Counted from the first letter of the stretch, positions 1 through 64,000 are shown. The stretch is DNA of 64,000 bases from an uncultured Acidobacteriota bacterium (GCA_963804995.1 CAWDSK010000002.1:544001-608000), one strand, 5' to 3'. The notes: generated by a model not told the origin, from the letters alone. Numbers and translations: made by a program.

Positions 1-995
1 TCGATCACGGCAATTCTTGCGAGCAGTTTTGGAAGAAAGCCCAGCCTACCAACGCGAATGAATGGAGAGCAGCAACCCAAGCTTACCGTGACTACTATCG
101 CGACGAAATTGTCGGCAGCTTCACCGAGCAAATGGTTCCAGCCGATACGCAGAGTCGCAAGACTTTCGAAAGACCTTCATGGATTGCTTACGAGGTAATG
201 CTTAACGTTCTGCCGGATGTTTTTCTGTGGGCCTACGTGCTCGTCCCCAAGAACCTTCGTCCGGGTGAGCGCCGCCCCGTGGTCGTCTGCCAGCACGGCT
301 CTGATGGCCTTCCCAAGCATGTGTTCGACGAGGACCCGAAGTCCCGCAGCTACGGATACTACAAAAATTTCGGAGCCCGCTTGGCCGAGGAGGGCTTCGT
401 TGTCTGCGCCCCGCACAGTTTTTATCGAGGTGACGACGCCTTTCAAGTTCTCCAACGCAAAGCGAATCCCTTGAAAAAGACGCTGTGGGCCCTGGCCGTG
501 GCGCAAAAACAAAACCTGGTGGAGTGGCTCGCGACCTTACCCTTTGTCGATGCCAGCCGGATCGGGTTTTACGGTGTTTCTTATGGCGGCGCAGAGGCCA
601 TGTACGTTCCACCGCTGGTGGAGCAGTTTTCGGCAGTGGTGTGCGCAGCCAACTTTTCGGAAGCGATTCGTAGGGCTATAGCAACGGACATTCCCTGTAG
701 CTCGGTCTTCTACGATATGTACGAGTGGGGTGAATTCAACATTGCCAACACCTTTGGGTACGCGGAACTTGTGGCCTTGATGGCTCCGCGCGCCTTCATG
801 GTTGAGCGCGCCCACGGCGACCCCGTCTCTCCCGATGAGTGGGTCGCATACGAATATGCCCGCGTGCAGCGCTTGTACAACGCCTTGGGTATTCCAGAAC
901 GGACGCGCATCGAGTATTTCAATGGCGGTCATACCACTAATTGCGTGGGTACCTTTGAATTCCTCCGCCAACAGTTGAAATGGAACGTTACGTAG
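1..995 (+). CDS. Alpha/beta hydrolase (dienelactone hydrolase/esterase-like); probably starts upstream of the window
   Basis: VVCQHG motif, nucleophile elbow GVSYGG, C-terminal FNGGH. Confidence 0.7.
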   Translation, partial: DHGNSCEQFWKKAQPTNANEWRAATQAYRDYYRDEIVGSFTEQMVPADTQSRKTFERPSWIAYEVMLNVLPDVFLWAYVLVPKNLRPGERRPVVVCQHGSDGLPKHVFDEDPKSRSYGYYKNFGARLAEEGFVVCAPHSFYRGDDAFQVLQRKANPLKKTLWALAVAQKQNLVEWLATLPFVDASRIGFYGVSYGGAEAMYVPPLVEQFSAVVCAANFSEAIRRAIATDIPCSSVFYDMYEWGEFNIANTFGYAELVALMAPRAFMVERAHGDPVSPDEWVAYEYARVQRLYNALGIPERTRIEYFNGGHTTNCVGTFEFLRQQLKWNVT

Positions 996-1081
996 GCCAC
1001 GGCGGGTCCATTAATTGCGGGAATGGGCACAAAAGATAAAATCGACATGCGGTTTGTCGAGCCAGTAATGTGGAGCGCCAC

Positions 1082-2329
1082 ATGAGCACATTTTCTTCGA
1101 TCCAAGGCCTGCGGTGTCTAACTTGTGGCCGCAACTATCCGGTCGCCCCGATGCAGGAAGGCTGCCCCGACTGCATTGCCGCCGGACGGCCTGCCATCCT
1201 CAACGCGGTATATGGGCTGGGAGTTGAGGAAGCCGGCGCCCTCAGGAAGGCGGAGCGCTTTTGGGATCACCATCGATTGCTCCCTGTTCCTGAGCCCGCA
1301 TCAGTGGTGACTCTGGGGGAGGGCAACACGCCGCTCCTGGCTCTCCCGCAGGCAGCAGAGGAGACGGGTGCTGATCAGGTCTGGGTGAAGTATGAAGCCG
1401 TTAACCCCACGCACTCCTGGAAGGATCGAACCAACGCCATCGCCGTGGCCATGGCCAAGCATTTCGGGTTCTCCAAAGTGATGTGCGCTTCAACGGGCAA
1501 CCACGGCGTTTCCTTGGCCGCTTACGCCGCGCGGGCCGGTCTGCGCTGTTTGGTAATCCTACCTGCTGCCGCGCCTCCGGCTGCCGCACAAGAACTCGGA
1601 TTCTTCGGGGCCACCCGGGTCGCGGTGGAAGGAAACGTCCTTCCGCTCATGCACGAACTGTTGCGTGAGCACGGCTGGTACGTCTCCCAACGAAACTCGC
1701 CGGGCACGTGGGGGCGCCCTTTTGGCAATCCATATGGGACTGACGGCTACAAGACGATGGCATACGAAATCTTTCATCAGCTCGGGGAGCGCGTGCCGGA
1801 TTTGGTTTTTGTGCCGGTCGGAGGAGGGGACGGAGCGTGGGGGCTTTACAAGGGGTTCGTAGAGCTCACAAACCTGAACTTGGCCTCAAAGGTACCCCAA
1901 ATCGTTGCATGCCAGTCGGCAGCGGGAGCATCTCTAGCCTACGCTTGGCGCGAGCAACTCCCCCAAATTGAGCCAGTTACGACTTCACCCACCATCGCGT
2001 TTTCGATTGTGGACGGCCTTTCGGGCGATCATGCGCTCCTGGCGGTCCGGCGATCGGAGGGTTGAGCGGTTGCTGTCGAAGAGGCCGAACTGGTGGCAGC
2101 GGAAGACATGTTTCGCAAGACCGGCATTTGCGTGGAACCGTCTTCGGCCGCATCGCTTGCCAGTCTACGCAGGCTTGGCCGGGAGAAGTGGGGAGTAGCG
2201 GGGAAGTCGGTAGTACTCATCGCCACCGGGACCGGCCTGCGCTGGCCAGCCACGTTTGAGGGAATCAGCACCACGCCACCGAAAGTCGAGGCATCGATTT
2301 CGGCGCTCAGCCGTGTTGTCGAAATTTAA
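1082..2329 (+). pseudogene. Threonine synthase-like PLP enzyme with an in-frame TGA at 2063-2065
   Basis: N-terminal CxxC..CxxC, TLGEGNTPL, NPTHSWKDR, STGNHG, PVGGG; the same frame resumes after TGA with GICVEPSSAA and LIATGTGL. Confidence 0.75.
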
Positions 2330-2448
2330 GCATCGTAAGCCGCGCCACGCGATTTCCCGGAAAAGAGAACTCAGACCGTGGAGGGGCGCGTAACTCTAAC
2401 CCGCGACGATGGCGGGTAGTGATGGATCGCGTTCCACCTGGCGAGCGG

Positions 2449-3808
2449 CTACGGCGCGCGCAAACGCTTCACGAGATCGTCCACCTTTTCGGCGATAGTC
2501 TCTTCCACGGCCCAAGTGAAGGGAGCGGGCTGACCGTAGACCAGCATCGCGCCGCCGCCTTCATAGCCGCCTTCGAGCAGCACTCGGCGAGAGGGAATGT
2601 ACGCAAAGACGTTCATTCGAGTAGCCCGCCACCCAGACATTGTCATAGCCGTACTGGCGTTTGAAGCGCAACGAGTAATCCACCACCACCTCGCCGCCGA
2701 GCACGATCAGGGTCAGGTCATTGCCGAACTGCCAGACTTCAATCGGGTAAGGATAGTGGTCCGGCAGTTTACCGTCGCGATCCATTATTTGCAGCATGAG
2801 CTTGGCATGGCGGCGCAAGTAAACATCCGGGCCGCTCAAGTGGCTTTGCAGTTCCTCCCGCGAGGGCGGAGGCTCGAAGGCGACATCCACGCGCACAAAA
2901 GCGGCGCGGAGGGGGCCGTTAATCGGCCGCATCTTGCCGTTCAAAACTTCCTCGGTGGCCTCGGCGATTGTCTCACCATACCTTTGGGAAAGCTCCACGG
3001 AGTGGCGCGGCAAGGGGTTGGCATCCGCACCGCAACCTTCGATGAACATGGCCATGGCCTCGGGGTGCGTCTTCTCGATCGCAGCTTGCGCAAAGCCAGC
3101 CCAATCACCGTTGACCTGGTAGTCGTCCAAAGAGGTGTTGTGGCAGGCATAGCCAAAAACGACGGCGCGCAACGAGCCGTCTCGCCCGCGCACGGCGAGC
3201 ACGGGGACGTCCTGATCGACCGGCCCGGGATACTCGCGATGGCCCACGCGGCGGCGGTTGACGGCCACCCCGGCCAGCCCCTGCTCGAAGGAGATCTCCG
3301 CCGGCGACATATCGTGGAGGGAACGGCCAATCACGTCCACGACCTGGCCCTCCAGCCAGTCGGTGTAGCGCGCAATGACTGCCAACTCAGCGTCACCGAA
3401 AGGGTACGCCGGAAGAAGCATGTGACCGATCACGGGAGCGCTGTGGGTGTGGGAGGAGTTCAAGAACAACCGCTCACGAGGCAGGCCGAATTGCTTCTCG
3501 ACGCGCGCGGCGATGGGGTCTGAGACCTCGCGGGGGAAACCGAGCAGGTCCGAGCTGACCAGGACCGACACCGTGCCCTGGTCGTCCTTGAGGGCCAGCG
3601 CCTTCACGAAGATGTGCATTCGAACCCCTTCGGAAGGATGCGTGCGAGCACCATAGCCTGCCAGCCAGATGGGTTGGGTGGGCGTGATATCCACGCGCGC
3701 AACGCCCGCCTGCCACGCGGCCGAGGCAGGAAGACTCACGGCCAACAACGCCCACAAGACAAAAAAGGTACGCAAACAGTTTGACTGCGAGTTTATGGGG
3801 TTTGACAT
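2449..3808 (-). CDS. Neutral/alkaline ceramidase-like secreted protein with a +1 frameshift at about 2612
   Basis: Signal peptide, LAGYGAR, SHTHSAP, YACHNT, GCGADANP; removing one T from GACGTTC (2608-2614) restores GYSNDVFAYIPS..EGGYEGG. Confidence 0.75.
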
Positions 3809-4136
3809 GGCGCTATCCTAGGCCAAGGTGAGAACAACGTTCGAGCGGATTTTCAGTCCTATCCTGCCGCCGAAAGATTAGTACGCGGTTGATGTGGCCC
3901 CACACTTCACCGCATTGTTGAATCTTGGCCGACACGCAAGACACGGTGAACAATCGACAGGCGACTGGAAGGGGAGATGGTCCGGTAGCGTGGAGTTGTG
4001 TGCATCTCAGCACTACCCCGCAGATTGAATTCCTGTTGCGGGGAGGGAAGGCAGTTTATAATCCCCTCAGGTGCTCCTGACGGACCCGGGGAACCTAACC
4101 GAGAGAAGTCTTTGGTTTGGCTGAGGAGAACTCGCT

Positions 4137-4364
4137 ATGGACCCTTCGATAACCCAAGAAATCGTTGAACGCCTGCACGAGTTGCCGGCGTCGCAACAAC
4201 AACTCGTGCTGGAGGTTGTCAGGTCACTGGCAAGCCCTAGACCGCAAGGAGTTCCCGCCAAAGACCTGTTGCCGCTCACCGGAGCCATAACTGCCGAAGA
4301 CGCTCGCCAGATGATGAACGCGATCGAGGAAGGCTGCGAAAGAGTCGACTCGAATGCCTGGTAG
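4137..4364 (+). CDS. Small putative antitoxin
   Basis: 75 aa with RBS; overlaps the start of a PIN toxin remnant. Confidence 0.6.
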   Translation: MDPSITQEIVERLHELPASQQQLVLEVVRSLASPRPQGVPAKDLLPLTGAITAEDARQMMNAIEEGCERVDSNAW

Positions 4365-4475
4365 CTTTCTTCTTGCATTTGGATTGCCGCCCACGCCCAA
4401 CAGTACGATCTCACGCTGGTTACCCGCGACGCGCACTTCAACGCCGTCGAGGGTATCAGAATCGAAGCATGGTGA
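4354..4475 (+). pseudogene. vapC: VapC/PIN toxin with a large internal deletion
   Basis: MPGSFLL N-terminus joined out of frame to IWIAAHAQQYDLTLVTRDAHFNAVEGIRIEAW*, a typical VapC C-terminus. Confidence 0.7.
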
Positions 4476-4690
4476 AGCAGGTAACGCCGAGCTGGGCGTA
4501 TGCGGCCCTGCGATTCTAGTGCGGTCTGATGACGTGAATCGTAGACCTGGGCTCGCTCTGCGCCAATCGGCTACTCTATGATCGTACCGAAGGCAGCGCG
4601 TGCCCGCGCTACAGCCGATGGGCGAGACTTTAAAGATGAGCCATCTTCACCCCCCGCGGCGAGCCGGAGGATCCTGCCAGGAGGGAACTT

Positions 4691-6067
4691 CTAGCCTCCG
4701 CCTTTCGCCACCTTCACCTCTCCCAACGAGCCGCGGTCCAGACCTCGCGCATCGAGGAGATGCACGGAAATTCTATCCGTCGCGGGAGGCGCCGGAATGG
4801 TCGTGTCCAAAGCGACGGGTTCCGTTGGCTCGGCACGGATTATCTCCACTTTTTTGAGCTCCACGCCCTGAGCGTCGTACAAGTGGGCCAGCAGTCGACC
4901 GGCATAAAAGACTCCGAAGAAACCCGTAAGCCGCAGCCCGCCGCCGGTGGGGACGGCACCAAGTTCCTGACCGATCACCCCGGCATCGGTTACATCAGTG
5001 AGCCGCGGGGTCATGCGTGTGGGGAACCACTCACTTTCGAAAGCGTACTTCTCGCCGGGAGACAAGGTCACCAGCGGGCTATTCAGTTCCGCCTCCATGT
5101 AATAGGGCGCGTCCTCCCGCTTTTTCGGCGAGATCTCCGGCATTCCTTTGCTGTTGAGGCGCAGGCTGGGCCCATCAATGTAAAAAATCACCGACGCGCG
5201 CTCAGGATAAGCTGCGCCGGGGAGAACATGGAAGCGCTCTACCATAGCGAAATTCGAAGAGCCGTCCACCACCGCAACCCACCCCGCCGTTGAGTCCACC
5301 CCCACTTCGCCTTCCATATAGCGCCAGTGCAGCGCGAATAAATTGTTGTCCTGGATGTTATAAGAAGGATGGTCGATCGGACCCGCATGAGCATCGAATT
5401 TGCGGTTAAAAACGCTCGCGGAGTTGGCGGGTGTGAAGGCCCAGAAATTGCGATTGTAATTCTCCGGATCACCTGGCGCCGCAGTGTTGTACTGGGATAC
5501 GGATTGCACTGACCAGCGAATTCGGTGTCCGGTAATATTCTGCATTTCCGCATGGAAGCCGATCTTCGGCGTGTCGCCATCCATGCTTATTTCCCGGGAG
5601 TACTCGAGGCCGGTTTTTTCGTCCGGTGGGCCTTGCAACCGTACGGTGCAAGTATGGCCGGTAGAGAGAACTTGAAACTGATAAATCCCGTCATCCAAAA
5701 TATCCGAGCCGCCCGACCAGTGCTGTTCATCCTCCGAGCCTTCGGGGAGAGGCCAGATCTTGTCACCTCCGTAATTGAACCATTTTCCCTGCGCCGCGCC
5801 CTGCGAAGGGGGGAAGTACTTCCCGAGGTACAGAGGATTTACAAATAAGTAGTCGTGCGAGCCAAACGTGACTTGCATCAGCCGGCCGCCGAGCATCGGA
5901 ACGATAATTAGGCTCACCCATCGATTCGCCATGCGCTGGGCATCCCATCCCTGAAAGGTAACGGGTTCCACAGTGCAAGTTGAGGGAGTCTGATCAGTTT
6001 GCGCCTGCGTGCTGGCGGGGATGAGCGTGAAAATGACAGTTAAGACTGCGAAAAGCGCCGTCCCCAC
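4691..6067 (-). CDS. Secreted hypothetical protein (DUF4380/mutarotase-fold-like)
   Basis: 458 aa, signal peptide, LGGRLMQ and NYGGDKIWP motifs. Confidence 0.55.
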   Translation of the reverse strand: MGTALFAVLTVIFTLIPASTQAQTDQTPSTCTVEPVTFQGWDAQRMANRWVSLIIVPMLGGRLMQVTFGSHDYLFVNPLYLGKYFPPSQGAAQGKWFNYGGDKIWPLPEGSEDEQHWSGGSDILDDGIYQFQVLSTGHTCTVRLQGPPDEKTGLEYSREISMDGDTPKIGFHAEMQNITGHRIRWSVQSVSQYNTAAPGDPENYNRNFWAFTPANSASVFNRKFDAHAGPIDHPSYNIQDNNLFALHWRYMEGEVGVDSTAGWVAVVDGSSNFAMVERFHVLPGAAYPERASVIFYIDGPSLRLNSKGMPEISPKKREDAPYYMEAELNSPLVTLSPGEKYAFESEWFPTRMTPRLTDVTDAGVIGQELGAVPTGGGLRLTGFFGVFYAGRLLAHLYDAQGVELKKVEIIRAEPTEPVALDTTIPAPPATDRISVHLLDARGLDRGSLGEVKVAKGGG

Positions 6068-6351
6068 TCTGAGAATGGCATTTGGTTTGTCCTCTTCGTC
6101 GCCTATTTGAACCGGAGAAGTCAGATATTTCTATCCAAAACGATGCCGATGCTTGCAATAGCCCGCAGATGCCTTTGCAATGAGGCCGGCTGGCGCAGGG
6201 CGAGCGCAGCCCTGCGGTTCTAGCGCGACGAGATGGGGTGAATCGCCCCGACTGGTCGGGGCGCCAACCTGCCCATCCCGCCGTCTGCGCCTGTCGCTCC
6301 AGTCAATTATAGACCACTGATTAATTTGTCGGCGCAGATGAATCCCGAGTT

Positions 6352-6500
6352 GGTAGCCACGGTCAACGCTTTATTGACCGTGGGCTTTTCTCATGCCAAT
6401 TACGGCAATCATAATTACGCCCGCCGTCACGGCAGCGATTCAACAATCGTTCGAAACGAAGGAAGGACCCACGGTCAGAAAAACGCTGACCGTGGCTACC
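6352..6500. repeat. REPIN family B (GGTAGCCACGGTC..GACCGTGGG / CCCACGGTC..GACCGTGGCTACC)
   Basis: Two inverted GTAG-capped hairpins; copies at 9477, 9685, 17740, 21548, 40803. Confidence 0.85.
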
Positions 6501-6586
6501 CACTGCGGAAACTTTCAATAGTAGGAAATCAATAGTAGACTCGGTGCGAACGGGAGACACCAGTTCATATCAAGGAGACCTTCATA

Positions 6587-7948
6587 ATGAGTATTCCGAA
6601 AACCCCTGGGAATCCCAGCGAAACTACGCGCCGAAAATTTCTTCAAGCAGGCAGCATGGCTTTTGTTGGTATGGCGATGCCTGCGGGTAGAGGCTTGACC
6701 CCGACGTCCGAAACCCTGGCCATAGCCGGAGGTTCCCAAGCTGTCTCGGTTCCAAAGGAGAGGATCGAAAGCCTCATTCGCTGGCCTCGCTATGGAGACA
6801 ATGAAAAGCGGGCGCTCCATGACCTGATCGACAAAGCCACACTCCTTAACAATGAGTACTATAGCGAGGCGCCGGCTCTCGAAACCGAGTGGAAGGCTTA
6901 CATGGGAGCGCCGTACGCCAAGGCCCACATGAATGGCTCCAGCGCGATCACCAGCATGTTTTTTGCGCTCAACCTCCCCCCCGGCAGCGAGGTCCTGGTG
7001 ACCTCGTGGAACCATTTTTCGGACTGCCTCACGGAGCGCTTCTTCGGCTACGTTCCGGTTTTTGTCGACATTGACCCGCACACGGCCTGCTTCGACCTGG
7101 ATGATGCCAAGCGCAAGCTGACCAAGAACACCCGGGTGCTTTTCCCCATGCATTGTTTTGGTCTGCCCTGTGAAATGGATCACATTATGGGCTTTGCCAA
7201 GGAGAAGGGCCTGCTGGTGATCGAGGATGCGGCCCATGCGCATGGGGCTTCGATGCAGGGTAAGAACATGGGGAACTGGGGTGTGATGGGCATCTTCAGC
7301 TTTCAGGTAAGCAAGGTCATGCCGGCCGTCGAGGGCGGAATGGGTGTTTACTCGACGCGTGAATACTATGAGCGTGCCGCCGCGTTCGGGCACTTCGAAG
7401 CTCCTGCCAAGTTCCCCGTAGATAGCCCGGTTCATGGCTATGCGGGAACCGGCTTTGGGCAGAAGTACCGCATGCATCCTTTCGGTGCGGTCGTCGCTCG
7501 CCAGCAATTACGCGTGCTTGACGAGCAGAATGCCATGGTTCAGGCCAACGTCCGGAAGCTGAACGATCGGCTGATTCAGCTTCCTGGCTTAAGTGAGCCC
7601 CGCCTCCGTAAAGACCAGAAGCGCGTGTACTATGAGGGGAATCTGCTGCTGCTCGATCCCGCCAAAGCCGGCTTCTCGCGCAACGCGCTGCTGAAAGCGC
7701 TGCGCGCGGAAGGGGTGCGTGCCTTCGTGTGGCATTTTCCCCAGAACCATAAAATGAAGATTTATTCCGAGGCCAAGTGGTGGCACCACCCGCCGCCGAT
7801 CGCACCCTCCTTCCCGGGCAATGATGAGGTGGACAACAATCATATCTTTGTCTCGCATCTCTACGCCGAAGCGGATGAGGTGATCGATCAGTACGTGAAG
7901 GCGTTCGAGAAAATATGGGCGCACAAGGAAGAGGTCGCCAAGCTTTGA
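6587..7948 (+). CDS. DegT/DnrJ/EryC1/StrS aminotransferase with Tat-like leader
   Basis: TRRKFL, IEDAAHAHG, FSFQVSK..EGG. Confidence 0.85.
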   Translation: MSIPKTPGNPSETTRRKFLQAGSMAFVGMAMPAGRGLTPTSETLAIAGGSQAVSVPKERIESLIRWPRYGDNEKRALHDLIDKATLLNNEYYSEAPALETEWKAYMGAPYAKAHMNGSSAITSMFFALNLPPGSEVLVTSWNHFSDCLTERFFGYVPVFVDIDPHTACFDLDDAKRKLTKNTRVLFPMHCFGLPCEMDHIMGFAKEKGLLVIEDAAHAHGASMQGKNMGNWGVMGIFSFQVSKVMPAVEGGMGVYSTREYYERAAAFGHFEAPAKFPVDSPVHGYAGTGFGQKYRMHPFGAVVARQQLRVLDEQNAMVQANVRKLNDRLIQLPGLSEPRLRKDQKRVYYEGNLLLLDPAKAGFSRNALLKALRAEGVRAFVWHFPQNHKMKIYSEAKWWHHPPPIAPSFPGNDEVDNNHIFVSHLYAEADEVIDQYVKAFEKIWAHKEEVAKL

Positions 7949-8064
7949 GCAGTACGAGTGACTGAGCTGGACGCGGAAAAATGCAGAAACTTGGCCACCC
8001 CACGTTCAGCCGTCTCACGTCAAATCACATCTCGCCAAGAGTCATCAGAGGAGGGAACGGTTAA

Positions 8065-9444
8065 ATGTTGAGGAAAATCCAGTTGCCACGCCGCAATTTT
8101 CTAGCTTTGACAACGGCAGCCGTAGCGGAGCCTTTTACCAGGATGTCAGCGCAACCGGGGGGGCTCTCCCCGTCGAGCGAAGGCCCCGCCCCTGCCTTCA
8201 AGCTCGCGGGGATGAGCTTGCCGGAACTGCGCAAGCGTTACCAGGCGGAACTCTTTGATGCCTACCTCCCGTTCTGGGATCGGTATGGGATCGATCATAA
8301 GTATGGTGGCTTCATGTGCGCGCTCGATCACGATGGAACGCTGGTGAACGACACCAAGTTCCATTGGTTCCAGGGGCGCGGTGTCTGGGTCTACAGCTTC
8401 CTCTATAACCATTTCCGCAAGGACCCGCATTACCTGGAGATCGCGAAAAAGACCAAGGATTTCATGCTCGCCCATTTTCCACAGAAAGACGGGACGTGGG
8501 CGAAACTGGTTTCGCGCGAAGGGAAGATGCTCAAGCCGTTTAACGGCGACCTGTTTGGAATGTTTTTTGCCGCCGAGGGCTTGCAGGAGTATGCCTTCGC
8601 CACGGGGGACAACGAGGCTCGGGAGATGGCCACCCGTCTCATGAAGCAGCTCTTCGCCAAGCTGATGGATCCCGCCGTTCCGGACCCCGAAACCGGATTG
8701 ATGGGCGTGCGCTCGCAGGGCGTGTGGATGGTAACGGTTCGAACCGCCACGCAGATGTTGAGAAGATGGCCCGATAGCGAGATCGCCGCCATGGCCGACC
8801 ACAGCGTCGATGCGGTGATGAACAAGCATTACAATCCTGAATTCGGTCTCGACACGGAGACGTTGAATCTGGACAACAGCCGCCCCAAAGATTTGGCCAA
8901 TGTAACCGTCTGTGGCCACTCCGTTGAAACCTTATGGATGATCCTGGATGAAGCTCTCCGTCGCAAAGACCAGGCCCTTTATGATCTGTGTGCCGCGCGG
9001 CTGCGTCATCACCTTGAAGTGTGTTGGGATTATATCTTCGGAGGTCTGGCCGATTCCATTAATGTTAACCAGGGAGCGTATCAATGGCCGGTGGATACGC
9101 CCGTGGGCACTAACTACGCATTCCGCGAGGTGGGCGAGTACAAATGGGTGAAGACTTCCTGGTCGTTTGATGAAGTTCTCATTTCGACACTGAACGTCAT
9201 TGAGCACAAGAGAAGCGAGTGGGCGACCCGCTATTTCAATTCTGCCTACGAAACCTTCGACAAAAAGATGTCCCTAAAATCGCACGGCCTGCCGCTCTTC
9301 AATGGTTTTGCCGAACGCGAGATGGCTTTCCAGCCCCACGTGGTGCGCCAGGAGAACTACCACCACGCGCGGCAACTTATGCTCAATCTGCTGGCCCTGG
9401 ACTGGATGATCAAGGGGGAGGAATCTGCTGCGAAGGCAGGATGA
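8065..9444 (+). CDS. AGE-family (N-acylglucosamine 2-epimerase-like) protein with Tat-like leader
   Basis: PRRNFL, LPFW...D..YGGF, WFQGRGVW, GHSVETLW, YHHAR. Confidence 0.8.
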   Translation: MLRKIQLPRRNFLALTTAAVAEPFTRMSAQPGGLSPSSEGPAPAFKLAGMSLPELRKRYQAELFDAYLPFWDRYGIDHKYGGFMCALDHDGTLVNDTKFHWFQGRGVWVYSFLYNHFRKDPHYLEIAKKTKDFMLAHFPQKDGTWAKLVSREGKMLKPFNGDLFGMFFAAEGLQEYAFATGDNEAREMATRLMKQLFAKLMDPAVPDPETGLMGVRSQGVWMVTVRTATQMLRRWPDSEIAAMADHSVDAVMNKHYNPEFGLDTETLNLDNSRPKDLANVTVCGHSVETLWMILDEALRRKDQALYDLCAARLRHHLEVCWDYIFGGLADSINVNQGAYQWPVDTPVGTNYAFREVGEYKWVKTSWSFDEVLISTLNVIEHKRSEWATRYFNSAYETFDKKMSLKSHGLPLFNGFAEREMAFQPHVVRQENYHHARQLMLNLLALDWMIKGEESAAKAG

Positions 9445-9476
9445 ATCAAGGCTTGCCTTACGAACAATGACGAACG

Positions 9477-9832
9477 GGTAGCCACGGTCAGCGATTTTCT
9501 GACCGTGGGCTCTTCTCATGCCAATAATGGCGATCAAAGCTAGACGTGCCGTCGCGGCGATAGTTCCACGTTCGTTCAAGATCGGAGAAAGAACCCACGG
9601 TCACAACAGCGGTGACCGTGGCTACCAGCTATGATTCTCGTTGGGTTGCGGCTCGGCGGCGCTGCTTACGAAACATGACGAACGGGTAGCCACGGTCAGC
9701 GATTTTCTGACCGTGGGCTCTTCTCATGCCAATAATGGCTCAAAGCTAGAGGTGCCGTCGTGGCGATACTTCCACGGTCGTTCGAGATCGGAGAAAGAAC
9801 CCACGGTCACAACGGCGGTGACCGTGGCTACC
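9477..9832. repeat. Two tandem family B REPINs (9477-9626, 9685-9832)
   Basis: Period about 208 bp; related spacers and 5' flank duplicated. Confidence 0.85.
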
Positions 9833-9868
9833 ACTGCGCAACCTGCTGCATCCCAGGTCCAGGCGATA

Positions 9869-10678
9869 CTACGCCGCGGCTTGAGTCCCGCGGAATTCGC
9901 GATAGCTCACCAGCTTGATCCCCCGCTCTTCCACCAAGCGTTTAATACGAGGGCTCGTGTAGGCCAGGGTTTCGGCGGCACGAAGCTTGCCCACGCCCAA
10001 GAGCATCACATCTTTCGGCTCGAAGTGCACCAGGGCTTCGTTCTCGAGCGCCGGGTAGCCGGGATGCCCGATCAACAAATGAACTCCCGGTTCCAGATCG
10101 CGCAGAATCTGGGCGAGCGCTTTTTCCTTTTCTTCGGGAGGGAGCGAATAGACGCCGAAATCGTCAAGGGGGACTTCGCCAAGCAGGGATGAAACCGGCA
10201 CCTGGTAGTCTTTGCCAATGCGCTCCACCATGGGCCGGAGCCTGGGATCATAGGGCATATGATAATGGGTATCGACGTACTCCACCTTCACGCCCTTCTT
10301 CCTGGTAAGGTCAACCTGGGCGCGGAATTCCTTCTCCAGTTCGGCCATGTCGGGTTTGTGCCCCCAAAACTCCGCGGGGGACCCCCAAAGGAATCCATCT
10401 TCGTCGACCAGGGTGCGAATTTCGGAATAAGGCAGAACGGGACGCCACCGGTAGCCCCGCCACTCCCCGATGATGCCAAGGTGAACGCCAAAGCAAAGGT
10501 CGGAGTTCTCCCGAGCGAGCTTCGCGGCCTCTTCAAACCAGGGCGCGACCGCCAAAATCGCGGCGGATCTCAAGATGCCATTGCGGAGACAATCTATTAT
10601 GGCGAGGTTTCCCGTATGGGTATAGCCCATGTCATCAGCTCGCGCCACTAATATGATTTCCTTCTTGTCGGTCTGCAT
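9869..10678 (-). CDS. ChbG/YdjC-family carbohydrate deacetylase
   Basis: ADDMG, GVHL, DTHYH, HPGY motifs. Confidence 0.85.
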   Translation of the reverse strand: MQTDKKEIILVARADDMGYTHTGNLAIIDCLRNGILRSAAILAVAPWFEEAAKLARENSDLCFGVHLGIIGEWRGYRWRPVLPYSEIRTLVDEDGFLWGSPAEFWGHKPDMAELEKEFRAQVDLTRKKGVKVEYVDTHYHMPYDPRLRPMVERIGKDYQVPVSSLLGEVPLDDFGVYSLPPEEKEKALAQILRDLEPGVHLLIGHPGYPALENEALVHFEPKDVMLLGVGKLRAAETLAYTSPRIKRLVEERGIKLVSYREFRGTQAAA

Positions 10679-10786
10679 GGTTTTCTCCTGAACGTTTAGT
10701 ATTCGAACGATGCCGGGACGCCAAGCCTAAATCAAGAAGGCCTCCCCGCCCGTCGTTTCTCTATCACTTCGTCAAATATTCGTAAA

Positions 10787-11206
10787 TTAGCTTATGCCTA
10801 ACAGAATAACGGCGACAAATCCTATGCCAACCCCGAAGAGGGTCAAGCGGTTCATTCGCTCGTGGAAAAACACGCGGCCGGACAAAGCCACCACGAAGAT
10901 TGATCCGCCGATGGCGATGGGAAACACTACGTGCCCGGGCACGTTCGCGTCCAGGGCAACCGCCATGGCCACTTGCCCCGCCAGGCTGAGGGCAGCCATC
11001 ACGGCGCCGAAAATGAGTTCTTTCCGTCCCAGCTTCAAGCCTTTGAGGAGCATCGGCACCAGGATGCTGGCCATTCCCCCCGCATACCATATGCATAGGT
11101 AGGGAAACTTCAAGGTAGCGGGATCCGCCCATCCGGCAATGACCTTCAAGCCGTAGGCGCTCATGCCGTTGGTAATCAGTATGACAAGCATCAAGAGGAA
11201 CCACAT
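10787..11206 (-). CDS. EamA/DMT-family small membrane protein
   Basis: 139 aa hydrophobic; VVFPI..G...FFHER pattern. Confidence 0.7.
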   Translation of the reverse strand: MWFLLMLVILITNGMSAYGLKVIAGWADPATLKFPYLCIWYAGGMASILVPMLLKGLKLGRKELIFGAVMAALSLAGQVAMAVALDANVPGHVVFPIAIGGSIFVVALSGRVFFHERMNRLTLFGVGIGFVAVILLGIS

Positions 11207-11212
11207 GAGTGC

Positions 11213-11671
11213 TTACTCCTTCCCTGCGCTCGAATTCGCCGCGGCGCGGGCATCAATCCTCTGGCCCTGAAAAAGGCACAAAACTGAGATCAGGCCCAGC
11301 GCGAAAGCGATGATTTTTATCGGAGTCAGTTTTTCGTCATAAACCCAGATGGACACTACGGCGGGCACGCCCGCAGAGAGATTCATCATCAACCAGCCGA
11401 CGGTGACTTTTCCCACTTTGATGGACGTTTGGTAAGCGAAGTAAGCCACTGCGGCGCAAACCCCGCAGGCGACCGCGACCGGAACCACTTTTAGAGGTAT
11501 GTGAAATCCAGTCGGGAGCATAAAAGTTCGGACCAACATGGCCAGGGCCGCCCATCCACACATACCGACAACCAGCCCGGAGGCGGCGCATTGACGTCGC
11601 TCAGCTACCTTTGAGACGGACCCCAACACCCCAAATGCCAGAGCGCCTAAGAAACAGAAAAGTAGACCCAC
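11213..11671 (-). CDS. EamA/DMT-family small membrane protein
   Basis: GTG start after GGAGGG; hydrophobic helices; tandem with the neighbouring EamA half. Confidence 0.7.
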   Translation of the reverse strand: MGLLFCFLGALAFGVLGSVSKVAERRQCAASGLVVGMCGWAALAMLVRTFMLPTGFHIPLKVVPVAVACGVCAAVAYFAYQTSIKVGKVTVGWLMMNLSAGVPAVVSIWVYDEKLTPIKIIAFALGLISVLCLFQGQRIDARAAANSSAGKE

Positions 11672-11960
11672 AGGATTCCCTCCCCAACATATCTTTGGTC
11701 GATGTCGTAACCACGCCCAGGCAGGGCGCTGCTTCCGGTGCCGAACTTCCCTCTGGTCTTGGATGCAAAGCGTGAGTGGCTTGCTTCCCATCCTGAGCAA
11801 GACCACGGAAGCAGTTCGACTGATCGTGCTTAGCGAATAGGCCGAGCCGGGAAACATGCTCCCGCTTGACCGGCCATCACTCTATCCCCATCGCCCACAA
11901 CTTACCAGTGCCAACTCTCGGAGAGCCGTACCCTCCGCCCGCCGTCACCCTGAATCTCGT

Positions 11961-12749
11961 TTATTTCAATGCCCGCTCAATAGCCGCTTCCGCCACCGGA
12001 GCCATCGCGGAGTAGCTACGATCGTTGGCGTGCGCACCATCTTCTGAGTAACCTTCCTTCAGCATCCCTTTACTATCCACGGTCACCGAGTAGTAATCCG
12101 CAAGCTCGGCATGGATTTCAGCGGCGTAGCTGCGCAGCCAGTTATTAAGTTTGACGATGTCAGCGAGCGGATGTTTTTCAGTTTGCTTGTGAGCGGTGTA
12201 GTCGCTAACCGGGAGGATCGAGCCGAGAATGACCTTGATGCCATTGGCCCGCGCCACCTGGGACATAGCCCGGATATTGTCTTCGATCATTTCGGCAGTC
12301 TCAGGACCCGTGTTGCCCGCGATGTCGTTAACCCCTCCCAGGATTACCACCGCCGCAGGGTGGAGATTAATCACGTCGGGATAGAACCGCACCAACATCT
12401 GAGGAGTGGTCTGCCCAGGAATGCCCCGGTTCAGATAGGGCTTGCCGGGGAAGAATTTGGCCAGATCCCACGGCTCCGTGATCGCATCTCCAATAAAAAC
12501 CACGCGTCCCTTCTCCACGGGCTGCGCTTGGAGTTTTGCATTCTCTGCGTGGTAGTAGCTGAGTTCGGCCCAGTCCTCCGCCTGCCTGGCAACAGCCTCC
12601 ACGCGCTCCGCCAGGGCTTGCACCTGAATGGTCGGGCAGCAGGTGGACGATTTAGGGTGTGTGAAATCCGGCACGAGCTGTGCCCGGGCCGGCGCAGCAA
12701 TCCAAAGTCCAGCTATCAATAGAAAAAAGAGTTGCACATAACGATTCAT
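11961..12749 (-). CDS. SGNH/GDSL hydrolase-like secreted protein (block I reads GDA)
   Basis: VFIGDAIT, NRGIPGQTT, GVND, DGAH. Confidence 0.8.
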   Translation of the reverse strand: MNRYVQLFFLLIAGLWIAAPARAQLVPDFTHPKSSTCCPTIQVQALAERVEAVARQAEDWAELSYYHAENAKLQAQPVEKGRVVFIGDAITEPWDLAKFFPGKPYLNRGIPGQTTPQMLVRFYPDVINLHPAAVVILGGVNDIAGNTGPETAEMIEDNIRAMSQVARANGIKVILGSILPVSDYTAHKQTEKHPLADIVKLNNWLRSYAAEIHAELADYYSVTVDSKGMLKEGYSEDGAHANDRSYSAMAPVAEAAIERALK

Positions 12750-12821
12750 GGTTTCCTCCACAACAGAATAATTCCCAGTTCCCGCTGGCACGGGCCAAGG
12801 TGGAATGCGGGGATGGGCGCG

Positions 12822-13817
12822 TTAGATATTGAACCCGAGCTTTTCGAGAGCCGCTTTGTTGATGCGGGCAGACTCTGTCGGTCCACCAGGTGGCGGCACG
12901 TAGCGATCGAGTTCGACAATCACCCAACCCTTGAACTTGACATCGCGAATCGCCGCCATGATGGATGGGAAGTCGACAACTCCCTGGCCGATTTCGCAAA
13001 AACGGAGTCGCGCCCTTGCGCCTTTCTCATAATTTTCACGGACGAGGTCAGACGTATCCTTGCGACAGTCTTTAAAATGGAAAAAGGCCAAGCGCTCGTG
13101 GTAGGTCCGGATTACCTCCGCGGGATCCGATCCGCCCAGAGCCAGGTGGGCAACGTCTACGATGAGCTTGACGTATTCCGGCCGGGTGGCATCCATCACC
13201 CGCGTCACTCCCTCGCGCGTCTCGCCCAACGTTCCGAAATGCGGGTGGTAGCCGAGGGTCATGCCGGAATCCTGGGCAATCTTTCCTAACTCGTTCATGG
13301 AAGCGCACAAGGTTTTAACGTCGTCAGCGGAATACTTTACCTTCGGGTGACCCCCATCCGTCACCTGGAAGAAAATCCCGCCCAAGGTTTTCATGAAGTC
13401 CACGTCCAGGCGAAAGTTCGCATAAGAAACGTCGGATTTTCCCGGCGCAAGGGGCACATTGTGGCACGACAGAGCGGTCGCCACGAGATTCAACTTCTTC
13501 AATCGATCCCTTAGGGCGAGGGCTTTCTCGCCGGGGTAGTTCGCCACGACCTCTCCCATAAGTTGAACGCCCTTGTAACCCACGGATGAAATTCCCTCCA
13601 AGGCTTGGTCGAACTGATCCTCGGGCCAGGAGATTACCGAATACCCCGCGGGATTCGAGAGCCCGCCTGGGAAAGCGCTGGAAAATCGTGAGGCGGCGCC
13701 CCAACCTAGCGCCAGGGCACCTATCTTTTTTAAGAACTGCCTGCGCGCCACACAGGCCGCCGGCATCGATGCTGCCTCCCTTCCACTTTCTGAAAGCTGT
13801 AAGGATTTCCTATTCAT
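12822..13817 (-). CDS. Sugar phosphate isomerase/epimerase (IolE-like TIM barrel) with Tat-like leader
   Basis: RRQFLK, YHPHFG, DVAH, HFKD, EIGQG, WVIVELD. Confidence 0.8.
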   Translation of the reverse strand: MNRKSLQLSESGREAASMPAACVARRQFLKKIGALALGWGAASRFSSAFPGGLSNPAGYSVISWPEDQFDQALEGISSVGYKGVQLMGEVVANYPGEKALALRDRLKKLNLVATALSCHNVPLAPGKSDVSYANFRLDVDFMKTLGGIFFQVTDGGHPKVKYSADDVKTLCASMNELGKIAQDSGMTLGYHPHFGTLGETREGVTRVMDATRPEYVKLIVDVAHLALGGSDPAEVIRTYHERLAFFHFKDCRKDTSDLVRENYEKGARARLRFCEIGQGVVDFPSIMAAIRDVKFKGWVIVELDRYVPPPGGPTESARINKAALEKLGFNI

Positions 13818-14111
13818 CTCCACCTCCAACCCCCCCAGCGAACTCCTCGCGCGGCGATGCAAGCTTGGATTCTCAGTCTGGACGCACCCTATAAATGGGC
13901 GCGGATAATATAGCCGCTCCCGGGGGCTTTCGGTAGCCGAAATCGCGTGAGCAATCTCCAGCCTAGGATGGTCACCGAGCGAGGGCTTGGTGCTTGCATA
14001 CCGGGCTCGGTTTGCAATCTTGACTCGCGCCATGATGAACCACCCCCCCCGCCAACCGCCCCGAGTTACAATGCGCACTGAACCTGACCGGGCAGAATCC
14101 TTGGAGGCGTG

Positions 14112-15491
14112 ATGCGCATGGCTAAGTTTCTCGGGATCTCGGTACTTGGATTGTGGCTGGCGGCCTCCGGTTGGGCAGCATCGAATCCACCACAGATCAT
14201 CACGTTCAACGATGACGGAGGATGGTGCTGGTTTCAGGATGAGCGCATGCTGGTGAAGAACGGGAAGATCTACATCGTCTCTACAGCCTCGGGGGTGCAC
14301 GACGCGCAGCGCCAGGGAAATGTGGAAGTCGTAACCTACGAGATCGCCACAGGCTCCACGCAACGAGCTGTGTTGCACTCGCAGTTCTATAACCATCCCG
14401 GCAAGGGCGATTACGATGACCACAACACGCCCGCTCTCCTATCCTTGCCGGATGGACGGTTCCTTGCGGTCTATGCAACGCACGGGACTGAAGCACGCTT
14501 CCACTACCGGCTCTCTACTACCCCAGGCGACGCCGTTCACTGGGGCGTAGAAAGCACGGTCGACGGCGCAGCGAATTCGCGGATCACCTATTCGAACCTC
14601 CACCTGCTGAGGGATGAGAACGGGGGCAAGGGGCGGATCAACAATTTCTTCCGCGGATACCAGGACTCAAAACCGTCTTACGCCTTCTCCGACAACGGCG
14701 GTGAATCGTGGAAGATGGGGGGCGTCTACATCCGGTCGATGGATCCCCGGAAAGAGCGTCCCTATGTGCGCTACGCCTCGGACGGGCGCTCAACCGTGCA
14801 TATGTTCTACTCCGACGGTCACCCAAACCTATTCGACAACAGCGTTTGGCACATCTTCTACCGCGATGGGCAACTGCACCGCTCCGACGGCACCGTGATC
14901 GCGCCCTTAAGCCAAGGCCTTTCCGAGCCGACGGACGGGACCGAGGTCTTCCATGGTGACGCGAACAACGTCGCCTGGACTAGTGATATTCATTTGGACG
15001 CGCGCGGGCGGCCGTACGTGGTCTATTCGGTGCAGAAGAATGCCGCCGCTGTTCCACACGGTCATCGCGGGCAGGATCTTCGTTACCGGTACGCGTTCTG
15101 GAACGGCTCGCGCTGGGTGGACCACGAAGTTGGGCACGCCGGCACTTGCCTCTATCCACAAGAAGACAACTACACGGGTAACATCGCGCTCAACCCGAGT
15201 CACCTTGATACGGTTTATATCTCGACCAACGCTGACCCCGTGACCGGCACGCCGCTCATCAGCCAGACCGATCATCGGCGACACTACGAGATCCTCAGAG
15301 GCGTGACACCAGATGGGGGCGCCACCTGGATCTGGAAGGCCATCACCAGCAATTCCACGGCGGACAACATCCGGCCAGTCGTTCGCGCCACGGATGGGAA
15401 ACACATCGCCGTGCTCTGGTTGCAGGGACGTTACACGGCTTACACGGACTACGACCTCTCGGTGGTCGGGCTGATTATCTCCGGAAAGTGA
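14112..15491 (+). CDS. BNR-4 repeat-containing secreted protein
   Basis: GGWCWFQD, DDHNTP, SDNGGESW Asp-box, DGHP. Confidence 0.75.
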   Translation: MRMAKFLGISVLGLWLAASGWAASNPPQIITFNDDGGWCWFQDERMLVKNGKIYIVSTASGVHDAQRQGNVEVVTYEIATGSTQRAVLHSQFYNHPGKGDYDDHNTPALLSLPDGRFLAVYATHGTEARFHYRLSTTPGDAVHWGVESTVDGAANSRITYSNLHLLRDENGGKGRINNFFRGYQDSKPSYAFSDNGGESWKMGGVYIRSMDPRKERPYVRYASDGRSTVHMFYSDGHPNLFDNSVWHIFYRDGQLHRSDGTVIAPLSQGLSEPTDGTEVFHGDANNVAWTSDIHLDARGRPYVVYSVQKNAAAVPHGHRGQDLRYRYAFWNGSRWVDHEVGHAGTCLYPQEDNYTGNIALNPSHLDTVYISTNADPVTGTPLISQTDHRRHYEILRGVTPDGGATWIWKAITSNSTADNIRPVVRATDGKHIAVLWLQGRYTAYTDYDLSVVGLIISGK

Positions 15492-15557
15492 GATCGGGGG
15501 AGGGGGGTTCCAATCCCGGCTTGTTCCGGCGTGGCGTAAGTTGGTCAACGGAAGTGA

Positions 15558-15645
15558 AGTGCCACGGGCGTCCCGCCCGTGTCCAGTCACGGCCAGGATG
15601 GCCGTGGCACCTCAGGCCAGTCATGGGCGGGACGCCTGTGGCACC
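15558..15645. repeat. REP-like cluster (GTGCCACGGGCGTCCCGCCCGTG / CACGGCCAGGATGGCCGTGGCAC)
   Basis: Three short hairpins in inverted arrangement between convergent genes. Confidence 0.6.
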
Positions 15646-15657
15646 TCGAACTGCACC

Positions 15658-16884
15658 CTAGGTTGAGGCCTCGGATGAGGTTTGCAGTTGAGGCCGAAAG
15701 CTACGCCAGGTAGCTACGAGAAACAAAATGGCTGAAAGCACGGTGACCACGGCGGAGATTGCCATCAGTCCGCTCAGGCCCAAGCTTTGTTTCCAAACCC
15801 CTGCGAGCCACATGGCGAGGGCAGCGGAAACACCTCCCGCCATGTTATACACGCCGCCAGAGAAGCTGTAATTCTTGTCCGTCACCGTGTCATAAGCTGC
15901 CGCTATCCCATTCCCCACGTTGAGGCCGGAAATCAACCCAAAGAGCAATGCGAAGAACCGAAATTCTCCTATCGAGGTGACCGCAAACATAAGGTAAGCA
16001 CACGGCGCGCTCAGCAAAAAGCCAAAGCCCGTCAGGTACAACCGGCCGGCCGGTATGCGGCGAACAATTCGGTCAGCCAACCAGGCGCCCCCTACCACAC
16101 CCGCGAGGCAAGTGAACTGGATAAAAACGGTCGCGTTGAACCCGCTGGCTGTGAGCGAATATCGAAACCGCTCGTAGAGATGGTCGGGGAGCCAAGCGTA
16201 GACAATCCACTGGATTGCGCAAAAGCATCCGTAAACAAGGAGCAGTAGCCAGAACAAGAGAGAGCGAGGGAGCCGGCTTGGTAAGCGCTCGGCTTTAGGC
16301 GCCTTGCTGCCCTCTGCCGGTCGTATCCGGAACGCCACCAGCAGAGCCGCTGCGTATGCGATTCCGATCAGGAAGAGAAACCCGAATCCCTGTCGCCACC
16401 CGATGTGATCACCCGCCCAGCCGCCAAACCACCCTCCTGCCACGACCCCCATCATTTGGGCGGACTGATGAATCCCCAACGCCCGCGAGCGCGTGGGGCC
16501 GGCATGTGCCGCTGCGAGCAGACCCACCGCCGCGGGGTAGTACAGTGCCTCAGTCACCCCCATCGCCGCCCGCCAGGTCAAGAAGGAGGCAGGTGTGTGA
16601 CTGAGGGCCGTCCCCAGCGTGCAGACGCTCCACAGGACCATGCTTGCCACAATCAAGAGATCGCGCCGGGTTGCATCCGCTATGTACCCCGCCAGCGGCA
16701 TGCACAGTGCGTAAACCCAGATGAACATGCTCCCCACCAAACCGAGCTGGGCGTATGAAAACCCAAGTTCCTTCTGCAATACGGGGAAGACCGAGAAGGC
16801 TGCCTGGCGGTCGATATAGTTCAGCGCGAATGCGACCCAGAGGCAGGCGACGACCCACCACCGGGAGCTGAATCGTTTCATCAT
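15658..16884 (-). CDS. MFS transporter
   Basis: NYIDRQ motif and about 12 hydrophobic segments. Confidence 0.85.
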   Translation of the reverse strand: MMKRFSSRWWVVACLWVAFALNYIDRQAAFSVFPVLQKELGFSYAQLGLVGSMFIWVYALCMPLAGYIADATRRDLLIVASMVLWSVCTLGTALSHTPASFLTWRAAMGVTEALYYPAAVGLLAAAHAGPTRSRALGIHQSAQMMGVVAGGWFGGWAGDHIGWRQGFGFLFLIGIAYAAALLVAFRIRPAEGSKAPKAERLPSRLPRSLLFWLLLLVYGCFCAIQWIVYAWLPDHLYERFRYSLTASGFNATVFIQFTCLAGVVGGAWLADRIVRRIPAGRLYLTGFGFLLSAPCAYLMFAVTSIGEFRFFALLFGLISGLNVGNGIAAAYDTVTDKNYSFSGGVYNMAGGVSAALAMWLAGVWKQSLGLSGLMAISAVVTVLSAILFLVATWRSFRPQLQTSSEAST

Positions 16885-16956
16885 GTGCCCCAGTTCAAGC
16901 GAGGAAATTCTCTACGCCTGTGTAGCGCGCCACTGCGTCCAATCAGATCCTGAGTC

Positions 16957-17716
16957 TCAGCCACGCCCCACAAACGGCATTTGGGTTGCCATCACAGTCA
17001 TGAACTGCACGTTGGCGTCGAGCGGCAGATTCGCCATAAACAAAACCGCCTCGGCCACGTGGCTGACGTTCCATCCGGGCCTCGACCATGATGGTTCCGT
17101 TCGCCTGAAGTATTCCGGCCGCCATGCGCTCAGTCCTCTCGGTGGCGGCGTTGCCGATGTCGATCTGGCCGCAGGCGATGTTGTGCATTCGGCCGTCCAG
17201 TGAAATCGATTTGGTCAGGCCGGTGATGGCGTGCTTGGTCGAGGTATAAGGCGCCGAGTTGGGACGCGGTGCGTAGGCGGAAATCGAGCCGTTATTGATG
17301 ATGCGCCCGCCCTGCGGCTGCTGCGATTTCATGAGCCTGATCGCCTCCTGCGCGCAGAGGAATGATCCCGTCAGGTTGACGTTTACGACGGAGCTCCACT
17401 GCTCGAAGGTCAGGTCTTCTGTGGGAATGCCGGGGACGGTGATCCCCGCGTTGTTGAACAGAACGTCCAACCGGCCGAAAGCTTCCCTGGTTTTCGCGAA
17501 AAGATTGTGCACCGAATCGGGCTTGCTGACGTCCGTGGGTACGGCCAGCATCCTGCCGCCCGAGGGCGTGGCGAGTGCCGCGGTCTTCTCCAGTTCCGCG
17601 GCGCGCCGCCCGGCCAGAACTACGGAATAGCCTGCCCCTTGCAAAGCAAGGCTGGCCGCCCGGCCGATTCCACTGCCTGCACCGGTTACCAGCGCGATCT
17701 TATCTTTGGTCATCAT
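16957..17716 (-). CDS. SDR oxidoreductase with a +1 frameshift at about 17069
   Basis: [17 protein letters not shown]; correcting GACGTTC (17065-17071) restores [38 protein letters not shown]. Confidence 0.85.
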
Positions 17717-17739
17717 ATTACCTTTGATGAGTGGGTAAG

Positions 17740-17916
17740 GGTAGCCACGGTCAGTGCATTTCTGACCGTGGGCCCTTCTGGCCGTGGTCGATTTACAGCA
17801 AACTTACTTTGGACAGGGCAACGGTAGCGGCGTGTTCCATCCAGATTGACAACCTGCCGCTGGAGCATCGGGCATGAGAAAAGCCCACGGTCAGAAAAAC
17901 ACTGACCGTGGCTATC
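17740..17916. repeat. REPIN family B
   Basis: Same inverted arms as the 6352 copy. Confidence 0.85.
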
Positions 17917-17924
17917 CCGCTGAG

Positions 17925-18872
17925 TTAAGACCCCGATTTCCTTTGTCTGCGCAGGAAATCGATGAGGAACGCGTCCCGACGAGACTTAACGGCATCCATA
18001 CTGCGGACCGTCCAATCATAGAACCCCCGCCCCGAGGCGGCTCCAACGTCTCCTCGCTCAACTTTTTCATTCAGCAATGCTCCCGCATGTGTCTCCCCGC
18101 ACAAGTCCGGCGTTACAGAATCCTGAATCGCTTTTACCAGCCTCAATCCCACATTATCAGCATGCTCAAAGATTCCGTAAGCCGGCATCCTGAGTCCGAA
18201 ACCGGTCATGGCGGCGAGGTCGACATCTTCGGCACTGGCAATCCCCTCTTGCACGATGTATACGGCCTCCCGGATCAAGGCGTGTTGCAGACGATTTCCC
18301 AGCATGCCGGGCCGGTCCTTGCGCACCAGGACGGGCGCCTTGCCACACTGCCTGAGTATTTTTAAAGCTCTCTCGGCCTGCTCTTCGCCCGTCCGGTCGG
18401 TCATCACGACCTCAACTAAGGGCATCAAATGAGGAGGAAACCAGAAGTGCGCCGAAAGAATGCGCTCCGGGAAGCGGTGGGATTTGGCGGCAATGGCGGT
18501 GACACTCAGGCCGGAAGTATTGGTGGCAAGCAGTGTCTCACGGTCGGCTATCTTGTCCATCCGGGCGAACAACTCCTGTTTTATGCCAAGGTCTTCTTTA
18601 ATTGCCTCAATAACGATCTGCGCAGATCGAACGCTGCCATCCAGGTCGGTAGTGGATATGAGCAGCGGCTTGGCGGACGCTGCCGCACCCGGGTCAATCA
18701 GTTCGTTGGCTTCGAGTTGGTCCAGAAGTTGATGGGCTTGCGAAATCCCACTTTCGGCCAATTCTGAGGTGAGATCGGACAAACGTGTTTCGATTCCCCC
18801 CAGGGCCAGCGTTATGGCAATTCCCGGCCCCATCATTCCCGCCCCCACCACTACCGCTTTCATCTCAGCCAT
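17925..18872 (-). CDS. 3-hydroxyacyl-CoA dehydrogenase family protein
   Basis: GAGMMG, EAIKE, TNTSG, HFWFPP..LVEVV, GRGFY. Confidence 0.85.
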   Translation of the reverse strand: MAEMKAVVVGAGMMGPGIAITLALGGIETRLSDLTSELAESGISQAHQLLDQLEANELIDPGAAASAKPLLISTTDLDGSVRSAQIVIEAIKEDLGIKQELFARMDKIADRETLLATNTSGLSVTAIAAKSHRFPERILSAHFWFPPHLMPLVEVVMTDRTGEEQAERALKILRQCGKAPVLVRKDRPGMLGNRLQHALIREAVYIVQEGIASAEDVDLAAMTGFGLRMPAYGIFEHADNVGLRLVKAIQDSVTPDLCGETHAGALLNEKVERGDVGAASGRGFYDWTVRSMDAVKSRRDAFLIDFLRRQRKSGS

Positions 18873-19114
18873 TTATTTCCTCCTTTGCGTATATATCGCA
18901 TCTCTATCCATCGGAATTTCCGCTTCTGGAATGCTCGCTCACGCACTGCAAATGTATATTTCGCCTTCGAGACAACCCGGAATTCGCCTAGGGGTGTTCC
19001 AGCCCCGAACAGTATACAACCGGTTGTCTCCAACCGTTCCCTTTCGGTGTATTTTCACTACCGGCTACCTGCTGACTGCAAGCCCGTGTTCCGCGGGTTC
19101 CGTCGAGCGCGAAT

Positions 19115-19546
19115 TCACGTGGTTCGTCGGCCGCGGTTGGGGTTGGCGGGATCAACGAGGGGGAGTGTTCGAAAGATTTCTTTGTAAAATCCGCGGTCGC
19201 GCGAAAGGAGTTGCGACGCTTGGATCTGGGCGTGGGCGCCCACCAGGAAGTCCGTCAGAATCCGGCTCCGCTTGCCGCCTTCCTGACGATAGGTTCTCCA
19301 CAGCCTGCTGGCCAGGAAACTCGCCTCGCGGGTCAAGGGCTCAACCCGAATGTCGTTTTCCTCGAGAAACTGATCGCAGTCGGCCCGGCGTTGAAAGTGA
19401 ACGCACAACTCAGCGTAGACCAGATTACATACGACCAGTGAGCCGGCGCGAGCGGCTTCCTCCAGGGCCTGAACGGAGCGCTCGAAGTATTCAGGATTGG
19501 GAGCAAGGACATCGAGGAGAACGTTGGTATCGATGGCGGTGATCAT
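19115..19546 (-). CDS. vapC: PIN-domain toxin
   Basis: DTNVLLD, DFLVGAHA, LSRD. Confidence 0.85.
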   Translation of the reverse strand: MITAIDTNVLLDVLAPNPEYFERSVQALEEAARAGSLVVCNLVYAELCVHFQRRADCDQFLEENDIRVEPLTREASFLASRLWRTYRQEGGKRSRILTDFLVGAHAQIQASQLLSRDRGFYKEIFRTLPLVDPANPNRGRRTT

Positions 19547-19773
19547 CGTCCCCGAACATCCTCGATAAAATCGTCCACCTGCCGATAGCCCAGCGCTTCA
19601 AAACTCTTCTTGCACCGTCCCTTCCAACGGGTCAGGGCAAGCTTGCGCGGCTTCTTACGCAGAAGGATAGTGTTTTTGACAACCTGGAATTCCACTTCCG
19701 TTGCAGGCTTCAGTCCGAGCTTCTCCCGAAGCTCCTTGGGAATGGTAACCTGACCGCGTTCACCTATTTTCAT
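19543..19773 (-). CDS. AbrB/MazE-type antitoxin
   Basis: GERGQVTIPKELR; stop overlaps toxin start. Confidence 0.85.
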   Translation of the reverse strand: MKIGERGQVTIPKELREKLGLKPATEVEFQVVKNTILLRKKPRKLALTRWKGRCKKSFEALGYRQVDDFIEDVRGR

Positions 19774-19926
19774 ACTTCCGAGTATGAATGAGATTACATA
19801 CCAATACAAGACTGAAAACCGTAAAACAGGGGACAGAGACCAGGCTCACTGGTTCTTCCTTCGCCCAACCTCAGTGCTAGCGGGTAGCGTACGCGATCTT
19901 TGCGTTCTCCTGCGTCTCGCCTGCCA

Positions 19927-20075
19927 TCAAAAGCGCGCATTTTCATCGGCGGGCAACCGCACTCGATCGATCGCGAGGCCGCTCGGGGTTGCCCGCCGGT
20001 CGTTGAGATTGCCGGTGTAATCCTGCACGCTTGACCAAGGCCAATCCTCCGCACTGCCTTTCCGCTTGACTCTCT
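19927..20075 (-). pseudogene. C-terminal remnant of a REP-associated tyrosine transposase (RAYT)
   Basis: EDWPWSS...LAIDRVRLPADENAR resembles RAYT C-termini. Confidence 0.55.
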
Positions 20076-20160
20076 TTTTGTTTTTCGTTACCGTTTTCGT
20101 TTCCGCGTGAAGGAGGGCAGGGCACACGCCGGGGATTAGTGTCGAATTTTTAATATAAGG

Positions 20161-21537
20161 ATGAGTGCAACCATGAGTACAACGACGACCGCAACAAGCG
20201 CCGCAAATCGATACGCCGTCCATCGCGATTGGCAGTTGGAATTTCCGGTTATGGAGCGTGCGGAAGGAATTTACCTGTGGGACACGGATGGCAACCGCTA
20301 CATTGACGGCTCCGGCGGCTCCTCCGTGGTGATCACCATTGGCCACGGTGTCAAAGAAGTGCCGGAAGCGATGTATCGCCAGGCAGAAAAATTCTCTTTT
20401 GCTCCGGCTCATTTATTCAGCAGTGCTCCAACGCTGGAACTGGCAAAAAAAGTAGTCGAACTGCTTCCCGAGGGGATGCGCGGAGAATCCAAGGTCTGGT
20501 TCTCCTTAACCGGCACGGATGCCACCGACGAGGCGGTGCGCTTGGCCCGCCAGCATTGGGTGGATAAGGGCGTAACTTCAAAATACTTGATCATCACCCG
20601 ATGGCAGGCGTTCCACGGGAATGCCATTTCCACGGCGGGATTCCACGGCCATAGCTGGAGGCGGAAGGTATTAACGCCCATGTTTGTGGACCACCCCCAT
20701 ATTCCACCCGCCTTTTGCTACCGCTGCCCATTTGACCGCACGCTCCCCGAGTGCGGTTTGCGATGCGCCCAGGAACTGGAATACACCATTATGCAGTACG
20801 GAGCAGAGAACGTCGCCGCCTTTATCGCGGAACCCGTGGTCGGAGCGGCGCTGGGCGCGGTTCCCGGCCCCGAAGGGTATTTCCAGGAAGTCCGGCGGAT
20901 TTGTGACAAATACAATGTGCTTTTTATCGTCGATGAGGTGATGACCGCCTGGGGGCGAACCGGGAAAATGTTCGGCATCGAGCACTGGGGAGTTAACCCT
21001 GACATCATCGCCACCGCCAAAGGCCTGACTTCGGGCTACATTCCGCTGGCCGCCATTATTGCGCATAACCGCGTCTGGGAGCCGCTGATCGCCCACAATT
21101 CTCCGTTCCGCGCGGGCCACACGTACAGTGCCAATGCCATCTCCAGTGCGGGCGCCCTGGCCGTGGTCGATTATCTCCTCAAGCACAACCTGGTGGAGAA
21201 TAGCGCGCGCATGGGCGAATATTTTCTTGAACAAATGAAACAGAAGCTGCTGCCTCTCCCGATTATTGGTGATGTACGCGGATTAGGATTAATGCTGGGA
21301 TATGAAATCGTCAAGGATAAAGCCACCAAGACTCCTTTCCCGGCCGCGATGAAAATGGCCAGCAAGATGCAAACGGAAGCCTTCAAGCGGGGCTTGGTGA
21401 TTTTCTCGTGCACAGGCTCCTTCCACGGCGACAGCGGGGATATGATCCTGCTGGCACCTCCTTTGATTATTACGAAGGAACAAATTGACGAGTTCGTGGA
21501 TATTCTGGTCGCTTCGGCGCAAGCCTTGAGCCATTAA
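20161..21537 (+). CDS. Class III PLP aminotransferase
   Basis: EGIYLWD, FIAEPVVG, DEVMTAWGRTG, TAKGLTSGY, GHTY. Confidence 0.9.
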   Translation: MSATMSTTTTATSAANRYAVHRDWQLEFPVMERAEGIYLWDTDGNRYIDGSGGSSVVITIGHGVKEVPEAMYRQAEKFSFAPAHLFSSAPTLELAKKVVELLPEGMRGESKVWFSLTGTDATDEAVRLARQHWVDKGVTSKYLIITRWQAFHGNAISTAGFHGHSWRRKVLTPMFVDHPHIPPAFCYRCPFDRTLPECGLRCAQELEYTIMQYGAENVAAFIAEPVVGAALGAVPGPEGYFQEVRRICDKYNVLFIVDEVMTAWGRTGKMFGIEHWGVNPDIIATAKGLTSGYIPLAAIIAHNRVWEPLIAHNSPFRAGHTYSANAISSAGALAVVDYLLKHNLVENSARMGEYFLEQMKQKLLPLPIIGDVRGLGLMLGYEIVKDKATKTPFPAAMKMASKMQTEAFKRGLVIFSCTGSFHGDSGDMILLAPPLIITKEQIDEFVDILVASAQALSH

Positions 21538-21547
21538 AGACCAAACG

Positions 21548-21682
21548 GGTAGCCACGGTCAGCGCCCTTCTGACCGTGGTCTTTTCTCACGCACGATACT
21601 TCAGTGGCGGTTTCAGGTAGTCGATCTGAATGAAGCACGGAGGGAAGTACCCATGGTCAGAAGGGCGCTGACCGTGGCTACC
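21548..21682. repeat. REPIN family B
   Basis: Near-perfect inverted arms. Confidence 0.85.
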
Positions 21683-21733
21683 CGTTCGGCGAAAAATGAC
21701 TCGCGCTACCCCGCTGTCCCCATCCCCCCCACG

Positions 21734-22030
21734 CTATTCGCTTTCACCAAAACTCATGGGCCATCTTCGCGCTCCGTGGATCACTGAGAGGATTTGAATT
21801 TCATCCCGACTCTGGCGATAGACGACGATATACGGAGTCCGGGGGATGCTCAGTTCACGGGTTCCCGTGACGCGGCCCGGATGGCCTGCGGATGGGTAGC
21901 GGACCAGCATTTCTACCGCTTCGAAAACGCGCGCAACCAACCGTGCGGCGGCCTTCGCGTTGTCTTCGCAAACGTAGGCATACGCCGCCTCAAGGTCCTG
22001 CTCGGCCAGCGGCATCCATCGAATCTTCAT
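21734..22030 (-). CDS. parE: RelE/ParE-family toxin
   Basis: AEQDL....Y...DN..AA, GR..GTREL, VIHGARRW. Confidence 0.85.
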   Translation of the reverse strand: MKIRWMPLAEQDLEAAYAYVCEDNAKAAARLVARVFEAVEMLVRYPSAGHPGRVTGTRELSIPRTPYIVVYRQSRDEIQILSVIHGARRWPMSFGESE

Positions 22031-22047
22031 GGGAGGGTCTTACCGGC

Positions 22048-22299
22048 TCACTTCAGGCGGCGCGCCCATTTGGCGCGTATTGCCGCGTGGTCCGAGCCCA
22101 GGCCCGCGTCCGCCTGGCGTATACCTTCCTGGATATGCTCGAGCTGCCAGTGCTGCACATCCAGATACGCGTCCACGGCTTCATTGAGCAGGAAAGTGCG
22201 CTCGCGTTTTTGAGTCCGGGCAAGTTTGTCCAGAGTGGTCACTTTATCCAGATCGATCCGGAAAGAGATAGTCCTCTTGTTGGAAGTGCGTCTCTGCAT
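22048..22299 (-). CDS. CopG/RHH antitoxin
   Basis: ISFRID..LD.LA....R..L.EAV..YL; upstream of parE. Confidence 0.8.
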   Translation of the reverse strand: MQRRTSNKRTISFRIDLDKVTTLDKLARTQKRERTFLLNEAVDAYLDVQHWQLEHIQEGIRQADAGLGSDHAAIRAKWARRLK

Positions 22300-22584
22300 G
22301 AGAAAATAATACGCTGTATCATTTGGTAATGCAACTGAGCGGCACGGGGCGCCCCGTGCGAAACCGGCGAAACCGGGTCGGGGTAGAGACGACCCTTGCT
22401 GGAAACCGGGGGCAGACGGGTTTCTCGCAACTATTCATCGCGGGCTGGCGCAGACACCTGTCTTTTGGTGTCTGCGATCCCGAAGGGACGTTCTCCTCCG
22501 GCCCCGCACCGTAGAGAGCGGCGTAGCTAAAGCCCCGCCCTTCCACCGCAATGAAAACAGATCGCTAACTTCTGCAACTAAGCA

Positions 22585-23799
22585 CTAGTTCGATAGCGAA
22601 GCAGCCAGCGTCACCTGTTTGTTGGCTTTTCGGTCTTCGATCGTGATTTTGCCATTCTCCAATCGCACGTCGTCAATTTCGCGCATGCCTTCCGGCGTAT
22701 GCGTGTAGAACATGAGGAAGCGCGATTCAATGGTGGTCAGTGCGAGCAGCCAGCGATACACGGGGGCGCCGAACATCGAGTTCAGTTGCACCACCTCGCG
22801 CCGGGGGACATCGAACGGCTGGGTGGAAAACTCCAATCCGTGGGCCGACTGCTGGTTCGGCGGATAGTATTCCCAGTTCTGTGTCCACGGATATTCCTGC
22901 GGGTTGAACAAGTATCCCAGCAGCAGCCGCTTGCGTGGGTTGAGCATGGTCACGAATACCCAGTGGCGTGCCTCATCCATCAGACAGGTGGAGTGGTCGA
23001 GTGAGCCCGGTTCCGCCGGCGTGTGGCGCAGATTGACCGTGGGCGTGTTCACCCCGGGAGCTTCCGGCCAATTAAAATCCTTACCCGAGGGCATGCGGTG
23101 CGGCAGGCCATCGTTATCACCCTCGTAAGGCCGCGTCATCCCGCGCCGCGCCGACATATCCACCACGGTCACTCCCGGCTCGAGAAAGGGCGGGCCGATG
23201 GTCGCGTGCTCAGCCCAAAACGCCGGCCGATCGAATCCCAGCAGGCTCTTCAGTTCGCTCCGCACGTAGATGACGTTTTCTCCATCGACCATGCGCACCG
23301 TTCGCGTGAAGAGTTCCTGCGTCATCGGCAGTTGGGTGGTAAGGCTTAGCGTGGTGGTGCTGCCGTCTTTGGCATAGGCCTTTACCGCAAACGTGGAACC
23401 GTGCGCTTCTCCGTGGCCCGGCAAGCCTGCGGCTTTCTCCTGGGGTGACACCTCACCAAACCCGTCCACACAGATGAAGTGGCCTTGCGCGGAATCCGGC
23501 TGGGGCTTCTCGCCAGCCTCGCGCGCCATGCGGACGGGATCCCACAGCGGGCTGAGTTTTCCCGGATCGTCCGTCAGCGTCACGCGTGCAAATGTGCTTC
23601 CCCGTTCAAGGACCGTCAGCTCCACGGTTCCATTCGACAGCAGAAACGCCGCTTGGTCTTCAAAAGACGTTCTCGGGGGGCCGCTGGTTTGCCCGAATGC
23701 CGGCGAGAGCGTGAAAAGAGTGCTGGTAAGAAGTATGAGGCCGAACCCGCTCTTCAGGTTCCGGCCTCTTGTCGCTACACTAGGTTGTTTACTGACCAT
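22585..23799 (-). CDS. Secreted hypothetical protein (aldose epimerase-like fold possible)
   Basis: Signal-like stretch; GHFICVDGFG, HGEA, EHATIG. Confidence 0.55.
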   Translation of the reverse strand: MVSKQPSVATRGRNLKSGFGLILLTSTLFTLSPAFGQTSGPPRTSFEDQAAFLLSNGTVELTVLERGSTFARVTLTDDPGKLSPLWDPVRMAREAGEKPQPDSAQGHFICVDGFGEVSPQEKAAGLPGHGEAHGSTFAVKAYAKDGSTTTLSLTTQLPMTQELFTRTVRMVDGENVIYVRSELKSLLGFDRPAFWAEHATIGPPFLEPGVTVVDMSARRGMTRPYEGDNDGLPHRMPSGKDFNWPEAPGVNTPTVNLRHTPAEPGSLDHSTCLMDEARHWVFVTMLNPRKRLLLGYLFNPQEYPWTQNWEYYPPNQQSAHGLEFSTQPFDVPRREVVQLNSMFGAPVYRWLLALTTIESRFLMFYTHTPEGMREIDDVRLENGKITIEDRKANKQVTLAASLSN

Positions 23800-24188
23800 A
23801 TGTGTGGGCTCCTTGACTTCCGAAAGGTGTGGTCCGCTCAGGCCGCACTGGCCGCGAAAAGAGAACCTGGAAGCTCTGAAAAAATTGACAATTTCACGCA
23901 GAGACTCACGGTAATTACGGAAATGGCTCGCCGTGTTGCCTTTTGCATAACTTTGAATGCGAGTGCGTGGGTCGGCGGGTAACAACACGCGATCCACCGA
24001 CAGGCCGCTCGGGGCTACCGGCGTATCGTGAAACCATCGGTCCGAAACGTCCAGGCGTCGAAGCCGCGACATGCCGCGCATTATACGCCTCGAATCCACG
24101 GCGGCAATGCGTCATTGAATGGTGCATTGAATTTTCCGAGGCGGAGGCGTTCCGCTACGCCCCGCTGCAAAGGTGTCAGGGGAGTGGA

Positions 24189-24446
24189 TCAATCTTGTTC
24201 AAGGGGTTTGACTGCCGCGGTCAACTTCAGATAGATCGCATCGGGACATAGCTCGATCTCATCGTTCCATCGGATTTGCCTGGCGGGGCCCAAGTGGACC
24301 TGGGCAAAGAACTTCTCATCCTCCCACGCCTTGAAGACGCCCTGCCCCGCCAGCTCCGACAGGTCCACGGGGCCTTCCGTGCCATCCGAAAATACGACCC
24401 TGATTCGCAAGTTCGGCAACGCGCTTACCGAAATCGGTTTCACCAT
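24189..24446 (-). CDS. DUF2442 protein (orphan antitoxin-like)
   Basis: LRIRVVFSDG..G.VDL....GVF.....F..V.....W...ELCPD..Y. Confidence 0.7.
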   Translation of the reverse strand: MVKPISVSALPNLRIRVVFSDGTEGPVDLSELAGQGVFKAWEDEKFFAQVHLGPARQIRWNDEIELCPDAIYLKLTAAVKPLEQD

Positions 24447-24623
24447 AGCTTGTCCTTTCACCTCACCTCGCATTATTGTATCAAACCAAGGGTAAAACGC
24501 GGCAGGTGATAAAAAACCACAAACTGCATGGCTAAGGCGTACACTAGCGCCTTTCCGCGGCCGTATAATGGCAAACCGGGTTGAACCGAGGGCCAGTTGA
24601 CGAGCCATCAGAGAGGAAATCCA

Positions 24624-25451
24624 ATGAAAAGCTGGAAGCGTCTCCTCGTTCTCATCGCGCCATTCATTACTGTCGGCATTCTCCTGCCGGGTCCGGGGCA
24701 GAGCGCGCAACACGAATCCGGAATGGGCTATGAGGATACGCCCATGTTGCCCGGCGGCAAGTGGCACGTGCACGATGCCGAGCGTCCACAACCCGCCAAG
24801 GTCACGGCAGGAACGAGCAGCACGCCGGAGCGCGCGGGACTTCCGCCTTCCGATGCGGAAGTTCTCTTCGACGGCAAGGATCTTTCCAAGTGGAAAAGCG
24901 CCAAAGACGGTCCCGCCCCCTGGACGGTGCGTGACGGCTACCTGGAGGTGGCGCCCAAAACCGGCGACATCTATACGCGCGAGGAGTTCGGCGACATTCA
25001 ACTTCACGTCGAGTGGAGGACTCCTGCCCCGCTCAAGCCGGGTAACGTGTGGCAAGGGAACAGCGGAGTTTTCCTTTTTGGCGTTTACGAGCTTCAGGTC
25101 TTCGAAAGCAGCCGGAATCTGATCTATGCTGACGGCCAGGCGGGGGCGATTTACGGCCAATACCCGCCGCTCGTGAACCCTTCCTGTGACCCCGGCCAGT
25201 GGCAGGTTTATGACATCATCTTCAACCCCGCGCGGTTTAAGGAGGGAAAACTTGAAGCCCCCGCGTACGTCACGGTCTTTCAGAACGGCGTGGTGATCCA
25301 CAACCACACCGCCATCCTGGGTGAAACCGGACACCGCATTTTCCCGCGGTATACCGATCGCGGCAAGCTGGGTCCGATCCGGCTTCAGGACCATGGCGAC
25401 CTGGTGCGCTATCGAAATATTTGGGTGCGGGCATTGAAAGACCAGGACTGA
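24624..25451 (+). CDS. DUF1080 / 3-keto-disaccharide hydrolase family protein
   Basis: LFDGKDL, GNSGV, YELQV, LQDHG..VRYRNIW. Confidence 0.85.
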   Translation: MKSWKRLLVLIAPFITVGILLPGPGQSAQHESGMGYEDTPMLPGGKWHVHDAERPQPAKVTAGTSSTPERAGLPPSDAEVLFDGKDLSKWKSAKDGPAPWTVRDGYLEVAPKTGDIYTREEFGDIQLHVEWRTPAPLKPGNVWQGNSGVFLFGVYELQVFESSRNLIYADGQAGAIYGQYPPLVNPSCDPGQWQVYDIIFNPARFKEGKLEAPAYVTVFQNGVVIHNHTAILGETGHRIFPRYTDRGKLGPIRLQDHGDLVRYRNIWVRALKDQD

Positions 25452-25911
25452 AGTTGGGGACACGGGAGACGGGCCTGGCGCCCCGGCCGCCTCGCTGTCA
25501 ACCTGCGTAGCGGTTCAAGGCCCAGTGTATCGGACAGTGGCAATGAGAATGCCTCCTGAACCGGCCCCACTGCGGACGAGGCATGGCCCAAAGGCTATCC
25601 CGACCCTCTCCTGGTTTAGAAGGGGGGCCGAGGCAGCCTGGCATTCTGTCTGTAACCGCTCCCTCACCGTGGACGTCAATGACTGTGCTGAATCCGGGCG
25701 AATCTGGTTTCTTCACTGGGCGAAAATCGGTAGAAGCGGATTACGAACCTGCCAGTGGATGTTGACCCCAGCAGAAGGACAGCTTTCGAGTAGTGGTCGC
25801 GGCCCCGAAGGTGGTGGAGTCGGATAGCGCCGAGTGACTGCACGGGATCATCTGATTCGCTGTCCAAGAGTCCGCGAGCATATCTAAGACAGTTATGGAG
25901 GAGAAGCTTTT

Positions 25912-26301
25912 ATGAAAAGAATAACCTATTCCTTGGTGTTGGCATTCGCATGTGGAATGTTATTGATGTGGACGGGCAAAGTTTTGGCCGTCGACGAAGC
26001 CGCAAAGGTTGCGGGGACATGGGAAATGACCTCCGAGGGCCCCAACGGAACCATGACCCAAACCCTGGTGATCACGCAAGACGGCGGCACGATTAAAGGC
26101 ACGCTAACCGGGCGACGCGGTGAGGCGCCGCTGGAAGGTACGGTCAACGGAAACAAGGTAAGCTTCACCGTGAAGCGCCAGACCCAAAGTGGCGACACAA
26201 TGGTATTCCAATACACCGCCACGGCTGACGGGGATTCCATGAAGGGGAGTGTGCACAGCGAACGCGGTGACCGCGACTTTACGGCCAAGCGCACAAAGTA
26301 A
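25912..26301 (+). CDS. Secreted hypothetical beta-rich protein
   Basis: RBS, signal peptide, VAGTWEM. Confidence 0.65.
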   Translation: MKRITYSLVLAFACGMLLMWTGKVLAVDEAAKVAGTWEMTSEGPNGTMTQTLVITQDGGTIKGTLTGRRGEAPLEGTVNGNKVSFTVKRQTQSGDTMVFQYTATADGDSMKGSVHSERGDRDFTAKRTK

Positions 26302-26485
26302 CGATGGCCGTGCGCGCGGCTCAGACTAAAAGAGGCTTGCTTGCATTAGGCCTTGGTTTACAAAACTGACCCCAAGGGTGAACGCCTTGCTGATATTCCG
26401 ACCGGACATGCTCGGCGGCCGTCATCAGCAAGGCTTTCGCCTTTCTGGGAGGGATCCCAGGGCCGGTGATCTTGCCTTCCCAACC

Positions 26486-27493
26486 CTACGGCTTTTCCCA
26501 CCGGCCTGATTCAGCCGACCGGAAAATGGCATCGATCACAGCCATATTCCGGATCGCATCTTCGACCGAAACCGGAACCTCGCCTCCTTCACGAATCGCC
26601 CTTGAGAAGACGTTACCCTGAATCGTGTACTGATCGCACGTCGGGAAAGTCTCCGTGCTTACGCCTCCGCCCAAAAGGTCCCGTCCGTCGTCGATGAAGA
26701 GCCGGCAGGGCCGGTCGTTTGGTGGATTAAACGGGACCTCGATCTCGATGCGCCCCTGGGTACCCATAAACTGCATCATCTGGTGGAGAACCAGTTGAGT
26801 GCTGCACGTGAGAATCGACTGCCCCGAGGGAAAATCGAGGAGGGCGGACGTCAGCCGGTCAGTCTTCATCTCCGGGTCGCGCTCGATCAAACCCATCACT
26901 CGGGAAGGCTCCTCTCCAAAGGCAAACCGCGACATCGTAATGGGATAGCAGCCGATGTCCATCAACCCACCGCCGCCGCACGCGGGGATATTGCGGATAT
27001 TAGCGGGGTCGCGAAGGAAGTAACTGAAGAAGCCCACAATGGAGCGCAACTTGCCGATGCGGCCTGAGGCAATCAGCTCACGCAAACGGAGCCACTGCGG
27101 ATGCGTGCGCACCATGAAAGCCTCACCGATCTTCATGCCTGTCCGGTCGCGTGCCGCCAAAAGCGATTTGGCCTCCTCCGCGGTCATACTAAGAGGCTTT
27201 TCGCAGAGAACATGCTTCCCAGCCTCCATCGCCTTAAGGGTCCACGGGACGTGAAGGTGATTGGGAAGCGGATTGTAAATCGCTTCAATCTCAGCATCCT
27301 GCAAAAGCTCCTCGTACAATCCGTAGGCCTTGGCAATGCCGAGTGCGCGCGCCGCACCCTCGGCCTTGCGCCGGTCACGTGAGGCGATGGCAGTGACCTC
27401 ACTCCACTCCCCTCGCTGCATCGCCGGTATCACTTTCTCAACTGCTATCAGGGCCACACCCAGAACACCCCATCGAACTTTGTTTTGCGCCAC
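26486..27493 (-). CDS. Gfo/Idh/MocA oxidoreductase
   Basis: PLPNHLH, GKHVLCEKP, GGLMDIGCY. Confidence 0.9.
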   Translation of the reverse strand: MAQNKVRWGVLGVALIAVEKVIPAMQRGEWSEVTAIASRDRRKAEGAARALGIAKAYGLYEELLQDAEIEAIYNPLPNHLHVPWTLKAMEAGKHVLCEKPLSMTAEEAKSLLAARDRTGMKIGEAFMVRTHPQWLRLRELIASGRIGKLRSIVGFFSYFLRDPANIRNIPACGGGGLMDIGCYPITMSRFAFGEEPSRVMGLIERDPEMKTDRLTSALLDFPSGQSILTCSTQLVLHQMMQFMGTQGRIEIEVPFNPPNDRPCRLFIDDGRDLLGGGVSTETFPTCDQYTIQGNVFSRAIREGGEVPVSVEDAIRNMAVIDAIFRSAESGRWEKP

Positions 27494-27567
27494 GGCGTCT
27501 CCTTCCCGAAACTCGGCGCCCGATTCTATCGCGAACCAACCACCCAGGTCCATTTGTTCATCAGGAG

Positions 27568-27676
27568 GGTAGTGGGTCGATTTGGATTGTTGTAGCGGCG
27601 GTCTCCGACCGCCGGCTTTGGATTCGATAGATTCCGGCAGTCGGAGACCGCCGCTACAGCAAATTGATCCACCACC
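27568..27676. mobile_element. 109-bp MITE with GGTAGTGG ends and 8-bp TSD, carrying a GTAGCGGCG REP doublet
   Basis: TIRs GGTAGTGGGTCGATTTG / CAAATTGATCCACCACC; ATCAGGAG on both flanks (27560-27567, 27677-27684). Confidence 0.75.
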
Positions 27677-27832
27677 ATCAGGAGGGGTGGTCGCTCTATG
27701 AGAACCGGTCGGGCTAGTGAGAAATCGGAGCTAGAGGATACAGAAGGCGATGGTTGAGTGGGTAGTTCTAATGCCGCTCACCTCGGTTATGCTACGACGC
27801 CAGCGGGGCACGAGGTGGCTGCCTTCGGTGCA

Positions 27833-29125
27833 TTAAGCGGCGAGGGTATCGCGGCCAGGGGGTGGGCCGAGCTCTTTTGCAGAGGGCGGCGGAGAATATC
27901 GGCGGTAGACATAGCGCAGCACATGAATGGAGCAACCGATTGCTATCGCCATTACGGCGTTGATCATCAGGACCGCGCATGCCGTAGCGACGAAAGCCGC
28001 GGCATCCGCGCGGCGCATCTTGCGCAGACGCTTCCAGGTACTCCAATCGAGCAACCGGGCGCCCATCCAGGCCGTGACCCCAGCCAATGCCGCAAGTGGA
28101 ATCTGGGAAAGGAAGTGCGTCCCCAACGTGATGAAGCCCACCAGAAACACGGCATGGGTGATATTGGAAACGGCCGTGGTGGCGCCGCACTGTACGTTGG
28201 CCAGACTGCGCGCCGGGATTCCCACACTCGTAGGCGCGCCAAAGGTCCCGCCGATGAGATTCCCGATCCCGTACGCTCCTAGTTCCATGTCAGCGTCGTG
28301 CTTCTTCATCAGCTTATGACGGCCGCGGAAGTGTTCCACCACGCGCGAGGTCATGAGCAGATCGACCGACGACACAAAGGCCAAACCGAAAGCAGCCGGG
28401 AGCACAGTCCACACATCCGACGACTCCCAGTGGAATCCCACCGGCGAGGGCAGGCCGGAGAATAAGGCGCCGACTTCCTTCTCGTGCCAGCCAAAAATCT
28501 TGCCCACGATCAGGGCCACCACGACTCCGAACAAGGGCGCGGGGCTCCGGGGAAGCCGATAGATCACAATCGTGGCAACCACTATGACGGTTAGGGCCAC
28601 GAGGAAGGGTTGGATGCGCATTTGACCCAGGTTTTGGATGACCTGCACCAACTGCCCGAGCATGTGTTCTTTCCACCCGCCCGCCGGGGGACGTAGAGCA
28701 AAAATCGTCCGCAACTGCGAGATGATCATCATGCCGCCAATCCCGCAGGAGAACCCGGCCACGACCGAGTGCGGTACTTTGGCCACGTAGCGCCCCAGGC
28801 GCAGGACGCAGAAGATCATCATGATGATGGAGGCGGAAATACAGACTTTCGCCGCCCCAGGGATTCCCTGCGCCAGGACCGCCGCGGCGATGAAGGGAAC
28901 GGTCACACTGGAAGTGCCGCCAATGAGGACGGGATTACGGCCCAATATCACGCAGAAGGGAGCGGTGATGATGGACGTATATACACCCAGGATGGGGGGG
29001 AGTCCCATCAACGACGCGAGCGCCAAACCATAAGGGAGTGCAATCAGCGAGGCGATTGCCCCACCTGACAGGTCGCCCAGAAAGCGCCTCAAGGTGTAAT
29101 CCCGAAAAGTGTTTCGCCAGAGCAA
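27833..29125 (-). CDS. SulP-family anion transporter without STAS domain
   Basis: DLSGG..A.LIALPYGLA..GLPP..G.Y, EL.AYGIGN; ends soon after the last helix. Confidence 0.8.
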   Translation of the reverse strand: MLWRNTFRDYTLRRFLGDLSGGAIASLIALPYGLALASLMGLPPILGVYTSIITAPFCVILGRNPVLIGGTSSVTVPFIAAAVLAQGIPGAAKVCISASIIMMIFCVLRLGRYVAKVPHSVVAGFSCGIGGMMIISQLRTIFALRPPAGGWKEHMLGQLVQVIQNLGQMRIQPFLVALTVIVVATIVIYRLPRSPAPLFGVVVALIVGKIFGWHEKEVGALFSGLPSPVGFHWESSDVWTVLPAAFGLAFVSSVDLLMTSRVVEHFRGRHKLMKKHDADMELGAYGIGNLIGGTFGAPTSVGIPARSLANVQCGATTAVSNITHAVFLVGFITLGTHFLSQIPLAALAGVTAWMGARLLDWSTWKRLRKMRRADAAAFVATACAVLMINAVMAIAIGCSIHVLRYVYRRYSPPPSAKELGPPPGRDTLAA

Positions 29126-29211
29126 ACCTTTCTCCTGCGGCCGCTGCCTGCGCCCCTTCGGGGGGACGCAGGCGCGCAGCCTTCGTCAAATCATCCGCGG
29201 TTCCGTCCGCC

Positions 29212-30606
29212 TTAAGAGATCACCAGAGCCTGATACACCTTGCTGATGGCGGCAACGATGTCATCCAGATCGCGGTCGGTATACTTGGGGCCCACCGTCA
29301 ACGTAGCAGTGCGGTTGAAGATATCCATGGTGCGCGGAACGCTCTCTGCGCCATAACGCATTTCCTTGCCGCGCGGTGAATTGAATGACGGCCACATCGG
29401 ATGGGGGACGGCTTTGTTGGCAATGGGGGGTTGGGCTGGCAGGACCACCGCCGCGCTGGGCCGCTCCATGGGAACCATCTCCGCTTTCATGGCTTTCAGG
29501 AATTGGTCCCGCAGCTCCTGGCTCGACAGGATCAAATCCACCGTCAAGTGGAGTTCGCCGTTCGGATCGTTGCTCCGCCGCATTTTGATTCCCGGTATGC
29601 GGCTCACCCGGTCAATGACAGACCCGCCCCGACGGCGCTGTTCGCCCAGGATGTAGTCGAGCTTCCGCATTTGGGCCAGCATGACGGCTCCCGTCATTTC
29701 GTTCATGCGATAGTTGACGCCCATGAAATAAGGCATGGCGCCTTTGCCGATCTGGGCCACGCTGGGCGGCCTCAGCAGGCCGAGATCATGGAACCGCACC
29801 GCGCGTTCATACAACAGCGGGTCGTTGGTAACTACCGCTCCGCCCTCGCCCGCGGTGATCATCTTGTGGAGCTGGAAGCTGAAGATTCCAATGTCGCCGA
29901 TGGTCGAAGTGCGCTTGCCTTTATACGAGCCGCCGGCGTTCTGCGCGGAGTCTTCCAACACCTTGATGTTGTGCCGGCGCGCCACCGCCATGATGGCGTC
30001 CATGTTGCAGGGCGATCCAAACAGGTGTACGACCATGATCGCCTTGGTTTGCGGAGTAATCTTTTTTTCTACATCCTCTGGGTCGATGGTGAAGGAATCG
30101 TCATCCTCCGCGAATACCGGCAGAGCACCGGTCATGAGGATGGCGTAGTAACAGGAATACCAGGTCCAAGCGGGAAGGATCACTTCATCGCCAGGGCCTA
30201 CACCCAGGGCCGTCAGGGCCACATGCAATGCCGCCGTCCCTGAGGTGATGCCGAGCACGTATTTGACATCCAGGAGTTTGGAAAATTCCTTTTCGAAAGT
30301 TGCCACTTTATTGGGCTGTGGTTGGCCCTCCGGGCCGTACCAGCGAAACAAACCATGCGTTGAAATCGCCTCGTCGGTCAGGTCCTGTTCGTGATTGTCG
30401 TAGAATTGAGATCCGGGGCACGAGGTGTTGAGAATCGAAGTGCGCACCGGTGTCCCCCCCTTCAAGGCCAGCGCCGGGTCAACCGGAGTTGCCGGATCCG
30501 ATACGGTTGCATGCGCGGTGCCCCGCAGCATGGGCACGGACGCGGCGACGGGAACAGAAGCGAGAAAAGTGCGACGACTTATCTTTCCGAAATCATTTGG
30601 TTTCAT
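29212..30606 (-). CDS. DegT-family aminotransferase with Tat-like leader
   Basis: SRRTFL, SGTAAL, EDSAQ, FSFQLHKMITAGEGG. Confidence 0.85.
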   Translation of the reverse strand: MKPNDFGKISRRTFLASVPVAASVPMLRGTAHATVSDPATPVDPALALKGGTPVRTSILNTSCPGSQFYDNHEQDLTDEAISTHGLFRWYGPEGQPQPNKVATFEKEFSKLLDVKYVLGITSGTAALHVALTALGVGPGDEVILPAWTWYSCYYAILMTGALPVFAEDDDSFTIDPEDVEKKITPQTKAIMVVHLFGSPCNMDAIMAVARRHNIKVLEDSAQNAGGSYKGKRTSTIGDIGIFSFQLHKMITAGEGGAVVTNDPLLYERAVRFHDLGLLRPPSVAQIGKGAMPYFMGVNYRMNEMTGAVMLAQMRKLDYILGEQRRRGGSVIDRVSRIPGIKMRRSNDPNGELHLTVDLILSSQELRDQFLKAMKAEMVPMERPSAAVVLPAQPPIANKAVPHPMWPSFNSPRGKEMRYGAESVPRTMDIFNRTATLTVGPKYTDRDLDDIVAAISKVYQALVIS

Positions 30607-31302
30607 AATGCTCCTCTCTTGCAGGCCATCGAATGCTCACCCCCGGGGCACACACCAGCGAATGAAACTCTGGGAGCACGCCTCCCGGTCCGGTGACCAA
30701 GTCACGCTCGCGCCTCCGTAAATCCAAACAATTCAACCGTGATGGGGGCCAACTGATTGTGCGTGATGCTGGTTCTCTGGGCGGCCAAACTTGGTGCAGC
30801 CTCGCCTTCCTGCTTACGCGACCTAAATCTAATACAGACATGCTGCCTTTACAATCAATCTTTCCACTTCTACGAAGTGGGCAACAGGATGCGGACAATT
30901 CCGCACTCCCTTGGGTCAGACGCAATTTCTTGACCTCTTTTCACATTAATAGTGCCAAAAGGTCAACCTTCAGGCTGAACCAAGACCCCGCCGACCTTTT
31001 GAAGGCTTTAGATTCGGCTTGTATTAACATTCTAAAGGAGTTGGACGTGCAAGCTGTTTTCAGCCTTTTAGCGACTTCGTACCTCTTAGAACTTTGATGT
31101 GACGTAAGTTGACATTCCTGACCGCACCGGCCAGCCCCAAACTTAGTTCTCAGGCAGAAGTATCGACCACTTCAGGGCACATTCTCACGGTCCCGAAGGT
31201 GAAATCAGTGTAAAGTGTGTGATAATTGTGATTATCATTCAGGTTCTGGTGTGCGCGTTGGCAGTTGAGATTTGTCGTATCCAAAGCAAAAAAGGTTGAG
31301 GC

Positions 31303-32541
31303 ATGAGGAAATCCGAACTTGCCCGTCTCTTGAAGCTCATTTATTCCGAGGGCGAGATATCCCGTGTGGATTTGGCCCGAAAAACCAATCTAGTTCCCAG
31401 CTATGTTTCCTCCATGGTGCAACGCTTGCGCCAGAGGAAGTGGATTCTCGAGGGAGGTCGAGTTCCCTCCGGTCGCGGTCGGCGGAAAGTGCTTTTGCAC
31501 ATCAATCCCGACTTGGCGCATGTGATGGGGGTGGAATTCGGTCGGGTCAACACGCGCCTAGTGGTTTCAGATCTCCTGGGTAACGTCTTGAATTACCAGA
31601 AACTTCCGCTGGACGTTTCCCACGGTGAGCAGTTTGTATTGGATCACGTCCATCAGGAAATCAAGAACTGTTTCAAGCGCGACCCCAAGATTCAAGGCAT
31701 GGGCCTCGCCCATTCGGGATTCATTGACCGCGCCAGCGGGACGGTGCTTTTTTGGCCCAAGGTTTCTGGATGGCGGGACGTTCAACTGAAACGGATTTTC
31801 GCGGAGGAGTACGGCTTGACCACGGTGGTTGAAGACAGCGCGCGCACCACGGCCATCGCCGAACAACGTTTTGGTTTTGGGAAAGGGCAAAAAAACTTTG
31901 TCTTTGTGCACGCCGGAGTCGGCATCGGTGCGGCTATCTTTGTAGACGGGCGCCTTTACACCGGGCAGGATGGAATGGCCGGTGAATTGGGGCACACCAC
32001 CATTGATGAGACCGGTCCCCTCTGCTCATGCGGCAACCGCGGCTGCTTGGAAGTTTACGCATCCGCCGCGGCGATCATTGATAACGTGCGCAAGGGTCTC
32101 GAACAGGGAGTGGCCTCGAGTCTCGCCGCCCTGCCGGAAGGCGAACGTCAACAGGTATCGCTGGAAGCCATCGCGGCCGCGGCGGAATCCCACGACCGGC
32201 TGTGCGAGACGGTTCTGGCCGAAGCCGGGACGCATCTGGGAACGGCGCTTGCGAGCATTGTGAACTTTTTGAATCCCGGCCGGATCATTCTGGGAGGCAC
32301 TTTGCCCCGTGTCACGAAGAACCTGCTAACGGACCAGTTGGAGCGATCCTTACGCGCCCGCGCTTTCCAGCATTCGGTTAGCCGGTTGGAGGTCATGGTT
32401 TCCCAGCAAGGTGAGGATGCGGCGGCCGTGGGTGCGTGTCTCCTGACCGCGGAAGCGATCCTCGAGCAATTGTGTAGTGCCGAGGACAATGGTAAAGAAA
32501 TCGCCCCCTCGAACTCGCTTACCCATTCCTTTACCCCCTAG
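31303..32541 (+). CDS. ROK-family transcriptional regulator
   Basis: N-terminal HTH (ISRVDLA), GELGH, CSCGNRGCLE. Confidence 0.9.
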   Translation: MRKSELARLLKLIYSEGEISRVDLARKTNLVPSYVSSMVQRLRQRKWILEGGRVPSGRGRRKVLLHINPDLAHVMGVEFGRVNTRLVVSDLLGNVLNYQKLPLDVSHGEQFVLDHVHQEIKNCFKRDPKIQGMGLAHSGFIDRASGTVLFWPKVSGWRDVQLKRIFAEEYGLTTVVEDSARTTAIAEQRFGFGKGQKNFVFVHAGVGIGAAIFVDGRLYTGQDGMAGELGHTTIDETGPLCSCGNRGCLEVYASAAAIIDNVRKGLEQGVASSLAALPEGERQQVSLEAIAAAAESHDRLCETVLAEAGTHLGTALASIVNFLNPGRIILGGTLPRVTKNLLTDQLERSLRARAFQHSVSRLEVMVSQQGEDAAAVGACLLTAEAILEQLCSAEDNGKEIAPSNSLTHSFTP

Positions 32542-32614
32542 TTTGAGGTTACCTCAAGCCGGGCGCCTCTCCACGAGCGCGGTCTCGATTCCCGTTTCAG
32601 TGGGCGCAGCCGAG

Positions 32615-32770
32615 TCTCCCCGCTGGCTCAAGGAGCTGGATAACCTCAACGCGGATATTATCCTGGTAGGCCATACTCACCATCCGGCCGTACGCACCAT
32701 CGGATCGCGCGTGGTGGTCAATCCGGGGAGTCTCGGGCAACCGAAGAACGGGCGGCCTGGTGTATACTGG
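32615..32770 (+). pseudogene. Metallophosphoesterase C-terminal fragment
   Basis: ADIILVGHTHHP...VVNPGSLGQPK with no N-terminal part. Confidence 0.55.
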
Positions 32771-32829
32771 CACCGGCCCGAAGCCCCCAATGGGAACCCC
32801 AAACTATTCGTGAAGCAAGGAGGAAAGGC

Positions 32830-34105
32830 ATGATGACGAGACGGAAGCTTTTGCAGACGTTCAGGACCCGCGCTGGTCGGCGCGATGGCACTGCCGGCGC
32901 TTGCGGAGGCCATTCAGACCTCGAGCCGGACCTACCAGCGGCCGAAACTGAAGATCACTGACGTCCGGACGGCCATGGTGCTTGTGCACGGCCCCCAGGC
33001 GCATATCCGGATTTACACCGATCAAGGTCTGGTCGGGCTAGGCGAATCCACGGATGCGGCCGAAGGTACTCCGGCGTTGATCCACAGCTTCAGGGACGCC
33101 CTCATCGGTAAAGACCCGCTAAACGTTGAGGCGATCTGGGAGGAACTGCGAAGGAATGTCTTCTCCGGCGCGCAGGGCGGACAGTACATGACGGCGCTCA
33201 GCGGGCTTGAGATCGCGCTGTGGGACCTGGCGGGAAAGGCGCTCGGCATGCCGGTATACCAACTTCTGGGCGGCAAGTTCCGGGATAAGGTCCGGATATA
33301 CTTGGACACCGACATGGAGGACAACATGGGTGCGGAGGCCGAACGGAAGTTGGCCTTCGCTAAAGAGAACGGATTCTCGGCGGCCAAGATCGATATCGAC
33401 CAAGAGCAGGATCCGAACCGCTTCGACCACTTTAACCGGACGGCCAACAACGCTGAGATGGATCGCATGCTGAGAGAGGTCCAGCACGTCCGGGAAAGAC
33501 TCGATGCGAAAATCGAACTCGGCGTGGACATGCACGCGTTCTACGATGCGCCGACCGGCAAACGCGTCGCCAAGGAACTGGAACCTCTCCGTTTACTGTG
33601 GCTGGAAGAACCTGTGCCAGCGGAAAACATCGAAGCCATGGCGGAGATTAAGCGCTCGACGAATACGCCCATTGCGTGCGGCGAGAACCTGTATATGCGC
33701 TGGGGCTACCAGGAGCTGATGGAGAAGCGGGCGGTGGACATCATCCAACCCGACTTTCAGAAGGCGGGCGGTTTGGCGGAAGCGAAAAAGATTGCGAACC
33801 TGGCAGAGACCTATTACATCCCGGTCGCGCCGCATTGTGTCGTCTCCCCGGTGGGATTAATGGCTTCGGTGCACGTCTGTGCGACCTTTCCGAATTTTCT
33901 GGCTCTCGAATGGCACTGGGTGAATTATCCGGATCTCTGGAAGAATTGGGTCAAGGAAGGGGAGATTATCGAAAAAGGATTCGTTACGGTTCCGGACCGG
34001 CCCGGCCTGGGGGTTGAGATGAACGACGAAGTGGCGAAGAAGGCGCAAATGCCGGGCACGTCGTGGTTCGAGCCCCATGGCGCGGAATCATGGGGTGCAA
34101 GCTAG
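32830..34105 (+). CDS. Mandelate racemase/enolase-superfamily dehydratase with Tat-like leader; +1 frameshift at about 32860
   Basis: Corrected leader MMTRRKLLQTSGPALVGAM; EIALWDLAGK, KID, WLEEP, GENL, APH. Confidence 0.85.
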
Positions 34106-34161
34106 CCAATGTCCATAACGCCGGCGGATCGGCCGGCACTTTACCATCGAGGGAGAATATC

Positions 34162-35040
34162 ATGACCATGCCGAAATCTGCGGTTGTTGTATTGGCGAGC
34201 CTGGCCGTGCTGGTGCCGGCGCGCGCCCAGGTGTTCAAATTGACGCGGGACCAGATGATCCAGTACACCGCGAACAATCCTTTCGACCGTTTTCCGGACG
34301 GGCGCCCGAAAGTTCCGGACTCGATTCTGGAGCGAGTGAAAGGTATGTCGGCTGAAGAAGTATTCGGGATTGAGGAGCAGGGCTACCCCAGCCAGTTCGA
34401 CGGCAATTGGAAAATCGTGAAGCCCGACAAGATGTTGGTGGGACGCGCGGTCACCCTCCTGCTCATGCCCTTGCGGCCGGAGGTAGCCTCCGTGGATTCA
34501 ACCGGCTTGCCCTCCAACGCTCCCCCCGAGCGCCAGATCACGCATCAGACAGCCCTCAACCTATTGCAGCCGGGTGATGTGATTGTCATGGATGCGCGTG
34601 CCATTTCGGGCGGAATTATCGGTGACAACCTGGCGACCTACATTCACGACAAGGGCGCGGGGTTCGTCATCGACGGTGATATCCGGGACCTGGACGGGAT
34701 TATGGAAATCGACATGACCGGATATTATCGCCGCGCCGTTCCGTCGTACCTTAACAACTGCATGGTGGCCGGCATCAACATCCCGGTGACCATCGGTAAG
34801 GTAACGGTCATGCCCGGCGACGTGGTGTTGGGAGATCGCGAGGGTGTCTATTTTATTCCCCCGCAATTGGCGAAAAAGGTCGTGGAAGAGGCCGATGAAA
34901 CGCACATCCACGACGCGTGGACCAAGATGAAGTTCGGTGAGGGGAAATATAAGTCAACGGATATTTATCCCAGCCCCACCGACCCAGCGCTCATCAAGGA
35001 ATACCAGGAGTATCTGAAGAAACATCTGAAGAAGCATTAG
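34162..35040 (+). CDS. RraA/HMG-aldolase family protein with signal peptide
   Basis: RFPDGRPKV, LVGRAVT, IRDL, PGDVVLGDREGV. Confidence 0.8.
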   Translation: MTMPKSAVVVLASLAVLVPARAQVFKLTRDQMIQYTANNPFDRFPDGRPKVPDSILERVKGMSAEEVFGIEEQGYPSQFDGNWKIVKPDKMLVGRAVTLLLMPLRPEVASVDSTGLPSNAPPERQITHQTALNLLQPGDVIVMDARAISGGIIGDNLATYIHDKGAGFVIDGDIRDLDGIMEIDMTGYYRRAVPSYLNNCMVAGINIPVTIGKVTVMPGDVVLGDREGVYFIPPQLAKKVVEEADETHIHDAWTKMKFGEGKYKSTDIYPSPTDPALIKEYQEYLKKHLKKH

Positions 35041-35096
35041 TGCCAGCCCGGGGCTGCCCCAATTAGCGAATACTCTCACCGTGCCCTTGCGGTAAG

Positions 35097-35212
35097 TTTC
35101 GGAGTGCGGGAGCTTGCTCCCGCTTTTTCCACGGCTGACTCGTCAGCGGTGGAGGCATCGCCGCATCGAGTTGCGGCGAGAGAAAGCGGCGACGAGTCGC
35201 CGCACTCCGAAA
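35097..35212. repeat. REP doublet (GGAGTGCG family)
   Basis: TTTCGGAGTGCG...CGCACTCCGAAA with internal hairpins; related copy at 61331-61444. Confidence 0.7.
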
Positions 35213-35239
35213 CACGAACCTGCACCCGCCGATTTTTAA

Positions 35240-36112
35240 TCAAAGCCGTCCGAACACGCGCACCGCTTCCTCGATGGATTTATGTTGCTCGATGACGGGG
35301 TACATGGAATGCTCTTTGAAGTCCATCTGCTGAGCCAGGGCCAGCACCTGCGTCAACTGGTCTTGCGGAACCACCACCACGCCATCACTGTCCGCCACCA
35401 CCAGATCGTGGGGGTTAACCGGAACGCCATCACAGGTAATCGGAATGTTGGCGCCGGCGAAGCGGTAATGATTCGCGGAAGTAGAGGGCACGGGGCCGAG
35501 CGCGTAAACGGGAAACTGGATCTTCCTCAGGTAAGCGGTATCACGCACTCCACCATCGATGACGGCCCCGGCAAAATCGCGTGCGGACATGGCGGTTCCC
35601 ATCAGCCCACCCATGCCGGCGATGTCGGCTCCGTCTTCGACGGACATGACGTAAACTGAGTTGGGAGCGCCTTGGTCAATCGCGGTGAGCATGCCGTTGA
35701 GCGCCTGCGATCCCTGTCCTTCTTGTTTCTTCAAAGCCACGGTGACGGCGTAGCCGGCAAATTTGGCCGTAAAAATGGGCTGCATCCGATGCGTCATGTA
35801 CATTCGGCGTCCAGTGATTTGTTCCAAAGCGTCGGAAACCGAGGCCACTTCCACGTGACGGTATGCCTCCAACAGGGCTTCAGCGGACGCGCCGGGGCCG
35901 GGATTGGCGGCGAGCGGCGGGATAGTCACAAGCCGGGCTCCCCGGTGCTGGGCAGGCGAAACAAGCCCGGCAGTTTCAGAAGTCATAGTGGATCGGGTTG
36001 GTTGCAGTTGCGCGAATAAGAGCCATCCTTTTACGAGCAGCCCTCCCGCCAGGCAAGCCGTGGCCAGGAAAGCACAACGCTTCAGGTTGAGGTGCGAAAG
36101 CGGTAGTTTCAC
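35240..36112 (-). CDS. RraA/HMG-aldolase family protein with signal peptide
   Basis: VSDAL, GGLM, IDGGVRD, DLVVADSDGVVVVP. Confidence 0.8.
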   Translation of the reverse strand: MKLPLSHLNLKRCAFLATACLAGGLLVKGWLLFAQLQPTRSTMTSETAGLVSPAQHRGARLVTIPPLAANPGPGASAEALLEAYRHVEVASVSDALEQITGRRMYMTHRMQPIFTAKFAGYAVTVALKKQEGQGSQALNGMLTAIDQGAPNSVYVMSVEDGADIAGMGGLMGTAMSARDFAGAVIDGGVRDTAYLRKIQFPVYALGPVPSTSANHYRFAGANIPITCDGVPVNPHDLVVADSDGVVVVPQDQLTQVLALAQQMDFKEHSMYPVIEQHKSIEEAVRVFGRL

Positions 36113-36257
36113 GGGGTCCTCCAGATATCAGTGGTTTCACTCGATACAATGGCAAAGGTTAGCGATTATAGCCCACAGGCGCAACGGGGTTCGGAAGATT
36201 TGTGAAGTGATTAATCGTGGTTTCGGTCTTCCTGCTAAAGGGTGAGGGGTCAGTTTT

Positions 36258-36382
36258 GTAGCGCGGTCCCCCGTTTTTGGGGTCCGCGGCTCTTCATCTG
36301 AAAACTCTAAACCCGGCCGTGGTTTCTTCACATTCGTTCAAATGGCGCGCGAAGAACCGCAGACCTCAACGGCGGAGGTCTG
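36258..36382. repeat. REPIN family A, 5' part, interrupted by the intron (3' part resumes at 38296)
   Basis: GTAGCGCGGTCCCCCGTTTTTGGGGTCCGCGG...CCGCAGACCTCAACGGCGGAGGTCTG|. Confidence 0.9.
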
Positions 36383-38295
36383 GTGCGCCGGGATAAACCG
36401 GCAGAAAGCAGAGAATGAAAATTTCTCACGAGGAAGGAGCAGCGATCCACTCGGCCCCGAGTTTTGCGCTGGGCGTCGTGAGGCGCACGGTGAAGCGTAA
36501 ACAGGGGAATAGGTGGGCTGGGTATTGAGCTTCGAAAATGTCCAATCAGGACGCCGACGTTTTCAGACTAAACGGAAGGCAACATGAGGCCGGGACGCCA
36601 ACGCGAGTTCCGGCACAGTCCTGCGTAGTCGTAGACCCCAGACACGCCTAGACACTTTCTGCACGAGAACCGGGAGACCTCGGAGGCGCCGGCCGCCGTA
36701 GATCGTGGCCGGACGGCGGGAAAAGGCGATGGCCGTACAGCCCGCCTGCACGCTTTCGAGGAGTCGGACAGCGGAACAGTACCGATGAATCATTTGAACA
36801 AAGACGGGAAGCCGTTGGCGGAGAATGAGGAGGGAAGGCCGCTGATCAAGGAGAACACCCGTTGGCCTAACACGCACCCGACACAGAGCGGGGCACGCGT
36901 GTCCCAGGGACTCGCGGGTGTGCGGAAAGCCGCGAAGGAACACAGGGAGATGAAGTTCACGGCCTTGCTCCACCACTTAACGGTCGATCTGCTGCGGGAA
37001 AGCTTTTACGCCTTGAAGCGAAAAGCTGCACCGGGAGTAGACGGCATGACGTGGCAGGAGTATGAAAGCGGGCTGGAAGGTCGACTCGTCGATCTGCACA
37101 GCCGGGTCCACCGCGGAGCATTCCGAGCGAAGCCCTCGCGAAGGGCGTATATCCCGAAAGGCGACGGGCGGCAACGTCCGTTGGGGGTTGCGGCACTGGA
37201 GGACAAGATCGTCCAACAGGCCGTGGTCACCATCCTCAAGGCGATTTACGAGGAAGACTTTCTGGGCTTCTCGTATGGCTTTCGACCGGGACGCAGCCAG
37301 CATCAAGCGCTGGACGCGCTCTCGTACGCGCTCACGGTGAAGCACGTGAACTACGTTCTTGACGCGGACATTCGTGGATTTTTCGATTCGATATCCCACG
37401 AATGGATGCTCAAGTTCGTGCAGCATCGCGTCGCCGACCCCCGGATTCTCCGGCTCATCCAGAAATGGCTGAAAGCCGGGGTGAGGGAGGAAGGCGAATG
37501 GTCGGAGACGGAGATGGGTACGCCACAAGGGGCGGTGGTCTCGCCCCTGCTGGCGAATATCTATCTGCACTACGTCTTTGACCTGTGGGTGCAGGCGTGG
37601 CGCAAGAAGCACGCCCGGGGAGACGTGGTCGTGGTGCGGTATGCCGACGATACGGTCCTTGGATTCCAATCGCAGACGGAAGCCGACCGCTTTCTGGAGG
37701 ATTTCCGGGAGCGGGTGGGGAAGTTTGGATTGGAACTGCATCCTGACAAAACGCGCCGGATCGAGTTCGGGCCGTTTGCCGAACTTTACCGGAAACGGAG
37801 AGGAGAAGGTAAGCCGGAGACGTTCGACTTTCTGGGCTTCACGCATATCAGCGGGAAGAACCGGAGGGGGCAATTTACCGTGAAGCGGAAGACGATCAGC
37901 AAGCGCCTGCGGGGGAAGTTGCAGGAACTCAAGCAACAACTCCGGCAGCGTCGGCACGATCCCATCGCGGATACGGGTAAATGGCTCCGGTCGGTCGTGC
38001 AAGGCTACTTCAACTATCACGCGGTACCGGGAAACCTCGACCGCCTGCGAATCTTTCGGGAACGGTTGACCCGACTGTGGCGAACACAACTGCGTCAACG
38101 CAGTCAACGCCACCGCCTCAACTGGGACCGACTGGGGAAGCTTGCGGCCTGCTGGTTGCCTGCTCCGCACGTTGTGCATCCTTGGCCATCCCAACGGTTC
38201 GCCGCCACACATCCGAGATAAGAGCCGTATGCGCTAACCAGCGCACGTACGGATCCGTGCGGGGGGTACCGGGTAACCGGTATCCCTACCGCAAC
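36383..38295 (+). mobile_element. Full-length group II intron (IIB-like, probably bacterial class E)
   Basis: 5' GTGCG; domain V GAGCCGTATGCG...CGCACGTACGGATC at 38222-38255; domain VI ending AAC; exon rejoin restores GGAGGTCTG|CGCTAC. Confidence 0.93.
36785..38221 (+). CDS. ltrA: Group II intron reverse transcriptase/maturase without endonuclease domain
   Basis: APGVDG, IPK.DGRQRPLG, SYGFRPGRS, GTPQG, RYADD, FDFLGF; ends after domain X. Confidence 0.95.
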   Translation: MNHLNKDGKPLAENEEGRPLIKENTRWPNTHPTQSGARVSQGLAGVRKAAKEHREMKFTALLHHLTVDLLRESFYALKRKAAPGVDGMTWQEYESGLEGRLVDLHSRVHRGAFRAKPSRRAYIPKGDGRQRPLGVAALEDKIVQQAVVTILKAIYEEDFLGFSYGFRPGRSQHQALDALSYALTVKHVNYVLDADIRGFFDSISHEWMLKFVQHRVADPRILRLIQKWLKAGVREEGEWSETEMGTPQGAVVSPLLANIYLHYVFDLWVQAWRKKHARGDVVVVRYADDTVLGFQSQTEADRFLEDFRERVGKFGLELHPDKTRRIEFGPFAELYRKRRGEGKPETFDFLGFTHISGKNRRGQFTVKRKTISKRLRGKLQELKQQLRQRRHDPIADTGKWLRSVVQGYFNYHAVPGNLDRLRIFRERLTRLWRTQLRQRSQRHRLNWDRLGKLAACWLPAPHVVHPWPSQRFAATHPR

Positions 38296-38914
38296 CGCTA
38301 CACCCCTTGGCCATCCAGGGAGGAACGGTCAGCAAACCACTGAGCGTGGCTACCCGCTGCTCCGTAGCGCGGTCCCCCGTTTTTGGGGTCCGCGGCACTT
38401 CATTTGAAAACTCTAAACCCGGCCCTGGCTTCTTCACATTTGTTCCAATGGCGCACGAAGAACCGCAGACATCAACGGCGGAGGTCTGCGCTACACCCCT
38501 TGGCCATCCAGGGAGGAACGGTCAGCAAACCACTGAGCGTGGCTACCCGCTGCTCCGTAGCGCGGTCCCCCGTTTTTGGGGTCCGCGGCTCTTCCTTTGA
38601 AAACTCGAAAATCCTAAACCTGGGTGACGGTTTCTCCGCCACGCTACATTTGGTGAAATGACACACGAAGAACCGCAGACCTCAACAGCGGAGGTCTGCG
38701 CTACACCCCTTGGCCATCCAGGGAGGAACGGTCAGCAAACCACTGAGCGTGGCTACCCGCTGCTCCGTAGCGCGGTCCCCCGTTTTTGGGGTCCGCGGCA
38801 CTTCATTTGAAAACTCGAAAATCCCAAACCCGGGCGGCGGTTTCTTCGCCTCAATACATTTGTTTCAATGGCGCCCGAAGAACCGCAGACCTCAACGGCG
38901 GAGGTCTGCGCTAC
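38296..38914. repeat. Tandem array of family A REPINs with family B half-arms (units begin 38364, 38557, 38767)
   Basis: Periods of 193 and 210 bp; near-identical arms and linker, diverged related spacers. Confidence 0.9.
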
Positions 38915-38969
38915 ACCCGCAACCCGCCTGAAAACGAGACAACCTTTGGGTGGGAGAACAATGGTTCGC

Positions 38970-40175
38970 TCAGAGAAGGCCGAAGCGAAGGAGCAGGAGC
39001 CCCAGGCAAAAGGCGGCCAGCATCCCGCCTCCAAAAATCATCAACTGCGACCGCATCTGCATCATGATGTTGACGCCCGGCCGGGTCAGGGCGGAAATGA
39101 GGTAGGTGGGTTCATTTGCCCCCTTGTGAATCAGATTGCGGTCACTCAAATCCTTGGCCGCGGGATTCTGGGCGCACGTACCGCTGATATCGTAGTCATG
39201 GTCAGGCAGGATGCAACACTCGGTGAGGCGATACCGGCCGGAAGCGAGCGGGTGGTCGGGCGAGAATGGGGGGTCGGCAGCCGGCAGTGGATCGACAGCG
39301 GGCGGACTGGCAACCGGGGCTGCCCCATCGCTCCTCGGCGGGTCCGGCTGAGGCAGGGCAACACGACTGACCAGGCCCAGCTTTCTATTCCGGTCTTGCA
39401 TTTGGACGATGCGTTGTCTCAGCTCATCGTATTTGGGATCCCAGAAAGGATACTTATTGAGTTCGATCAGGGCGAGTCGGACTTCCTCTCGGCGGGGATC
39501 GGACAATGGCCCTTCGGCCTCCAGCCCTTGTTGCATCTTCGCCCGCATCTGCACCACCTGGGGCCCGAGCAACCCCTGGAACAGCTCTTCCTGGGTGCTT
39601 TGATGCTTCATATACTTGGCTATGGCGTCATGCGCCCCTACCATTCCGAGAGGGTGATGGAGTCCCTGTATCTTGGGGGTCATACCCACGCGCGCCACGT
39701 AGGCGAGTAAATCCCGGTCGGAAACGCCGCCGACGGCGAGGCTCGAAGCCGTCGTGCTCGAGACCTCACGCCTCCCTATCATCTCCAGCTCGTACTCTGC
39801 GCCGCGCGGATTCACCATCACGCGCCCCGTGGCGTCTTCGAGGTAGAACCAGTCGCCGTCAGCCGCCGCCCCATAATGCGACCATATTCCGCTGTCCTCC
39901 CCTCCCTCACTATCCTTCCTTTTCTCCCATTTCTCGATCTCGACCGTATAGAAACAGCAGGGAGTGTGACTGACGGGGCTGCTCGCGAGCCGGTCGCTCT
40001 TGGCCTTGCCGTGAATTCGCACGAAGCCCATGGCGAGGCTGCGGATGGGCGTCCCCGGCGTGTCCTGAAGCAGGCGAGACTCACGGTAGATACGGAACCC
40101 CCGGAAAAACGTTCCCATCCCGCCGAAAAACCCCACCACCAGCCCGATATCGAGATTATTGATATGCGCCGCCAT
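38970..40175 (-). CDS. GIDE-domain-like membrane protein
   Basis: N- and C-terminal TM helices; DTP.TPIRSLAMGFV.I.G, SP.S..PC..Y, FYLEDATG. Confidence 0.6.
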   Translation of the reverse strand: MAAHINNLDIGLVVGFFGGMGTFFRGFRIYRESRLLQDTPGTPIRSLAMGFVRIHGKAKSDRLASSPVSHTPCCFYTVEIEKWEKRKDSEGGEDSGIWSHYGAAADGDWFYLEDATGRVMVNPRGAEYELEMIGRREVSSTTASSLAVGGVSDRDLLAYVARVGMTPKIQGLHHPLGMVGAHDAIAKYMKHQSTQEELFQGLLGPQVVQMRAKMQQGLEAEGPLSDPRREEVRLALIELNKYPFWDPKYDELRQRIVQMQDRNRKLGLVSRVALPQPDPPRSDGAAPVASPPAVDPLPAADPPFSPDHPLASGRYRLTECCILPDHDYDISGTCAQNPAAKDLSDRNLIHKGANEPTYLISALTRPGVNIMMQMRSQLMIFGGGMLAAFCLGLLLLRFGLL

Positions 40176-40310
40176 GACAGGTTCCTTTTAGGGATAAGCC
40201 CAGGATTGGTTCGAAGGGAAGATCACATTATGGATGTCTCGGGGGGCATATACAAGGGTTTGTCGGCAAGGTCCGTAGCGCGGCGGAGCCGGAACCAAAT
40301 GAGAATCATA

Positions 40311-40382
40311 GCCCTCTCCGAGGGGAGAGGGTGGACCGCGGTCCCGATGCACTTGATCGGGACGCGGGACGGGTGAGGGGTC
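40311..40382. repeat. REP family C (CCCTCTCC..GGAGAGGG...GGGTGAGGGGTC)
   Basis: Copies at 56647-56757 and 58603-58756. Confidence 0.75.
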
Positions 40383-40546
40383 ACTTTCGGGAAGTAGCAC
40401 AATATTCTTGCTAAAAAAACAAATTACAGTATTGCATTGCAGAGTGTATGCCTTTTTGACGCTTGACGGGGTAACCCGGATTCGCTGGAGGTTATAAGTG
40501 GTGATCAGTAGTGGCACTCAACGAGCGAACAACCGCAGACCGGTCC

Positions 40547-40694
40547 GTAGCGCGGTCCCCCGTTTTTGGGGTCCGCGGCTCTTCATTTGGAAGTTCGATA
40601 ATCCTAAACCTGGGTGACGGTTTCTCCGCCACGCTACATTTGGTGAAATGACACACGAAGAACCGCAGACCTCAACAGCGGAGGTCTGCGCTAC
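40547..40694. repeat. REPIN family A
   Basis: Same arms; 3' spacer identical to the array unit at 38557. Confidence 0.9.
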
Positions 40695-40801
40695 ACTTGC
40701 TTTCCATGCCGACGCCGGTGCCTGAATTCCGCCACAAGCTCGTCTTCGTTAACGTCAGCCAACGCCTTGGCAAGCCGATCCGCGGCCGCCTCCAGTTCAG
40801 C
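40691..40801 (-). pseudogene. Probable antitoxin C-terminal remnant
   Basis: AELEAAADRLAKALADVNEDELVAEFRHRRRHGKQV*, lying between two REPINs. Confidence 0.4.
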
Positions 40802-40802
40802 G

Positions 40803-40927
40803 GGTAGCCACGGTCAGCGTTTTTCTGACCGTGGGCTTTTCTGCTGCATTATCCGAAGGGTTTGCCTTAGCCATCTAGGGAAGAACCCACGGTCAGAAAA
40901 CGTCGCTGCGGCGACACCGTGGCTACC
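40803..40927. repeat. REPIN family B
   Basis: Arms conserved; right arm has a small palindromic insertion. Confidence 0.8.
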
Positions 40928-41005
40928 AGCGCCACCCGCGCCATCCCCCAATCGAGAGAGGGCAGACGGAACAAAGCTGTTTGGATTGTAAATCCTCATC
41001 CAAAA

Positions 41006-41024
41006 TGTTATATTAAAGTATAAT
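41006..41024 (+). promoter_or_regulatory. Putative pem promoter -10 with palindromic operator
   Basis: TTATA-TTAAAG-TATAA overlapping TATAAT (41019-41024) just upstream of the RBS. Confidence 0.5.
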
Positions 41025-41038
41025 CGAGAGGAAGGGCT

Positions 41039-41296
41039 ATGCACAGAACCCATCTGCGTAAGGTCGGCGGCTCGGTCATGCTGGCGGTACCGCGCGCCGT
41101 GCTCGACCTCCTGCGCTTGCGGCCGGGAGTACAGGTCGGCCTTGCAATCGATCGCGGCCGGCTGGTGGTGGAACGGCAAAAACGCCCCCGCTACACCCTG
41201 ACCGAACTGCTCGCCCAATGCGACTCCAAGGCCCGGCGCACTAAGGAAGAACGGGAATGGCTCCGTAACAAGCCTGTGGGTCGGGAGCTGATCTGA
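41039..41296 (+). CDS. pemI: PemI antitoxin
   Basis: LRKVGGSVML.VP, RP.Y.L.ELLAQCD, EEREWL. Confidence 0.9.
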   Translation: MHRTHLRKVGGSVMLAVPRAVLDLLRLRPGVQVGLAIDRGRLVVERQKRPRYTLTELLAQCDSKARRTKEEREWLRNKPVGRELI

Positions 41297-41628
41297 TGAG
41301 ACGTGGTGATATCTGGTTGGTGGGGCTTGATCCAGCCGAAGGGCACGAGCAAAAGGGTCGACGCCCTGTCCTGATCATCTCGCCCGATGCTTTTAACCGG
41401 GTCACCAAGGTGCCCGTGGTTCTCCCCATCACCAGCGGGGGAAGTTTCGCGCGGACCGCCGGATTTGCGGTATCTCTGACCGGCGCCGGCACCAAAACCA
41501 CCGGCGTTATCCGCTGCGACCAGCCCCGCGCGCTGGATCTCGCCGCGCGCCACGGCCGAAAGTTGGAAAACGTACCCGATGCGATCCTGGACGAGGTTTT
41601 GGCGAAGGTAGCAACAATTCTTGAGTAG
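41296..41628 (+). CDS. pemK: PemK/MazF endoribonuclease toxin
   Basis: RGDIWLV.LDP..GHEQ.G.RPVLI, FARTAGFAVSL, RCDQPR. Confidence 0.92.
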   Translation: MRRGDIWLVGLDPAEGHEQKGRRPVLIISPDAFNRVTKVPVVLPITSGGSFARTAGFAVSLTGAGTKTTGVIRCDQPRALDLAARHGRKLENVPDAILDEVLAKVATILE

Positions 41629-41773
41629 CGCGGTCCCCCGTTTTTGTGGGTCCGCGGCTCTTCATTTGAAAACCCGGGAATCCTAAGTCTGGGCGATGGT
41701 TTCCCTGCCACCCTGCATTTATTCAAATCGGGCACGAAGAACCGCAGACCTCAAGGGCGGAGGTCTGCGCTAC
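41625..41773. repeat. REPIN family A
   Basis: Its GTAG cap supplies the pemK TAG stop. Confidence 0.9.
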
Positions 41774-41829
41774 GCCGCTTCTGTGGACTCGTCGGTGAGG
41801 AGTTTGCAGTGACAACACCTTTAACAGGA

Positions 41830-42056
41830 GTTTCCCAGATTGATGAATCCAAGGGAGGAATGGGGTATATTCCCGCGAGCGATCCCAGGATTCACATCTG
41901 CCTGGGTAAGCGAACGAAGCTTGACTCCCTGGAGATTACCTGGCCGGTGGACACGTCGATCGCTTGGCCAATGTGCCGATCCATCAGATCATCGCCGTCA
42001 AAGAGGGGGCAGGGATCGTGCCGCGAACTTTTCCCGGGATTGCAAGCACGAAGTGA
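41830..42056 (+). pseudogene. ASPIC/UnbV (CRTAC1-family) C-terminal remnant
   Basis: GGMGY..SDPRIH..LG...LEITWP, then in another frame GHVDRLANV...QII.VKEG. Confidence 0.55.
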
Positions 42057-42121
42057 GAAGAGATTCTTGCTTCGAAATGCCGGGTTGTTCTCAATTCTTA
42101 GCGTCAATTCCAGGGGAACAA

Positions 42122-43133
42122 ATGTCAAACAAAGTATCTCGCCGTAGTTTCCTGGCCACGTCCTGCCTTACAGCGACTGCTATTGCCAGGTCAGCGTCAA
42201 CAACGCAGCTCTCTACGAACCGTGCCGGGGAGACGGGTGCGAAGCTTGGCCGTTTCAATGGCACGGTGGCGATCTTTTACATCGCCCACTTCCAAGCCGT
42301 AAGCCGCGACTGGGACAGCATCGAGGAATACAAGGGCCCCTACCATCCGCTTCTCGGGTACTACCGCTACAAGACAAAGGATGACCGGCTCAAGCATTTG
42401 AAGTGGTTGCGGCGAGCCGGAGTGGACGCCATCGTCTATGACGTTCTATGGATTTGCCGAGTGGACGCCCATGGATATTGAAAAAGACCGGGTGCTCGCG
42501 TGGCTCCTCGAAGCCCTTGAGGACCAGGAGAAAGAGGCACGCAAGCTCCAACTGATTATTTGGGTCGAGCGGTATGATTCAAATCCAACTCTTGCGGAAT
42601 ACCATCACGCACTCAAGTACGTCCGGGAGCACGTGGCCCCCAAGCCGTACTACTTCCGGTTGAAGAACAAGCCCTTGGTGCTGACCTACATCAATGGCCC
42701 CGGGAACCCCGATCTGGACCAGTTAGAAAAGGAGACGGATGATTTTGCGCTGCGACGCGTGCGTGCCTATGACGGCACGGCGAACTGGTCATACTGCAAC
42801 GAATCGCCGCAGCCGGCGAATCACGAATGGATGCCTGTCTCACCCGGCATCGATCCGTTCCTGGAGAATGCGTATCTCGGAAAAAAGAAAGGTGAGCCGT
42901 TAGACGTTTCAACGTGGAAAAGGTTTGACCGCCAGGATGGCGAGTATTTCAAAAATCAGCTCCTCACCGCCCGCAAGGTTGATCCAGAGTTCATTTTCAT
43001 TTCGGGATGGAATGACTGGCAATATGGCCTCGAGATCGAACCGGCGGTCGAATATAGGTTTAAGTATGTAGACGAAGCTGCGCAATTACTCGGGCGCGAG
43101 GAAGAGACCAAGCCTTACCGGGACGAGGATTGA
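42122..43133 (+). CDS. GH99/GH71-like glycoside hydrolase with Tat-like leader; +1 frameshift at about 42444
   Basis: SRRSFL, YHPLLGYY, AGVDA, VSPG, ISGWNDW...IEP; GACGTTC at 42440-42446. Confidence 0.7.
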
Positions 43134-43159
43134 TCGAGCTTCCGGGTTGGCTAAACGCC

Positions 43160-43300
43160 CTTTGAATAGGCAATTCGCCTTGGACTCGCTAGGTCAGGAG
43201 TGCGTGAGCGATGCAACACAGCTCGTCATAATCGGATATTCATTACCGGGCACCGATGCCTCGTCGGTTTCAGTGCATAGAAACTTTGCGCCCGCCCTCC
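43160..43300 (+). pseudogene. Possible SIR2-like C-terminal fragment
   Basis: LVIIGYSLPGTD motif. Confidence 0.35.
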
Positions 43301-43342
43301 TGAATCAGGACGGAAGTTGTCACAGAACTCCCCTCCTCAGAT

Positions 43343-43441
43343 GAGGCCGTCTCAGAACTGGCAAAAGCACAGTTTTTAGAACGAATAATCAATAACTTAC
43401 GCTGTGCAAAAGTATGAAATGCCTAGTTTTGAGACGGCCTC
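43343..43441. mobile_element. 99-bp MITE (IS1182-like ends) with AGAT TSD, inside a REP hairpin loop
   Basis: GAGGCCGTCTCA..TGAGACGGCCTC TIRs; AGAT at 43339-43342 and 43442-43445. Confidence 0.75.
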
Positions 43442-43901
43442 AGATGAGGAGGGGTGGCGCGCCGAGCGCCGGGGTGGTGCTGACAAGGTAAAGGCGTGGT
43501 GCTGATCGTGGCGTCAACCCACCGGAAATAGCTTGCGACTTGCGTACGACGCGGGAGTTGAGCGCCTTGGCTCTAACCTATGGCACTTTTCGCAGGTTGT
43601 CACCGATGACAGATTCTGCAATCCTGCACGGGCATGGGGCACTTCAAAGGGTAGGGCGTTTTACGGCCACATGGGTTGTTTTTGGTCTGCCCCCGTACTC
43701 CGGTTGGCCTAACTCCGCCTGTTTCGCTTTCGAAACTCTTTACAGGCACGTCAGAGAGCCGCTTGAAAGCTTTTGGTCTGATGTTTCATAATTGACTGAG
43801 GGCAGCGTTCACCCGTGCGGCATCACGTGGGGTCTGCACATATCCTCTTGCGAGGGCCGTGTGACTAGCCGACATATTGGCGGCGCGCGCCAGAGGATAG
43901 G

Positions 43902-45551
43902 ATGAAAATCGGACGAAACCAACCTTGTCCATGCGGTAGCGGCAAAAAGCATAAGTTTTGCTGCGGGCGACCTCTAACCCGCGTAGAGTCGGCGGCACCG
44001 TCGCCAAGTCACCCGGACATCCCAAAAATGATTGACCGGCATCGAGCCCAAGAACAGATTCGCGAGGCCCAGCAGGGTCTCGGTCGACCGATCGTAGCGT
44101 TTAAGAGGGACGATCAGCAGCATGTCGCAGTCGCAAATCGGGTTTTTTGGTCAAAAAAGTGGAAAACTTTTCCCGACTTTCTGTGCGATTACATTAAACA
44201 GATATTAGACCCAAAATGGGGCAATGCGGAAATTGCGAAGCCGCTGTGCGAACGCCACCCTATCCTGCAGTGGTACGATGCATTTTGTCGCTACCAGAAT
44301 GAAACGATCACAACGCCGGGCGTTGTACATTCAGCGCGGGTCACAGGAATCGTCGCATGTTATCTCGGGCTTGCATATAATCTCTATCTCCTGGACCATA
44401 ACGTCGAATTGCAAGCCCGCCTTCTTAAGCGATTGAAGGACCCAGGTAATTTTCAGGGCGCCTACTACGAACTGATGGTTGCGAACGTATTGGTCCGCGC
44501 AGGTTTCGCGCTTACGTTAGAAGACGAGACGGACCGTGCGTCTAAACATTGCGAATTTGCTGCCGTTTCGAAGGCATCCGGTAAGAGGTATTGGGTTGAA
44601 GCTAAGATGAAAGCCGTAAGCGGGTTCTTCGGAAAGACAGATAAGGACGGCACCAGCGATCCAAACCCCATATCGCACATGTTTCACCACTTGAACGCAG
44701 CACTGGCGAAACCCGCTATGGACGAGCGGCTCATATTCATTGACCTGAATTCTGATGATGGCCTTAGCAGCGATGTAAAGCCGGCCTGGATCGACCGCGC
44801 GGTCGCGCGGCTGGAGCTGTATGAATCTAAAGAGCTTTCCAAAGGAACTCAGGCCTACGTGTTCATTACCAACATGTCATATCATCGAAAGCTGAAAGAT
44901 GACATCCTGACCGCGGCTGTGCCATTCGGATTAGGTATTCCAGATTTCAATAGGCCCGGTTTCATGCGTCTCTCAGAAGTTTGGCGACGCAAACAGAAAC
45001 ATATCGACATGTTTAATATCAGTGCCGCCCTACGAAAGTACCCGCACTTGCCCGCCACCTTCGACGGCAGCTTGCCGTCAGAGTCCCTGCACGGGGAGCT
45101 CCCTCGGGTGATGATCGGGGAAACCTATTTTTTTGAAGGAGTCGGCGATGCCGGACTCCTCGGTACAGTCACGAGTGCTAGCGTTATTGAATCTCAAAGC
45201 GAGGTCCTTATCGGAGTGACCGAGCAGAACGGTGTTGGCCAGATCTTGCGCCAGCCCATTTCGCCGGCACAACTCGCCGATTACAAGGCTCACCCGGACG
45301 CTTACTTTGGGGTCGTCCGCCCCGCTCCCCGGAATGTGAAGGATAAGTTCGAACTATTCGAGTGGCTAATGGAGGTGCATAAGGGGTTGTCGAAAGAAGC
45401 GCTACTGGATCGCCTATCAAAACATCTAAGCATGGACACCTTGCAAATCAAAAGTCAATCCGATCTCCTCATCGACTATTGTGAGATACTGGCGGGGTCA
45501 GTCGAGGTTGATCGCCCCGGGGTCGGTCGGGATGCAACGATACCAGCCTAG
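43902..45551 (+). CDS. SEC-C motif protein with a possible PD-(D/E)xK nuclease-like region
   Basis: GRNQPCPCGSGKKHKFCC; E...CEF...VEAK. Confidence 0.7.
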   Translation: MKIGRNQPCPCGSGKKHKFCCGRPLTRVESAAPSPSHPDIPKMIDRHRAQEQIREAQQGLGRPIVAFKRDDQQHVAVANRVFWSKKWKTFPDFLCDYIKQILDPKWGNAEIAKPLCERHPILQWYDAFCRYQNETITTPGVVHSARVTGIVACYLGLAYNLYLLDHNVELQARLLKRLKDPGNFQGAYYELMVANVLVRAGFALTLEDETDRASKHCEFAAVSKASGKRYWVEAKMKAVSGFFGKTDKDGTSDPNPISHMFHHLNAALAKPAMDERLIFIDLNSDDGLSSDVKPAWIDRAVARLELYESKELSKGTQAYVFITNMSYHRKLKDDILTAAVPFGLGIPDFNRPGFMRLSEVWRRKQKHIDMFNISAALRKYPHLPATFDGSLPSESLHGELPRVMIGETYFFEGVGDAGLLGTVTSASVIESQSEVLIGVTEQNGVGQILRQPISPAQLADYKAHPDAYFGVVRPAPRNVKDKFELFEWLMEVHKGLSKEALLDRLSKHLSMDTLQIKSQSDLLIDYCEILAGSVEVDRPGVGRDATIPA

Positions 45552-45892
45552 GTACTCTTCTGTCGTTTTTTGGGTTTGCCCTACTTCTCTGCTCGTGTTT
45601 GGTTATGTGCTGCCCGGTGGGAAGGACGCGGCAGCGCAGGGAAGAGAACCGTTCCGACAAAACCCTCCGCCGCAGCCGTGACATGCCCGCCGATTGTACT
45701 TCGCGACCGCGATGGCGGAACGAGAGGCCGATTTTCCTGGGAGAATAATTTAGGTCCGTTCACCGCGGCCCTGTAAGTAGTGGTTGCGGCCACATCGACA
45801 TTCTTTGTGGCCGATTGCTTTGACCGGTTTGGTTGCGGCCTAGCCGCGCTGCGTTGCCCGCGAGCACGAGTGGTCCCCCCCTGTCACACTGG

Positions 45893-46639
45893 CTAGCGGG
45901 CCGACTTTTCGAGCGGCGACAACACGAAGCGAGCAAATCCTTTCCCGATATCCGTCGCGCGCCCGATGAATTCCACGTGTTGCTGCTTGCGTTGGTACAT
46001 GTCCTGTGGCCCTCTCGCGACAAGATGTTGCGGCATCGCGATGAGGCCGCGGTCCATCAGATCCTTGACAACCTGATGGAACATTGGAAAATCTGGATCG
46101 AACGGAAGATCAAACATGTCTGTGCGACGCGGGTTAACGAATAGCTCCAGCACCCTCAAATGCGAGGGGGTGAACATATCGATTAAATTCAGGTAGAAGC
46201 TTTGAATCTCTTCGTTCGGTTCCTTGCGGGTAGCCACATTCATCAGCGAGTTCCGCAGTGCCTCTAGCTTTTCCTTCTGATGACTGCGCATGGCGATTTG
46301 CGTAGCATATTGAACTGCTGAGATAAACGACGGGTTATCTTGCAGCGATTCAACGGAAAGGCCTTTAACGCACCTCTGAAGCTCTTGAATGGCAGCGCAC
46401 ACATTCTCCATCCACTCATCCATCCTCTTAGCAAGCGGGGGTCGTAAAAGAGCGGCGAAGACCTCCGCCGCAGGTCCGCCCAGTACGGGAATGCCACTGA
46501 TTCCAGCCTTAGCAATCGTATGAAGCGCATCCCCCAATGCTGGTGTGGGGCGCGCGAGGTCACCCTGGACGCCGGGGGCCCCTCGATTCCCCCCGCGCCT
46601 CAGCTCAGTATCCCGGTTTTTTGCCAAAGTCCGTTCCAT
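45893..46639 (-). CDS. Hypothetical protein (Abi-alpha-like features)
   Basis: IPVLGG, EKLEALRN, LIDMFTPSHLRVL, T..G..F. Confidence 0.5.
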   Translation of the reverse strand: MERTLAKNRDTELRRGGNRGAPGVQGDLARPTPALGDALHTIAKAGISGIPVLGGPAAEVFAALLRPPLAKRMDEWMENVCAAIQELQRCVKGLSVESLQDNPSFISAVQYATQIAMRSHQKEKLEALRNSLMNVATRKEPNEEIQSFYLNLIDMFTPSHLRVLELFVNPRRTDMFDLPFDPDFPMFHQVVKDLMDRGLIAMPQHLVARGPQDMYQRKQQHVEFIGRATDIGKGFARFVLSPLEKSAR

Positions 46640-46827
46640 GGCTCACCCCTCGGCGGAAAGTGGATGCCTGCTGTGCCACCGCCTCAAAGGGCAACTGAGG
46701 CCATGGCACGTTCCGGCTGTTGAAGGCCGGGGATGGCGCAGATATGCTTCCCAACGTCTGTCGTTTCCCTAGTTACCGGAAAATTCCCGCTGACTTCGGC
46801 CCTCACCGAGAGTATACTCCCGCTGCC

Positions 46828-46900
46828 ATGCCCTTTTACCACTGCACTTGCAGTCCCTGTCAATTACAATTCATCACCGCAAGCACGTTCCGGCGCCCGC
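46828..46900 (+). pseudogene. N-terminal remnant of a RAYT transposase
   Basis: MPFYH...P.QLQFITASTFRR resembles the RAYT FIT.S..RR start. Confidence 0.45.
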
Positions 46901-47075
46901 GGCCATCCACCCGATTCCGAGGATCGACCGTCTTTTGCTGCCCGCCGACGAGCGCACACGCATATGACGAAAAGCCGCAGAGTCTCTGGGCAGTGGGACT
47001 CTACTACCCTCTGTCCCGATCGATCGGGGATGTTTTCAGGCAACAGGAAGAGTTCGACCGTAGCGGCCGTTTGGA

Positions 47076-48113
47076 TCACTCGACCGCCAACTTCCGCCGG
47101 GCACGGAGGCCAGGATCGTCAGCAAGCATTTTCAGCGGCAGCGAGAAATCCTGCTTCGAGGAAACAATCCACCGACTCGCATAGAGCATCTGCAACGAGT
47201 TCACGCGAGTCACAACCTGAGGATGATGGGCGGAGGCGGTGCCGGCCTCCATCGGTTCGATTTCCTGGTTCACGCGATCCCGATTTTCTTTCATCTCCTC
47301 TAGAAAAGTTGCCGCACCTGCCGGCAAGCCTCCCGAAGCCATCCTGTTTTCAAACTCCTCGTAACCGGCTCTAACTCTTCGCGCGCCCTCGAACAATTCC
47401 TCCATCAAGGCCGGATCAGTCATCGCAAGACAGAGCGTAGAACTCAGAGGGAGATAGATCGTCACACCCGGCGACGCGAGGCCCAAGGAGCCGCTGCCTC
47501 TAATCAAATCGTTATCCACTACGATGGGATGATCCCCGACGTGAAACGGATCATCGGACGTACTTCCAATGAGGTGCCAGTATTTCGAAAGAAAATGAGG
47601 CCCATATTTCCGCGGCGCTTCGGCCAGCATACTCATCGAGAACGCCTTGATCTCCTCGTCGGAAAGCATCTTGAAATTCGAGACTTCGGAAGGGTCGATA
47701 GCGCGTTCACGAAGGGCCTCAGCGACGCCTTCGTTCAAGTCTTTGATGCGATCGCGAAATCCCTGCGTTCGAAGCATCTGCACAGCGCAGAAGCTCGCAA
47801 TGGTGAAACGCTCCTCCTTTGTGAGAGCGGACAATTTCTGGTCGCGGACCAGCCGAACGAGTATCGGACTTAGGATGCCCTCGAGCTCCGAGAGCGGTTC
47901 TTCGAGGCTTAGCGTCTGGCCGTTGACTTCGATTTCGTAGAATCGCGTGCCCGACAACACGCCCCTGATATTCGCGGGAAAAACTTTGCCGGTCTGCTTG
48001 TCGAAGCACCAGACTTGTTGGCTTCCCTTTCTTGCCGATGGGTCGTTGGCGTGCAGCCGCAACAGCACCTGAGGCACGTAATGTTGTACCTCCGCTTTTC
48101 CGTCTGTCCTCAT
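47076..48113 (-). CDS. DUF4238 protein
   Basis: QHYVPQ..L, FY, QMLRT..FR, GDHPI, LPLS. Confidence 0.8.
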   Translation of the reverse strand: MRTDGKAEVQHYVPQVLLRLHANDPSARKGSQQVWCFDKQTGKVFPANIRGVLSGTRFYEIEVNGQTLSLEEPLSELEGILSPILVRLVRDQKLSALTKEERFTIASFCAVQMLRTQGFRDRIKDLNEGVAEALRERAIDPSEVSNFKMLSDEEIKAFSMSMLAEAPRKYGPHFLSKYWHLIGSTSDDPFHVGDHPIVVDNDLIRGSGSLGLASPGVTIYLPLSSTLCLAMTDPALMEELFEGARRVRAGYEEFENRMASGGLPAGAATFLEEMKENRDRVNQEIEPMEAGTASAHHPQVVTRVNSLQMLYASRWIVSSKQDFSLPLKMLADDPGLRARRKLAVE

Positions 48114-48721
48114 TTCAAAGCACGGCCTTCCAGGGGCTACACCGACGCCACAATGGATCCGCTACCTGCCGATTGTCTATGATCGTCTCGCAGTTGGGTC
48201 CGAACGCGCTTCTGATCCTGTCCATTAATGTAAGCTACACGCAGTTCTGGCCGGAATTTCCATTATGGTTGCGGACCGACCGACACGGTACTATTAGGCA
48301 GCCATAATTGCAATGACCAGCCCGCGTGAGGCGCATTCATTGGAGTTTATGTCTGCGACCCGAGCCTCCCGCTACGACCCATGGAAATCCTTCAGGCATA
48401 AGAAGCATTGTTTGCGCCTCCCAGGCTTTGGTTGAGTCCCCCGCAAGTCTTGTCACCTTGACGGGTTATCGCCTAACCGGAGATCTAAGCTTCACGATCC
48501 CGAGAGGCCGTGAGCAGAAATAGCTGCTCTGTAGTCGCCCTGTGTTTGCCGATGAGTCCGTAGGGTCAATCCGAGGGTCTGTATGAACAACGGGGCATCT
48601 GGAACAATCGTATAACGCCCCGAGGCGGGTCAAGTTAGCGCTTCCGCCCCAACAAGGTCCGACCCTGAAAGGGTCGATTCCGTGTAGTGGCGCGTCACCC
48701 TTGTGCCTCGCGGGGAGAAGG

Positions 48722-49986
48722 CTACTTTCTCCCCTCTCCGGTGGCGAAGCCATGCAGCTTCACTTCCACTTTCTCTTCCAGGCCGTCGTAGTACTCCTTC
48801 AGAATGGCGATAACTTCAGGTTTGGAGAATTCCGCTGGAACCGGCTTCCCTTCGCTCATCAATTTGCGAAGTAATGTTCCCGAGAGCAGCAGGCGCGCTC
48901 CGCCCTTATAGTTGCCATTCTCATCGATCACGGCCTTGGTATCGTGGGGGCAGGTCTTCATCGACGCCATGCTTCCACATTCGTAACAATAAAAAGTCCA
49001 ATCCATGCACAGAGGGCGCAGCAGTAAGGCGTCGGCAGGAATCTCCGCGAAGATTTTCTGGGCGTCAAAGGGACCGTAGTAGTCGCCCACGCCGGCGTGG
49101 TCGCGTCCCACAATCAGGTGGGTGCAACCATAATTCTGGCGGAACACGGCGTGCAGCAGAGCTTCGCGCGGTCCGGCGTAGCGCATCTCCATCGGGTAGC
49201 CGCCCTGGATGACGCGGTCCTTGCGGAAATACTTGTTCACCAGCGCGTCGATGGCCTTCACGCGCACTTCCGCCGGGATGTCGCCGGGCTTGAGTTTGCC
49301 CACCAGTTGGTGAACGTACACACCATCGCAAACCTCGATGGCGATCCAGGCAAGGTAGGCATGGGAATTGTGCATGGGGTTGCGGGTTTGCATGGCGGCC
49401 ACCGTGTTCCACCCGCGCTCCGCAAACAGCTTGCGGGCGTCGGCGGGACGCTGGTAAATGCCCTTGAACATTTCCGGGTAATAGGATTCCGATAGGACTT
49501 TCACGGGTCCGGCGAGATTTACGGGTCCCTGCTCCATAACTTTTTGCACGCCGGGGTGCGCGGAATCCGTGGTGCGGAAAACCTGCCGGCACTCATGCGC
49601 TTTGTCGATGGCGTACTTCTCCGTGACCTTCAGCGTGCCCATGATGGAATCGGTTTCCGTGTCCCAGAGCGCCACCTCCTCGCCGATCGCAATCGAATCT
49701 GCCAGGTCCTGACTGGCCGAAAGGGTAATCGGGATGGGCCAGAAGAGACCTTTGTGGCTCGGCAGGCTGTAAGTGTCACAGCAACCTTGCCAGTCGTCCT
49801 TGCCCATGAAGCCCTCGAGGGCGTGAACGCTCCGATTCCCAGCATGATGAGATCGCTGGTTTCCCGGGTGGTCATGGGAACCTTTTTCAGACTTTGCGCT
49901 TTCTTGTTTTCCTCTTCGAGCCGCCGGCCTTCGAGAAGCAGGGGCTTGAGCTCACGACTACCGTGAGGAAAAATCAGACTGCTCAT
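48722..49986 (-). CDS. sat: Sulfate adenylyltransferase (dissimilatory-type); one base missing in a C run at about 49820
   Basis: PHG, corrected [37 protein letters not shown]. Confidence 0.92.
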
Positions 49987-50178
49987 TCATACCTCCTTAC
50001 CCACTTTGGCGAGCGCCAGCACGTCCTCCGGGATCAGGCGGTCGTAGACAATCACGTCGGCAGCCGCGAGAAGTCCGGCGGCTTTCAGGGTGAGCAGTTC
50101 CGGATGGCCGGGACCCGCGCCCACCAAATAGACTTTCCCGGGTTGGATCAAGACGGTCGCTCTCCCCACGCTGCCCAT
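49987..50178 (-). pseudogene. cobA: Truncated uroporphyrinogen-III methyltransferase N-terminus
   Basis: [20 protein letters not shown]...ADVIVYDRL, then stop abutting the sat ATG. Confidence 0.75.
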
Positions 50179-50587
50179 TGCATCCGGGCGGATGCTTAAC
50201 CATCATATCACGGCGAACGCAGGCACAGCCGTGCGGCTGGTGCGCCGGCGCTGCCTGCTGCCGGTTGCCTTCCGGCGAGAGTTGGGATAAGAGCCTGGGG
50301 TGGGAAAATCTGCACGTTCAGCTCGAACGAGGGGCGAAGAGGGCGGGTTCGGCGTCGCGCGCTTCCCTCCTCGGCTCTTGCAGGCCCACGACTTTTTGTC
50401 AATGTGGGACATGTCCCATTAGTTGCTCTTAGCGGGGCGTAGCGAGCGAGGTCCCACTTAATTCCCCAACTTCATGCGTTTTGCGCAAGGACTTTTCACT
50501 TGCGATTCCGTCATGCGGCACGGCCGGATTTTGGGAGACTGCTTGCTCCATGGCGCGCGGCAGGTGAGCGTAAGTCTGCGCGCTCGG

Positions 50588-51988
50588 CTAATTTTTGGCG
50601 GGGGGCGCAGCTTGGTTGATGGCGTCGATCAGGTCATCGCCGCCACCCGCAGCGCGGATCTCTTTCCAGTCGTCCGGCGTCGGGGAAAACTTGATGCCGC
50701 GTGCCTTCACTAATTCGGCCACTCGCGCGCTGGGCACCTCACCTTGTAACAAGCTGACGATTTCAGCTTTGCCCAACGCCTTCGAGTTATTGGATTCGAC
50801 GGGCTGTGCTTTGGGTGCTGCGGGCGTGAGGTGAGCAACGAATTCCACTTTGGATTGGCCATGAGCACTATTGACGGCACTCACTTCAAAACGGTTTTCG
50901 CCGGGCTGAAGAGTGAGAGGGTCGGACGTGAATTGGGCTGCCTGCGCGCTGGTGGGGCGCATCGTCACGGACCTCCCGTTGACGGTGACGACGGGAATGC
51001 CGGAGGCGTCCATAACCACGCCGCGGATGATGAGGGGAGAACTCGTGACCTCCACGGTCTGCCCCACACCGGCTGCGGAGGGTTCAATCAGAACAATCGT
51101 GGGCACGGATGCGGGCGGTTGGGTCACGGTTACGAGAACGCTGGCCGCCTTCGTTCCCGCTGGACCGGTAGCGGTCAGCGTGTAATTCGTGGAGTCCTGC
51201 GGCACCACCGTCATACCCCCCGATGCTGCCACTCGGCCGACGCCGGGTTCAAGGTCGAGGCTGGTGGCGTTGCTGGAAGCCCAGACCAGCGTCACAGCGT
51301 GCCCCTTTTCCACTGTGGAGGGTTCGGCGTGAAAGCTTACATCCAAGGAGGCAGGGGCCGGCGGCTTCACCTCCGCCAGGACGCTATCAAAATTCTGCAT
51401 GGCCCGTTGGATTGCCATCGTTCCTGCGAGGTTCCTCAGGGAAAACTCCGCGAAGCTGCGGGGCTTTCCCGCCACCACCCCCCAGAAGTCTTGCGGCAGG
51501 TAGATGAGCAGTGGCCCTCGATTGGCAAAGGTGATTTGCAGAAGACTCTTCACGAGTCTGATGTCTTGGATTTCACTTAAACTGACTTCAAACCCCTCGC
51601 TTCCTGCGGTGCTTTCCTGAGCAACTAGATAATCAACGCCTCCCGGCACGAACTTCGAACGGGGCGACGGCTTGGCTTTCCCTCCCGACTCAACCACCGT
51701 GTATCTAACACCAGTCCGGGTCACATCGAGCCAACCGCAAGAAATGGAAGAGCTCTCATTCACCGAGACTGGATACCGCAAGGTTGGGTTGGAATCGGCA
51801 TTCAACAATTGGGGCTTGGGCGCCTCGCCGGCTTCTGGAGAAACGGCCGGAGACACAGCACCTTTTTTGGCCTTGGCCGACCCAATCCTGCCCATTCCGA
51901 CTTGGATGGCCTCGACATTTAGAAAAGGAAGGAGAACTAAGATGACTAATAGCAAACAAGTCCGGCGGAAGCGTAAGCTGCGAGGCAT
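50588..51988 (-). CDS. Secreted protein with Ig-like domains
   Basis: Signal peptide; VTLVW.S.NA...YTLTATG; L.PGEN.F.V.A. Confidence 0.6.
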   Translation of the reverse strand: MPRSLRFRRTCLLLVILVLLPFLNVEAIQVGMGRIGSAKAKKGAVSPAVSPEAGEAPKPQLLNADSNPTLRYPVSVNESSSISCGWLDVTRTGVRYTVVESGGKAKPSPRSKFVPGGVDYLVAQESTAGSEGFEVSLSEIQDIRLVKSLLQITFANRGPLLIYLPQDFWGVVAGKPRSFAEFSLRNLAGTMAIQRAMQNFDSVLAEVKPPAPASLDVSFHAEPSTVEKGHAVTLVWASSNATSLDLEPGVGRVAASGGMTVVPQDSTNYTLTATGPAGTKAASVLVTVTQPPASVPTIVLIEPSAAGVGQTVEVTSSPLIIRGVVMDASGIPVVTVNGRSVTMRPTSAQAAQFTSDPLTLQPGENRFEVSAVNSAHGQSKVEFVAHLTPAAPKAQPVESNNSKALGKAEIVSLLQGEVPSARVAELVKARGIKFSPTPDDWKEIRAAGGGDDLIDAINQAAPPAKN

Positions 51989-52226
51989 AAAGGGACCCCT
52001 CCATGCGAGGGAGGCGGGCCGATTATAGCGTACCCGGCTTGGCGATAGCAATTGCGCTGGACCATGCGCCAAATGAGACTCGGGGCGAATTGTGAACTGA
52101 ACAATGGCCTTGAAAGGCCTTGGATAATTCACCCAACTGCTGAACACGAACATTATTCATCCATGGAGCATGTGGTGGTTTGCGGGGTGTCGGTACGCGC
52201 CACTGCCCATCAGGCGCCAGGCAGGT

Positions 52227-52823
52227 TCACTTTTGGGAGGGTTGGGCTTTGCGGAGGAATTGTTCAAAGGCCCGGCGGGAAGCGAGTTGCCGCAGGAGTT
52301 GCTGACGTCGCGCGGCTGGCATGGTTACCCGTTGTAACTCTTCGCGCCGGCGGCTGAGGTAGTCGAGCCACGACCCGTACTCAGGACCGAAGCAAGACTC
52401 CAGTTCTTTTCGCAGGCGTGAGGCAAGCTCTGGACTCGCGCCTCCCGTCGAAATGGCGATCTGCAACTTTCCCCGTCTCAGAACCGCAGGGTAATAGAAA
52501 TCGCAGTTGCGGGGATCGTCCACGGCGTTGCACAGGACGCCGCGCCGACGGGCTTCCTTGAAGATGACAGCATTTGTTTCGTGTGAGGATGTGGCGGCCA
52601 CCACCAGGACCATCCCGTCAAGGTCACGCGCGGCGAATTTCCTCTTGCGCCAAATGATTTCGCCCGATTTCGCGAGTCGCTCAACGCCCGCTGTCGCCTT
52701 CGGCGAAACCACCATGACTCGCGCTCCCGCACGCAGAAGGCTCTGGAGCTTGCCTTCTCCCACGCGCCCTGCGCCGACTAGCAAACACGGTCGTCCTTCG
52801 AGCTTGAGAAAGAGTGGAAACAT
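52227..52823 (-). CDS. Precorrin-2 dehydrogenase/ferrochelatase (SirC/CysG N-terminal/Met8)
   Basis: FPLFL.LEG..CLLVGAG.VG, NAVDDP..CDFYYPA, ISTGGASP. Confidence 0.9.
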   Translation of the reverse strand: MFPLFLKLEGRPCLLVGAGRVGEGKLQSLLRAGARVMVVSPKATAGVERLAKSGEIIWRKRKFAARDLDGMVLVVAATSSHETNAVIFKEARRRGVLCNAVDDPRNCDFYYPAVLRRGKLQIAISTGGASPELASRLRKELESCFGPEYGSWLDYLSRRREELQRVTMPAARRQQLLRQLASRRAFEQFLRKAQPSQK

Positions 52824-53016
52824 ATCCGGCCTCTCGGCGATAGTACCATGGGCGCGACGGTCCCTGAACCTTGGGATTGACAAGCGTTCATTACCCTTCA
52901 TAACCCCTTATAAAATGATATAAGGTGTTGATTTCATGGAAGATGAAGAAGATGCCATGATTCCCGAAGTCCTATGTGACTGGATTCTCCCGATCGTTAT
53001 GAATAAAGAGGAGAGA

Positions 53017-53093
53017 TGGTCGGGGCGCCCAGATTTGAACTGGGGACCTCTTGGTCCCGAACCAAGCGCGCTACCAGGCTACGCTACGCCCCG
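53017..53093 (-). tRNA. tRNA-Pro(CGG)
   Basis: 77-nt cloverleaf; anticodon arm CTTGG-TTCGGGA-CCAAG; ends CCA. Confidence 0.95.
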
Positions 53094-53176
53094 ACTTAGG
53101 GAACAGGGGACAGTTTAGAGGAAAAAACCGAAGTAACCTTAGTCTTTCCTGTAACCTGTTCCCTATTACCTTAACA

Positions 53177-53253
53177 TGGTCGGGACGGCCAGATTTGAAC
53201 TGGCGACCCCTTGCACCCCAAGCAAGTGCGCTACCAGGCTGCGCTACGTCCCG
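53177..53253 (-). tRNA. tRNA-Pro(GGG)
   Basis: 77-nt cloverleaf; anticodon arm CTTGC-TTGGGGT-GCAAG; ends CCA. Confidence 0.95.
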
Positions 53254-53311
53254 TCACAACCATCTGCGCCGCCCACAAGAACCTTTCCGTGGTCACGCGC
53301 AATTCTTCACG

Positions 53312-53722
53312 CTAGCACTTCCGCGAAAGCATTGTCAATAAGGTCTGCAACTCTTGCCGGATGGCTTTAAGTTGCGCCACATCGAGAGGCGATTGGAATA
53401 GATGGGTCTGCGCCGCGGGATTCTTATCATTGCTCGCCAGATGCTTGCGCGCCCCTTCGATGGTAAACCCCTTTTCATAGAGGAGCCGGCGAAGTTCGAA
53501 TATCAGCTCCACATCTTTGCGGCGGTAAAGCCGGTGCCCTGACTTGCTCTTGACCGGCCGCAGTGAGGGGAATTCCGTCTCCCAGTAACGCAACACGTAG
53601 GCCTTCGTCTGGGTCAGCTCACTGACCTCTCCGATCCGGAAATAGAGCTTGTCCGGAATTGCCACATCGGCTGTGGGATTCGGGATCAAGCGTGCGGCGC
53701 GCGTGGCGCGGCCTCGGGCCAT
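53312..53722 (-). CDS. MerR-family regulator
   Basis: [30 protein letters not shown]; precedes tRNA-Pro. Confidence 0.9.
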
Positions 53723-53803
53723 GGTGAGCCTCAACCTGCGGTTCTACTGCCGTCCAGCCATCTTAGAGAACCGGCCGATGCACGTCAAGCGTGCCCCATT
53801 TTT

Positions 53804-53913
53804 GGTAGTGGTTCAGTTTGATGTAGAGGTGGCGGCATTCATCCCGACCTGATCGGGACGCAGCCAATTGGCGAAGGAAACTCGCCGCTACAAGATCAAA
53901 CTGTACCACTACC
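53804..53913. mobile_element. 110-bp MITE with GGTAGTGG ends and REP cargo
   Basis: TIRs match 18/19; flanks CCATTTTT / CCATTTCC (eroded 8-bp TSD). Confidence 0.7.
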
Positions 53914-54076
53914 CCATTTCCCGCCTTCTGCCAGGAGGTGGGAGCGGCTGCCCTCCAAGACTGACCGAAGTTTTACGAGTTGTTACCTGAAAACTGGACC
54001 ATGCGCTATACTCTCCCGGTTCAAGAACCCGCGCGGAGTGTGCTTCTGCGCTATCGCTGTACTTGAAAGGTCAACT

Positions 54077-55274
54077 ATGGGAGCCCGACCCTCCAAATTA
54101 CTCTGGGTATTCTTTCTTGCCTATTTCACCTTCGGGATGATGTACGTGCTGGGCGCGCTCACCCCCGACGTTATCGCGGAGTACAGTCTCAGCCGTTTCG
54201 CGGCGGGACTCCTCGGGTCGGCCTTCTATTTTGCCTACACACTTTGCGCGATTCCCACCGGTCTGCTCATGGACCGGCTGGGCGGCCGCCTCTTAATTCT
54301 TTCCGGCGTTTTTTTGATGGGCCTGGGTTGCCTGGTGGTGTCACGTGCCCACAGTTACCCGCTGATTCTGGCTATGGTCTTCGCCGTGGGCGTGGGCGTG
54401 ACGATGCTCCAGACCAGCGGCAACCCTCTCATCAAACAACTCAACATACCGGCGAACTACGACCGCAACCTGACGATCACCATCGGATTTGCGGGGTTCG
54501 GGCCGTTCTTCGCGCCGTTCGTGCTTGCCTACATTCGCAGCACGGGGCGCCCCTGGCAGGCACTCTATCTGTTCTTCGCCTTCTTCTGCCTGGGAGTATT
54601 GATCCTGCTGGCAGTTTCCAAGTTCCCGCCCCGCGTCCAGAGCAGTGACCGCATGCAATTGGGAAAGGTCGGGCAGTTGCTCCGTAATCCGCTCATCATC
54701 GCTTACATGTTCGGCATCTTTTTTTACGTGGCGGCAGAGGTCGGGACGGCGTTCTGGATTCCCAAATTCTTTGAGGACGTGCACGGCGTGCCCGCGGCGG
54801 TAACCGCCAGCAACGCCGCCAGTTTATTTGCCAGGGCCTTCCCCAGTCTGCCGGCGTTCATCTTCGCGCTCTTCTGGGGACTGCAAGGCACCGGGCAGGC
54901 TGGTGAGCGGCGCCGTGTTAAAGAAATTCGGAAGCCGGAATATTCTCCGCGTTTTTTCGGTCATGGCGCTCGTCTGCCTGCTGGTTGCGACCTTCGGGTC
55001 GAAGACCCTGACCGCGGTGGGATTTGTCGCCTGTGGTTTCTTCACTTCGGTGTTGTTCACCCTGATCTTCAGCGGTACGATCAACAGTTTTGCGGAGAAT
55101 CACGGCACCATCTCCGGGCTGCTGTGCACGGCGGTCTTGGGAGGCGCGCTGATTCCTCCGCTCGAAGGCTTAGTGGGCGATCATCTTGGCATGCGCATGG
55201 CCATGCTGGTCCCCGCGCTGTGTTTTGCCTACGTGGCGGGCCTGGCCTTTTGGGGCCGCGCTAAATACCAATAG
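54077..55274 (+). CDS. FucP-like MFS sugar transporter with a frameshift at about 54894
   Basis: LQTSGNP, FFYVAAEV; C-terminal helices continue in the 54828-55274 frame. Confidence 0.8.
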
Positions 55275-55495
55275 CGGTTTTGGGGGCAGTGGCGCCATCA
55301 GATGATGTGGAGGCGGCTTTAGGCTGACATTTGGCGAGGTAAACTCGCCGCTACGCCTTTTGGGGCCGCGCTAAATACCAATAGCAGTTTTGGGGGCAGT
55401 GGCGCCATCAGATGTAGAGGCGGCTTTAGGCTGACATTTGGCGAGGTAAACTCGCCGCTACACCTTTTGGGGCCGCACTAAATACGAATAGCGTT
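55246..55495. repeat. Tandem duplication (periods 110 and 107 bp) of the gene end plus a REP hairpin
   Basis: CCTTTTGGGGCCGC.CTAAATAC.AATAGC at 55246, 55356, 55463. Confidence 0.85.
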
Positions 55496-55518
55496 ATGGG
55501 GAAGGGAGTCGACTGGTT

Positions 55519-56511
55519 ATGGGGAAGTTAATCATCGGCATCGACGTGGGCGGAACGAAAGTGGCGGGGGGGCTGGTCACGCTGAAGGGGCGGCTGGTGG
55601 AATCTCAGATTGTCCCCACATACGCCGAGAAGGGGTTTAGCAAAAGTTACGCCCAGATCGTCCACCTGATTGAGCGTCTGGTTCGCGCCGCGGGGGGAAA
55701 GCACAACCTGCGGGGGATTGGCATCTGCGCGCCCGGACCGCTCAATCCCAAGACGGGTGTGGTGATTAATCCGCCTAATCTCTCCGGCTGGCGGAATGTG
55801 GAATTGGCGAAGATGGTTGAGAAGCGATTCGGCCTGCCCGCCAAGGTGGAAAACGATGCCAACGCCGCGGGACTCGCGGAAGTTCTGTTCGGCGCCGCCG
55901 TGGGTTTCAAGGATGTCTTCTATGTGACGGTGAGTACCGGTATCGGAACCGGAATTATCATTAACGGAAAGATCTATCACGGCAAGAACGGTGTGGCCGG
56001 TGAAGGCGGCCATGTCTCCATCGATTGCCACAGCCCTTACCGCTGCGGCTGCGGGACACTGGGCTGCATTGAAGCGTTGGCGGCGGGCCCCGCCATGGCC
56101 CGGCGGGCGCGCGTGATGCTCGAGCAGGAACACAACCTGCCCAGCGCTCTGCGCGATATTACTGCAGGCCACCTGGAACAGATTACTCCGCTCATGATTG
56201 AGGAGGCGGCGCGCCGTGGAGACGCAGTGGCGAAAGCCGTCTTGAGCGACACGGGTTTCTACCTGGGGGTGTGGCTGGCCGGCATGATCACGCTTTTCGA
56301 TCCCGAAGCCATCGTGATGGGGGGCGGTGTTTCCAGAATCGGCAAGCCCCTATTTGATAAGATCAAAGAGACTATACCGCAGTATTCCATCAACCGCCTT
56401 TTCGCCGTCAAGACCCCCCTACTGCCCGCCAAACTCCAGAAGAATGTCGGCGTTTATGGCGCGGCCGCAGTCTTCCTGCCGTCCGGGGAAGAAGCTGAGA
56501 CAGGGGCTTGA
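55519..56511 (+). CDS. ROK-family sugar kinase
   Basis: IGIDVGGTK, ENDANAA, GEGGH, CGCG..GC.E; no HTH. Confidence 0.9.
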   Translation: MGKLIIGIDVGGTKVAGGLVTLKGRLVESQIVPTYAEKGFSKSYAQIVHLIERLVRAAGGKHNLRGIGICAPGPLNPKTGVVINPPNLSGWRNVELAKMVEKRFGLPAKVENDANAAGLAEVLFGAAVGFKDVFYVTVSTGIGTGIIINGKIYHGKNGVAGEGGHVSIDCHSPYRCGCGTLGCIEALAAGPAMARRARVMLEQEHNLPSALRDITAGHLEQITPLMIEEAARRGDAVAKAVLSDTGFYLGVWLAGMITLFDPEAIVMGGGVSRIGKPLFDKIKETIPQYSINRLFAVKTPLLPAKLQKNVGVYGAAAVFLPSGEEAETGA

Positions 56512-56576
56512 CGCAACTGTGTGACAACTAAATGCGGAAGATGATCGGCCTAGAGGGGATTTCTGACCACGAGCCT

Positions 56577-56757
56577 GGTAGCCGCGGCGACACCGTGGCT
56601 ACCTGCTAATGGTTTTTGAATTCCTGGAATTCTCAAACACCCACGTGACCCCTCACCCGTCCCGCCCCGGCTGATGAAAACGCCGGCGGCGGTCCACCCT
56701 CTCCCCTCGGAGAGGGCTAGGCATCGTAAGTCCCAGCCTTCTCCCAGGGGAGAAGGT
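56577..56757. repeat. REP cluster (reduced family B plus family C)
   Basis: GGTAGCCGCGGCGACACCGTGGCTACC; CCCTCACCC...GGAGAGGG. Confidence 0.7.
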
Positions 56758-56812
56758 GTGCTACTCCGCGCGAAATCGCGGATCAATTTGCGAGTTTCGA
56801 ATTATCGTTTCT

Positions 56813-57232
56813 TTAGCCTTTGAGCAGTTCCACACCGGAAGCCCTGGCCGCGGCACGCAAGTTCTTATCCAAGGTTGCGATAGCCACTCCCTCAACCTGA
56901 GCGAGATCCAGGTAGGCAGCGTCATAGGAGGAAAGCTGGTGCTGGCGTGCGAGGCGGGCAATGGACGAGTAGCTGCGTCCGATCCCGTCCAGGTCAACCG
57001 CAATGGGGAGGTCTTTGAGGTCGGCAATAAACGTGTCTAGTTGCGCAAGTGTGATGGCCTTTTGGCGTGCCGCCACCACCAGGCTATTAACCATCTCGAA
57101 CGGCCAGAGGGCCGGCGCCAGCGCCTCATCTCCGCCGGCTAGACGGTCGAAGACGGCTTCGGTATACGCCGTCTTTTGGCTCGGGAAATACCAGCACAGC
57201 GCGACTGACGCATCCACGACAAAACGTGTCAA
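56813..57232 (-). CDS. vapC: PIN-domain toxin
   Basis: VVDASVAL.W, E..NSL, YDAAYL, ATLD. Confidence 0.85.
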   Translation of the reverse strand: MTRFVVDASVALCWYFPSQKTAYTEAVFDRLAGGDEALAPALWPFEMVNSLVVAARQKAITLAQLDTFIADLKDLPIAVDLDGIGRSYSSIARLARQHQLSSYDAAYLDLAQVEGVAIATLDKNLRAAARASGVELLKG

Positions 57233-57474
57233 AACCGCCGCCCCTCCTCAATCAAGCGCCGCAGAGTGTAACCCTTGGGCAGGTGGGCATCCTTACGCGT
57301 CTGCCGAATGTGCTCGATCACCTCTCGCGGGGCGCGTCGCGAACGCCGGCTGACGGGCACCAGCATGGCGACTTCCTTACCGCGCCGCGTGATCATGAAC
57401 TCCTCGCCCTTCGATGCTCTTTCCACGAGCTCGGAAAGGCCGTTCTTCGCCTGAAATAATCCTACACTGTGCAT
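57229..57474 (-). CDS. Phd/YefM antitoxin
   Basis: AKNGLSELV....GEE..ITRRG..VA.LVP. Confidence 0.85.
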   Translation of the reverse strand: MHSVGLFQAKNGLSELVERASKGEEFMITRRGKEVAMLVPVSRRSRRAPREVIEHIRQTRKDAHLPKGYTLRRLIEEGRRF

Positions 57475-57624
57475 ACACCCGATCCTCTTTCGAATAATCT
57501 AGCTAACAGTCTAGCTGAAAAGACTTCTTACGGTCAAATCTGCTTTGGGTCGAAGTGGGTAGCACTTCTTCAGATGCGCCCCCGCCCGCCGAAATAATGT
57601 TACAGCACATGCTTTTCATATTAA

Positions 57625-58533
57625 GAGCTTATCCGTAAATACTTATTGAAGTCTGCTGCAATTTGATGCATGATTATGACCCAAGATGCCGCAGATAAAA
57701 TCTTGGGAAGTATCCGACGAGTTTTGGGTGAAAGTCGAACCGCTGATTCCGGTTCGACAGCGGTCGAAAGGCCGAAAGTATAGGCGGAAGCCGGGGGGTG
57801 GGAGGAAGCCAATGCCGGCGCGCCGGATCTTCTCGGCCATTGTGTATGTGCTGCGCACGGGATGTCAGTGGAAGGCCTTGCCCAAGGAATTCGGCAGCGC
57901 CAGCGCGGTCCACAAGCATTTTCAACAGTGGCACCGGGCGGGTTTCTTTCTGGCGCTCTGGCGGTCGGGGCTGGCCGAGTACGATGAGCTGGAGGGCATT
58001 GCCTGGGACTGGCAAAGCATCGACGGAGCGATGGTGAAAGCCCCGCTGGCCTTGACTTGCGTGGGACCCAATCCCACCGATCGGGGAAAAAAATGGGCGC
58101 AAGCGAAGTTTGTTAGTCGACGGGCGTGGCGTCCCACTATCGCTCGCCGTCAGCGGAGCCAACCTGCATGATGTGAAGCTGCTGGCCACCACCCTCGACC
58201 AGGTGGTGAGAGCGCGACCGGCACCGCGACCGAGAAAGCCCCAGCACCTTTGCGCCGATGCCGGTTACAAGGGATCCCGCGCTCGGCAAGCGGCCACGAA
58301 CCGCCACTACCGGCCGCATATCAAGCAACAGCGAGAAGAGATGGAAGCAAAACGTATCGTCCCCGGTTACAAGGCTCGCCGATGGGTGGTCGAGCGGACC
58401 CATTCCTGGCTCAACCGATACCGCAAGGTGTTGGTGAGCTTTGAAAAGACCGAGGAAAGCTACGTCGCCCTACTAACCTTAGCCGCGGCCATGATCTGCT
58501 GGCGACAGACAATTATTATTTACGGATAAGCTC
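57625..58533 (+). mobile_element. IS5-family insertion sequence (909 bp)
   Basis: TIR GAGCTTATCCGTAAAT; TAA duplicated at 57622-57624 and 58534-58536. Confidence 0.92.
57686..58529 (+). CDS. IS5 transposase, two ORFs joined by a probable programmed -1 frameshift
   Basis: YVLRTGCQW..LP, IDG; GGGGAAAAAAA at about 58083; ADAGY, RWVVERTHSW. Confidence 0.9.
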
Positions 58534-58957
58534 TAAGAGCCGCAGAGTGTGAAAGGACCACACTCTGCGCTACCCTGGCAAAGTCTCAATGGGTTCCAGG
58601 GCGACCCCTCACCCGTCCCGCCCCGGCTGATGAAAACGCCGGCGGCGGTCCACCCTCTCCCCTCGGAGAGGGTGGTTTGATTTCCAACCTTCTCCCAGGG
58701 GTCGCAGATCCGCCGTGGCGGGAGAAGGTGCTGAGGTACGAAGCGGATGAGGGGTCTCGAAGTCGCGCCTTTCAGCACTCGTCCCAAAATGTTTGCTAAA
58801 AAAACAAGGGTTTACGGTATTGCAATGCAGATTCTCGTGCTCTCCGAGGCTCTGCGGCTCTTCTTCAGATACGCCCCCGCTCGCTGAAATGATGTTACAG
58901 CGCATGCTTCTCATCTTAAGAGCCGCAGAGTGTGAAAGGCATACACTCTGCGCTACC
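58534..58957. repeat. REP cluster (family A-related arms and family C)
   Basis: CCGCAGAGTGT...ACACTCTGCGCTACC twice; family C at 58603-58756. Confidence 0.75.
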
Positions 58958-59012
58958 ACGCTACCACGCTTGGGGAGGAATCCCAGCTAGTGATGCTGGT
59001 CAACGTTTCGAG

Positions 59013-61262
59013 TCAGGAAGCCTGCAGCCAGGATTCGATGGTCCTGGCTTTTTCCACCTCCGGGCAGACCTTGAACTGAAGCCCTTCACTCGCCCCCGAC
59101 TGTTTGAAAATCCCCAGAGCGTGTTCGTAAAGCGAAGCTAGTTGTGATTCCGGCAGGGGTTCGCCTCTGGCGTCGGTTGCGTTCAGGAGCCAGCAGCGAC
59201 GCGGGGCCAGGCAACCAGCGAGGTCCGGCAAATCGAAGTGCTTCAAAACCCCGTACAGGAACCAGGAAACGTGCAGATAGTTCGCGCGGGACTCGACGAT
59301 GGAGCGATACGTGGCGATGGGGCTATCGAGCAAAACCGAGTGCAGTCGATCGTCCATCACGCCTGCCAGCAGGACCGCGAGCGCCGCGCCGCCTTGGCCA
59401 AGCCCGTAGATGCGAGTGCGGTCCACGTCCGGTCTCGACTGGAGATAATCGAGGCCACGGAGGAAATCCCACACGCGCTGGCCCAGGAGGGGTTTACCCA
59501 AACAGAAACAGGTCCAAGGGTAGAACTCCTGGAGATTTTGGGAGCGATAGAAATAGGGGGGCGCCGCCGGATATCGTGGGATGCAGTCCCCGAGGTTACG
59601 TAAATCCACGGCGCATAGAGCGAACCCCTTTTCCACCAGCGCCGCGATTTCCGACCTCTCGTCGAGGACCTGATTCCGGTCTCCCTCTGAAACGTAAAGG
59701 ATGGTGGGAAATGGCTTGCTGCCGTGGGCGGGCTTGAGGAGCCAACCGGGCACACGGATGTAAGGTTCGGAGTGAATCACGAATTCCTCGATGACCACAT
59801 CCTTCCGCGCACCCGAGGAAATAGTCCGGGGATCGAGAGCGGTTCGCTCCGTGGGAAGGGCGAGTAATTCCTCGAGCGTGCCGCGCGCCCGTTCCCGGAA
59901 AGCCTGGGCGTCGGCCACCGTACTGCCCAGGGGATTCGCCGGCGCCAAGGCGCGCAGGTGGTCAGTGTTCAGTTGGACGATGGAGCGCCCGCCGAGTGAG
60001 GTCAGCACTTGTCCGGTGGTCGTGCAGTTCAGGGCATCGGGCGCCGATTCGTCAAACGCAGTTTCTTCGGTTCCCCAATCTTCACGGCCCAGCCAACGGT
60101 TGAACCATTCGCACGCGGCCCGGCGGCTGAAGAAATCGTAATCGTGGGGCAGCGCCTTGGTGTAAAGACTCACCTTTTCGACGGCGCCCATCAACCGATA
60201 GGCCGTTTGCAATTCCGCGTAGACTTCCTTGTTCCCCTCGGTGAACGTGGGAGAGTAGGTCGTTCCAGCGTCGGAAGGGGTGTAGCAAATCAGCAGGGGT
60301 TTGGGCGCAAAAGCCAGTAGCAGATCGCCGCGGTCGATGCCTTCCGGGAGGCTGCCGGGAATGTTCTGCTCGGAGTCCGCTACGGCGCCAGGAGGGGCAT
60401 AGGACGGCCCCGCAAGATTCTCGGTGTTCCCGTCCACCACCACGGCAGCCTGGAGGCGCGGCTCGAGCCCGGCGAGGTACATGGTCATCGTTCCGCCACC
60501 CGATTGCCCCGTGCAGCCGATGCGCTCTGGATCGACTTCCGGACGCGAGAGAAGATAGTCCAGGGCGCGGATCCCGTCCCAGGTTCGATATTGGGCGAAC
60601 CCTGAGCCCAACAACAGCATTGGCCGCCCGGCCAGCCAGTGTTCACCGCCCGGCCCATCGTAGCGGAGCGGCCCGGGAGTCGAGCCGAGGAACTGCCACC
60701 GTTCACCCTGCCCAAAAGGATCGTAGGTCAACACCATATAACCCTTTCTTGCAAGGGTCTGATTCAGGTATTGATAAACTTTCCAAAGCTTGCCGTTGTC
60801 CGGATGGCCGAGCGGGGAGATGATTCCCGGAAAGGGTGGCTTGCGCCGCTGGGGAACGTAGAGATGGGCGGTAACGAAAACCTCCGGTTGGCTCTCGAAA
60901 ATCACCTTTTCAATTCGATAATCGCCGCGGTCGATCAGGCCCACAACTTGCGGCCGGAGGGGAGTCTTCTCAAACTGGCCGCCCAGCAGCCGCCAGACCG
61001 TGGAACGGATTTTCTCAATGCGCTTTTGGACGTCAGCCCCGCTCCGTAAGTTTTGAAGTTCAGAGAGACGCCGCGCCCGCGCTTCGTTCACGTGTGCTGT
61101 AAGGTAGGCGGGCCAATCGTTCCAATACTCGTTCGCAGCGGGTTCGTGTGGAATCGCAGCCTGACTTGAGGTGCGAGAGGGAGCGGCAAAGGCGCCGGCC
61201 CCTGTCGACGAAACCGCCAGCCCCGCCACATTCGTTTGCAGGAATTTTCGACGTGAGAGCAC
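59013..61262 (-). CDS. Two-domain acetyl xylan esterase-like hydrolase with Tat-like leader
   Basis: GTG start after GGAGG, SRRKFL, GQSGGG, DGIRALDYL. Confidence 0.8.
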   Translation of the reverse strand: MLSRRKFLQTNVAGLAVSSTGAGAFAAPSRTSSQAAIPHEPAANEYWNDWPAYLTAHVNEARARRLSELQNLRSGADVQKRIEKIRSTVWRLLGGQFEKTPLRPQVVGLIDRGDYRIEKVIFESQPEVFVTAHLYVPQRRKPPFPGIISPLGHPDNGKLWKVYQYLNQTLARKGYMVLTYDPFGQGERWQFLGSTPGPLRYDGPGGEHWLAGRPMLLLGSGFAQYRTWDGIRALDYLLSRPEVDPERIGCTGQSGGGTMTMYLAGLEPRLQAAVVVDGNTENLAGPSYAPPGAVADSEQNIPGSLPEGIDRGDLLLAFAPKPLLICYTPSDAGTTYSPTFTEGNKEVYAELQTAYRLMGAVEKVSLYTKALPHDYDFFSRRAACEWFNRWLGREDWGTEETAFDESAPDALNCTTTGQVLTSLGGRSIVQLNTDHLRALAPANPLGSTVADAQAFRERARGTLEELLALPTERTALDPRTISSGARKDVVIEEFVIHSEPYIRVPGWLLKPAHGSKPFPTILYVSEGDRNQVLDERSEIAALVEKGFALCAVDLRNLGDCIPRYPAAPPYFYRSQNLQEFYPWTCFCLGKPLLGQRVWDFLRGLDYLQSRPDVDRTRIYGLGQGGAALAVLLAGVMDDRLHSVLLDSPIATYRSIVESRANYLHVSWFLYGVLKHFDLPDLAGCLAPRRCWLLNATDARGEPLPESQLASLYEHALGIFKQSGASEGLQFKVCPEVEKARTIESWLQAS

Positions 61263-61330
61263 AGCGCACCTCCGGGGCTGTCCAAATCGTGAGTGACCCT
61301 GGCGGCTTCGCCGCATGAAAATGCGCGCAG

Positions 61331-61444
61331 CGCCTTGGACTGCGGTCGCAGCAGCTACCGCCTTCTGCTTGGAGTTCATACGGCAAGTGCGCAAAGGGTG
61401 GAGGAGAATGGCGGTAGCTGCTGCTCCCGCACTCCAAGGTGCCT
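61331..61444. repeat. REP doublet (GGAGTGCG-related)
   Basis: CCTTGGACTGCGG..AGCTACCGCC / GGCGGTAGCT..CCGCACTCCAAGG. Confidence 0.7.
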
Positions 61445-61494
61445 TCCGCACAAATTTTCATGACAGCCCCCGCGAAAACGGAAATTCCCACCGT

Positions 61495-62571
61495 TTAAGG
61501 TCCAAAAACCAAGAGCGTAAACGAACCGGGCAGGGGCGCCGGGCGGGGGTGCGGATGGTCAGCCGAAGCGGGGGGGGGCGGTCCGAACTCCGCTGTCACT
61601 AGGAAGATATGATGCATCTTAGTATCCAGCGCCATGGTACGGGCGCCACGCTGAGTTGGAACGCTCGCGACCACCGTGAACTTATTGGGGGAGTCCTCAT
61701 GCACGACGGTCAACGTGCCCTCGCCGTTGGAGCTGAAGGCAAGCTGAGTTTCCGGGTCGAAGCCGTTAGCGTCCACGCCCTCGCCGATGGCCGGTGTGGC
61801 CACAACTTTGCCGGTCGAGGCATCCATGACCGCCATCATATGGTTGTCGCAGCCGCTGAAGAGCCGCTCATGATGAATGTTCATGGCCATGCCCGAGGGT
61901 CCTTCGCAGGGGGCGAGCGGCCAGCGCGCTGTGACCGTCAACTTCTGCGAGTCGATCCGGACAACTTCGCTCTTGTCTTCCAGGTTGTTGTAGATGTGAC
62001 CGTGACCGTCGGCGACGGCGAACTCCGGTTTCCCTCCCAGAGGAACGGTTCCCGCTACTTTTCCCGTAGCGGCGTCTATGGCCGTGGCATCGCCGCTGTG
62101 ACCGTTGAGGGTGAAGACGCGCTTTGAGGCGGGATCGTAAAGGATTGCGTCCGGCCCTGTGCCGACCGCCACGGTCCCCAGCGTCTTGAGCGTGCGAAGA
62201 TCGAAAATGGTGACGGTGTTTGAGCGGCCGTTGCTGGTGAAGCCACGGTTGAGCTCGGGAGCCAAGGCGATGCCGTGGACGCCATCCGTGCCGGGAATGT
62301 CTCCCACCACGGCGTAGCTATCCGCGTCGACCACCATCACGTGCGTGCCCCGCGAGATATAGACGCGCCGCGCCGCGCTGTCGCAGATGAGGTAGTCCCA
62401 ACCTCCTTCCCCGCCCAGCGCCACTTTCTTCAACAAATGGTAATTGGCCGCCGGGGCAGCGTTATCGTGACCGGGGATAGCGGCGATGACCAGCAACGCC
62501 AACAGGATGGCGAAACCTATCCTCACGACCGAAAGGTTTCTAACGGCTCGTCGAGCGATGCGTATCTGCAT
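61495..62571 (-). CDS. YncE-family beta-propeller protein
   Basis: GGWDYL, GVHGIA, PDAI, GKPEF, GARTM. Confidence 0.85.
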   Translation of the reverse strand: MQIRIARRAVRNLSVVRIGFAILLALLVIAAIPGHDNAAPAANYHLLKKVALGGEGGWDYLICDSAARRVYISRGTHVMVVDADSYAVVGDIPGTDGVHGIALAPELNRGFTSNGRSNTVTIFDLRTLKTLGTVAVGTGPDAILYDPASKRVFTLNGHSGDATAIDAATGKVAGTVPLGGKPEFAVADGHGHIYNNLEDKSEVVRIDSQKLTVTARWPLAPCEGPSGMAMNIHHERLFSGCDNHMMAVMDASTGKVVATPAIGEGVDANGFDPETQLAFSSNGEGTLTVVHEDSPNKFTVVASVPTQRGARTMALDTKMHHIFLVTAEFGPPPPASADHPHPRPAPLPGSFTLLVFGP

Positions 62572-62683
62572 AAATCCTCCTTGGGGGGAACGTCATCAAA
62601 CTAGCATGGCCCGACGTTAACAGCAAGCGGCGGAGTATGAAGTTTCCGTAAATTTCTCTCGTACGGGAAACTGCGCTTCACAC

Positions 62684-64000
62684 TCACAGTTCAACGCTCC
62701 CTGGCGCAGCCAATTTCGCCTCCGCGGCATCGATAACCAATACCCAATCGTTCGAATCGGGCGGCGTGAAGTCGTGGCCCCCTACATTCGCATAAGTCCC
62801 GATCAGTGCTGTTGAGCCGTCACGGGGGTTGAACCACCAGCAATTCGCTTGACGGCTGACGCTCGTGATCTTGCTCATGTCCACACTCAAGGTTGTACTA
62901 TTCCCGTTCGGGATATACGAGATGATGGTCTGACCGTCACCGGTTCGGGCGGTTGTAGTCAGCGTCGAGCCTGAACCGTAGCCCGCCGTGACCACCGTGT
63001 GCCCAAGGTCCGGCGCCAGCTTCCAGTGCTCACGCGACCGGAAAAGCTTCCCGAACCATGACTGCCCCACCGACCCCGGCGAACCCAACTGGCTTTGCCA
63101 CGTACTCCCATTCTGGCAAGGCACCGCGGAAGCCGGGTTGGTCTCGTTGAAGCACCAGATTGGATTGTTGCCGAAAAAGCTTCCCAGATAGGCGCCGCTG
63201 AGAACACTCCAATATTGCCGCGTCCGCAGGCTGAGCGGAGTGCTCCCATGCTCACCCTCGTACTCATCTTCACCCTGGAAGAACGGCAGAAAATCGGGGC
63301 GCGTGAATTCCGAGTTGAGCTTGCTGACGCTCGCAGCGCCATACAAATCGCTGATATTGAGCCAGGGGTACCCCGACCACACATCCAGAGAGGATTGCTG
63401 GCCGGCGTTGTCGGCCGTCATCAGATGGATGGAATCGGCAGACTTGATCCCCGTCGCCACGGCGTCGAGCTTCCCCATAAGAGGAGGAAAGCAAGTGCGT
63501 GGATCAGCATCACAGCCCAGAACATAGATGATGTTCGGAAAAGCCTTGTATCGATTGCCAACATAGACGCCCCATGCCCTCATGACGGCATCGGAGGCAC
63601 TTGCCATGTCGGTCCCCCAACCTTCGTTTTTGATATTGCATTGGCCAGTTTCGTAACCCAGGTATGCAGGAAACAGAAACACCGTGATCCCGTGCGCGGC
63701 GGCGTGCCTTATTACATCATCGGCATGCGCGAAATAGGCTTCGTTGGGAGTGGAAAAAGTAGCTCCGATAAACGGCGCGTCCCCAGAGAAATCCGCCGGA
63801 GCGTGATCGGCGTACTGATGCTCGATCAAATTCACGATGATGGCGTTGAACCCTCGCGCGCTTCGATCCGCAAGATAGATTTCAACACCTGCATCGGAGG
63901 GTTGAGCGATCAAGGACCATGCCGCCTCCCCCGTGATGAATACTGGCTTGTTCGTAAGGGTGTTTATTAAGTGAGTTCTGTCCGGACTGAGTGCCATGAA
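62684..64000 (-). CDS. DUF4038/apiosidase-like protein with C-terminal collagen-binding-like domain; 5' end outside the window
   Basis: GEAAWSL, NEAYF.H.D, E..YEGE, WFNPRDG, DWVLV. Confidence 0.75.
   Translation of the reverse strand, partial: FMALSPDRTHLINTLTNKPVFITGEAAWSLIAQPSDAGVEIYLADRSARGFNAIIVNLIEHQYADHAPADFSGDAPFIGATFSTPNEAYFAHADDVIRHAAAHGITVFLFPAYLGYETGQCNIKNEGWGTDMASASDAVMRAWGVYVGNRYKAFPNIIYVLGCDADPRTCFPPLMGKLDAVATGIKSADSIHLMTADNAGQQSSLDVWSGYPWLNISDLYGAASVSKLNSEFTRPDFLPFFQGEDEYEGEHGSTPLSLRTRQYWSVLSGAYLGSFFGNNPIWCFNETNPASAVPCQNGSTWQSQLGSPGSVGQSWFGKLFRSREHWKLAPDLGHTVVTAGYGSGSTLTTTARTGDGQTIISYIPNGNSTTLSVDMSKITSVSRQANCWWFNPRDGSTALIGTYANVGGHDFTPPDSNDWVLVIDAAEAKLAAPGSVEL

Follow-up and report, generated by a model that had tools for sequence, protein, structure and literature searches.

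A class E-like group II intron that probably retrohomes into acidobacterial REP sequences through its exon-binding guides

A group II intron in the genome of an uncultured acidobacterium appears to retrohome into REP sequences by means of its exon-binding site (EBS) guides. We take it to be a class E-like element without an endonuclease domain (En-minus) and a parasite of REPINs, for which the hairpin of the REP is probably incidental, and we put the probability of this reading at roughly two in three. The intron, intact and 1913 nt long, occupies positions 36383..38295 (+ strand) of the window, which is the whole 64,000-nt stretch of DNA that was analysed, and is one of 40 near-identical copies in a genome (G000) of 7.55 Mb in nine contigs.

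The intron begins with GTGCG at 36383 and ends with CGCAAC at 38295, between the exon sequences GGAGGTCTG and CGCTAC, just as the original prediction had placed its ends and junction. The group II hallmarks are present (5′ GUGYG, 3′ AY, a domain I core, domain V, and domain VI with a bulged A), domains V and VI being assigned by inspection, and the Rfam model group-II-D1D4-6 matches at 36418-36638 with 170 bits. Domain V (38222..38255, +) has 34 nt and an AGC triad, and domain VI (38259..38295, +) carries A38288 as the putative branch point together with the 3′ end. An intact ORF in domain IV (36785..38221, +) encodes a reverse transcriptase (RT)/maturase of 478 aa with YADD at 37640-37651; it scores 347.6 bits against TIGR04416 (cut-off 300), and RVT_1 is its sole Pfam match. 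No HNH/endonuclease domain was found in this ORF in Pfam and NCBIfam profile scans, and the ORF ends 40 aa past the RT/maturase match. By pairwise comparison only, the RT shares 57% identity (317 aa) with the disrupted RT of plasmid pRmeGR4b and 35% with the other RT found there; this plasmid is described as the carrier of S.me.I4, a disrupted class E intron from Sinorhizobium meliloti GR4 (PMC5894124). Class E (IIE) membership is likely, not proven. Reported idiosyncrasies of IIE and IIF RNAs are an α′ at a stem-loop tip, an extra bulge and a 5-nt domain V loop (PMC3753933); here the domain V loop reads as 4 nt, or as 6 with the closing pair opened, rather than 5.

The intron splits a REPIN. 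The left REP (36258..36296, +) is GTAG-tagged, belongs to family A and has the other stem variant. The 5′ exon (36351..36382, +) is the complementary (iREP) strand of the right REP, with IBS2 in the loop at 36370-36374 and IBS1 (GGTCTG) at 36377-36382, and the 3′ exon CGCTAC (38296..38301, +) holds IBS3 (the C), the last two bases of the stem and the GTAG complement. Read on the tagged strand, the insertion point lies two bases past GTAG, which is thereby split from its stem. In the mosaic array of ~200-nt units downstream (38302..38914), three family A REPINs, all vacant (junctions 38488, 38698 and 38908), alternate with hairpins that belong to a third REP-like family (38312-38355, 38505-38548 and 38715-38758). 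Vacant family A REPINs also lie at 40544..40694 (junction 40688) and 41625..41773 (junction 41767), and all five vacant sites that had been predicted are present. Between the last two, at 41039-41628, a small ORF and a PemK/MazF-like ORF likely form a toxin-antitoxin pair.

Across the genome, REP motif copies number 202 + 120 for family A, with T or C at -2, and 63 for family B. The target REPs have a tag at the hairpin foot, occur as inverted doublets and have many intergenic copies; 526 of 561 hairpin sites lie outside genes according to a crude gene caller. The tag of family B is CTGG, not GTAG, and CTGG-tagged REPs were not found in the available text of PMC3733652. Three of the 14 Y1-transposase matches in the genome have REP motifs nearby, and the RAYT scan, which took in these three, found that each passes the RAYT model NF047646. 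A family A array stands directly behind the RAYT gene on contig C5, and one family B motif adjoins that on C6. Copies of the intron also sit inside REPs of these RAYT loci themselves (C5:56440-58920 and C6:720305-722854), co-oriented with the RAYT gene, ~50 nt before it on C5 and just behind it on C6.

Covariation with the exons locates the guides. Homologues were collected from relatives, genome contigs and metagenomes; close ones (E ≤ 1e-150) occur in 41 of 133 genomes of the family, a tally that includes three unpublished genomes, which enter into none of the other claims. From 67 introns with both ends, 43 were non-redundant (RT identity 64-100%) and served for EBS1 and EBS3. EBS1 is CAGACT at 36564..36569 (+), in the loop of the d3 hairpin 36558-36574, which had been predicted from the sequence and takes the same place in the Rfam alignment and in a computed fold. 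It forms five Watson-Crick pairs and one G-U pair with GGTCTG, as proposed, and its bases (intron positions 182-187) pair with exon -1..-6 in 37-41 of the 43 homologues per position where 11-15 are expected; the guides of sister introns likewise match REP variants, as in L028, L047, L168 and L170, where EBS1 is TGGCTA and the site is GGTAGCCA|C, in a third REP family. EBS3 had been predicted at G36575, a placement that we reject because this base is G in 43/43 homologues although the first 3′-exon base varies (C 29, A 7, G 4, T 3). G36631 (+; position 249) covaries with that base instead, with 39/43 Watson-Crick pairs against 22.6 expected, its partner here being the first 3′-exon C. EBS2 is TGTCC at 36539..36543 (+), whose bases 1-3 (positions 157-159) covary with exon -9..-11. 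Among 54 non-redundant introns of 158 found, this register gives 120/162 Watson-Crick pairs, where shuffling yields 52.6 on average (maximum 73) and neighbouring registers yield 62-83. Kin are not independent in any of these counts, which are thus no exact probabilities, yet the register-specific excess remains large. The IBS2 partner falls in the loop of the REP hairpin. EBS2 of class E introns is reported to be dispensable for splicing, with a homing role that has only been suggested (PMC3753933), and the covariation here supports such a role.

In the more distal exon, A is favoured at -12, -13 and -14 (30, 31 and 26 of 46 guide types) in homologues with unrelated guides, which points to a determinant read by the protein, like T-15, the distal exon determinant of RmInt1 (PMC4615759). 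The expectation that the homologues' exons would prove to be REP arms was borne out in part: most homologues sit at non-REP sites, but the guides that they carry there are different ones, which supports the guide model while confining REP targeting to a few lineages.

The 40 copies in the genome comprise 39 of full length and one cut by a contig end. They are 99.6-100% identical, with a mean pairwise difference of 3.6 nt, and one has a one-base insertion in the ORF. The junctions of the 39 full copies read GGTCTG|C in 32 cases, GGTCCG|C in four and AGTCTG|C in one, the other two having no readable 5′ flank (contig edges), so that RGTCYG|C is found at 37/37 full copies with a readable flank. 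With respect to the genes beside them, copies and vacant sites did not clearly differ in orientation. Recurring differences among the copies are few and occur in all combinations, for which gene conversion or assembly polishing are possible causes; no genealogy of the spread was therefore drawn from intron haplotypes. That the intron is active now, or was until very recently, is probably the best explanation of the copies' sequences. For reads, 20 public runs were found and the contigs of four aligned to the locus, with a depth of 0 at the unique flanks 35600-36204 and 38988-39108; among the joints listed for these four runs (18 more are unlisted), none skips 36383-38295, the unique flanks being uncovered. 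Contigs of runs X1-X3, from peat and sediment metagenomes, join ~36905-36926 to 38198, which points to ORF-deleted derivatives of the intron family.

The many vacant REPs of the same genome act as natural controls, and they bear out the proposal that EBS1 adapts the intron to a REP target present in many copies: all copies lie in REPs, and perfect matches are preferred. In the favoured orientation, REPs with a perfect EBS1 match are occupied/vacant at 32/38 and those with one mismatch at 4/50 (Fisher p = 2e-6). C at -10, the centre of EBS2 pairing, is present at 35/36 occupied and 70/88 vacant favoured-orientation sites (p = 0.013); within perfect-EBS1 REPs the effect of the three-base EBS2 core was not significant (27/5 vs 25/13, p = 0.10).

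Strand is a second control. Being a palindrome, the REP presents identical IBS1, IBS3 and stem whichever strand is read, and all copies lie on the strand that ends in CTAC/CCAG; perfect-match sites on the GTAG strand are used in 0/125 cases, 85 of them in favoured orientation. The two strands differ in the loop and the distal bases, and only 10 of all 344 GTAG-strand sites fit EBS2. Orientation also follows replication. Judged by contig-level GC skew, which is weak for contigs C1 and C9, 39/40 copies are co-directional with the fork vs 88/217 vacant sites (34/40 vs 104/209 by local skew), and on C2, which has five copies, their orientation reverses at dnaA (C2:124231). The predicted preference for a single-stranded target is in keeping with this, as 39/40 copies fit priming on the lagging-strand template; targeting of that template at the fork is supported by the strand bias.

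Base pairing alone leaves the choice of site unexplained. Seventy-five non-hairpin sites in favoured orientation match EBS1, the EBS2 core and EBS3, and all are empty; 31 are intergenic and the rest lie sense-in-gene by the crude gene caller. When AA at -15/-14 is required as well, only 2 of the 75 remain, so that sequence and structure are inseparable in this genome.

The folded hairpin might be recognised along with the sequence, EBS2 or the protein docking on the loop as a toehold and EBS1, a mimic of the 5′ arm, displacing the stem in a structure-assisted manner reminiscent of IIC introns. We think this unlikely, although several observations fit it: IBS2 lies in the 7-nt loop of a 10-bp hairpin (-11.6 kcal/mol on the iREP strand), hairpin sites (≥ 9/10 arm pairs) make up 35/37 scorable occupied junctions vs 209/1436 vacant GGTCTGC sites, and the use of non-hairpin guide matches is 0/75. 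Stability, however, does not separate occupied from vacant REPs (p = 0.59), and the equally stable hairpin of the GTAG strand (-12.3 kcal/mol) is never used. Relatives speak against it too. Only 3/37 scorable non-redundant homologues are in a hairpin, 34/37 of the sites listed being outside (score ≤ 7), and this makes a hairpin requirement improbable. Same-guide introns also occupy non-hairpin sites (L044, L166 and L203). By eye, the flanks of L044 (genome G043) resemble domain I of another group II intron, a possible twintron.

A sister intron in genome G005, 92% identical, bears on the same question. Its EBS1 is CGGACT, and C stands at -2 in 6/6 copies, in a genome that holds both REP variants (14 and 31 vacant); this match of guide and REP variant is consistent with guide-directed choice but weak alone. 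Five of the six targets mismatch EBS1 at -4, which makes the stem weaker as well, whereas 31 perfect sites stand vacant (p = 0.006-0.02, commonest mismatch). It looks as though in G005 the stem stood in the way.

A very improbable alternative is that many guide-matching sites receive insertions and that purifying selection then spares only the copies in harmless intergenic REPs. The intergenic location of most hairpin sites (526/561 by the crude gene caller) and the genic location of the majority of non-hairpin matches would suit it. Against it, the 31 intergenic non-hairpin guide matches are empty while ~45% (32/70) of perfect-match REPs are filled, and a mean difference of 3.6 nt between copies leaves scant time to purge all others.

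It is hardly tenable, and already largely refuted, that a few ancestral insertions were multiplied passively by RAYT or recombination copying intron-bearing REPINs, for although one pair of copies has an identical 60-nt upstream flank, tandem copies stand at the ends of contigs C6 and C7 and copies adjoin two RAYT genes, the other flanks all differ (35 distinct among 36 copies), two REP families (22 copies in family A and 14 in family B, among the 36 with both flanks) and both stem variants are occupied, three of the four intron haplotypes common to several copies span both families, and the GTAG tag that E. coli TnpA-REP needs (PMC3479197) is split from its stem. The distinct flanks, together with haplotypes that span both families, indicate that the copies arose from separate homing events.

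Under the preferred reading, retrohoming by guides, a spliced RNA-protein particle would reverse-splice into the single-stranded lagging-strand template at the replication fork, a step suggested by the strand bias. The iREP strand would be read by its sequence, through three pairings that covariation shows: EBS1 takes the six stem bases leading up to the junction, EBS3 the C at +1 and EBS2 a purine-C-purine in the REP loop. The further determinant would most likely be protein contacts with distal exon bases, for example the A-rich -12..-15. REPs would be used because they hold the guide-matching letters and are maintained by RAYT at about 200 intergenic places. In E. coli, binding and cleavage by TnpA-REP are reported to need the GTAG tag at the hairpin foot, the complementary iREP being left unbound (PMC3479197); by analogy, the intron would enter the strand that RAYT leaves free. 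Insertion sets 1.9 kb between GTAG and the stem, and a filled REP should then fail as a RAYT substrate, which would make the intron a parasite of REPINs. Of the idea that the intron rides on REP/RAYT proliferation, what stands is the supply of targets by the spread of REPs; carriage by RAYT is not supported, given the distinct flanks, the haplotypes in both families and the separated tag.

Guides for other repeats recur among the relatives. In an RT tree of 51 rows (quick method, unrooted, no class references, one long row, L019), an 18-row subclade with support 97 has CAGAC/CGGAC-type guides at four or more positions, mingled with guides that fit a non-palindromic intergenic repeat; this repeat has 45 copies by pattern in this genome, 42 of them intergenic. 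A neighbour carries TGGCTA, aimed at the third REP family. More distant homologues have other recurring insertion sites. Short relics of sister introns are present in this genome at C5:460087, C2:652257, C1:206552, C6:842676, C1:441114 and C9:36920-36979; one 5′ piece directly follows the third REP family end GGTAGCCA|, two follow the non-palindromic ATGTTG..GAAAA repeat, and the others are at unrelated sites. These relics suggest possible earlier waves at other repeats.

We offer tentatively, as a conjecture that we find attractive rather than probable, that a Terriglobia class E subclade consists of repeat-hoppers. Changing about nine guide bases would open up a new family of short non-coding repeats (here REP families A, B and a third, plus the non-palindromic intergenic repeat), bursts would run close to saturation of the usable sites, and 5′ relics would be left behind. 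In REPs the intron would enter the strand not bound by RAYT, the loop serving as an EBS2 toehold that opens the stem, and by splitting off GTAG it would cull REPINs, acting as both hyperparasite and regulator.

Several other arrangements were seen among the homologues. L147 (G061:C3:1-9500) is a row of four or more 1904-nt introns in tandem, separated by ~40-nt repeat units, every unit being filled, and L052, L155 and L156 (G068) are head-to-tail dimers in which the 3′ end of one intron runs straight into the 5′ end of its neighbour, as is described for RmInt2. A large clade at 73-79% identity (L083-L085, L098, L107, L108, L113, L116-L119, L130, L131, L136 and others) has a recurring site such as AATCGCCATTACA|CTCAT, which we take to resemble an 11-6-11 tyrosine-recombinase site. 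The exons of L186 and of L063/L080 look like the T-arm and acceptor end of a tRNA. L031, L032, L036, L037, L067, L159, L165, L176 and L203 start with GAAAGCG, GTAAGCG or GATAGCG, not GTGCG; their 5′ end is two bases longer, a boundary backed by EBS1 pairing in most.

The class E introns S.me.I4 and Cl.be.I2 resemble this intron in lacking the En domain and in using EBS1, EBS2 and EBS3 (PMC5894124, PMC3753933); the difference is that here there are 40 copies in one genome, all in REPs. RmInt1 and RmInt2, En-minus class D introns of S. meliloti, also home into multicopy mobile elements (ISRm2011-2 and the inverted repeats of ISRm17), use EBS1-3 plus distal exon bases and show a lagging-strand template bias, but they have another RT class, IS targets of 4-13 copies and 7-10 intron copies (PMC5894124, PMC4615759). 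In contrast, the target of the present intron is a short palindrome of ~200 copies, with IBS1 and the junction both inside the stem.

Class C (IIC) introns, found at terminators and attC sites, are likewise En-minus and enter hairpin-forming intergenic DNA, but their EBS1 pairing is 3-4 bp, EBS2 is absent and an upstream stem-loop is the signal (PMC4424553, PMC7923331), whereas here EBS1 has 6 bp, EBS2 covaries, the cut falls within the stem and most relatives are not at hairpins. IIC membership was rejected on EBS1 length, the presence of EBS2 and the rarity of stem-loop insertion across the family (3/37). The REP-targeting insertion sequences ISPpu9, ISPpu10, ISPsy8, ISPa11, ISRm22 and IS1397 share a fixed position in the REP and the same ecological strategy, but they are DNA transposases without an RNA-intron mechanism, and the P. 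putida group II intron was reported to be associated with REPs in only 2/9 cases (PMC1525189). Our literature searches turned up no REP-programmed group II intron, although intron database papers or supplements may hold one, and no introns in REPs in the available text of PMC8919778 and PMC3733652. The mechanism is standard retrohoming; what is new is the class of target, the copy number and the switching of guides among repeats.

As a recently active, naturally retargeted En-minus intron, judged from its sequence, this element may be a candidate tool for Acidobacteria. One genome offers 40 filled sites beside several hundred vacant ones, with differences in strand, in the loop and at individual stem bases. 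This amounts to a natural selection experiment, through which the target rules of class E introns, the purpose of EBS2 among them, can be tested directly. REPINs, whose known users have until now been DNA transposases, would serve an RNA-guided retroelement as a renewable landing site, and with ~45% of the best-matching sites in favoured orientation filled, the finding bears on the population dynamics of REPINs.
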